From Dehalococcoidia bacterium (GTDB lineage: Bacteria > Chloroflexota > Dehalococcoidia > SZUA-161): DNA of 24,000 bases. The stretch lies in assembly GCA_014874385.1 (NCBI GenBank), contig JACWAE010000035.1, positions 1-24,000 of the forward strand. Direction: 5' to 3'. Positions 1 through 24,000 of the stretch are shown here, one piece after another; within the stretch, counting starts at the first letter, position 1; each line of letters starts with the position of its first letter. The notes under the pieces were generated by a model that made no database searches, was not told the origin of the DNA, and was given only the letters and a program-made list of their open reading frames with translations. The translations under genes and the position numbers were made by a program.

Positions 1-136
1 CTACAAGGATCTCGACTTCATATCCCATCTTCGAGAGTTCCTTGGCAGGGATTGCCCGGATTGTTCCTCCTATTGCTTGTTCTTCATTCAAGGCGGGCAA
101 GATAATGCTGAGTACAGTTCTTGTTGCTGGCTCCAT
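1..136 (-). CDS. Glycosyltransferase family 2, N-terminal fragment (gene runs off the left edge)
   Basis: Reverse translation from the ATG at 136-134 gives MEPATRTVLSIILPALNEEQAIGGTIRAIPAKELSKMGYEVEILV. This is a typical GT2 N-terminus (hSIIhPAhNEE). An in-frame alternative ATG lies at 181-179. The fragment is partial and therefore absent from the ORF track. Confidence 0.55.
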   Translation of the reverse strand, partial: MEPATRTVLSIILPALNEEQAIGGTIRAIPAKELSKMGYEVEILV

Positions 137-417
137 ATCCTCAAATATGGGTTGTTTCCGATTGATATCACAAGTTACCATATACTACACCCCTACCAAC
201 CAAAGTCAAAAAGCAAGATAATCATAAGTTTCGTATAATAAAAAAGTCACAAAATCCAACGGAAAAAGTAAAAGAGTTGTTTCACTTGATCAAGACTGTT
301 GCGCTATATGTCGCTATGTATAGTACTATTAGCTTATAAAATAACGTATAAAGTACTATATTGTCAATATTCGTAAATTTCACTTCTTTTAACTAATCCT
401 CCTGATTTCCCCCCAAA

Positions 418-783
418 ATGGGGCAAGTCAAATGTGGGTCATGCTTTGTTATTTATTTTCCTGGTAGTGGGCGCCTTTTTCTATGGGAGAAAGCTTATGG
501 CATGGCTGCCCTCGTTGGTGGTATATCTCACTTACTACTAGACTTGGAAGGCTTCGTCCTCTTGTTCTACCCGTTTGTGAGCTACCGGTTCGAGCATGGA
601 AGAGTTGACTTCGCTACGTACTTACGTCAATATTTGACTTTGTCCAACCTTGGAATAGAATTGATAATAGTTGCACTGGCCGGACTGATATTATTGTTGG
701 TCAGACGACTCTACCGATGGAACAAAGAGGGAGGAAGGCTATCAGTCCCTCCCACAATTTCTCGCTTTCTTAGAAGAAAATGA
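418..783 (+). CDS. Small hydrophobic protein with a YdjM/DUF457-like SHLLLD..YPF motif; 5' end uncertain
   Basis: 121-aa ORF. The segment GGISHLLLDLEGFVLLFYPF resembles the C-terminal motif of membrane-bound metal-dependent hydrolases. Its stop overlaps the next start (ATGA at 780-783). The first ~25 codons look non-membrane. A GTG-initiated alternative frame (434-541) encodes the TM-like sequence MGHALLFIFLVVGAFFYGRK. Confidence 0.45.
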   Translation: MGQVKCGSCFVIYFPGSGRLFLWEKAYGMAALVGGISHLLLDLEGFVLLFYPFVSYRFEHGRVDFATYLRQYLTLSNLGIELIIVALAGLILLLVRRLYRWNKEGGRLSVPPTISRFLRRK

Positions 784-1496
784 ATAGTGTGTCGGGTAGA
801 ATCCTTTCTGCAATTCTCATAATTGCAATCCTTGGTGCAATCGCTGCCTTGGGATATATGCTAGTGAGCCCAAAAGGGGGCGAGGGATTTACCGAGTTCT
901 ATATGCTTGGGCCTGATGGAAACGCCCAAGGCTACCCCTCGGATTTGAAGCTGGGAGAAGAAGGAGCGGTGATCCTGGATATCACTAATCATGAGTACGA
1001 GACAATGAGATACGGAGTTGAAATAACGGTTGGAAACACGCTGCTCAAGGAGCTGGGCCCAATAGAGCTGGCTGATGGGGCAGAGTGGAGGGAGGAAGTC
1101 GGGTTCAAGGCGTCTGATTTAGGCTATCAGGAAGTTGAGTTTAAATTGTTCAAAATACGTGAGTTGGGAGAAGTGGATAAAAGGAATACCGAGCTTTCAC
1201 TTTGGCTGGGGAGTCAGGAATTGAGCATGGTGGTTATTAACGAGGGATATAGCAATGCAACGTACAATATAGAGGTGGGAGTACAAGATGGCAAGGGGCA
1301 AGAGACCAGAATAGCGGCTGCTGGCCCGGTGATTTTGGCCCCTGGTGAGAATTGGAAGCAAGACCTTGGTTATAGTCCTACTGACGTGGGAAAACAACAA
1401 TTGGAATTCTCGTTGTACAGGGATGGAGCCCTATTGTATAAAGAAGAGATACTGGGTGGTTATCCAGAGCTTTACCTCTGGATCAACGTACAGTAG
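780..1496 (+). CDS. DUF1616-like protein (archaeal-type; N-terminal TM anchor plus two tandem beta-rich repeats)
   Basis: The N-terminal TM helix (ILSAILIIAILGAIAALGYMLV) is followed by GFTEFYMLGPDGNAQGYPSDLKLGEEGAVILDITNHEYETMRYGVEI, the signature I recall for DUF1616. A second internal copy (MVVINEGYSNATYNIEVGV...QLEFSLYRDG) indicates two repeated domains. The gene is translationally coupled to the upstream ORF. Confidence 0.6.
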   Translation: MNSVSGRILSAILIIAILGAIAALGYMLVSPKGGEGFTEFYMLGPDGNAQGYPSDLKLGEEGAVILDITNHEYETMRYGVEITVGNTLLKELGPIELADGAEWREEVGFKASDLGYQEVEFKLFKIRELGEVDKRNTELSLWLGSQELSMVVINEGYSNATYNIEVGVQDGKGQETRIAAAGPVILAPGENWKQDLGYSPTDVGKQQLEFSLYRDGALLYKEEILGGYPELYLWINVQ

Positions 1497-1511
1497 AAAC
1501 GATAGCGTTTG

Positions 1512-1736
1512 TTAAGGTTTGCGTTTATAATACCAGGCTTCAAGATAGCTATTTCTGGCTTTGTCGTAGTGATCTGCCCTGTCCCGGATTACTGTGCCGC
1601 TGGCTCTCTCTACCTGCCCTTTCGCTTCAGGGCTGTGGGCGAACACCTGGGTCACGCCAAGCTCTCGTAGCGCCCGCGCAAACTGGGTAGACGCTCCAAC
1701 TCCCAGGGAGGCTGGGGTCTCGTGAGGGCTACGACG
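1512..1736 (-). pseudogene. C-terminal remnant of a DDE (rve integrase-core) transposase
   Basis: The reverse-strand open frame has no start codon and reads RRSPHETPASLGVGASTQFARALRELGVTQVFAHSPEAKGQVERASGTVIRDRADHYDKARNSYLEAWYYKRKP*. The AHSPxAKGxVER motif is the third catalytic (E) region of ISNCY/IS481-like rve transposases. The N-terminal two thirds are absent. Confidence 0.45.
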
Positions 1737-1920
1737 CTAGTGCTGAAAGACAGAGTAGAGTTTTGTTACCCTTGGGCTGATGAGAGTGAGAGACATCCCA
1801 CTCCATTGACAAAGAAATCAGCAAAAGCTATCGCCTGGGTCTTCTATGAGATATGAGTAACTGCTGTAGAGCTGGAAGGAGTTGCTTCTTCTCAAATATA
1901 AGTTCGGAATGTTTCCAAAC

Positions 1921-1995
1921 TGGCTCCGCAGGTAGGACTCGAACCTACGACCAAGCGGTTAACAGCCGCCCGCTCTACCGCTGAGCTACTGCGGA
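1921..1995 (-). tRNA. tRNA-Asn (GTT)
   Basis: The hand-folded cloverleaf is TCCGCAG TA GCTC AGCGGTA GAGC G GGCGG CTGTTAA CCGCT TGGTC GTAGG TTCGAGT CCTAC CTGCGGA G CCA. The anticodon is GUU and CCA is encoded. Confidence 0.9.
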
Positions 1996-2021
1996 GCGTC
2001 AGGGCGCTTTTTCAATTCGTA

Positions 2022-2051
2022 AGTATAGCATGAGATGGCTGTTTTAATCAA
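2022..2051 (-). promoter_or_regulatory. Putative sigma70 promoter for tRNA-Asn
   Basis: On the reverse strand the sequence reads TTGATT, an 18-nt spacer, then TATACT. The -10 lies at 2027-2022 and the -35 at 2051-2046, about 27 nt upstream of the tRNA 5' end. Confidence 0.45.
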
Positions 2052-2117
2052 TATCGTCATTGGGGCGAGTCTTATCTCTGAGGGAAGAAAAGAGCGGAAT
2101 TAACAGTGCCGCTAAGG

Positions 2118-2191
2118 TGGCTGCCGAGCCGGGACTCGAACCCGGGCCATAGGATCCAAAGTCCTGTGTGCTACCACTACACCACTCGGCA
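2118..2191 (-). tRNA. tRNA-Gln (TTG)
   Basis: The cloverleaf is TGCCGAG TG GTGT AGTGGTA GCAC A CAGGA CTTTGGA TCCTA TGGC CCGGG TTCGAGT CCCGG CTCGGCA G CCA. The anticodon is UUG, the bacterial-type U1-A72 pair is present, and CCA is encoded. Confidence 0.88.
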
Positions 2192-2192
2192 T

Positions 2193-2281
2193 TGGTGCCG
2201 AAGGCCGGGCTCGAACCGGCATGGGGGTTGCCCCCCAACAGTTTTTGAGACTGCCGCGTCTGCCTATTCCGCCACTTCGGC
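2193..2281 (-). tRNA. tRNA-Leu (CAA), class II with long variable arm
   Basis: The fold is GCCGAAG TG GCGGAATAGGCAGACGC G GCAGT CTCAAAA ACTGT TGGGGGGCAACCCCCAT GCCGG TTCGAGC CCGGC CTTCGGC A CCA. The anticodon is CAA and the length is 89 nt. Confidence 0.88.
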
Positions 2282-2283
2282 GG

Positions 2284-2359
2284 TGGTGCCGAGGAGCAGA
2301 ATCGAACTGCTGACACCGCGATTTTCAGTCGCGTGCTCTACCAACTGAGCTACCTCGGC
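2284..2359 (-). tRNA. tRNA-Phe (GAA)
   Basis: The fold is GCCGAGG TA GCTC AGTTGGTA GAGC A CGCGA CTGAAAA TCGCG GTGTC AGCAG TTCGATT CTGCT CCTCGGC A CCA. The anticodon is GAA. Confidence 0.9.
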
Positions 2360-2369
2360 ACATGGTGAA

Positions 2370-2398
2370 ATTGTAGCTTAGCCCCCTTCACCTGTCAA
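2370..2398 (-). promoter_or_regulatory. Sigma70 promoter of the tRNA-Phe/Leu/Gln operon
   Basis: On the reverse strand the sequence reads TTGACA, the 17-nt spacer ggtgaagggggctaagc, then TACAAT. The -35 is at 2398-2393 and the -10 at 2375-2370, ending about 10 nt before the tRNA-Phe 5' end. Confidence 0.6.
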
Positions 2399-2529
2399 GC
2401 TAATGAATGTGAAAGGGTTTAATAAATAATTGTTCAACCACTGTTTCCCCTTCTTTTAGAGGGATCGGGGGACTTTATAAACCGGGGACACCCATATCTG
2501 CCTGGGGCGTAATGCATCCCTAGCTCGCC

Positions 2530-3246
2530 TCACTTGAGCAGGGCTTTCACCTCTTTAGCGCTTAGCTCGCGAATCTCTCCCTCTTTTAATTTGCCCAGGC
2601 TGAGGTTGCCCAGGCGAACCCTCTTGAGCGTCAGCACCGGATATCCCAAGCTTTCGAACATGCGGCGCACCTGCCGTTTTCTGCCTTCGTGTATCGTTAT
2701 ACTATAGTTGAATGGCGAAGCTTCTATTTCTTTGACTACTGCTGGGTAGGTGAGACCATCCTCAAGCTCGACGCCCTGTTCCAGATTTCGTTTTTCGTCA
2801 GGCTTTAGCTTCCCGCTGATAGAAACCAGGTACTCTTTCTCATGCTCGAACCTGGGATGAGTGAGCCGGTTGGTGAGCTCACCATCGTTTGTCAGCAGCA
2901 AAAGGCCTGTGCTGTCTTTGTCCAGCCGTCCTACAGGGTATAATCTGAGGTGGCGGTATTTCTCGGGCAGGATGTCAATGACTGTTCTGCGCCCTCTCTC
3001 ATCGCTGGTAGTAGACATAATACCTTTGGGCTTGTTGAGTACCAGGTAAACCAGTTGCCTGGGCTTGAGGTCAATGGGCTGCCCGCTTATCGAGATGTGA
3101 GCTGTTTCCACATCCACCGGCTGGCGGAAGTCCTCTGCTATCTCCCCATTTACTTTGACCCTGCTCTGCTTTATGGCATCAGCGAGCCACCTTCGCGAGC
3201 CGATTCCTGCTTCAGTCAAGGCTTTGAGTAAAGGCTTAGCTGCCAT
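2530..3246 (-). CDS. Pseudouridine synthase, RsuA/RluB family (S4 domain plus PseudoU_synth_2)
   Basis: The N-terminus is S4-like (LLKALTEAGIGSRRWLADAIKQSRVKVNGE). The catalytic motif GRLDKDSTGLLLLTNDGELTNRLTHPRFEHEKEY is present. The ORF track begins at 3276, but the ATG at 3246 (MAAKPLLKAL) gives the usual N-terminal length. Confidence 0.85.
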   Translation of the reverse strand: MAAKPLLKALTEAGIGSRRWLADAIKQSRVKVNGEIAEDFRQPVDVETAHISISGQPIDLKPRQLVYLVLNKPKGIMSTTSDERGRRTVIDILPEKYRHLRLYPVGRLDKDSTGLLLLTNDGELTNRLTHPRFEHEKEYLVSISGKLKPDEKRNLEQGVELEDGLTYPAVVKEIEASPFNYSITIHEGRKRQVRRMFESLGYPVLTLKRVRLGNLSLGKLKEGEIRELSAKEVKALLK

Positions 3247-3299
3247 GGCCTTAGTATAAGCGTTACAACTTGTCAAAGCCAGTACATATGTCGTAGCAT

Positions 3300-3327
3300 G
3301 TAGGTGTGGGTTTCAAACCCGACCTAC
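3300..3327. repeat. GTAG...CTAC hairpin repeat, GGGTTTnAAACCC subtype
   Basis: The sequence is GTAGGTgtGGGTTTcAAACCCgACCTAC. It lies in the divergent intergenic region between the pseudouridine synthase and RNase J-like genes. A sister copy is at 8163-8194. Confidence 0.6.
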
Positions 3328-3371
3328 GAAGTGTACTTCAAGAGAGGCATAAGGGGTAATAGAGAAGACTA

Positions 3372-4994
3372 ATGACCAAACTGACTTTCTACGGCGGCAT
3401 AAACGAGATAGGCGGGAACAAAGTGCTCCTAGAGGACGGAGACCGCGGGCTATTCCTGGATTTCGGCTTCCCCTACAAAAGGCACAAGCAGTTCTACGAG
3501 GAGTACCTGAATCCCCGCAGCGGCGCAGGGCTGCTCGACCCTCTAACTATGGGTCTGCTGCCTCCTCTGGCAGGCCTTTATCGCGATGACCTGGTGGCTC
3601 CGAGCCTCTGGGAGCAGTTCCGCGATAACCCCCTTTACCGTGAGCTTAAAAGGGTAGACGGAGTGCTGCTCACACATGCCCACCTGGACCATTCGGGCTA
3701 TATCTCCTTTCTCAGGGCGGACATACCTATATATTCAACAGGGGTTACCGCCTTTATTGCCAAGGCGATGCAGGACTCGGGCAAGTCGGGCTTTGAGCAG
3801 CAGGTTTGCTACTACAGTCCCACTGTTCGGGACTGTCCTGCCGACTGGAAGCAGACAGCCTTTCTGTCCGAAAATGCGGCAAAGCAGCAGCGGCAATTCT
3901 GCATCTCGGATGTGAGCCCCGGGGCTCTGAGTGCAGATGCGGCGCGATTCTGGGAGAGTGGATTCTGGGGAAAAACCAGCAAACAAAAAGAGCTTATCTC
4001 GTGTCAGCTTGCGGTTCACAGCGGCTGCAGCTTCAATCTGCGCTGCTTCCCGGTTGATCACTCCATACCCGGCGCTTGCGCCTGGGGCATTGAGACCAGC
4101 TCGGGCTGGGTCATCTACACCGGAGACCTGCGACTTCACGGCAAACGCTCTGAGCTTACCGTAAGGTTTGTCGAAGAAGCATCCAAATTACATCCCAGAG
4201 CACTGATACTTGAGGGCACCAATGTACGCCGCCAGTCCAATGTCACCGAGCACGAGGTATACGAGAACGCGCTGAAGGCTATCGCAAAGTCTGAGGGCCT
4301 TGTTATTGCCGATTTCTCGCCCCGGGACGTGGACCGCATGCTCACCTTCCTGCAAATAGCCAGGGATGCCGGAAGGAAGCTGGCGATATTGCCCAAGGAC
4401 GCCTATCTTCTGAAAACCATGCGCCTTCTGGAGAGGGAGACTCCCGACATTGCTCAGGATGATAACCTTGTAATTTACCAGGACACCATCGCCGGTAGAT
4501 ATCCTGCCTTTTGGATTCGAAATATATGTAAGGAATACGATAGCAAGATTGTGCTGGCCAAGGATATAAGCTCGGCGCAGGACAAATTCATCCTTTGTTT
4601 CAGCTTCCTGGACATAAACGAGCTGCCGAGCATCCGCCCCAGGCCGGGCAGCCTCTATCTATTCAGCTCCAGCGAGCCTCACGATGAGGAGCAGGAGATA
4701 GACTTCCGCCGCCTGCGCAACTGGCTGGAGCACTTCGGGCTCAAGAGCTTCGGGCTTCCTGTGGAGATAAAAAAAGAAAATGGGAAGAGCGACTGGGATA
4801 TATCTGATGAAGAAAGAGGGCTGCATGCCTCAGGCCATGCCTGCGGCCCCGACCTGCTCAAAATCGCCCGCGAGATAAAGCCCGAGATGCTCATTCCTAT
4901 CCACAGCGAGAACTCTTATTTCTACGTCGAGAAACTGAATGGCAGCGGGATCGAAGTGAGACTGCCGGAGGCTGGTGGGGTGGTGGGAGTGTGA
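3372..4994 (+). CDS. MBL-fold beta-CASP-type hydrolase, RNase J-like
   Basis: 540 aa. The N-terminus reads LTFYGGINEIGGNKVLLEDGDRGLFLDFG, and the metallo-beta-lactamase motif LLTHAHLDHSGY is present. Later motifs include FPVDHSIPGA, YTGDLRLHG and a C-terminal HASGHA. An SD-like sequence lies upstream. Confidence 0.65.
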   Translation: MTKLTFYGGINEIGGNKVLLEDGDRGLFLDFGFPYKRHKQFYEEYLNPRSGAGLLDPLTMGLLPPLAGLYRDDLVAPSLWEQFRDNPLYRELKRVDGVLLTHAHLDHSGYISFLRADIPIYSTGVTAFIAKAMQDSGKSGFEQQVCYYSPTVRDCPADWKQTAFLSENAAKQQRQFCISDVSPGALSADAARFWESGFWGKTSKQKELISCQLAVHSGCSFNLRCFPVDHSIPGACAWGIETSSGWVIYTGDLRLHGKRSELTVRFVEEASKLHPRALILEGTNVRRQSNVTEHEVYENALKAIAKSEGLVIADFSPRDVDRMLTFLQIARDAGRKLAILPKDAYLLKTMRLLERETPDIAQDDNLVIYQDTIAGRYPAFWIRNICKEYDSKIVLAKDISSAQDKFILCFSFLDINELPSIRPRPGSLYLFSSSEPHDEEQEIDFRRLRNWLEHFGLKSFGLPVEIKKENGKSDWDISDEERGLHASGHACGPDLLKIAREIKPEMLIPIHSENSYFYVEKLNGSGIEVRLPEAGGVVGV

Positions 4995-5130
4995 GATTGT
5001 TTTAACGCAGCACGGCGTATCATTCACAACTTAGAGAGTTTTGTTGCCATACTATTTTCGAGGAAATGGGAAGAATCCAGGCAAAGGAAGGGCGAACCCC
5101 GGCCTTCAATAAACTAAACTTACATGAAAC

Positions 5131-5169
5131 AAAAAAATGGGAGCTGGCGGATAACATCTGTCAGCTCCC
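5131..5169 (-). terminator. Rho-independent terminator of the 5203-5652 gene
   Basis: The stem GGGAGCTG (5139-5146) pairs with CAGCTCCC (5162-5169). On the reverse strand it is followed by A+T7 (plus-strand A-run at 5131-5137). Confidence 0.7.
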
Positions 5170-5202
5170 AATACACCTGTAACGATGTCTAACATGCCTT
5201 AG

Positions 5203-5652
5203 CTAAACGGGGCATGGCACTAATTGTAAGCCCTGACACTGAGCAGCTAAATCAGCGGGTATGGTCTGTTGTGTCACACTGACGGCCGCCTGACGCTGCG
5301 GCTCCACAATAACCTGCTCTCTAGCTCCAACAGGGACTTCCTGTGGCCTGAGCGCCGGCACCTGAGTCCTCGAAGCCAGCCGGTTAGCAACATAAGTCAA
5401 AGCTGCGACTAGGCCAACCACTCCAATCGCTATGCCTAAGCCTTCCAGCGTTCCCAAAACCGGTACACTGACATTCACACTTGAAAATGCACCTGCCAAT
5501 GCTGCTATAGCAAGGGCGGGAAGTGCAAGTACAGCCAGTACAACTATTGCCGGAGCTGCAAGCACCGCTAACGCACCGACGACTGGAACAGCGAGCAGCG
5601 CTATCAAACCCAATATAGGCAAGGCCAGTAACAATGCAAGTAAGAGTATCAT
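5203..5652 (-). CDS. Hydrophobic Ala/Leu/Val/Pro-rich membrane protein, unknown function
   Basis: 149 aa. A strong SD (GGAGGTGAAGAATG) precedes the start. About 95 hydrophobic N-terminal residues include four 11-residue Pro-phased repeats, followed by a polar tail ending CQGLQLVPCPV. A canonical terminator lies downstream. Confidence 0.6.
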   Translation of the reverse strand: MILLLALLLALPILGLIALLAVPVVGALAVLAAPAIVVLAVLALPALAIAALAGAFSSVNVSVPVLGTLEGLGIAIGVVGLVAALTYVANRLASRTQVPALRPQEVPVGAREQVIVEPQRQAAVSVTQQTIPADLAAQCQGLQLVPCPV

Positions 5653-5778
5653 TCTTCACCTCCTTTTCTTTATCATGGCATTATGAACCCGTTATTTCTG
5701 GTTGTATGCGACTTTTGTCTCAAATGAAAATACGTATTCGTCGGTTGGGCCTGGCAGAGGAATGATATTAGCTTTAGC

Positions 5779-5807
5779 TTGTTCTACGCGTCATGGTGTA
5801 ATATAAT
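5779..5807 (+). promoter_or_regulatory. Putative sigma70 promoter upstream of the ABC-2 operon
   Basis: TTGTTC (5779-5784), a 17-nt spacer, then TATAAT (5802-5807). A second candidate, TTGTAA-15-TATAAT, is at 5818-5844. Confidence 0.4.
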
Positions 5808-5949
5808 TGCCCCGATTTTGTAAAGAGGTGTCCGAGGTTATAATAAACGGAGGCAAAGAGGCAAACGCTGAGAAACAGGCGGGAATTGGAACTCGAAAAA
5901 CGGGGAAAGGGGATGGGCAGCAGGTGCATCTTCGTTTTAAAGGTATACT

Positions 5950-6882
5950 ATGACCGAGATAGCGATTCGCACTGAGAACCTGACACGGGATTTCAGTACG
6001 GTGAGGGCTGTGGACGGCCTCTCGATGGAAGTTCCCAGCGGGATCATCTTCGGCTTCCTGGGGCCTAATGCCTCGGGGAAGACCACTACAATCAACCTGC
6101 TGCTGGGACTGCTGGAGCCAACTGTGGGAAAGGCGGAGGTGCTGGGCTTCGATACCCGGACGCAGGCTGACGCAGTCCGTTCCCACTCGGGAGCGCTGCT
6201 GGAACACCCGGGCCTCTACGAGCAGATGAGCGCCGAGGAGAACCTGGAGTTCTATGGACGGGTCTGGCGCTTGCCCTCTGCCGAAAGGCAGGCTCGCATT
6301 AAGGAACTGCTCACCCACTTCGGGCTGTGGGAACGGAGAAGAGAGGCTGTGGACAAGTGGAGCCGGGGCATGAAGCAGAAGCTGGCTATGGCCCGGGCAC
6401 TGCTACATCGGCCATCCCTGGTTTTTCTCGATGAACCCACAGCGGGGCTCGATGTGGTGGCTGCGGCCTCGCTGCGCGATGACCTGGCCGGATTGGCGGC
6501 TCGCGAGGGCGTGACTGTCTTCCTGACCACGCATAACATGTCGGAAGCGGAGAAATTGTGCCGTCTGGTGGCTGTCATTCGAAAAGGCAAGCTGCTGGCT
6601 GTGGGGCATCCGGATGAGTTGAGGGCACATACCGGTAGTCCTCATGTCGAGGTTCTGGGCAGCGGATTCAATGAGAGTGTGCTGAATCTGCTGCGGGCTC
6701 GTCCCGAGGTCTCGGCTGTGGAGGTGCAGGACAAGCGGTTATCAATCCAATTGCGCCAGGAGATGGACGTTGCGCCGCTGGTCGGCCTGATGGTGGGCGC
6801 CGGCGTTCAGGTAGAGGAGGTGCGTAAAGGAAAAGCCAGCCTGGAAGAGGTGTTCCTGACGTTGATGGAGGAAGAGCGATGA
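5950..6882 (+). CDS. ABC transporter ATP-binding protein (ABC-2/DrrA-like)
   Basis: Walker A is GPNASGKTT, the signature-like motif is WSRGMKQKLAMARAL, and Walker B is LVFLDEPTAGLD. The H-loop is TTHNM. A C-terminal accessory domain is present. Confidence 0.9.
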   Translation: MTEIAIRTENLTRDFSTVRAVDGLSMEVPSGIIFGFLGPNASGKTTTINLLLGLLEPTVGKAEVLGFDTRTQADAVRSHSGALLEHPGLYEQMSAEENLEFYGRVWRLPSAERQARIKELLTHFGLWERRREAVDKWSRGMKQKLAMARALLHRPSLVFLDEPTAGLDVVAAASLRDDLAGLAAREGVTVFLTTHNMSEAEKLCRLVAVIRKGKLLAVGHPDELRAHTGSPHVEVLGSGFNESVLNLLRARPEVSAVEVQDKRLSIQLRQEMDVAPLVGLMVGAGVQVEEVRKGKASLEEVFLTLMEEER

Positions 6883-7601
6883 TCGGCGACATGCTGACTG
6901 TGATGTGGAAAGAACGGAAAAGCTTGTTCCGCCATAGGGGCAGCAGGTTGAGAGCCGTGTTCAATCTGCTGATACCTGTCGGTCTAGTGGCTGTCTATTT
7001 CCCTTTGGGCGAGGGACGTAACTGGGTGAGCAGCCCTGTAGCTCTTTTCGCTCTTATTATACCCATGCTGCTGGTGGGCACGACGGTTCCTGATGCCTTT
7101 GCCGGGGAGCGAGAGCGGCATACGCTGAGTACGCTGCTGGCGAGCCGCCTGCCGGATCGGGCTGTCCTGTTCGGCAAAATCGCTGTGGCGGTGGCCTACG
7201 GATGGATAGTGACGCTCATAGCTATACTGTTGGGGTTGGTGACAGTAAACGCAGCGCATTGGCAGGGGCATGTGTTGCTCTACTCACCTGCTATAGCCGT
7301 AGCAGACATAGTGTTAAGCTTTCTGGTGGCAACGTTTGTTACAGGCGCTGGAATACTGATTTCACTGCGGGCTGCCTCGGTGCAGGAGGCCCAGCAGCTT
7401 CTGGTGACTATTATGTTGATTCCCCCCATAGTTCTGGCAGTGATATTGACTGCCTTTCATAAGCAGGTAGCAAGTGCTCTTGGGGGAGTCAGCTTCTTGG
7501 AGGCCGTTCTCATAGCGATGGGTGTTCTCATTGTAGCGGATGCACTCTTGCTTATGGTAACTATGGCGCGTTTTCAGAGGGCGCGGCTGATTCTGGGTTG
7601 A
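6879..7601 (+). CDS. ABC-2 type transporter permease
   Basis: 240 aa with about 6 predicted TM segments. Its start overlaps the ATPase stop (ATGA at 6879-6882). Confidence 0.75.
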   Translation: MIGDMLTVMWKERKSLFRHRGSRLRAVFNLLIPVGLVAVYFPLGEGRNWVSSPVALFALIIPMLLVGTTVPDAFAGERERHTLSTLLASRLPDRAVLFGKIAVAVAYGWIVTLIAILLGLVTVNAAHWQGHVLLYSPAIAVADIVLSFLVATFVTGAGILISLRAASVQEAQQLLVTIMLIPPIVLAVILTAFHKQVASALGGVSFLEAVLIAMGVLIVADALLLMVTMARFQRARLILG

Positions 7602-7639
7602 GATAGAGGATGGAATCGAGTTTTTGGTCTGCTGGACAA

Positions 7640-7663
7640 GGGCACAGCGCGCTGTGCCCCTAC
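7640..7663. repeat. GTAG...CTAC hairpin repeat (GGGCACAGCGCGCTGTGCCC core, left arm degenerate); probable terminator
   Basis: A 20-nt perfect palindrome at 7640-7659 is followed by CTAC and a T-rich tract, 39 nt after the permease stop. Its core is identical to the copy at 18837-18864. Confidence 0.6.
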
Positions 7664-7710
7664 TTTCTTAGCAGTAATATAATGCAGGCATGGTGTAACG
7701 GAGGTCAGGA

Positions 7711-8136
7711 ATGCTGAGCTGGGAGAAGAAGCTGGCTGGTATCGATGTCAATCAAAGCGAGTTCCCCATGTGCTTTGCCTGCGGCAAGGATAACCCTGTC
7801 GGGCTCAAGCTCAAGATTGTGAAGAACGGCGACGAGGCCAGGGGCGAGTTCGTCATCAGCGAGTTCTACCAGGGGTGGCGTGGGTATGTCCACGGCGGCA
7901 TCATCTTCACGATCCTCGACGAGGCCATGGCTTACGCATATTTTCCGGAGATAAAAGGTGTTACCGCCAAGACCGAGGTCAGGATAAGGCAGCCTGTACC
8001 GATTGGAGTCCCGCTGGTGGTCACGGGAAGGGTGGTCAAGAAGACGAGGAAGCTTTTCACCACGGCCGCTGAGATAACGCTTGAGGATGGCACAGTCCTG
8101 GCTGAGAGCACGGCCCAGGTGTATGTTGTGAACTGA
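7711..8136 (+). CDS. PaaI/4HBT-family hotdog-fold thioesterase
   Basis: 141 aa. The motifs CFACGKDNPVGLKLK and GYVHGGIIFTILDEAMAYA are typical of PaaI-type thioesterases. SD GGAGG lies upstream. Confidence 0.75.
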   Translation: MLSWEKKLAGIDVNQSEFPMCFACGKDNPVGLKLKIVKNGDEARGEFVISEFYQGWRGYVHGGIIFTILDEAMAYAYFPEIKGVTAKTEVRIRQPVPIGVPLVVTGRVVKKTRKLFTTAAEITLEDGTVLAESTAQVYVVN

Positions 8137-8162
8137 AATGATGTATGCTTCCAGGGTAGCCT

Positions 8163-8194
8163 GTATGAGGGCGGGTTTGAAACCCGCCCTCTAC
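8163..8194. repeat. GTAG...CTAC hairpin repeat, GGGTTTnAAACCC subtype; probable terminator
   Basis: The sequence is GTAtGAGGGCGGGTTTgAAACCCGCCCTCTAC, 27 nt after the thioesterase stop. The arms form a 12-bp perfect stem. Confidence 0.6.
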
Positions 8195-8286
8195 TATTAT
8201 CTATAGTTGACCTATTGACAAAACTATGCAAATCGTATAGAAAGGTCGTATCTTAAATTACCTGAAAAAGTTGGTAGTGGGGAGGT

Positions 8287-9060
8287 ATGATGGTTAGTGA
8301 GGCGATGAGTCAGGCAGGAGCTGTAACTCCGGTACAGCAAAGCAGGTTGAGGCGAACCAATATCTCGCTGGGTTTCCTCCATCTGGCGCAGGGCATTGTC
8401 ATATTTATACTGGGCTCCGGTTTCAGCGCGCTGGTTACTGCATCGTATATAGGCTCAAGTGTGGAATACAGGTATGAGCCGCGGATATTGCTTGCGGTAT
8501 TTCTGTTCATCTCGGCGTTCTGTCACCTGCTGGTTTCGCTGCCGAAGGTATTTCCCTGGTATATCAGGAACCTGGGCAGGCATATCAACTACGTGCGCTG
8601 GTATGAGTATTCGCTTAGCGCATCGGTGATGATTGTGGTGATAGCCTCACTGTGCGGGATCACCGATTTGGTGAGCTTGCTGGGCTTGTTTGTTCTCACC
8701 GCAGGTATGAACCTGTTTGGTCTTATGATGGAGCTGCATAATCAGTCTACTGAAAAGACTAATTGGACGGCATTTGTCTTTGGGAGCATTGTTGGGGTCG
8801 TGCCCTGGGCTGTTATACTACTCTATTTCGTAAAGGCTACACCTGCACCGCCCATGTTTGTGTATGCCGTAGTTGCCTCTCTAATGTTCTTCTATGCACT
8901 GTTTCCACTGAATATGTGGCTGCAGTATGCCCGAAAAGGCCGCTGGAGAAACTATGTCTGGGGTGAGTACGGGTATATGTTCCTCAGCCTGACCGCTAAG
9001 TCGCTGCTGGCATGGCAGGTGTTCGCGGGTACGTTAAACGCTGCCTCATGGCTGCAATAA
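8287..9060 (+). CDS. Heliorhodopsin
   Basis: 257 aa with 7 TM segments. The motifs RWYEYSLSASVMIVVIASLCGITDLVSLLGLF (Glu107) and GEYGYMFLSLTAKSLLAWQVFAGTL (Lys238) closely match the heliorhodopsin 48C12 sequence as I recall it (RWVEYSLSSSVMIV..., SLVAKSALAWQIFSGTL). SD GGGGAGG lies just upstream, and the ATG at 8290 is an alternative start. Confidence 0.85.
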   Translation: MMVSEAMSQAGAVTPVQQSRLRRTNISLGFLHLAQGIVIFILGSGFSALVTASYIGSSVEYRYEPRILLAVFLFISAFCHLLVSLPKVFPWYIRNLGRHINYVRWYEYSLSASVMIVVIASLCGITDLVSLLGLFVLTAGMNLFGLMMELHNQSTEKTNWTAFVFGSIVGVVPWAVILLYFVKATPAPPMFVYAVVASLMFFYALFPLNMWLQYARKGRWRNYVWGEYGYMFLSLTAKSLLAWQVFAGTLNAASWLQ

Positions 9061-9220
9061 ACTGGATGGAGATGTGCAGCTTCTTGTGTACATATTAGAG
9101 CAAGTTTTTTAACTGTCCAGGAGACCCCGAGAATCGTGTCTTCTAACTTGGATGAGTGACATGTTAACGCCGATCTATGGCTCCTGATGTCACTGCTACA
9201 ACCGCCTGAGACGAATTCAA

Positions 9221-10057
9221 ATGAATGTTAAAGTAGTAACAGACAGCACCTCTGACCTGCCTGGCGCGGTAGTTCGCGAGCTAGGTATCACCGTGGTGCC
9301 GGCGCTGGTTCAGTTCGGAGATAAGGTGTACCATGACGGAGTAGACCTCTCCACTGACGAATTCTATCGTCAGCTGAGGACTAATCCAGTACTGCCCAGA
9401 ACCTCAGCGCCCTCCCCGGGCACCTTCAGAGACGTCTACAGCCGCCTTGCTCAGGAAGCTGAGGCTATTGTCTCCATCCACGTTTCAGCTAAGATGAGCG
9501 CCACTTACGATGCTGCGCGATTGGGTTCTGTAGACTTTAAATGCCCCATCTCAATAATCGACTCGCAAACAGCATCAATGGCCTGTGGACTGCTCGTCAT
9601 CCTCGCTGCCAACGCAGCCAGGGAGGGAGCATCTTTTTCAGATATGGAGGCGCTGGTACGCGCTGCCATTCCCCGTACTGTCACATTCGGAGTGTTCGGT
9701 ACATTGGAGTATCTTTACAAAGGCGGGCGTATCGGCAGGGCGCAGGTTTTCTTGGGCAGCATTCTCAAGCTGAATCCCATCCTGGCGATACGGGCCGGCG
9801 AGATCTTGCCCATCGCGAGAATACGTACCCGCTCCAAAGCTATAGAGCGTTTATGTGAAATATTACGAGATTCGGGCGTGCCTCAGGACATGTCAGTGAT
9901 GAGCACCACAGAACCTGAGGAAGCGGAGGCCCTGGCCCAACGCCTGTCCACTCTGTTTCCCCAGGAGCGAATGTATCGCGCCAGCATCGGCCCAGCCATG
10001 GGGACCTATGTGGGACCGGGTGCCGTCGGGGTTTCAGTAATCTGGAAAGAGAAATAA
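9221..10057 (+). CDS. DegV family fatty-acid-binding protein
   Basis: The N-terminus VKVVTDSTSDLP is typical of the family. The 278-aa length and the motifs GTLEYLYKGGRIG and GPGAVGV are also characteristic. Confidence 0.85.
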   Translation: MNVKVVTDSTSDLPGAVVRELGITVVPALVQFGDKVYHDGVDLSTDEFYRQLRTNPVLPRTSAPSPGTFRDVYSRLAQEAEAIVSIHVSAKMSATYDAARLGSVDFKCPISIIDSQTASMACGLLVILAANAAREGASFSDMEALVRAAIPRTVTFGVFGTLEYLYKGGRIGRAQVFLGSILKLNPILAIRAGEILPIARIRTRSKAIERLCEILRDSGVPQDMSVMSTTEPEEAEALAQRLSTLFPQERMYRASIGPAMGTYVGPGAVGVSVIWKEK

Positions 10058-10072
10058 CCAGGGAGGTCTTCG

Positions 10073-10612
10073 GTGCACACCCAGCAGCTAACGCTCGGTT
10101 TGGTCAATGTAGTAGGCGGTATCCTGGTTCTGGGGAGCTACGCTCACGGGCTTATCACGCACCCTGCTAATCGTGATGCTATTTGGGGCGATGTGCCCGA
10201 GGCCATCAAGCCGCTATATACAGCGAACATGTTGCTTGCAGCGGCAGGCTATTTGGCTTTCACATATTTCGTCCTGTTCCGTTTGCATCCAGACAGTGCG
10301 CAGCTGGCAAGCCTTTCAGGCTACAAGGTATTCTATATAATTTACGCCCTGATACTCTTACCTTCTGCACTGTGGATGCCCCTTACCTACGCTTCACTGG
10401 GACACCCGGATAGCAGCCTATATTATTGGGCAATCCGCATCACGTTAGCAGTCGTGGGGCTGGCGTCATTGGGGCTGCTAGGCGTGTTGCTATCGTTGCA
10501 TTCCAGCGAATCATCACCCACATACTGGCTGGCAGTCGCCGGTTGTGTCTTCTTCTGTATTCAGACGGCCGTGCTCGATGCCATAGTCTGGCCTGCCTTC
10601 TTTCGAGTCTAA
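10073..10612 (+). CDS. Integral membrane protein, unknown family
   Basis: 179 aa with about 5-6 TM segments. It has a GTG start, with SD GGGAGG 7 nt upstream, and begins 15 nt after the degV stop. Confidence 0.6.
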   Translation: MHTQQLTLGLVNVVGGILVLGSYAHGLITHPANRDAIWGDVPEAIKPLYTANMLLAAAGYLAFTYFVLFRLHPDSAQLASLSGYKVFYIIYALILLPSALWMPLTYASLGHPDSSLYYWAIRITLAVVGLASLGLLGVLLSLHSSESSPTYWLAVAGCVFFCIQTAVLDAIVWPAFFRV

Positions 10613-10690
10613 TTGGGTACGCAACTGTTAGTGAGGAAGGGGACTGAATCGGCCTTTGCCTCGAGCAGGTGCTCCAGGCTACTAAGTGGG

Positions 10691-12220
10691 TCAGGCCCAG
10701 TCCCAGACCAGGTGGCCATCTTTTATAGTGTATTTCAGAAGGCCTTTATCGACCCACTTCGTGATATCTTCTTTGACCTGCTGATGTGAATACGGCACAA
10801 GCTCCGCCACTTTGCTTGCCAGAGCTTCTACCGGATTGCCTTCCGGTTTCATCGTGGCCAGGTTTTCGATTACATCGCCCTTCAGTATAGCTATCGATAG
10901 CGGGCTGCGTCTCTTCTCTTTAGCGGATTCTCCCTGAGATGCTCCGCTCTCTTTTTCCAGTTGGGCTAGGTATTTATTTAGTGCCTCGAAGTATTGCTGG
11001 AGGAAAGCGTTTATCTCCTCTGGTCCAGCATCTTTGGTACGCGTTAGTGGCCTGTTACAGTCGTACTTTGTCCAATCGTTCGTCAATATCTCTATCCCGT
11101 ATTCTGCTGCTTTCTCGCGCACCTCGGTCCCGGGGAAGGGTGACAGTACATTGAATCCGTAGGATGCACCAAGCCCCTGGGCGAACTGCATGGTCTGTTT
11201 CAGAGTTTCCGCGGTCTCGCCAGGCAAGCCTACAATGAATGATGCCAGAATGCCGATGCCTGCCTCCTTTGCCATTTTCACAGCATCCCGGACCTTCTCC
11301 AGGGTGATTTTCTTCTTGATAGTATCCAGAATCTCTTGATTCCCGCTCTCCACGCCGTACAGGAGCCAGGCGCATCCTGCCTGTTTCATCTTGCTGAGTA
11401 TCTCCAAATTCACGGTGTCTACCCTGGAAAAGGCGCTCCAGTTGAATTTCAAACCTCTGGCTATTATCTCATCGCAGAGGGCGTTGAGGTGCTGGTGATT
11501 GAGCGTGAGGTGATCGTCCTCGAAATTTATCTCTCTGAAGCCGGATGACACGGCTTGCTCTACTTCGTCGATTATGAGCTTGGGGTTGCGGTATCTGACT
11601 CTCCGGCCTCCCATCTTGGAGCCGACGCAGAAGATGCAGTTGAAAGGGCAACCTCTGCCGGTGAGGATGCTGGCATGTACGTCGAGGGCAAGATATCGCG
11701 ACAGAGGGAAGAGGTGTTTCGCAGGGGGGGGGAGTTCGTCAAGGTTCTCGATCAAATGGCGCTCCCCGGTCATTTTTATGCCATTGGCTTTATCTCTATA
11801 GGCGATCCCGTCTATATCGGCGAGCTTTTTGCCGCTCACGATATCCAGCATGGTTCTCTCGCCTTCTCCCCTGACCACAATGTCTATCCAGGGGGCTTCG
11901 GTAAGTGTTTCCACAGGGGCAAAGGTGACATGGGGACCGCCGATAATGGTGATAATATCCTTATCCACAGACCTGGTGTACTTGAGTATGTCGGAGGCGA
12001 TGGGGTAATTCAGCGTTACCGACGTTACGCCTACAATATCGGGCTGGTACTCTTCGAGCTTTTTCTTTATCTTCTCCTTGGAGTATCTTGATACCAGAAG
12101 GTCGAGGACCCGCACTTCATGGCCGCTATGTTCTAATACGCCAGCCAGATACGACAGCCCCATCGGCAGGATGGGAATCTCCGAAAATGGATATGGGGGG
12201 TTTACCAGCAGTGTTCTCAT
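10691..12220 (-). CDS. B12-binding-domain radical SAM protein with an extra C-terminal domain
   Basis: The N-terminus is a cobalamin-binding-type domain (MRTLLVNPPYPFSEIPILPMGLSYLAGVLEHSGHEVRVLDL). The radical SAM cluster motif is GRGCPFNCIFC (CX3CX2C). A tail of roughly 100 aa follows the core. The ATG at 12220 (SD GAGGA) is preferred, because the TTG at 12250 falls at the predicted transcription start. Confidence 0.8.
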   Translation of the reverse strand: MRTLLVNPPYPFSEIPILPMGLSYLAGVLEHSGHEVRVLDLLVSRYSKEKIKKKLEEYQPDIVGVTSVTLNYPIASDILKYTRSVDKDIITIIGGPHVTFAPVETLTEAPWIDIVVRGEGERTMLDIVSGKKLADIDGIAYRDKANGIKMTGERHLIENLDELPPPAKHLFPLSRYLALDVHASILTGRGCPFNCIFCVGSKMGGRRVRYRNPKLIIDEVEQAVSSGFREINFEDDHLTLNHQHLNALCDEIIARGLKFNWSAFSRVDTVNLEILSKMKQAGCAWLLYGVESGNQEILDTIKKKITLEKVRDAVKMAKEAGIGILASFIVGLPGETAETLKQTMQFAQGLGASYGFNVLSPFPGTEVREKAAEYGIEILTNDWTKYDCNRPLTRTKDAGPEEINAFLQQYFEALNKYLAQLEKESGASQGESAKEKRRSPLSIAILKGDVIENLATMKPEGNPVEALASKVAELVPYSHQQVKEDITKWVDKGLLKYTIKDGHLVWDWA

Positions 12221-12258
12221 ATTGTCCTCAGTCGAAGTTACTTTGCCCAATAGAGTAG

Positions 12259-12287
12259 ATATTAGGGGTCTGTGCTTAGATTGTCAA
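12259..12287 (-). promoter_or_regulatory. Sigma70 promoter of the radical SAM gene
   Basis: On the reverse strand the sequence reads TTGACA, the 17-nt spacer atctaagcacagacccc, then TAATAT. The -35 is at 12287-12282 and the -10 at 12264-12259. Confidence 0.55.
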
Positions 12288-12355
12288 CCTGATAGGGGCT
12301 GATGGCTGAAAGCCGATGCTGTTTGCTTGAGTTTGAATTTGTTCGGGATTCGAGC

Positions 12356-13114
12356 TCAGGGGTTTAGGCTTGTTTCTGGGGGCTTTTGTGGTTGGTCGTG
12401 GTTCAGGTAATTGAGCAGAAGGTTGTTGAAGTATTCTCTGTTCTTGGCGTGGGGAGCATGGCCATATCCGGGGAAGACCTCGAAGCGCACCCCTGGTATC
12501 AGTTGCTTGGCCTGAATAGCTTCTCTCAAGGGATAGTAGGGGTCTCGGCTGCTCCATATTACGAGGGTGGGTACCTTGAGCGTTTTTAGCTTGTCCAGGC
12601 ATCTCCAGTCTTTGTCCTCACCATCTTTTATGAGAAATCTAGGGTAGGGCTGCCGCTTTCCCAGGGCCCTGCGAATGCCGTAGGCCGCTGCGCCAAGGAA
12701 TGTTCCCCACCAGGCCAGTTTGGCGAATCCTACCGAATCGATGAGAACAATCCTGCGTACTTTTTCAGGGTGCTGGAGGGCTATCTCCAGGCATATCCTG
12801 CCGCCAAGGGAGTGGCCTACGAGGGCTAAGGGCGCTGAGTCCAAGCCCACAGTTTGTATGAAGTCGAAGATGAAGTCGACGAACTCTGACAAATAGTAGC
12901 CGGGCTTATCTCTGTCGGTCAAGCCATAACCCAGCATGTCGGGGGCATAGAGGCTGTAGGACTGGGAGAGGGTGGTCATGGTCTCTGTCCAGTCATTGGA
13001 ATCGCTGGCGCCGCCATGTATCAGAACTACAGGTGGACCGCTGCCAGCTTTCAGGTAATGCGCCTGACGTTTGCCTACCTTGAGCTCTAGACTTTCTATA
13101 TCGCTGTTAGCCAC
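12356..13114 (-). CDS. Alpha/beta-fold hydrolase
   Basis: 252 aa. The oxyanion region is LIHGGASDS, the nucleophile elbow is GHSLGG, and the C-terminal catalytic His lies in GYGHAPH. Confidence 0.85.
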   Translation of the reverse strand: MANSDIESLELKVGKRQAHYLKAGSGPPVVLIHGGASDSNDWTETMTTLSQSYSLYAPDMLGYGLTDRDKPGYYLSEFVDFIFDFIQTVGLDSAPLALVGHSLGGRICLEIALQHPEKVRRIVLIDSVGFAKLAWWGTFLGAAAYGIRRALGKRQPYPRFLIKDGEDKDWRCLDKLKTLKVPTLVIWSSRDPYYPLREAIQAKQLIPGVRFEVFPGYGHAPHAKNREYFNNLLLNYLNHDQPQKPPETSLNP

Positions 13115-13549
13115 TATATCGAATAATTTCTAGAAAAAATCATCGTGCACCTTGTTTAATAATAATACAATAAATCTTCTATGGCAAGAGCAATAGCAGG
13201 AGCTTTTAGTAACGTTTTTATCCTCGAATAGTACTCCCGGTTGGGGGTTCTCTTTTGGTACCTGTTCGCCTTTTGGGAAATATGCGGGCGAGACGGTGTC
13301 ACCTTTGAGGCATGACTATTTATCTACTCCGCCTAGTACTGGCTGGTGATTGTAGCAGTAGTGCGCAGTTGATACGATTGCTACCGATATGTATCTCATT
13401 GCTCGCAAAAGGTGCGAATTCTTATTCAATAATCGAATTAGTTCTCAAAATACGGCGGAGGAACAATAGAGTATCAAAATGGCTTCACAGGATAACAAAG
13501 AGCACTTTTCTATAGCGGAAGCCTGCATTGATACAAAGAGGGCAGTACA

Positions 13550-13828
13550 GTGAACAAAACAGCAAAGATGTCAAAAAAGAGATCGAACGGGAAAAAGTCC
13601 GGTGATAAAGCAATCATGACCTGTGACGAAGTTGCTGAATTTCTCAGGGTGCATGTCAGCTCTGTGAGGCGCTGGAGTCGCTGCGGTAAGCTCAGGGCCT
13701 ACAAGGTGGGAGGCCGCGGCGATTGGCGATATCGGAAACAGGACGTTTTGGCCTTCCTATATGATACGAGCTATACCGATTCGAGAGGTCAAGGCCAGAG
13801 GGAGGTGATAGGGATGATCAAAGCGTAG
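13550..13828 (+). CDS. Excisionase-family (MerR-superfamily) helix-turn-helix DNA-binding protein with a Lys-rich N-terminus
   Basis: MTCDEVAEFLRVHVSSVRRWSRCGKLRAYKVGGRGDWRYRKQDVLAFL matches the excisionase-type HTH pattern (TIGR01764-like). The GTG start has AGAGGG upstream. Alternative ATG starts are at 13568 and 13616. Confidence 0.7.
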   Translation: MNKTAKMSKKRSNGKKSGDKAIMTCDEVAEFLRVHVSSVRRWSRCGKLRAYKVGGRGDWRYRKQDVLAFLYDTSYTDSRGQGQREVIGMIKA

Positions 13829-13911
13829 GCCATGCATTTTCTCTGGCAGCCTGCTGTGCCACGAGCAGGCGTAGTGGGTAGTGGCATCAAACTGATAAGG
13901 AGGAAATAAGG

Positions 13912-14535
13912 ATGTTGAAAAGATTAGCAAAGACAATGCGAAGGGACGAGAGAGGCATCACCGGCCTGGAGACGGCGATCATCCTGATTGCCTTCGTGGT
14001 TGTGGCCTCCGTATTTGCCTACACTGTGTTGTCAGCAGGTATATTCTCGTCCCAGAAGGGGCAGGAGGCAGTCTATACCGGGCTGCAGACTGCGAGGTCC
14101 ACACTGGCACTGAAGGGCGATGTGGTTGCCGAGAGCAATGTAGGTAACACCACAGGTAACGCTTCTATCATCGAGCTGGTGGTCGACGTAACCAATGCTT
14201 TGAATGGCGAGTCCATCGACCTGACAGGACCGAGTAATGACGGCAATGGCACGGCTGCCGCAGGCAGTCAGAACGTGTGCGTTGTTTCCTATGCGGACAA
14301 CACTCAGCGCATTGACGACCTGTACTGGACTGCGACACAAGTGGCCAAGGGGAATGGTGACTTCATACTGGATGCCGGCGAGACCTTCCAGATGACGATA
14401 TACCTGACAGCGGTTCCTGGGGGCGTAGGTACCTATAAGACCTTCGATATAGAGATCAAGCCGCCCGTTGGCAGCGTACTGACTATCGAGAGGACGACCC
14501 CTGCCGCCCTTAGCGCCTGGATGATACTGAACTAA
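13912..14535 (+). CDS. Archaellin-like protein 1 (archaeal class III signal peptide / type IV pilin-like N-terminus)
   Basis: A strong SD (AAGGAGGAAATAAGGATG) precedes the start. A basic leader is followed by RG|[39 protein letters not shown]. This is very close to the crenarchaeal archaellin N-terminus as I recall it from Sulfolobus FlaB/ArlB ([37 protein letters not shown]). The beta-rich C-terminal domain ends [20 protein letters not shown]. Confidence 0.7.
   Translation: [207 protein letters not shown]
13948..14085 (+). repeat. Conserved N-terminal cassette, copy 1 (direct repeat with 14640-14777)
   Basis: About 138 nt are roughly 90% identical by eye to the paralogous segment. Most differences are synonymous third-position changes. 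Confidence 0.7.
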
Positions 14536-14603
14536 CGGTCAGGATATCAGAATTAGTTGGAGACTAAGTATCCAAAGAGGTAAGGTATAGAGGAGGCACT
14601 GAG

Positions 14604-15197
14604 ATGCTTAAAGGATTGTACAAGAACCTGCGCCGGGATGAGAGAGGCATCACTGGCCTGGAGACGGCGATCATCCTGATTGCCTTCGTGGTTGTAGCCT
14701 CCGTATTTGCGTATACCGTGTTGTCGGCAGGTATTTTCTCGTCCCAGAAGGCCCAGGAGGCGGTCTATGCAGGGCTGGCAGAGACCCAGGCGACCATGAA
14801 TGTCAAGGGGAGCATGTATGCTTATGGCAATGACTCCTCTGGGAACTGGACTGTGGACGCAGTGTCGTTCACGCTGACCACTGCTGAGAAGGGGCAGGCC
14901 ATTGACCTGACGCCGAACACTGGGAATGGTACTGCTGTCACCGTAATCAGCTACACTGATAAAGACCAGCATGTTGCCGCGTTGCCGTGGACTGTCACCT
15001 GGATAGGCAAGAACAACGGTGACAACCTGCTGGAGCAGGATGAGCAGGCTGTGGTAAGGGTAGACTTATCAGGACTGAGCCCCCTTCCCATCGCTTATGA
15101 CACATTCACCATTGAGGTGAAGCCTGTGACCGGTGCAGCCCTGGTACTGAACCGGACGTTGCCCGCCAGGATCGATGCTGTGATAAACCTTGACTAG
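14604..15197 (+). CDS. Archaellin-like protein 2 (paralog of 13912-14535)
   Basis: SD GAGGAGG lies upstream. The N-terminal segment RG|[34 protein letters not shown] is identical to the paralog. The central region is divergent, and the C-terminus [20 protein letters not shown] is related. Confidence 0.7.
   Translation: [197 protein letters not shown]
14640..14777 (+). repeat. Conserved N-terminal cassette, copy 2
   Basis: See 13948-14085. Confidence 0.7.
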
Positions 15198-15221
15198 AAG
15201 CAGAAGTGGGCGAAGATGAAA

Positions 15222-15274
15222 GAGGCCGCTGGCACGGGGGCAAAAATACCGCCCCGGCAGCGACCTCTTTGTTG
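15222..15274 (+). terminator. Possible terminator after the archaellin-like pair
   Basis: An imperfect GC-rich stem pairs GAGGCCGCTGGCACGGGGGC with GCCCCGGCAGCGACCTC. It is followed by TTTGTTG. Confidence 0.35.
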
Positions 15275-15305
15275 AGAATTGATACCTAACCGCTCCCCCT
15301 CTCTA

Positions 15306-15334
15306 TTGACTTGCACCGTATTTGTCTCTAGCAT
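15306..15334 (+). promoter_or_regulatory. Putative sigma70 promoter for the HgdB-like gene
   Basis: TTGACT (15306-15311), a 17-nt spacer, then TAGCAT (15329-15334). Confidence 0.4.
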
Positions 15335-15379
15335 AGTCTTACCACGGCAAGAGTCTCACGAAATAAAGGTGGGGTAGCG

Positions 15380-16693
15380 ATGGCTCTAAGAGGCCTCGAG
15401 CGCTTCAAGCAGGAGCGTGATGCGCTGCAGCTCGTTCTTCAAACGCTTGAGCAGAATCAATCGCCTGAAAGCCAGCTTACTGCAACCCTGATTGAGGCGA
15501 TGCTAGAGACCGCCCAGCGCATAATTGAAGCTGCTGAAAGGGGCGAGCCTTTCATCGCAACCTCTTACGGGAACGCACCGGAGCTGCTGGTTGCCCTGGA
15601 CCTCCCCTGGTACCCGCTTTTGCTGGTGACATATCTGCCCACCCGGCAACCCTTCATTTTGCAAGAAATCGATGAAGCAGTCAGATTCGGGCTGGGCACC
15701 GATACCTGCACGCTCATCAGGTTAGGCATCAGCAATGTTCAGGCGGGACGCGTACCGCTGCCAACTGCATTCGTCGGCCTGCTTTCCCCGTGCGACGGTG
15801 CCAGCGCGCTGCATCAGGCCATAGCTCACGACAGGTACTGGCGCAACGTGCCGACTTTCTGCACCGACCCCCCATACCGGGATAACGACCTCAGCATAGA
15901 TTTCCACGCTGACGAGCTACGGGGTATGGTATCCTTCCTCGAAGAACACACCGGCCGCAAGCTGAACCTTGACCGACTTCGAGAGGTTGTCAAAGAGTCC
16001 AACAAACAATACGAGCTGTGGGCAGCGTACAATAAAATGAGGCGTGTAGTGCCATGCCCCCCTGCAGCTTCCAAGGGAGCGCAGGCCTGGAATGTGGCTC
16101 AGAACTTCATGGTTGGCGATCCCAGAGGCACCGAGTGGTTCAGAAAGCTTGTCCGCATCACAGAGCAGCAGGTAAGAGAGGGCAAGGGGTATGCGCCGAA
16201 CGAAAGGATAAGGCTGCTATGGTTTGATGTTCCTCCTCTATGGTCATCTGAGTTGACAAAGTGGCTTAAAGAGGAGTGGGGAGCCTGTATCGTAATGGAC
16301 ATGATGGGTTATGCATCCCAGACGTTGATTGACACCTCAAGTGAGCAGAGCATATTCAGGGGCCTGGCCAAGAGGAATCTGTGCGAACTGCCCATGGTCA
16401 GGCAAGTTCACGGCACTGCTGATACCCTCATCAATGACATCGTGCAGTTATCGAAAGACTACAAGATAGACTGTGTCATCTGGCCCGCCCATATGGGGCA
16501 CAAGGATGGGTCGGCAAGTATAGGCATCATGCGCCAGATATGCCGCGAAATCGGGGTTCCCTTCCTCGCCCTGGGGCTCGACCTCTTCGACAAAAGATAC
16601 ACATCAATAGAGCGCCTGAAGGACAAGCTCTCCGAGTTCTTCGATACAATGGGGCTTGGTCAGACGCAGCTACTTGAGCCATCATCGCATTAA
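15380..16693 (+). CDS. 2-hydroxyacyl-CoA dehydratase / BcrC-BadD-HgdB family protein (possibly double-cubane-cluster-protein-like)
   Basis: 437 aa. SD AAGGTGGGG lies upstream. The overall pattern resembles HGD-D family members: an N-terminal helical segment, then PFIATSYGNAPELLVALDLPWYP, the conserved Cys contexts TDTCTLIR and SPCDGASALHQ, and C-terminal DCVIWPAHMGHKDG. Confidence 0.6.
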   Translation: MALRGLERFKQERDALQLVLQTLEQNQSPESQLTATLIEAMLETAQRIIEAAERGEPFIATSYGNAPELLVALDLPWYPLLLVTYLPTRQPFILQEIDEAVRFGLGTDTCTLIRLGISNVQAGRVPLPTAFVGLLSPCDGASALHQAIAHDRYWRNVPTFCTDPPYRDNDLSIDFHADELRGMVSFLEEHTGRKLNLDRLREVVKESNKQYELWAAYNKMRRVVPCPPAASKGAQAWNVAQNFMVGDPRGTEWFRKLVRITEQQVREGKGYAPNERIRLLWFDVPPLWSSELTKWLKEEWGACIVMDMMGYASQTLIDTSSEQSIFRGLAKRNLCELPMVRQVHGTADTLINDIVQLSKDYKIDCVIWPAHMGHKDGSASIGIMRQICREIGVPFLALGLDLFDKRYTSIERLKDKLSEFFDTMGLGQTQLLEPSSH

Positions 16694-17161
16694 ACACTTC
16701 TCAAAATCGGCTACCAGATAGTTCTTGCCTTTCTGGATTATCTTATGGCCCTCCCCCTCCAGAAGCCTTTTTTGAGTCTCAACCCCGCCGGGATATTTCT
16801 CGTTGATAACCCCTCTTGATTTCAATGTCCGCCAATAGGGGATGGTTTCTCTCTTGCCTTCTGTTGCGGCTTCCTCCGCCGCATGAGCCGCAACCCAGGC
16901 AAAGATTCCCGTCGTTATGGGACATCCGATGGAAGCGCAGTGCCTTTCAGCCAGGATTTCGCGGATCTCATTTATAGTAATGAGCTTGCCCCTGGGGACC
17001 TTACCCATAATCTCAGCCACTTCCCTGGGTGCCGGGATAACGACGGTACCCGTTCCCCATCTCTTGCTCATCTTATCGTTTATCTCTACCACCTTGGGCA
17101 GGTCTTTGCTGTCCGCCAGCTTCTCCTGCCAGGACTTGCGCGGCTGGGATTTGCTTCCCAT
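16682..17161 (-). CDS. MGMT-family (alkyltransferase-like DNA-binding domain) protein lacking the PCHR active site
   Basis: The sequence SWQEKLADSKDLPKVVEI...VPRGKLITINEIREILAERHCASIGCPITTGIFAWVAAHAAEE resembles proteins annotated as MGMT family. The strong SD AAGGAGG 7 nt before the ATG at 17161 argues against the 17209 start in the ORF track. The 3' end overlaps the convergent gene by 12 nt. Confidence 0.5.
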   Translation of the reverse strand: MGSKSQPRKSWQEKLADSKDLPKVVEINDKMSKRWGTGTVVIPAPREVAEIMGKVPRGKLITINEIREILAERHCASIGCPITTGIFAWVAAHAAEEAATEGKRETIPYWRTLKSRGVINEKYPGGVETQKRLLEGEGHKIIQKGKNYLVADFEKCLMR

Positions 17162-17294
17162 CCCCTTGCCTCCTTGATAATAAGGTCTAGTTGTATTCAT
17201 GCACCTCATTATAACCGAAAATTGGGAGCGATTCGCGAACCACCCCTGGATTCCCCGCTTAAACCGATCCCTTGACGAGAGAGGAATTCATCAT

Positions 17295-17358
17295 CCTCCC
17301 TCCTCTGGCAGGAGGGATTGGAGGGGGAGGGCTACTTCTCCCTCCCCCGCTCCTCTGC
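17295..17358 (+). promoter_or_regulatory. Polypyrimidine/polypurine alternative-hairpin leader upstream of mntP
   Basis: Hairpin 1 pairs CCCTCCT (17298-17304) with AGGAGGG (17310-17316). Hairpin 2 pairs GGGGGAGGG (17323-17331) with CCCTCCCCC (17340-17348). The purine tract at 17310-17331 could pair with either flanking pyrimidine tract. Confidence 0.3.
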
Positions 17359-17372
17359 TATACTATGGCATT

Positions 17373-17933
17373 GTGGATTTAATCTCGATTCCCCTCATAG
17401 CAGTCGGCTTATCCATGGACTGCCTGGCAGTCGCTATTGCCGGCAGCATCTCCGTGCCTGGCGTTTCCCACCGCCAGATACTGCGGGTCGCCTTCGCCTT
17501 CGGGCTGTTCCAGTTCGGTATGCTGGTGGGAGGCTGGTATGCCGGGCAGACAGTTGTGGAAACCGTCGAGGCCTACGACCACTGGATAGCCTTCGGTTTG
17601 CTGCTGCTGGTGGGCGCACATATGCTCTGGGAGGCCATACGGGGTGAAGAGGAAGGCCACAAACGCACCGACATCACCAAGGGTATACCCTTACTCACCC
17701 TGTCCATAGCCACCAGCATAGACTCGCTGGGTGTTGGCCTGGGCCTGGCCTTTGTAGAGTCAAGGGTATGGCTCGCCGCCCTGATAGTGGGGAGCGTTTG
17801 TTTCCTCATCACCGCCGCCGGTTTTTACACAGGCAAAAGGATTGGGGGCTGGCTGGGGCGCTGGGCCGATGCCCTCGGCGGGCTGGTTCTCATAGGCATC
17901 GGGGTTAGGATACTGATAACGCACCTGTTCTGA
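17373..17933 (+). CDS. mntP: Manganese efflux pump MntP
   Basis: The N-terminus from the GTG at 17373 (MDLISIPLIAVGLSMDCLAVAIAGS) matches the N-terminus of about 188-aa MntP proteins (LSMDAFAVS). A second half-repeat reads LSIATSIDSLGVGL. The 58 upstream codons in the ORF track are non-hydrophobic and overlap the divergent gene. Confidence 0.8.
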   Translation: MDLISIPLIAVGLSMDCLAVAIAGSISVPGVSHRQILRVAFAFGLFQFGMLVGGWYAGQTVVETVEAYDHWIAFGLLLLVGAHMLWEAIRGEEEGHKRTDITKGIPLLTLSIATSIDSLGVGLGLAFVESRVWLAALIVGSVCFLITAAGFYTGKRIGGWLGRWADALGGLVLIGIGVRILITHLF

Positions 17934-17960
17934 TTGTCGCAACCCACGCCATAAGACAAT

Positions 17961-17988
17961 GTAGGGGCTCAAAATTTTGAGCCCCTAC
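17961..17988. repeat. Perfect 28-nt palindrome, GTAG...CTAC family; probable mntP terminator
   Basis: The sequence is GTAGGGGCTCAAAATTTTGAGCCCCTAC, 27 nt after the mntP stop. Confidence 0.7.
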
Positions 17989-18122
17989 CGAAAGCCTTGA
18001 CAGCCAGCAAACGAAGAGCTTAACATAGCCATTGGATAGCATTGTAATTCCCGGCGATCGGGGCACCCCAGTGTGCACATTCGGTATTTAAGTTGGGGGA
18101 TTACGTAAAGGCATAACTTGTT

Positions 18123-18833
18123 ATGAACATCGAATTAGAGACACTGCTCCATCGGAGAGTTATCACACACTGCAAACAACTTTACGAGGATGGGCACTAT
18201 AAACATGCTGCCCTGGAAGCGATGACTCAAGTGGAGTTAGCTTTAAAAGAAAAGGTGGATGTTAAAAACAAGTATGGCGTCAAGCTTATAGAAGGTCTCT
18301 TTGGGGAGCGAAAAGGCATTAAGCTACATGTGCCCTTCGGCGGGGAAATGCAAGAACAGGCCGAGACATTGTTAAAAGGGGCTTTCTCATATTACCGAAA
18401 TTATGCTGCGCATGACGGCAGTAAAATAGACGCCAAAACCTGCACAAGGATTATGATATTAGCAAGCGAATTACTCGACCTGATAGGGGCTTCTTCTTTG
18501 AGCTTCGCTGATATTGGTGGCATTTCAGGCCTTGTTCAAGCAGGGGTTTTCCGGGACCCTACCGATATCTTCAAACTACTCTGCTTCATAACTAAGTACG
18601 TAATACCAGACGACATTATTGATGGCTTTTATGAAGACTTAGCAATAGAAGGATTCACTGATCATCAAGTTCAGGCAGTTATTGAAACCGGATTAGTTGA
18701 GTATATCACTGAACATCCCTTAGTTCAGTCAGAGGGGATATTCCCCGATGATGAGCCTGAAACAATCAGTCACTTCGAGTTGACCGAGTTAGGGAAAGGG
18801 ACCGTCGCAAGTCTGGCATCGCATGCCACTTAA
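18123..18833 (+). CDS. TIGR02391 (Hypoth_Ymh)-family protein with an uncharacterised acidic C-terminal domain
   Basis: The N-terminal ~125 aa fit the TIGR02391 pattern as I recall it: ...LYEDGHYKHAALEAMTQVELALKE...LLKGAFSYYRNYAAHD...ILASELLDLI. The gene is visibly more AT-rich than its neighbours. Confidence 0.55.
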   Translation: MNIELETLLHRRVITHCKQLYEDGHYKHAALEAMTQVELALKEKVDVKNKYGVKLIEGLFGERKGIKLHVPFGGEMQEQAETLLKGAFSYYRNYAAHDGSKIDAKTCTRIMILASELLDLIGASSLSFADIGGISGLVQAGVFRDPTDIFKLLCFITKYVIPDDIIDGFYEDLAIEGFTDHQVQAVIETGLVEYITEHPLVQSEGIFPDDEPETISHFELTELGKGTVASLASHAT

Positions 18834-18836
18834 CAA

Positions 18837-18864
18837 GTAGGGGCACAGCGCGCTGTGCCCCTAC
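18837..18864. repeat. Perfect 28-nt palindrome, GTAG...CTAC family; bidirectional terminator position
   Basis: The sequence is GTAGGGGCACAGCGCGCTGTGCCCCTAC. It lies between the convergent stops at 18833 (+) and 18869 (-). Confidence 0.7.
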
Positions 18865-18868
18865 GACA

Positions 18869-19288
18869 TCATACCGACTCCTCCACCTTCTTTTTCAGCG
18901 CCTGCACTATCTCCTCGGATAGCTTCTGGCCCCCGCGGCGCACCAAGAAGGCCAGCAGCCCTGAGACCTCGCCGCCTGCGGTGAGCTTCGCTTTGTTCCG
19001 TCCCACAGGCTCCATTTCATAGTAGCGCGTCATCTTTACACCCAGGACTTTCCCCTCCATCATCACGCGACGCCTGGGGACGAACTCGGTGATGGTCATC
19101 AACAAATTGACTGTGATAAGAGACCTGGCTACAACCAAAACCCGTGACCCCGCACCCAGTGGTCCTTTGGTGACCTTCTCAATCTTCTTCAGAGATGGTA
19201 TCCACTTGGGCCACTCCTCGACATTGTTTATCAACGCCCAGGCATTCTCAGGAGATGCGTTGATTTCCACGCTGGCGCTGAATTTCAT
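18869..19288 (-). CDS. SRPBCC (START/polyketide-cyclase-like) family protein
   Basis: MKFSASVEINASPENAWALINNVEEWPKWIPSLKKIE is a typical SRPBCC N-terminus. The ATG at 19288 is preceded by SD GAGGAG and is preferred over 19315. Confidence 0.65.
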   Translation of the reverse strand: MKFSASVEINASPENAWALINNVEEWPKWIPSLKKIEKVTKGPLGAGSRVLVVARSLITVNLLMTITEFVPRRRVMMEGKVLGVKMTRYYEMEPVGRNKAKLTAGGEVSGLLAFLVRRGGQKLSEEIVQALKKKVEESV

Positions 19289-19325
19289 GGTTTTCTCCTC
19301 ATAATACCTTAGCATGTGGGGCGCG

Positions 19326-19406
19326 CCGTTCGTGGTGAGCTTGTCGAACCATGAACGGCTCTGCGCTAGATGCGGACACGCCCTTCGACAGGCTCAGGGC
19401 GAACGG
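19326..19406. repeat. 81-nt imperfect inverted-repeat (REP/MITE-like) element
   Basis: The outer arms are CCGTTCG (19326-19332) and CGAACGG (19400-19406). The inner arms are GTGAGCTTGTCGAA (19335-19348) and TTCGACAGGCTCAG (19384-19397). Translation gives VVSLSNHER and PFDRLRANG. Confidence 0.55.
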
Positions 19407-19444
19407 ATTAAACCACACCCTCCTGGATGAGCTTTCAGCCAAAC

Positions 19445-19473
19445 TTGTCTAGTTCGCTCCGATAGCCTATAAT
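19445..19473 (+). promoter_or_regulatory. Sigma70 promoter of the pabBAC operon
   Basis: TTGTCT (19445-19450), a 17-nt spacer, then TATAAT (19468-19473). Confidence 0.55.
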
Positions 19474-19514
19474 CTAGGGGAGACGCCGACAAAAAGCAAC
19501 CCCTCCTTCAGTTG

Positions 19515-20981
19515 ATGAGCAATAACACTAGCACCATGCAACACCTGCCCTTAGTAGTGGAGATTCCCCATCCACCCACTGCCTCACAGGCATTCGAGTT
19601 ATTCAAGGACAGGCCCTTCAGCTTCTTCCTCGACAGCGGCATGGACCCCCAAAGGCTGGGACGCTACTCCTTCATGGGCAGCGACCCCTTCCTGATTATG
19701 AGGAGCCGCGGCAGGGATATAACCCTCATACGCCCCGATGGCGAAACGACTGTCTCGGGCAACCCCTTCGATGTGCTGGGTGAGCTTCTCCAGAAATATA
19801 AGCTGGAGGGCAATCCCACTGCTCTGCCCTTCGTGGGCGGGGCGGTGGGCTACCTGAGCTATGACCTGGGACATTTCATCGAGAACCTGCCCTCCAAAGC
19901 GGTGGACGACCTGCAGCTTCCCGAATGTTATCTCGCCTTTTACGATGCAGTGGCCATTTTCGACCACCTCGAGGACAGGGCCTATGTCGCCTCCACCGGC
20001 TTCCCTGATAAAGGAGTCGATAGGCAAAAAAGAGCGCAGGCCCGCCTTGAAGAAGTGAAGCGAACCGTAGGCCAGGCGCCCCGCCTGTGCGAGGACAAAG
20101 CCTCTTATCTCGACCAACCCGCCGGCAAACGGGTAAACCTGTGCTCCAATTTCACCCACGAGCGTTATCTGGAGGCGGTGAAGAGAGCCAGGGAGTATAT
20201 CATCGCCGGAGATATTTTTCAGGTCAACCTCTCCCAGCGCTTCGAGGCGGATATGCCTCTGCCTCCTTACGAGCTATACCGCCGCCTGCGCAAAATCAAC
20301 CCCGCCCCCTTCGCCAGCTATCTCAATTTCGACGGCGTGACCGTGGTCAGCGCGTCGCCGGAGAGATTCCTGCTCCTTCGCAGCGACCGTGTGGAGACTC
20401 GTCCCATAAAGGGCACCCGTCCCCGGGGCAAAGACCCGGCCAGGGATGAGGCACTGTCCCTGGAATTGATAAACAGCTTCAAGGACAAGGCAGAGCATGT
20501 GATGATTGTCGACCTGGAGCGCAACGATATCGGGCGGGTCTGCCGCTTCGATACGGTGAGGGTCAGCGAGTTGATGGCGCTGGAAAAGTATGCTACAGTG
20601 TTCCACCTCACCTCTACAGTGGAAGGAAGGCTTCGCCCCGGCAAGAATGTCATAGACCTGCTCAGGGCCACCTTCCCCGGAGGCTCTATTTCGGGCGCGC
20701 CCAAGGTCAGGGCTATGGAGATAATCGACGAGCTTGAACCCACCAGAAGGAGTGCCTACACAGGCTCTATCGGCTACCTGAGCTTCGACGGAGGCCTGGA
20801 CCTCAATATTGTAATTCGCACTATCCTGGTCAAAGAAGGGAAAGCCTACTTCCAGGTGGGCGGGGCGGTGGTCTACGACTCCGACCCCGAGGCTGAATAC
20901 ATAGAGACACTTGACAAAGCCAGGGCGTTGATTCAAGCTTTGAGCATGGTCCCCCAGATGGCAACGGAGAGCCACAGATGA
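19515..20981 (+). CDS. pabB: Aminodeoxychorismate synthase component I (chorismate-binding enzyme)
   Basis: Chorismate-utilising motifs are present: [66 protein letters not shown] and GGAVVYDS. The pabB call, rather than trpE, rests on the downstream pabA and class IV aminotransferase (pabC) genes. Confidence 0.8.
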
Positions 20982-21562
20982 TTCTGCTTATAGATAATTA
21001 TGACTCCTTCGTCTACAACCTGGCGCAATACATTGGGGAGCTGGGCTGGGAGCCCGTGGTATATCGCAACGACGCCATCGGTCTGGACGAGATTAAAAAG
21101 CTGGCCCCAAGCCATATCGTGATTTCCCCAGGGCCCTGTACCCCGCTGGAGGCCGGCATCTCTAACGATGTGGTGCGCCATTTCGGCGGCAAAATCCCTA
21201 TGCTGGGCGTATGTCTGGGACATCAGGCCATCGGCTATGTCTACGGCGGCGTGGTGGGGAGGGCAAAGCTCCCCATGCACGGCAAAACCTCTATAGTCCA
21301 CCATGACGGCAGGACAATCTTCAAAGGGATAGCAAACCCCTTTGTGGGCGGGCGCTACCACTCGCTGATTGTTGAGCATAACCAGCTCCCGGATTGCCTG
21401 GAAATCTCGGCATGGACAGATGACAAGATAATCATGGGCGTCCGCCACAAGGAATATGTGGTGGAGGGCATACAGTTTCACCCCGAATCCATTCTCACCG
21501 ATGTCGGGCACGACGTCCTGAAAAATTTCCTGAGCTTCACCGAGCCAATATGGAGCAAATAG
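20978..21562 (+). CDS. pabA: Aminodeoxychorismate/anthranilate synthase component II (glutamine amidotransferase)
   Basis: The N-terminus is [18 protein letters not shown]. The catalytic Cys lies in [10 protein letters not shown], and the HPES motif is present. The start overlaps the pabB stop (ATGA). Confidence 0.85.
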
Positions 21563-22407
21563 TCTACCTTAACGGTTCTCTTGTGCCTCGCAGCCAGGCC
21601 AAAATATCGCCCTTTGACCTGGGCTTCCTCTACGGCTACGGCCTTTTCGAGACCATGCGCGCCTATTCAGGTCGCATCTTCCGCTTGGAGAGGCATCTGG
21701 AGCGCCTTTCCCAATCGGCCAAGCTACTCGGCTTGCCACCGAATGCTTTCGACCTTAAAAAGGCCTGTAATGCCACGCTGAGGGCTAATAAGTTGAAAGA
21801 GGCACGAATCAGGCTCACCGTATCCATGGGAGAAGGCGAGTCCGCACCCGACCTGCCGAAGCACCCCAGGCCCACGGTGCTGGTCACAGCCACGAGGTAT
21901 GTTCCTCTTGCGGACGAGGTTTACCGCAAGGGCTACAAGGCAGTAGTATCCACCATAGACCAGGACAGCCAGTCTCCGCTTTCCCGCCTGAAATCAGCCA
22001 ACTACCTCAACCATATCCTTGCCCAGAGAGAGGCCAAGGCATCGGGAGCCGATGAAGCCATTCTACTCAACGAGAGAGGCTTTCTCTGCGAGGGAAGCAC
22101 CAGCAATATCTTCCTGGTATCGAAGAAAACCCTTATCACCCCAGGGGAGGAGAGCGGCTGCCTGCCCGGGATTACCCGTCAGGTAGTTATGGAACTTGCC
22201 CAAGCGCTTGGTATAAGCCTTGCCCGGCGAGAAGTTCAATTAGATGAGTTGCTCCAAGCCGACGAAGCCTTCCTCACCAATTCTATTATGGAGCTGATGC
22301 CTCTCGCTGAGGTCAATGGCCAGCGCATCGGCAGAGGCAAGGTGACCCAGAGGCTGATGCAGGCGTACAAAGAGGCAGTTGTGAAGGAAACAAAACAAGG
22401 GGCTTAA
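21550..22407 (+). CDS. pabC: Aminodeoxychorismate lyase (class IV aminotransferase fold)
   Basis: The sequence shows the class IV aminotransferase pattern [33 protein letters not shown]...[12 protein letters not shown]...EGSTSNIF. The gene overlaps pabA by 13 nt. Confidence 0.7.
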
Positions 22408-22417
22408 GCCCCTTGTT
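22394..22417. terminator. Hairpin between convergent pabC and tmk (bidirectional terminator candidate)
   Basis: The sequence is AACAAGGGGC ttaa GCCCCTTGTT. The pabC stop codon TAA (22405-22407) sits in the loop. Confidence 0.55.
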
Positions 22418-22434
22418 AATCTCACAAAAAATGT

Positions 22435-23046
22435 CTAGCCCAAAGATTCCTGCACCCGCTCCCAGACTATATCTTGAATCTTCACCTCTGGGAGCGTAGC
22501 GTCAACCACCATCCACCGCTCCGGATCGGCAGCAGCCATCTTGAGATAGCCCTCCCTCACCTTCTGGTGAAACAGGAACTCCTCCCGCTCGAACACATCC
22601 AGTTTCATCTTCTTGCGCGCCAGGCCTTGCTCCGCCGATATGTCCAGGAGCACTATGAGGTCAGGAGAAAAGCCGTCGGTGACAAAGGTGTTCACCATCC
22701 TGAGGAAGTCCAGGTCCATCCCACGTCCGTAGCCCTGATAGGCGAATGTAGAAGCATCGAAGCGGTCACATATAACAATTTGGCCTTTTTCTAAAGCAGG
22801 GCGGATAACCCTGTTCACCAACTGGCTTCTAGATGAGAGAAAGAGGAATAACTCTGTTTGTGTGGTAACCCCTCTGCCCCATTTGACCCAGCGGCGCAAC
22901 TTATTACCCAGGAGTGTACCACCTGGCTCATGGGTAAGCACTATATGAAAACCAAGCCTGCGAAGTCTATCAGCCAGAGCCTTGGTTTGTGTAGTCTTAC
23001 CGCAGCCCTCTCCACCCTCGAAGACGATAAATGAAATTTTCCCCAT
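22435..23046 (-). CDS. tmk: Thymidylate kinase
   Basis: The P-loop is FIVFEGGEGCGKTTQ. The DRF motif (ICDRFDASTFAYQG) and the LID-like region are present. Length is 203 aa. Confidence 0.9.
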   Translation of the reverse strand: MGKISFIVFEGGEGCGKTTQTKALADRLRRLGFHIVLTHEPGGTLLGNKLRRWVKWGRGVTTQTELFLFLSSRSQLVNRVIRPALEKGQIVICDRFDASTFAYQGYGRGMDLDFLRMVNTFVTDGFSPDLIVLLDISAEQGLARKKMKLDVFEREEFLFHQKVREGYLKMAAADPERWMVVDATLPEVKIQDIVWERVQESLG

Positions 23047-23055
23047 GTGCGTATG

Positions 23056-23084
23056 ATAATATGGTTATTATACTCCGATGTCAA
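23056..23084 (-). promoter_or_regulatory. Sigma70 promoter of tmk (predicts a leaderless or near-leaderless mRNA)
   Basis: On the reverse strand the sequence reads TTGACA, the 17-nt spacer tcggagtataataacca, then TATTAT. The -35 is at 23084-23079 and the -10 at 23061-23056. Only 9 nt separate the -10 from the ATG, and no SD is present. Confidence 0.5.
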
Positions 23085-23148
23085 GCCTCAGCAGTTGGAT
23101 GCCGTTTAGTACTTATGGGGGAAGAGAACCGCATTATCAGCGTACTTT

Positions 23149-24000
23149 CTATACCCGATGCTCGTCATCGTTGGGGAAAATCTGCACCCGGCGCCGCGGC
23201 GCTTTGCCTGTGCTCTTCGTCGCCAGATGATATTTCTCGGCCAGTTGATGTTGCAGGCGACGAATGAAGGCATTTTGGGGGCTCAATTCCACTGTCTGCC
23301 CGGTGCGCTTGATCTCCTCTATCGCCTCCTCTGCCTCTTTCAGCGCCTGAGCCACGGAGTCCGAGCGTTCCTCAACCCGGTAGACATTGGCCAGGCCCTG
23401 CTCCATCTGGGCGATTTTATCGCTCCTGACGACATATACAGGGACCCCCCTGAGCTCGGCGTCCTTCAGGAGCCGCGGCTTGCGGCGATAATGGCTCTTG
23501 GAGGTCATCAGCAGGTCGGCTTCCTTGATATCGTTAACCACATCAACGGGCAGGTTCATCCTCTTGATGCTCTCCTCCAGTCGAAGGCGATTGATACCGA
23601 ACGGCATGATTCTTTTGGGCTCCTCTTTCCTGGGAACTCTCCTGCCAACCTGAGGCTCAGCAGCGGAGAAGGGAAGCGTTTTCTCACTTTTTACCTCCCC
23701 GTCCTCAAACCAGCGCACTTCCACCGGCACGAAGTGCCCCCGCAGTGTAGCATCGACGACAGCGGCTACATCGGGATGAATAGCAACTCGCTCCCAGCTT
23801 TGAATCTCCACAACCACATCGAAGGTGGGGGGTGCCTTGCGCTCCAGTATCGACTTCTGCGTGCCCCGCCTCCTGGCCTCCTCATCTCCCAGGGTCACTG
23901 ACTGGATACCGCCGATAAGGTCAGAGAGCGTGGGATTCATCATCAGGTTATCCAGGGTATTGCCGTGGGCAGTGCCCACCAACTGCACTCCACGTTCGGC
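23149..24000 (-). CDS. R3H-domain nucleic-acid-binding protein with ATPase-like N-terminal part (Ycf45/SpoIIIAA-like), 5' end outside the window
   Basis: The frame stays open to the right edge ([66 protein letters not shown]). The C-terminus is R3H-like ([32 protein letters not shown]). Confidence 0.6.

Follow-up and report, generated by a model that had tools for sequence, protein, structure and literature searches.

An intact heliorhodopsin gene in a Dehalococcoidia genome and its recurrent association with genes for a DegV protein and an unnamed five-helix membrane protein

The window, that is, the whole stretch of 24,000 nucleotides analysed here, is the first 24 kb of a 35-kb contig in a metagenome-assembled genome (MAG) of a Dehalococcoidia bacterium (2.8 Mb in 118 contigs, 95.2% complete, 6.4% contamination). 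An ORF scan of the window gives an ATG-started reading frame of 257 aa at 8287–9060 on the plus strand, which encodes a heliorhodopsin (HeR). Upstream on the same strand are genes for an MBL-fold RNase (3372–4994), an ABC ATPase (5950–6882) and an ABC-2 permease (6879–7601), the latter two assigned with Pfam, and for a hotdog-fold thioesterase (7711–8136; Pfam 4HBT, E = 4e-10). The ATPase and permease form a pair (5950–7601) that ends 690 nt before the HeR gene. Downstream, also on the plus strand, a DegV gene of the FakB fatty-acid-binding type (9221–10057; Pfam DegV, E = 1.1e-75) begins 160 nt after the HeR gene and is followed after 15 nt by the gene of a 179-aa, five-helix membrane protein of an unnamed family (10073–10612), hereafter called the 5-TM protein. 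Beyond this gene, a B12-binding radical-SAM enzyme and an alpha/beta hydrolase are encoded on the minus strand. The named relatives of HeR and of the flanking genes come from Chloroflexi/Chloroflexota.

Two ATG codons adjoin each other at 8287 and 8290, with the motif GGGAGG at 8280–8285, and most close relatives of the window HeR are 256 aa long. Based on these three observations, 8290 may be the true start; the product would then have 256 residues, and all residue numbers given below would be one lower. The reading frame is intact. Pairwise dN/dS values of 0.09–0.17 against four relatives indicate that the gene is under purifying selection.

A hairpin search found a terminator-like structure after the permease gene (7640–7659), and folding of 8137–8286 with RNAfold gave another past the thioesterase stop codon, a GC-rich hairpin of 11 bp at 8167–8191 on the plus strand, which suggests that HeR is served by its own promoter. 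A promoter scan upstream of HeR returned no convincing sigma-70 site. By eye, a TTGACA (8215–8220) followed at a short spacing by TATAGA can be seen in this region; the scan did not call it. The spacer between HeR and DegV is only weakly structured. With a hairpin in front of HeR and a spacer of this length, HeR and DegV need not be co-transcribed.

The preliminary description had identified the product as a 257-aa, seven-transmembrane HeR on the basis of two motifs aligned by eye, and profile searches bear this out. Pfam PF18761 (Heliorhodopsin) matches with an E value of 1.1e-79 and 267.6 bits, compared with a cut-off of 26.7 (profile positions 1–242 of 242), and the HeR equivalog model NCBIfam NF038020 matches with 263.3 bits against a cut-off of 100 (1–244 of 244). 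The best sequence matches in the PDB, obtained with HMMER, are the HeR of Thermoplasmatales archaeon SG8-52-1 (TaHeR; 6is6, 4e-58) and HeR-48C12 (6su3, 6e-47). The same alignments place the two residues singled out earlier at homologous positions. Glu107, predicted to be the Schiff-base counter-ion in TM3, has the codon GAG at 8605–8607 and lies in RWYEYSLS, where it pairs with the counter-ion Glu of TaHeR (RWFEYSIS) and of 48C12 (RWVEYSLS). Lys238, the predicted retinal Schiff-base lysine of TM7, has the codon AAG at 8998–9000 and lies in SLTAKS; it pairs with the Schiff-base lysine of LSLVAKSALAWQ in TaHeR (K238) and 48C12 (K241). Both codons are exactly where they had been reported.

Comparison with other HeRs illustrates how strictly these positions are maintained. 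In an alignment with 16 relatives, position 107 is Glu in 14 and Asp in the other two, and among all compared HeRs that are linked to DegV or 5-TM genes it is Glu throughout. Lys238 does not vary in either alignment, and the residues of the retinal pocket are invariant in the compared HeRs. The window protein also retains Ser234, Glu149 and two conserved histidines, His32 (codon 8380–8382), equivalent to the TM1 histidine H23 of 48C12 and TaHeR, and His80 (codon 8524–8526), equivalent to the TM2 histidine (H80/H82) and invariant among the 16 relatives. Some members of the family, such as the HeR of locus L128 described below, have neither histidine.

An AlphaFold2 model built from the 16 relatives (pLDDT 82.3) has seven transmembrane helices (residues 15–43, 65–83, 102–122, 128–154, 160–183, 191–214 and 223–249), in agreement with the seven proposed before. 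It also contains a short helix in the BC loop (89–97). In a Foldseek search, the ten top matches were exclusively HeRs with TM scores of 0.79–0.85, TaHeR and 48C12 giving 0.80–0.85, whereas type-1 rhodopsins ranked lower (TM ≤0.65). Of the Lys and Arg residues in the loops, 12 lie on the side predicted to be cytoplasmic and 3 on the outer side. By the positive-inside rule, this count supports the inverted topology that the preliminary description had stated, with the N-terminus predicted in the cytoplasm and the C-terminus outside. We conclude that the window gene is a genuine and intact HeR gene; the original call is correct but ordinary.

Of the HeRs with solved structures, TaHeR (PDB 6IS6, 7U55 and 7CLJ) is the closest to the window protein, with 45–46% identity, an E value of 4e-58 and TM scores of 0.80–0.85. 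The two share the counter-ion Glu, the Schiff-base Lys, both histidines and the short BC-loop helix, whereas the host of TaHeR is an archaeon and that of the window HeR a bacterium. HeR-48C12 (PDB 6SU3, 6SU4 and 6UH3), the founding member of branch A, has the same fold (TM 0.81–0.84) and the same numbering of E107, and its K241 corresponds to K238 of the window protein, but it is only 38% identical. Because the window HeR scores 200 bits against TaHeR and 164 bits against 48C12, it does not belong to branch A. Its AB loop (residues 48–66, nucleotides 8428–8484), which forms a short beta-hairpin in the model (DSSP strands 50–53 and 60–63), is about 11 residues shorter than those of TaHeR, 48C12 and more distant relatives. 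This shortening is probably the reason why its Pfam score is among the lowest of full-length Chloroflexota HeRs. The positions that line the lateral fenestration were assigned by alignment as Phe163, Ser167, Gly170, Tyr203 and Pro207, and Ala204 replaces the fenestration Asn found in TaHeR (N204), 48C12 (N207) and Cv06 (N255).

Of 401 Chloroflexota genomes sampled, 54 (about one in eight) have a HeR, so that the window gene is one more case of a known family, and the MAG holds a single one. A type-1 rhodopsin (Bac_rhodopsin) was not found in the MAG, with a model that matched no control genome either. The preliminary description had noted that genes for carotenoid and retinal synthesis (crt and blh) are missing from the window and had left the chromophore source open. 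Indeed, none is present among the larger ORFs scanned, which reach to position 21562 of the window. At the scale of the MAG, the search for phytoene synthase crtB (SQS_PSY, a model that matched 8 of 14 control genomes) and that for an RPE65-type carotenoid oxygenase (matching 2 control genomes) were both negative, and these two absences are validated. The absence of blh is weaker for want of a working positive control: Pfam BCD had no match in the MAG, in the 401 Chloroflexota genomes or in any control genome, and TIGR03753, likewise without a match in the MAG, matched only B. subtilis among the controls, and weakly. The 24 matches to the Amino_oxidase family in the MAG were considered as a carotenoid pathway and dismissed, as phytoene synthase is missing. 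Because neither crtB nor RPE65 was found, synthesis of retinal de novo by the host is very unlikely, and the source of retinal is probably external. For genomes whose only rhodopsin is a HeR, the lack of blh has been published (Chazan et al., bioRxiv 10.1101/2021.02.16.431466), and retinal of outside origin is the norm for this family in the literature. A light-switch operon of the B12-dependent CarH/LitR type does not apply here: no gene for a MerR-type regulator or a B12-binding_2 protein was found among the scanned ORFs of the window, and PF02607 (B12-binding_2), a model that matched 9 of 14 control genomes, found nothing in the MAG.

The MAG encodes eight DegV paralogues including that of the window. 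In a phylogenetic tree, the window DegV falls into a clade with 100/100 support that consists of DegVs preceding a 5-TM gene, apart from the seven others of the MAG. All 5-TM-linked DegVs together make up two clades, and a single origin of the linked form is thus unsupported. The MAG also has a FakA-like protein with one Dak2 domain in a 560-aa frame (on C32), on account of which its DegV proteins plausibly act as FakB-type fatty-acid carriers.

The 5-TM protein has no Pfam match even at E ≤10, and none of the 1441 homologues of its family carries a Pfam domain. Its AlphaFold2 model (pLDDT 87.8) has five helices and no significant fold match in the PDB (best E value 0.086, TM ≤0.48); the fold therefore offers no hint of its function. 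We considered that it might be a divergent DUF2177 protein and rejected this possibility, because it lacks a Pfam match and because three genomes (G069, G276 and G123) have a gene of each family, next to one another, at a single HeR. DUF2177 (PF09945) was not found in the MAG of the window (G000).

The 5-TM family is rare, being present in 6 of the 401 Chloroflexota genomes, all from the class of the MAG. Five of these six carry a HeR, compared with the 54 of 401 across the phylum sample. Among metagenome loci with a 5-TM gene, 59 of 80 have a DegV gene directly upstream on the same strand (44 of the 58 with sufficient upstream flank). Of the 39 DegV–5-TM loci with sufficient flank, 13 have a HeR at a distance of no more than 2 kb; the other 26, about two thirds, have none. 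Across all sources, HeR, DegV and the 5-TM gene occur together in at least five arrangements. The order HeR–DegV–5-TM is seen in the window and in the metagenome loci L145, L146 and L157; it is preceded by DUF2177 in two complete genomes (G069 and G276). The HeR gene follows the pair in L097, follows the 5-TM gene in L096 (with a gap of 5 nt) and L180, is convergent in L021 and G123, and is convergent or divergent in L165 and L166. Genomes with the linked genes belong to the class of the MAG, which is given as Dehalococcoidia in the public entries for L021 and L097.

Gene order in close relatives of the window HeR follows a common backbone, which reads MBL-fold RNase, then 4HBT thioesterase and HeR, then radical-SAM enzyme, hydrolase and archaellin, while the stretch between the RNase and the radical-SAM gene varies in every relative. 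The thioesterase gene lies upstream of HeR in L010, L092, L145, L146, L128 and L141. The locus with the most similar HeR among three species-level relatives (L090, 88% identity) has a PNPOx gene after HeR, an FAD oxidoreductase and a STAS protein; that with 83% identity (L092) has DivIVA, UvdE, PNPOx and the thioesterase, and that with 73% (L010) the thioesterase only. All three lack both the ABC pair and the DegV and 5-TM genes next to HeR. Of the two metagenome loci that share the gene order of the window and the upstream thioesterase, L145 contains the ABC pair and L146 does not. The ABC pair is a variable upstream insert and probably a separate unit. In a tblastn search of the 80 closest HeR loci belonging to other species, only one had a DegV neighbour.

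A second set of loci shows a different kind of variation. In L127, L128 and L141, the flanking genes are close to those of the window, and the HeR they enclose shares just 42% identity with the window HeR; L144, L150 and L156 show the same exchange, in sequences that have no upstream flank to reveal a thioesterase or a remnant. Identity to the window at these loci is 89–94% for the thioesterase where visible, 82–87% for DegV and 83–86% for the 5-TM protein. The replacement HeR scores higher against 48C12 than against TaHeR, which assigns it to branch A, and in L128 it has Leu at both of the positions equivalent to His32 and His80. Upstream of it, L128 (1946–2035) preserves a fragment of a window-type HeR, its first 30 codons (71% identity), fused to a foreign Cys-rich ORF. 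From the retained flanks, the divergent HeR and this remnant, we deduce that the slot between the thioesterase and the DegV–5-TM pair was refilled with a different type of HeR in sister lineages, with the neighbours kept in place.

The association of HeR with DegV and a lipid-remodelling hypothesis have already been published (Chazan et al., bioRxiv 10.1101/2021.02.16.431466). As in the HeR–DegV(–DUF2177–DUF1295) neighbourhood of that study, the window has DegV beside HeR in a member of Dehalococcoidia, with blh undetected; the third partner is DUF2177 or DUF1295 there and the unnamed 5-TM family here. The branch-A HeRs of L127, L128 and L141, in which Leu replaces His, fit what has been written of HULAa30F3, a Dehalococcoidia fosmid HeR with a DegV neighbour that was expressed and pigmented; this likeness is to its description only. 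In contrast, the window HeR retains both histidines and is of the TaHeR-like type. What is new here is this TaHeR-like, His-containing form of the locus, together with the remnant that documents its replacement by branch A in sister lineages.

The preliminary description regarded HeRs as proteins with no demonstrated ion pumping and an unsettled role, and this view needs to be updated: viral HeRs transport protons, and a few bacterial ones have regulatory roles (PMC11109279). In the studies cited there, the bacterial roles concern glutamine synthetase, photolyase and an ABC exporter. With moderate confidence, we favour a joint reading of the locus in which the window protein is a functional light sensor that uses exogenous retinal, with DegV and the 5-TM protein as its most likely output partners and an output in lipid metabolism. 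The protein would span the membrane seven times from a cytoplasmic N-terminus, bind all-trans retinal at Lys238 with Glu107 as the counter-ion, and most likely serve not as a pump but as a light sensor or regulator with a slow cycle. Its chromophore would probably be imported, no retinal route having been detected in the host. Light might then influence how free fatty acids pass between the membrane and the Fak (fatty-acid kinase) pathway through the FakB-type DegV protein and the 5-TM protein, which would amount to membrane-lipid remodelling under illumination; the hotdog thioesterase encoded upstream may supply these acids. The analysis establishes the family, the key residues, the fold, a topology signal, purifying selection and a recurrent gene linkage, whereas retinal binding, light dependence, contact among HeR, DegV and the 5-TM protein and a lipid output are deduced, and light-regulated fatty-acid handling is our best guess at the function of HeR.

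The strongest competitor of this reading, which we regard as unlikely though far from negligible, accepts HeR as a genuine photoreceptor and takes its neighbours to be incidental in a recombination-prone region; any real partner would then come from another locus and might be a kinase, a photolyase-type enzyme or glutamine synthetase. It would account well for the different filling of the RNase-to-radical-SAM stretch in each relative, for the ABC pair that comes and goes, and for the strong hairpin that separates HeR from the gene upstream. The absence of DegV and 5-TM genes beside HeR in the nearest species-level relatives, the 79 of the 80 closest HeR loci without DegV, and the 26 of 39 DegV–5-TM loci without HeR point in the same direction. 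However, HeRs of 39–50% identity are joined to DegV, the 5-TM gene or both in at least five independent arrangements, and the slot stays filled through an exchange of HeR type. Moreover, with eight DegV genes in about 2.8 Mb, adjacency by chance has a probability below about 1%. A stronger version of the preferred reading, in which HeR, DegV and the 5-TM protein form a single device through which light controls the exchange of fatty acids between membrane and Fak pathway, with an output surface generic to HeRs, appears to us possible but rather doubtful. Such a generic surface would explain how a His-containing, TaHeR-like HeR and a His-less branch-A HeR can replace each other in one slot.

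Light harvesting or ion movement is improbable as the role of the window HeR. Here the protein would carry two chromophores, with exogenous xanthophylls bound at the lateral fenestration, or it would be a weak proton transporter resembling the viral ones. The former is suggested by Ala204, which is smaller than its Asn counterpart in TaHeR, 48C12 and Cv06, a residue that occupies part of the carotenoid groove. Chloroflexota are counted as monoderm in the literature, and a monoderm host in which no carotenoid pathway was detected is what the hypothesis of an exogenous antenna expects. That hypothesis is, however, based on docking and modelling in a preprint. As for proton transport, the studies cited in PMC11109279 report it for a viral HeR only and describe the characterised bacterial HeRs as regulators, and nothing in the sequence of the window HeR sets it apart from the latter.

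We give still less credence to regulation of the upstream ABC-2 exporter, an idea that would rest on analogy. OcHeR activates the ABC multidrug exporter OmrDE, with transport enhanced by light, and operons of HeR with ABC transporters are one published class of neighbourhood (PMC11109279). OcHeR–OmrDE is thus a precedent for a HeR that directly binds and regulates a neighbouring membrane protein, and the window also has an ABC system near HeR, on the same strand and at the distance given above. In contrast to OmrDE, the transporter of the window is of the ABC-2 type, in which the permease is a protein of its own, and does not consist of two MDR half-transporters forming a heterodimer. It is also not conserved beside HeR, being missing at the same position in L010, L092, L090 and L146. 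The thioesterase gene and the two terminator-like hairpins (7640–7659 and 8167–8191) also intervene, and we therefore reject the exporter as the main target of HeR.

Many Dehalococcoidia inhabit dark anoxic environments, which, like the failure to find a retinal pathway in the genome, could speak for a role independent of retinal and light (structural or lipid-binding, in the dark) or for a decaying relic in a dark-living anaerobe. Although lipids are bound at the fenestration in HeR crystal structures (cited in Chazan et al., bioRxiv 10.1101/2021.02.16.431466), this explanation is hardly credible in view of the invariant Lys238 and retinal pocket, a residue 107 that is always Glu or Asp, the intact frame, the low dN/dS and the apparent match, by description, between a closely related type of locus and the expressed, pigmented HULAa30F3 HeR.

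By itself, the window gene adds one more HeR to a family of thousands of members. The locus as a whole is a good natural experiment on what bacterial HeRs do. The recurrent pair of DegV and 5-TM genes, the exchange of two deeply divergent HeR types in situ between close relatives and the presence of a Fak kinase in a genome with no detected chromophore pathway point to a lipid-related output, one that is testable with three small proteins. The results also indicate that the chromophore of such organisms is supplied externally or by an unknown route. If HeR, DegV and the 5-TM protein do work as one device, this would be the first general and testable physiological role for bacterial heliorhodopsins.

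The heliorhodopsin of the window (HeR; 8287-9060, forward strand) is of the TaHeR-like type and retains both conserved histidines. In its subclade, Ala replaces an Asn that lines the lateral fenestration of heliorhodopsins (Ala204, codon 8896-8898), and, compared with the solved heliorhodopsin structures, the hairpin of the AB loop (8428-8484) is shorter by approximately 11 residues.

In three close relatives (L127, L128, and L141), the slot flanked by the thioesterase (4HBT) and DegV genes is filled by a heliorhodopsin of branch A, the type of 48C12, which lacks the histidines. A histidine-less branch-A heliorhodopsin likewise precedes DegV in three further related loci (L144, L150, and L156), whose upstream flanks are too short to show the thioesterase gene or a HeR remnant. 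The slot heliorhodopsins of these six loci share only 42% identity with the window HeR. In L128 (exchanged region with remnant, 1946-3017), as well as in L127 and L141, 30 codons of a window-type HeR remain 5' of the branch-A gene, and in L128 this remnant is joined to a foreign Cys-rich ORF (104 aa). The branch-A heliorhodopsin in the L128-type slot is an in-situ xenologous replacement.

In two complete genomes of one genus (1.8-1.9 Mb; same class as the host MAG), DUF2177, HeR, DegV, and 5-TM genes form a tight one-strand row with gaps of 22-85 nt (G069:C1:355782-358362 and G276:C1:321201-323781). The 5-TM protein, a 179-aa five-helix membrane protein of an unnamed family (window 10073-10612), gave no match in a Pfam search or in a PDB fold search. 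Its family, which carries the conserved motifs SALWMPLT and CxQTAxLDAxVWP, was present in 6 of 401 sampled genomes of the phylum, all from the class Dehalococcoidia, and a DegV gene is located directly 5' of its members in most loci. Whole-genome searches of the host MAG revealed eight DegV paralogues and 24 matches to the Amino_oxidase family (CrtI-like FAD enzymes); neither phytoene synthase nor a B12-binding_2 domain was found.

GC-rich hairpins with outer arms of the GTAG...CTAC type follow the stop codons of the ABC-2 permease (7640-7659) and the thioesterase (8167-8191). Comparison with five related loci (L010, L090, L092, L145, and L146) indicated that the stretch from the MBL-fold RNase to the radical-SAM gene (window 5000-12300) is a variable hot spot, in which the inserts around the same HeR differ among relatives: the ABC-2 pair, DegV with 5-TM, PNPOx, UvdE, DivIVA-like, or FAD-oxidoreductase and STAS genes. 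In L092, a relative with 83% identity, a UV-damage endonuclease (UvdE) gene (3848-4756) is located approximately 1.2 kb upstream of HeR, with PNPOx and 4HBT genes between them, an arrangement consistent with a light-stress neighbourhood.

What the first reader, a model, noticed from the sequence alone, without database searches (positions are those of the whole stretch)
13550..15274. Orphan tandem archaellin-like genes (archaeal class III signal peptides) behind an excisionase-type HTH gene in a bacterial chromosome
Two adjacent ORFs (13912-14535 and 14604-15197) have strong SD sites. Each begins with a short basic leader followed by RG|[34 protein letters not shown]. This is much closer to crenarchaeal archaellin (FlaB/ArlB) N-termini than to bacterial type IVa, Flp or TadE pilins. 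Their ~140-aa beta-rich C-terminal parts end in an archaellin-like F(D/T)IE(I/V)KP..G..L...RT.P strand. Everything else in the window is bacterial: sigma70 promoters, RsuA-type synthase, DegV, MntP and CCA-encoding tRNAs. No ArlH/ArlI/ArlJ-type ATPase or platform, no ArlF/G, and no prepilin peptidase lies within about 9-13 kb on either side. The only candidate partner is the small excisionase-type HTH gene 84 nt upstream. Complete archaellum clusters have been reported in a few Chloroflexota. A filament-subunit pair detached from any motor and coupled to a dedicated HTH is different. The pair could be a distally assembled filament, a repurposed pilus or adhesin, or a surface-sheath subunit. 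Glu at +5 after the predicted G|I cleavage fits processing by a type IV prepilin peptidase.
Basis: partly seen in the sequence, partly recalled or inferred. Interest (0 to 1): 0.8.

Follow-up and report, generated by a model that had tools for sequence, protein, structure and literature searches.

The report
Bacterial archaellin pair, motor encoded elsewhere
These two genes are genuine archaellum filament subunits in a Dehalococcoidia bacterium, a system already described in this phylum, and they only look orphaned because the contig joins the front of the archaellum operon to the back of a second, duplicated archaellin locus, while the motor genes are present in the same samples.

Summary
ORFs 13912-14535 and 14604-15197 are true archaellins: Pfam PF01917 scores 74 and 83 bits against a cutoff of 29.5, and TIGR02537 also passes. 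Both match the solved Litorilinea aerophila ArlB filament along their full length (E 3e-36 and 5e-42). An HTH_17 gene sits upstream, the host is Dehalococcoidia, and the window holds no motor gene.

The "orphan" interpretation does not hold. In all 11 related loci with the same upstream flank, HTH-arlB-arlB runs straight into hyp-ArlG-ArlF-ArlH, and into ArlI-ArlJ wherever the contig reaches that far (one odd contig, L036, excepted). The window's downstream flank (HGD-D, MntP, TrpEG) belongs to a second, motor-less archaellin pair (locus B). Locus B is a partial duplicate of the operon head, recurs in about 12 other contigs and exchanges sequence with locus A by gene conversion.

Independent k=31 assemblies of the three runs that carry the window's exact sequence break at both repeat edges (13913 and 15155). 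They fork at 15185 toward either HGD-D or a complete ArlG-F-H-I-J cluster. So the organism has the motor.

The window is a 35-kb MAG contig that crosses from locus A to locus B. This is probably a mis-join and less probably a real recombination. Archaella in Chloroflexota were published in 2025, so interest is low.

The parts
13307..13466 (+). Conserved noncoding element, probably the promoter plus upstream regulatory sites of the archaellum operon head. Core motif TAGTACTnnnTGGTGATTG; candidate -35 TTGCTC and -10 TATTCA.
   Evidence: About 90% conserved across A loci and 75-77% to the region directly upstream of single arlB genes in L003, L004 and L005. Indels are not multiples of 3. Absent from B loci. 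No Rfam match. The promoter assignment is inferred.
13550..13828 (+). HTH_17 / excisionase-type small DNA-binding protein (92 aa), first gene of locus A. Candidate regulator of the archaellum operon.
   Evidence: PF12728 49 bits, TIGR01764 38.8 bits. Sits exactly 87 nt (91 in L034) before arlB1 in all 11 A-type loci and is 85-96% identical to the L034/L035 copies. Absent from B loci and from distant Dehalococcoidales archaellum loci. No integrase nearby.
13849..13870 (+). 7-bp hairpin or palindrome (GCCTGCT-N8-AGCAGGC) in the HTH-arlB1 spacer.
   Evidence: Conserved in A and B loci, with compensatory changes in L053 (GCCCGT..ACGGGC). Folding energy is not better than shuffles (z -0.69). Function unknown.
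13884..15184 (+). Repeat shared between archaellin loci A and B in this population. The assembly graph forks at both edges.
   Evidence: Logan contigs L118-120 (100% identical to the window) all end at 13913, so the last shared 30-mer is 13884-13913. L116 (HGD-D side) and L122/L123 (motor side) both start at 15155, share 30 nt and diverge at 15185. Fixed A/B differences stop at 13883.
13912..14535 (+). arlB1 archaellin (207 aa). Predicted cleavage at G15|I16.
   Evidence: PF01917 74.3 bits; TIGR02537 34.1 bits; PDB 9i5h E 2.9e-36. Only 75% identical to arlB1 of the closest A-type relative L044. Carries B-state at both fixed sites inside the gene (14324, 14520).
14604..15197 (+). arlB2 archaellin (197 aa). 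Predicted cleavage at G15|I16. The copy physically linked to HGD-D.
   Evidence: PF01917 82.7 bits; TIGR02537 34.8 bits; PDB 9i5h E 4.7e-42. L116 and L117 link its 3' part to HGD-D. The paralog P0001 (94% identical; residues 89-193 identical) shares its recorded contig length (11,183 bp) with the first motor-cluster gene, P0139.
15222..15274 (+). Long hairpin plus U-tract (UUUGUUG): intrinsic terminator of the locus-B type.
   Evidence: -29.4 kcal/mol, z -3.9. The window and B loci have the T-rich tail. A loci have a stronger stem (-39.1) but the tail AAUGGCAUAAAAAAC and then the next operon gene. Window sites 15199 and 15219 are A-state; from 15235 on they are B-state.
15306..15334 (+). Sigma-70-like promoter (TTGACT-17-TAGCAT) of the HGD-D gene, part of the locus-B downstream flank.
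   Evidence: Conserved in B loci L002, L047 and L054.
15380..16693 (+). HGD-D family (2-hydroxyacyl-CoA dehydratase D-component) gene, the first gene of the locus-B downstream flank. Not part of the archaellum.
   Evidence: PF06050 2.4e-47. The same arlB-arlB-HGD-D-...-MntP-cyclase-TrpEG order is seen in L001, L002/L045, L046, L047, L048, L053, L054, L056, L057, L074, L083 and L109.

Best explanation
The two genes are ordinary ArlB archaellins of a Dehalococcoidia bacterium that has a complete, horizontally acquired archaellum.

The lineage keeps at least three archaellin loci. Locus A is the operon: conserved promoter, HTH_17, arlB1, arlB2, a hairpin without a U-tract, then hyp, arlG, arlF, arlH, arlI, arlJ. 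Locus B is a partial duplicate of the operon head: a decayed remnant of the HTH 3' end, arlB1, arlB2, and a hairpin with a U-tract, inserted upstream of HGD-D...TrpEG. Locus C is a single arlB behind the same promoter element. Loci A and B exchange sequence by gene conversion.

The window carries the upstream flank of A and the downstream flank of B. Its arlB2 is the locus-B copy and its arlB1 probably is too. These subunits would be cleaved at G15|I16 by a PilD/PibD-type peptidase and polymerised by the ArlHIJ machinery encoded at locus A elsewhere in the genome.

The switch from the A flank to locus B lies just after 13884, in the near-identical SD, signal-peptide and N-terminal-helix region. 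It is most probably a mis-join in the 35-kb short-read MAG contig.

Shown: the family identity, the A/B/C architecture, the gene conversion, the graph forks, and the presence of the motor in the same samples. Inferred: the peptidase step, assembly in trans, and that the join is an artefact rather than real.
For: Family identity.

Locus A with motor: in L034, L035, L036-40, L041-43 and L044 the upstream flank is the same as the window's (RMMBL, ABC, 4HBT, heliorhodopsin, DegV, rSAM, abhydrolase, HTH).

Locus B without motor or HTH: about 12 contigs, including L001 on the same 1.75-Mb contig as L034.

B derives from A: B loci hold a remnant of the HTH 3' end.

Gene conversion: A and B copies of one genome cluster together (bootstrap 89-92). 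P0001 and the window arlB2 are identical over residues 89-193.

Mosaic of fixed sites in the window: A | B | A | B.

Source: a 35,366-bp NCBI contig.

Logan assemblies of SRR12217121/22/23. The HTH flank is 100% identical to the window and ends at 13913. The HGD-D flank is 100% identical and starts at 15155. The motor contigs L121-123 (hyp219-ArlG-F-H-I-J) start at the same point, share 30 nt and diverge at 15185. The motor contig is as distant from L044 (90.4%) as the window flank is (87.5-95.7%).

Phasing conflict: L117 has a flank identical to the window but carries the other paralog's patch in arlB2. So assemblers phase this repeat inconsistently.

Published background: archaellum clusters in 243 of 3,780 Chloroflexota, including Dehalococcoidales; the peptidase is encoded outside the locus; second incomplete loci were noted (PMC12488501).
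Against: No read-level or long-read evidence was available, so the join HTH-arlB1 (13884-14100) could be real.

The MAG is self-consistent at the 167-nt identical stretch. The window-type arlB2 leads to HGD-D on the 35-kb contig. The P0001-type arlB2 is recorded on an 11,183-bp contig, the same length recorded for the first motor gene P0139, which suggests (but does not prove) that it leads to the motor.

In a long-read genome the longest exact A/B match is only 68 nt, which is short enough for large-k assemblers to resolve.

Co-occurrence in three runs does not strictly prove that the motor contig and the window come from one genome.

No prepilin peptidase was located.
Confidence: 0.7

Rival explanations
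1. The arrangement is real. A reciprocal exchange between the paralogous pairs of loci A and B, for example an inversion, placed the HTH and conserved promoter in front of the motor-less pair. The motor genes moved behind the other pair. The archaellum stays functional but its regulation is rewired.
For: Inter-locus gene conversion is demonstrably active. The MAG assembler produced a through-path, and its two contigs appear mutually consistent if P0001 and P0139 share the 11,183-bp contig, as their matching recorded contig lengths suggest. Exact A/B repeats in a related long-read genome are 68 nt or shorter.
Against: None of about 11 A-type and 12 B-type loci from relatives shows such an exchange. 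A and B are in direct orientation in the 1.75-Mb genome, where a reciprocal crossover would split the chromosome. Independent assemblies break exactly at the repeat edges and phase the paralogs differently.
Confidence: 0.22
2. The pair is a truly motor-independent filament, adhesin or sheath subunit set controlled by the HTH protein.
For: No motor lies in the 24-kb window. Locus-B pairs are conserved and intact without adjacent motor genes.
Against: The motor cluster is present in the same samples and follows a 94%-identical paralog. The genome that carries locus B (L001) also carries locus A with the motor (L034). The proteins are full-length homologs of a solved rotating archaellum filament subunit. 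The HTH gene heads full operons everywhere else.
Confidence: 0.04
3. The pair is a relic left after deletion of the motor genes from locus A. The archaellins are decaying and non-functional.
For: The window shows the operon head directly abutting unrelated genes.
Against: Both ORFs are intact, with SD sites and a terminator. The abutting genes are precisely the conserved locus-B flank, not the locus-A downstream flank (DUF5658, NTP transferase, HflX). The motor is present in the same runs.
Confidence: 0.04

Closest known systems
Chloroflexota archaellum, ArlB of Litorilinea aerophila (PDB 9SIE/9SII/9I5H; Nat Microbiol 2025, PMC12488501)
   Same: Full-length sequence homology (E 5e-42 and 3e-36). 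The mature N-terminus is the same ([13 protein letters not shown]...), with Glu at +5. The C-terminal beta domain is shared. In relatives the locus is arl2-type, with arlG before arlF and then arlHIJ. The peptidase is not in the locus. The paper already lists Dehalococcoidales among archaellum-bearing orders and notes second, incomplete loci.
   Different: This Dehalococcoidia sublineage puts an HTH_17 gene and a conserved ~160-nt element at the operon head. It has no Pfam-recognisable ArlCDE. It keeps extra archaellin loci (B and C) that undergo gene conversion. None of this was found in the parts of the paper consulted.
Methanomicrobiales archaellins (e.g. Methanospirillum hungatei FlaB3, PDB 5TFY; Methanoregula loci L031-L033)
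   Same: Nearest archaeal relatives (32-35% identity; 5TFY E 2e-18). The TGLE N-terminal motif is the same. This fits the published Methanotecta origin of the transfer.
   Different: The host is a bacterium with sigma-70-type promoters and SD sites, and processing is probably by a bacterial PilD-type peptidase.
Multi-locus archaellin sets in archaea, e.g. Halobacterium salinarum flgA1-2 and flgB1-3 at separate loci (own knowledge, not tested here)
   Same: Filament-subunit genes at a locus remote from the motor genes are assembled in trans by a single machinery.
   Different: Here the remote locus is a recognisable partial duplicate of the operon head, with an HTH pseudogene remnant, in a bacterium.
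Excisionase / MerR-like HTH_17 small DNA-binding proteins (TIGR01764; BldC-like)
   Same: The domain matches above the Pfam and TIGR cutoffs.
   Different: There is no integrase or prophage context. The BldC and MADS1 models score below their cutoffs. The fixed position at the head of an archaellum operon suggests a transcriptional regulator, which is untested.

Membership tests
Archaellin (ArlB/FlaB, Pfam PF01917) | Match to the Arch_flagellin profile above the gathering score over the full length | tested here: met
   74.3 and 82.7 bits against a cutoff of 29.5; profile positions 1-162 and 1-160 of 162.
Archaellin (ArlB/FlaB, Pfam PF01917) | Class III (type IV pilin-like) signal peptide: short basic leader, G at -1, hydrophobic N-terminal helix | tested here: met
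   TIGR02537 34.1 and 34.8 bits against a cutoff of 20. I16 aligns with residue 1 of the mature ArlB chain in the solved filament 9i5h/9SIE. Actual cleavage was not tested.
Archaellin (ArlB/FlaB, Pfam PF01917) | Homology of the C-terminal globular beta domain to a solved archaellin | tested here: met
   phmmer alignments cover query 16-196 against chain 1-182 (E 4.7e-42) and query 16-200 against chain 1-176 (E 2.9e-36).
Archaellum system (arl locus) | Co-localisation of arlB with arlF/G and arlH/I/J | tested here: not met
   None are in the 24-kb window. The feature is met in all orthologous A-type loci of relatives. The cluster is present in the same three sequencing runs.
Archaellum system (arl locus) | Class III signal peptidase (PibD/ArlK or PilD) in the genome | not tested
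   Not in the window or the fetched loci. The literature says it lies outside the locus in Chloroflexota (PMC12488501).
Archaellum system (arl locus) | Assembly into a rotating filament | not testable with these tools
   Needs microscopy, proteomics or genetics.
Bacterial Flp/TadE/type IVa pilins | Match to the Flp, TadE or N-methyl pilin profiles | tested here: not met
   No such Pfam or NCBIfam family at E<=1 for either protein.
Excisionase (recombination directionality factor) | HTH_17/TIGR01764 domain | tested here: met
   PF12728 49 bits (cutoff 27); TIGR01764 38.8 bits (cutoff 28.8).
Excisionase (recombination directionality factor) | Association with an integrase or mobile element | tested here: not met
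   No integrase or phage genes in the window or in 11 syntenic loci. The gene has a fixed chromosomal position 87 nt (91 in L034) before arlB1.
BldC-family regulator | NF033787 above its cutoff | tested here: not met
   34.6 bits against a cutoff of 77.

The most novel reading that the evidence does not exclude
The lineage uses its extra archaellin loci as a gene-conversion reservoir that reshuffles the surface-exposed domain of the filament subunits. This would give antigenic or phage-receptor variation, loosely like pilE/pilS. On this reading the window captures a genuine A x B crossover that leaves the HTH regulator and conserved promoter driving a motor-less pair, with the motor behind the other pair.
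Probability: 0.2. Interest if true: 0.5.

Novelty: new member of a known kind. Interest (0 to 1): 0.25.

Why it matters
Bacterial archaella are a recent discovery (2023-2025), so another Dehalococcoidia example mainly extends a known picture.

Three details are useful to specialists:
- A bacterial HTH_17 gene and a conserved promoter element sit at the head of the operon in one sublineage. These are candidate regulatory parts for an archaeal machine running in a bacterium.
- There are two or three archaellin loci with active gene conversion between them.
- Multi-copy archaellin genes create forks in short-read assemblies that can produce "orphan" filament genes in MAG contigs. This is a practical warning for genome scans.

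Tried and rejected
- **Direct look-up of the window's contig.** Searching by exact arlB2 protein found nothing on record. P0001 also failed. So the 35-kb and 11-kb NCBI contigs could not be read.
- **Placing the A-to-B switch by phylogeny.** A and B copies intermix through conversion. arlB2 groups with A-type L044 although it is physically linked to HGD-D.
- **Crossover inside the hairpin.** I first mapped a clean crossover to 15220-15234. I then rejected it as the join, because the population's own A copy is identical there. It is the end of a conversion tract.
- **Structured RNA in the conserved element.** I tested whether 13307-13466 or the HTH-arlB1 spacer is a known structured RNA such as a riboswitch. 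There was no Rfam hit, and the spacer hairpin folds no better than shuffles.
- **Second arlB1 copy.** I searched for one from the same MAG. Nothing above 82% identity appeared in the top 120 hits, so the 11-kb contig probably starts inside the repeat.
- **Archaeal or cross-organism chimeric contig.** Rejected. Both flanks are equally distant from the same reference genomes: about 86% amino-acid identity to L034 and L001, and 87-96% nucleotide identity to L044.
- **Structure prediction.** Not run, because full-length sequence matches to a solved archaellin made it unnecessary.
Full report
**1. Observation**

The three ORFs exist as described: 13550-13828 (92 aa), 13912-14535 (207 aa) and 14604-15197 (197 aa). 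The two larger ones have strong SD sites. Both are archaellins by every sequence test available.
- Pfam Arch_flagellin scores 74.3 and 82.7 bits (cutoff 29.5) over the whole profile.
- TIGR02537 (archaellin/type IV pilin N-terminal domain) scores 34.1 and 34.8 bits (cutoff 20).
- No Flp, TadE or type IVa pilin model hit at E<=1.

The best solved-structure match for both is chain 9i5h_C, the same sequence as 9SIE/9SII (E 4.7e-42 and 2.9e-36). These entries are the cryo-EM model of the Litorilinea aerophila bacterial archaellum. The mature chain starts [13 protein letters not shown]... and aligns with I16 of both window proteins. This supports cleavage at RG|I. The alignment runs through the C-terminal F.IE.KP..G....RT.P strand.

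The small ORF is HTH_17/excisionase-type (PF12728 49 bits; TIGR01764 38.8 bits). The rest of the window holds no ArlF/G/H/I/J, T2SSE/T2SSF or A24 peptidase. It is bacterial in character: an RsuA-type synthase, DegV, MntP, TrpEG, and four tRNAs that all encode CCA.

**2. Taxon and prior knowledge**

The family is very large, with more than 7,800 hits. The close relatives in species-representative genomes are all Dehalococcoidia or Dehalococcoidales MAGs. The nearest archaea are Methanoregula/Methanomicrobiales at 32-35% identity.

Sivabalasarma et al., Nat Microbiol 2025 (PMC12488501), already reported complete archaellum clusters in 243 of 3,780 Chloroflexota genomes, including Dehalococcoidales. 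They inferred a single transfer from Methanotecta. They found the signal peptidase encoded outside the locus (a bacterial PilD in non-SAR202 members). [quoted passage not shown] The presence of archaellins in such a bacterium is therefore known.

**3. What the locus looks like in relatives**

Locus A. Eleven loci share the window's upstream flank: RMMBL hydrolase, ABC transporter, 4HBT, heliorhodopsin, (DegV, hyp179), B12-rSAM, abhydrolase and HTH_17. These are L034, L035, L036-L040, L041-L043 and L044. In every one, HTH-arlB-arlB is followed directly by a 217-243-aa hypothetical gene and then ArlG, ArlF and ArlH. ArlI and ArlJ follow wherever the contig extends that far, except in one odd contig, L036. 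L044 is the closest: its arlB2 is 87% identical, and it is the only one that shares DegV and hyp179 with the window. The HTH gene lies a fixed 87 nt (91 in L034) before arlB1 in all of them. It is absent from the more distant Dehalococcoidales archaellum loci.

Locus B. The window's downstream flank is HGD-D, a DNA_binding_1 protein, MntP, a cyclase and TrpE/TrpG. This is the downstream flank of a different archaellin pair. That pair has no motor and no intact HTH, and its upstream flanks vary (FecR-domain genes or others). It occurs in L001, L002/L045, L046, L047, L048, L053, L054, L056, L057, L074, L083 and L109. L001 and L034 lie on the same 1.75-Mb contig about 580 kb apart, so one genome carries both loci.

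Locus C. A third locus, with a single arlB, occurs in L003, L004 and L005.

The window is the only one of about 25 loci that combines the A upstream flank with the B downstream flank.

**4. Origin of locus B and exchange between loci**

- B loci keep a decayed remnant of the 3' end of the HTH gene and the spacer hairpin. So B arose as a partial duplicate of the operon head.
- The shared unit ends in a long hairpin after arlB2. In A loci the stem is nearly perfect (-39.1 kcal/mol) but is followed by AAUGGCAUAAAAAAC and the next operon gene. In B loci and in the window it is followed by UUUGUUG, a terminator, and then the HGD-D promoter.
- In trees, gene 1 and gene 2 form separate clades. Within each, A and B copies of the same genome cluster together (L034_g2 with L001_g2, bootstrap 89-92). 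This indicates gene conversion.
- The window is a mosaic at fixed A/B differences. It is A-state at 33 sites up to 13883, B-state at 14324 and 14520, A-state at 14538, 15199 and 15219, and B-state from 15235 on.

**5. The motor is in the same samples**

The window's proteins are on record from a 35,366-bp NCBI contig, which is MAG-sized and not a closed chromosome. Independent Logan assemblies (k=31) of three runs contain the window's sequence.
- L118, L119 and L120 match window 10422/11786/12112 to 13913 at 100% identity. All three stop at 13913.
- L116 matches window 15155-18506 at 100% identity.
- The ortholog of the gene that follows arlB2 in A loci (P0139, 93% identical to L044's) is found in the same three runs on L121, L122 and L123. 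These encode hyp219, ArlG (171 aa), ArlF (177), ArlH (236), ArlI (585), ArlJ (504), hyp210 and DUF5658.

L122 and L123 begin at the position equivalent to window 15155. They share exactly 30 nt (k-1) with L116 and diverge at 15185. From there they have G instead of A, TAA instead of TAG, and the A-type hairpin tail. This is a de Bruijn graph fork. Two arlB2-type copies share sequence up to 15184; one leads to HGD-D and the other to the motor.

The motor contig is 90.4% identical to L044. That is the same distance as the window's flank (87.5-95.7%), so it fits the same organism.

It is 94% identical to the window's arlB2 and identical over residues 89-193.

L117 has a flank 100% identical to the window from 15018 to 16998. 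All 15 of its differences lie in 14830-15017, where it carries the P0001-type patch. So this is a single strain with two paralogs, and assemblers phase them differently.

**6. Interpretation**

The organism is not missing a motor. The window's arlB2, its terminator and HGD-D form the true locus B.

arlB1 is probably also the locus-B copy. It is only 75% identical to L044's arlB1, while the flanks are 88-96% identical. It also carries B-state at both internal fixed sites.

The only anomaly is the link between the HTH flank and this pair. That link crosses the repeat, which starts at 13884, and it rests on the MAG contig alone.

Synteny is conserved in about 23 other loci, and the assembly graph is ambiguous at exactly these points. 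I therefore rate a mis-join at about 0.7 and a genuine A x B exchange at about 0.2. A motor-independent function or a relic are each below 0.05. In either leading case the archaellins are expected to be processed by a PilD/PibD-type peptidase and assembled in trans by ArlHIJ. That step is inferred.

**7. Verdict**

The finding is a new member of a known kind. The residual points of interest are the HTH_17 gene and conserved promoter element at the operon head, the multi-locus gene conversion, and the assembly caveat. Interest 0.25.

Noticed in passing
window 13307-13466: A ~160-nt noncoding element (core TAGTACTnnnTGGTGATTG) is conserved upstream of the HTH gene in all A loci and directly upstream of the single arlB in L003, L004 and L005. 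It is absent from B loci and has no Rfam match. It is probably a shared promoter or operator region.
   Followed up: partly
window 418-1496: A DUF1616 protein (PF07760, E 1.6e-36), a mostly archaeal family, overlaps the stop of a 121-aa membrane-like ORF. In L094 an HTH_17 paralog (18338-18604) sits next to a DUF1616 gene (about 19449).
   Followed up: no
window 8287-9060: Heliorhodopsin gene (PF18761, E 1e-79), conserved in the same flank in relatives L035-L044.
   Followed up: no
window 1921-2359 (- strand): Cluster of four tRNAs (Asn, Gln, Leu, Phe), all with genomically encoded CCA.
   Followed up: yes
L034 10698-11351 and 16378-17034; L121 97-756 and 5768-6400: The A-type archaellum operons of this sublineage have no Pfam-recognisable ArlC/D/E. 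Two conserved hypothetical genes, one after arlB2 and one after arlJ, have no family match. The gene order is G-F-H-I-J, whereas distant Dehalococcoidales loci show G-F-F-J-...-H-I.
   Followed up: partly
L036 13282-15672: In one ENA contig ArlH is followed by Amidohydro_2/GRDB genes instead of ArlI, unlike four sibling contigs with the same proteins. This is another possible rearrangement or mis-join at this locus.
   Followed up: no
window 13849-13870: A 7-bp palindrome or hairpin in the HTH-arlB1 spacer is kept in A and B loci, with compensatory changes in L053, but it is not thermodynamically unusual.
   Followed up: partly
window 18123-18833: A Hypoth_Ymh-family gene lies between MntP and the cyclase. 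It was not detected in this flank in the relatives, several of which instead carry a MIP channel gene between DNA_binding_1 and MntP.
   Followed up: no
L044 about 6594-6604: A run of N masks the start of the HTH gene in the closest relative's contig. This explains the lower apparent identity there.
   Followed up: yes
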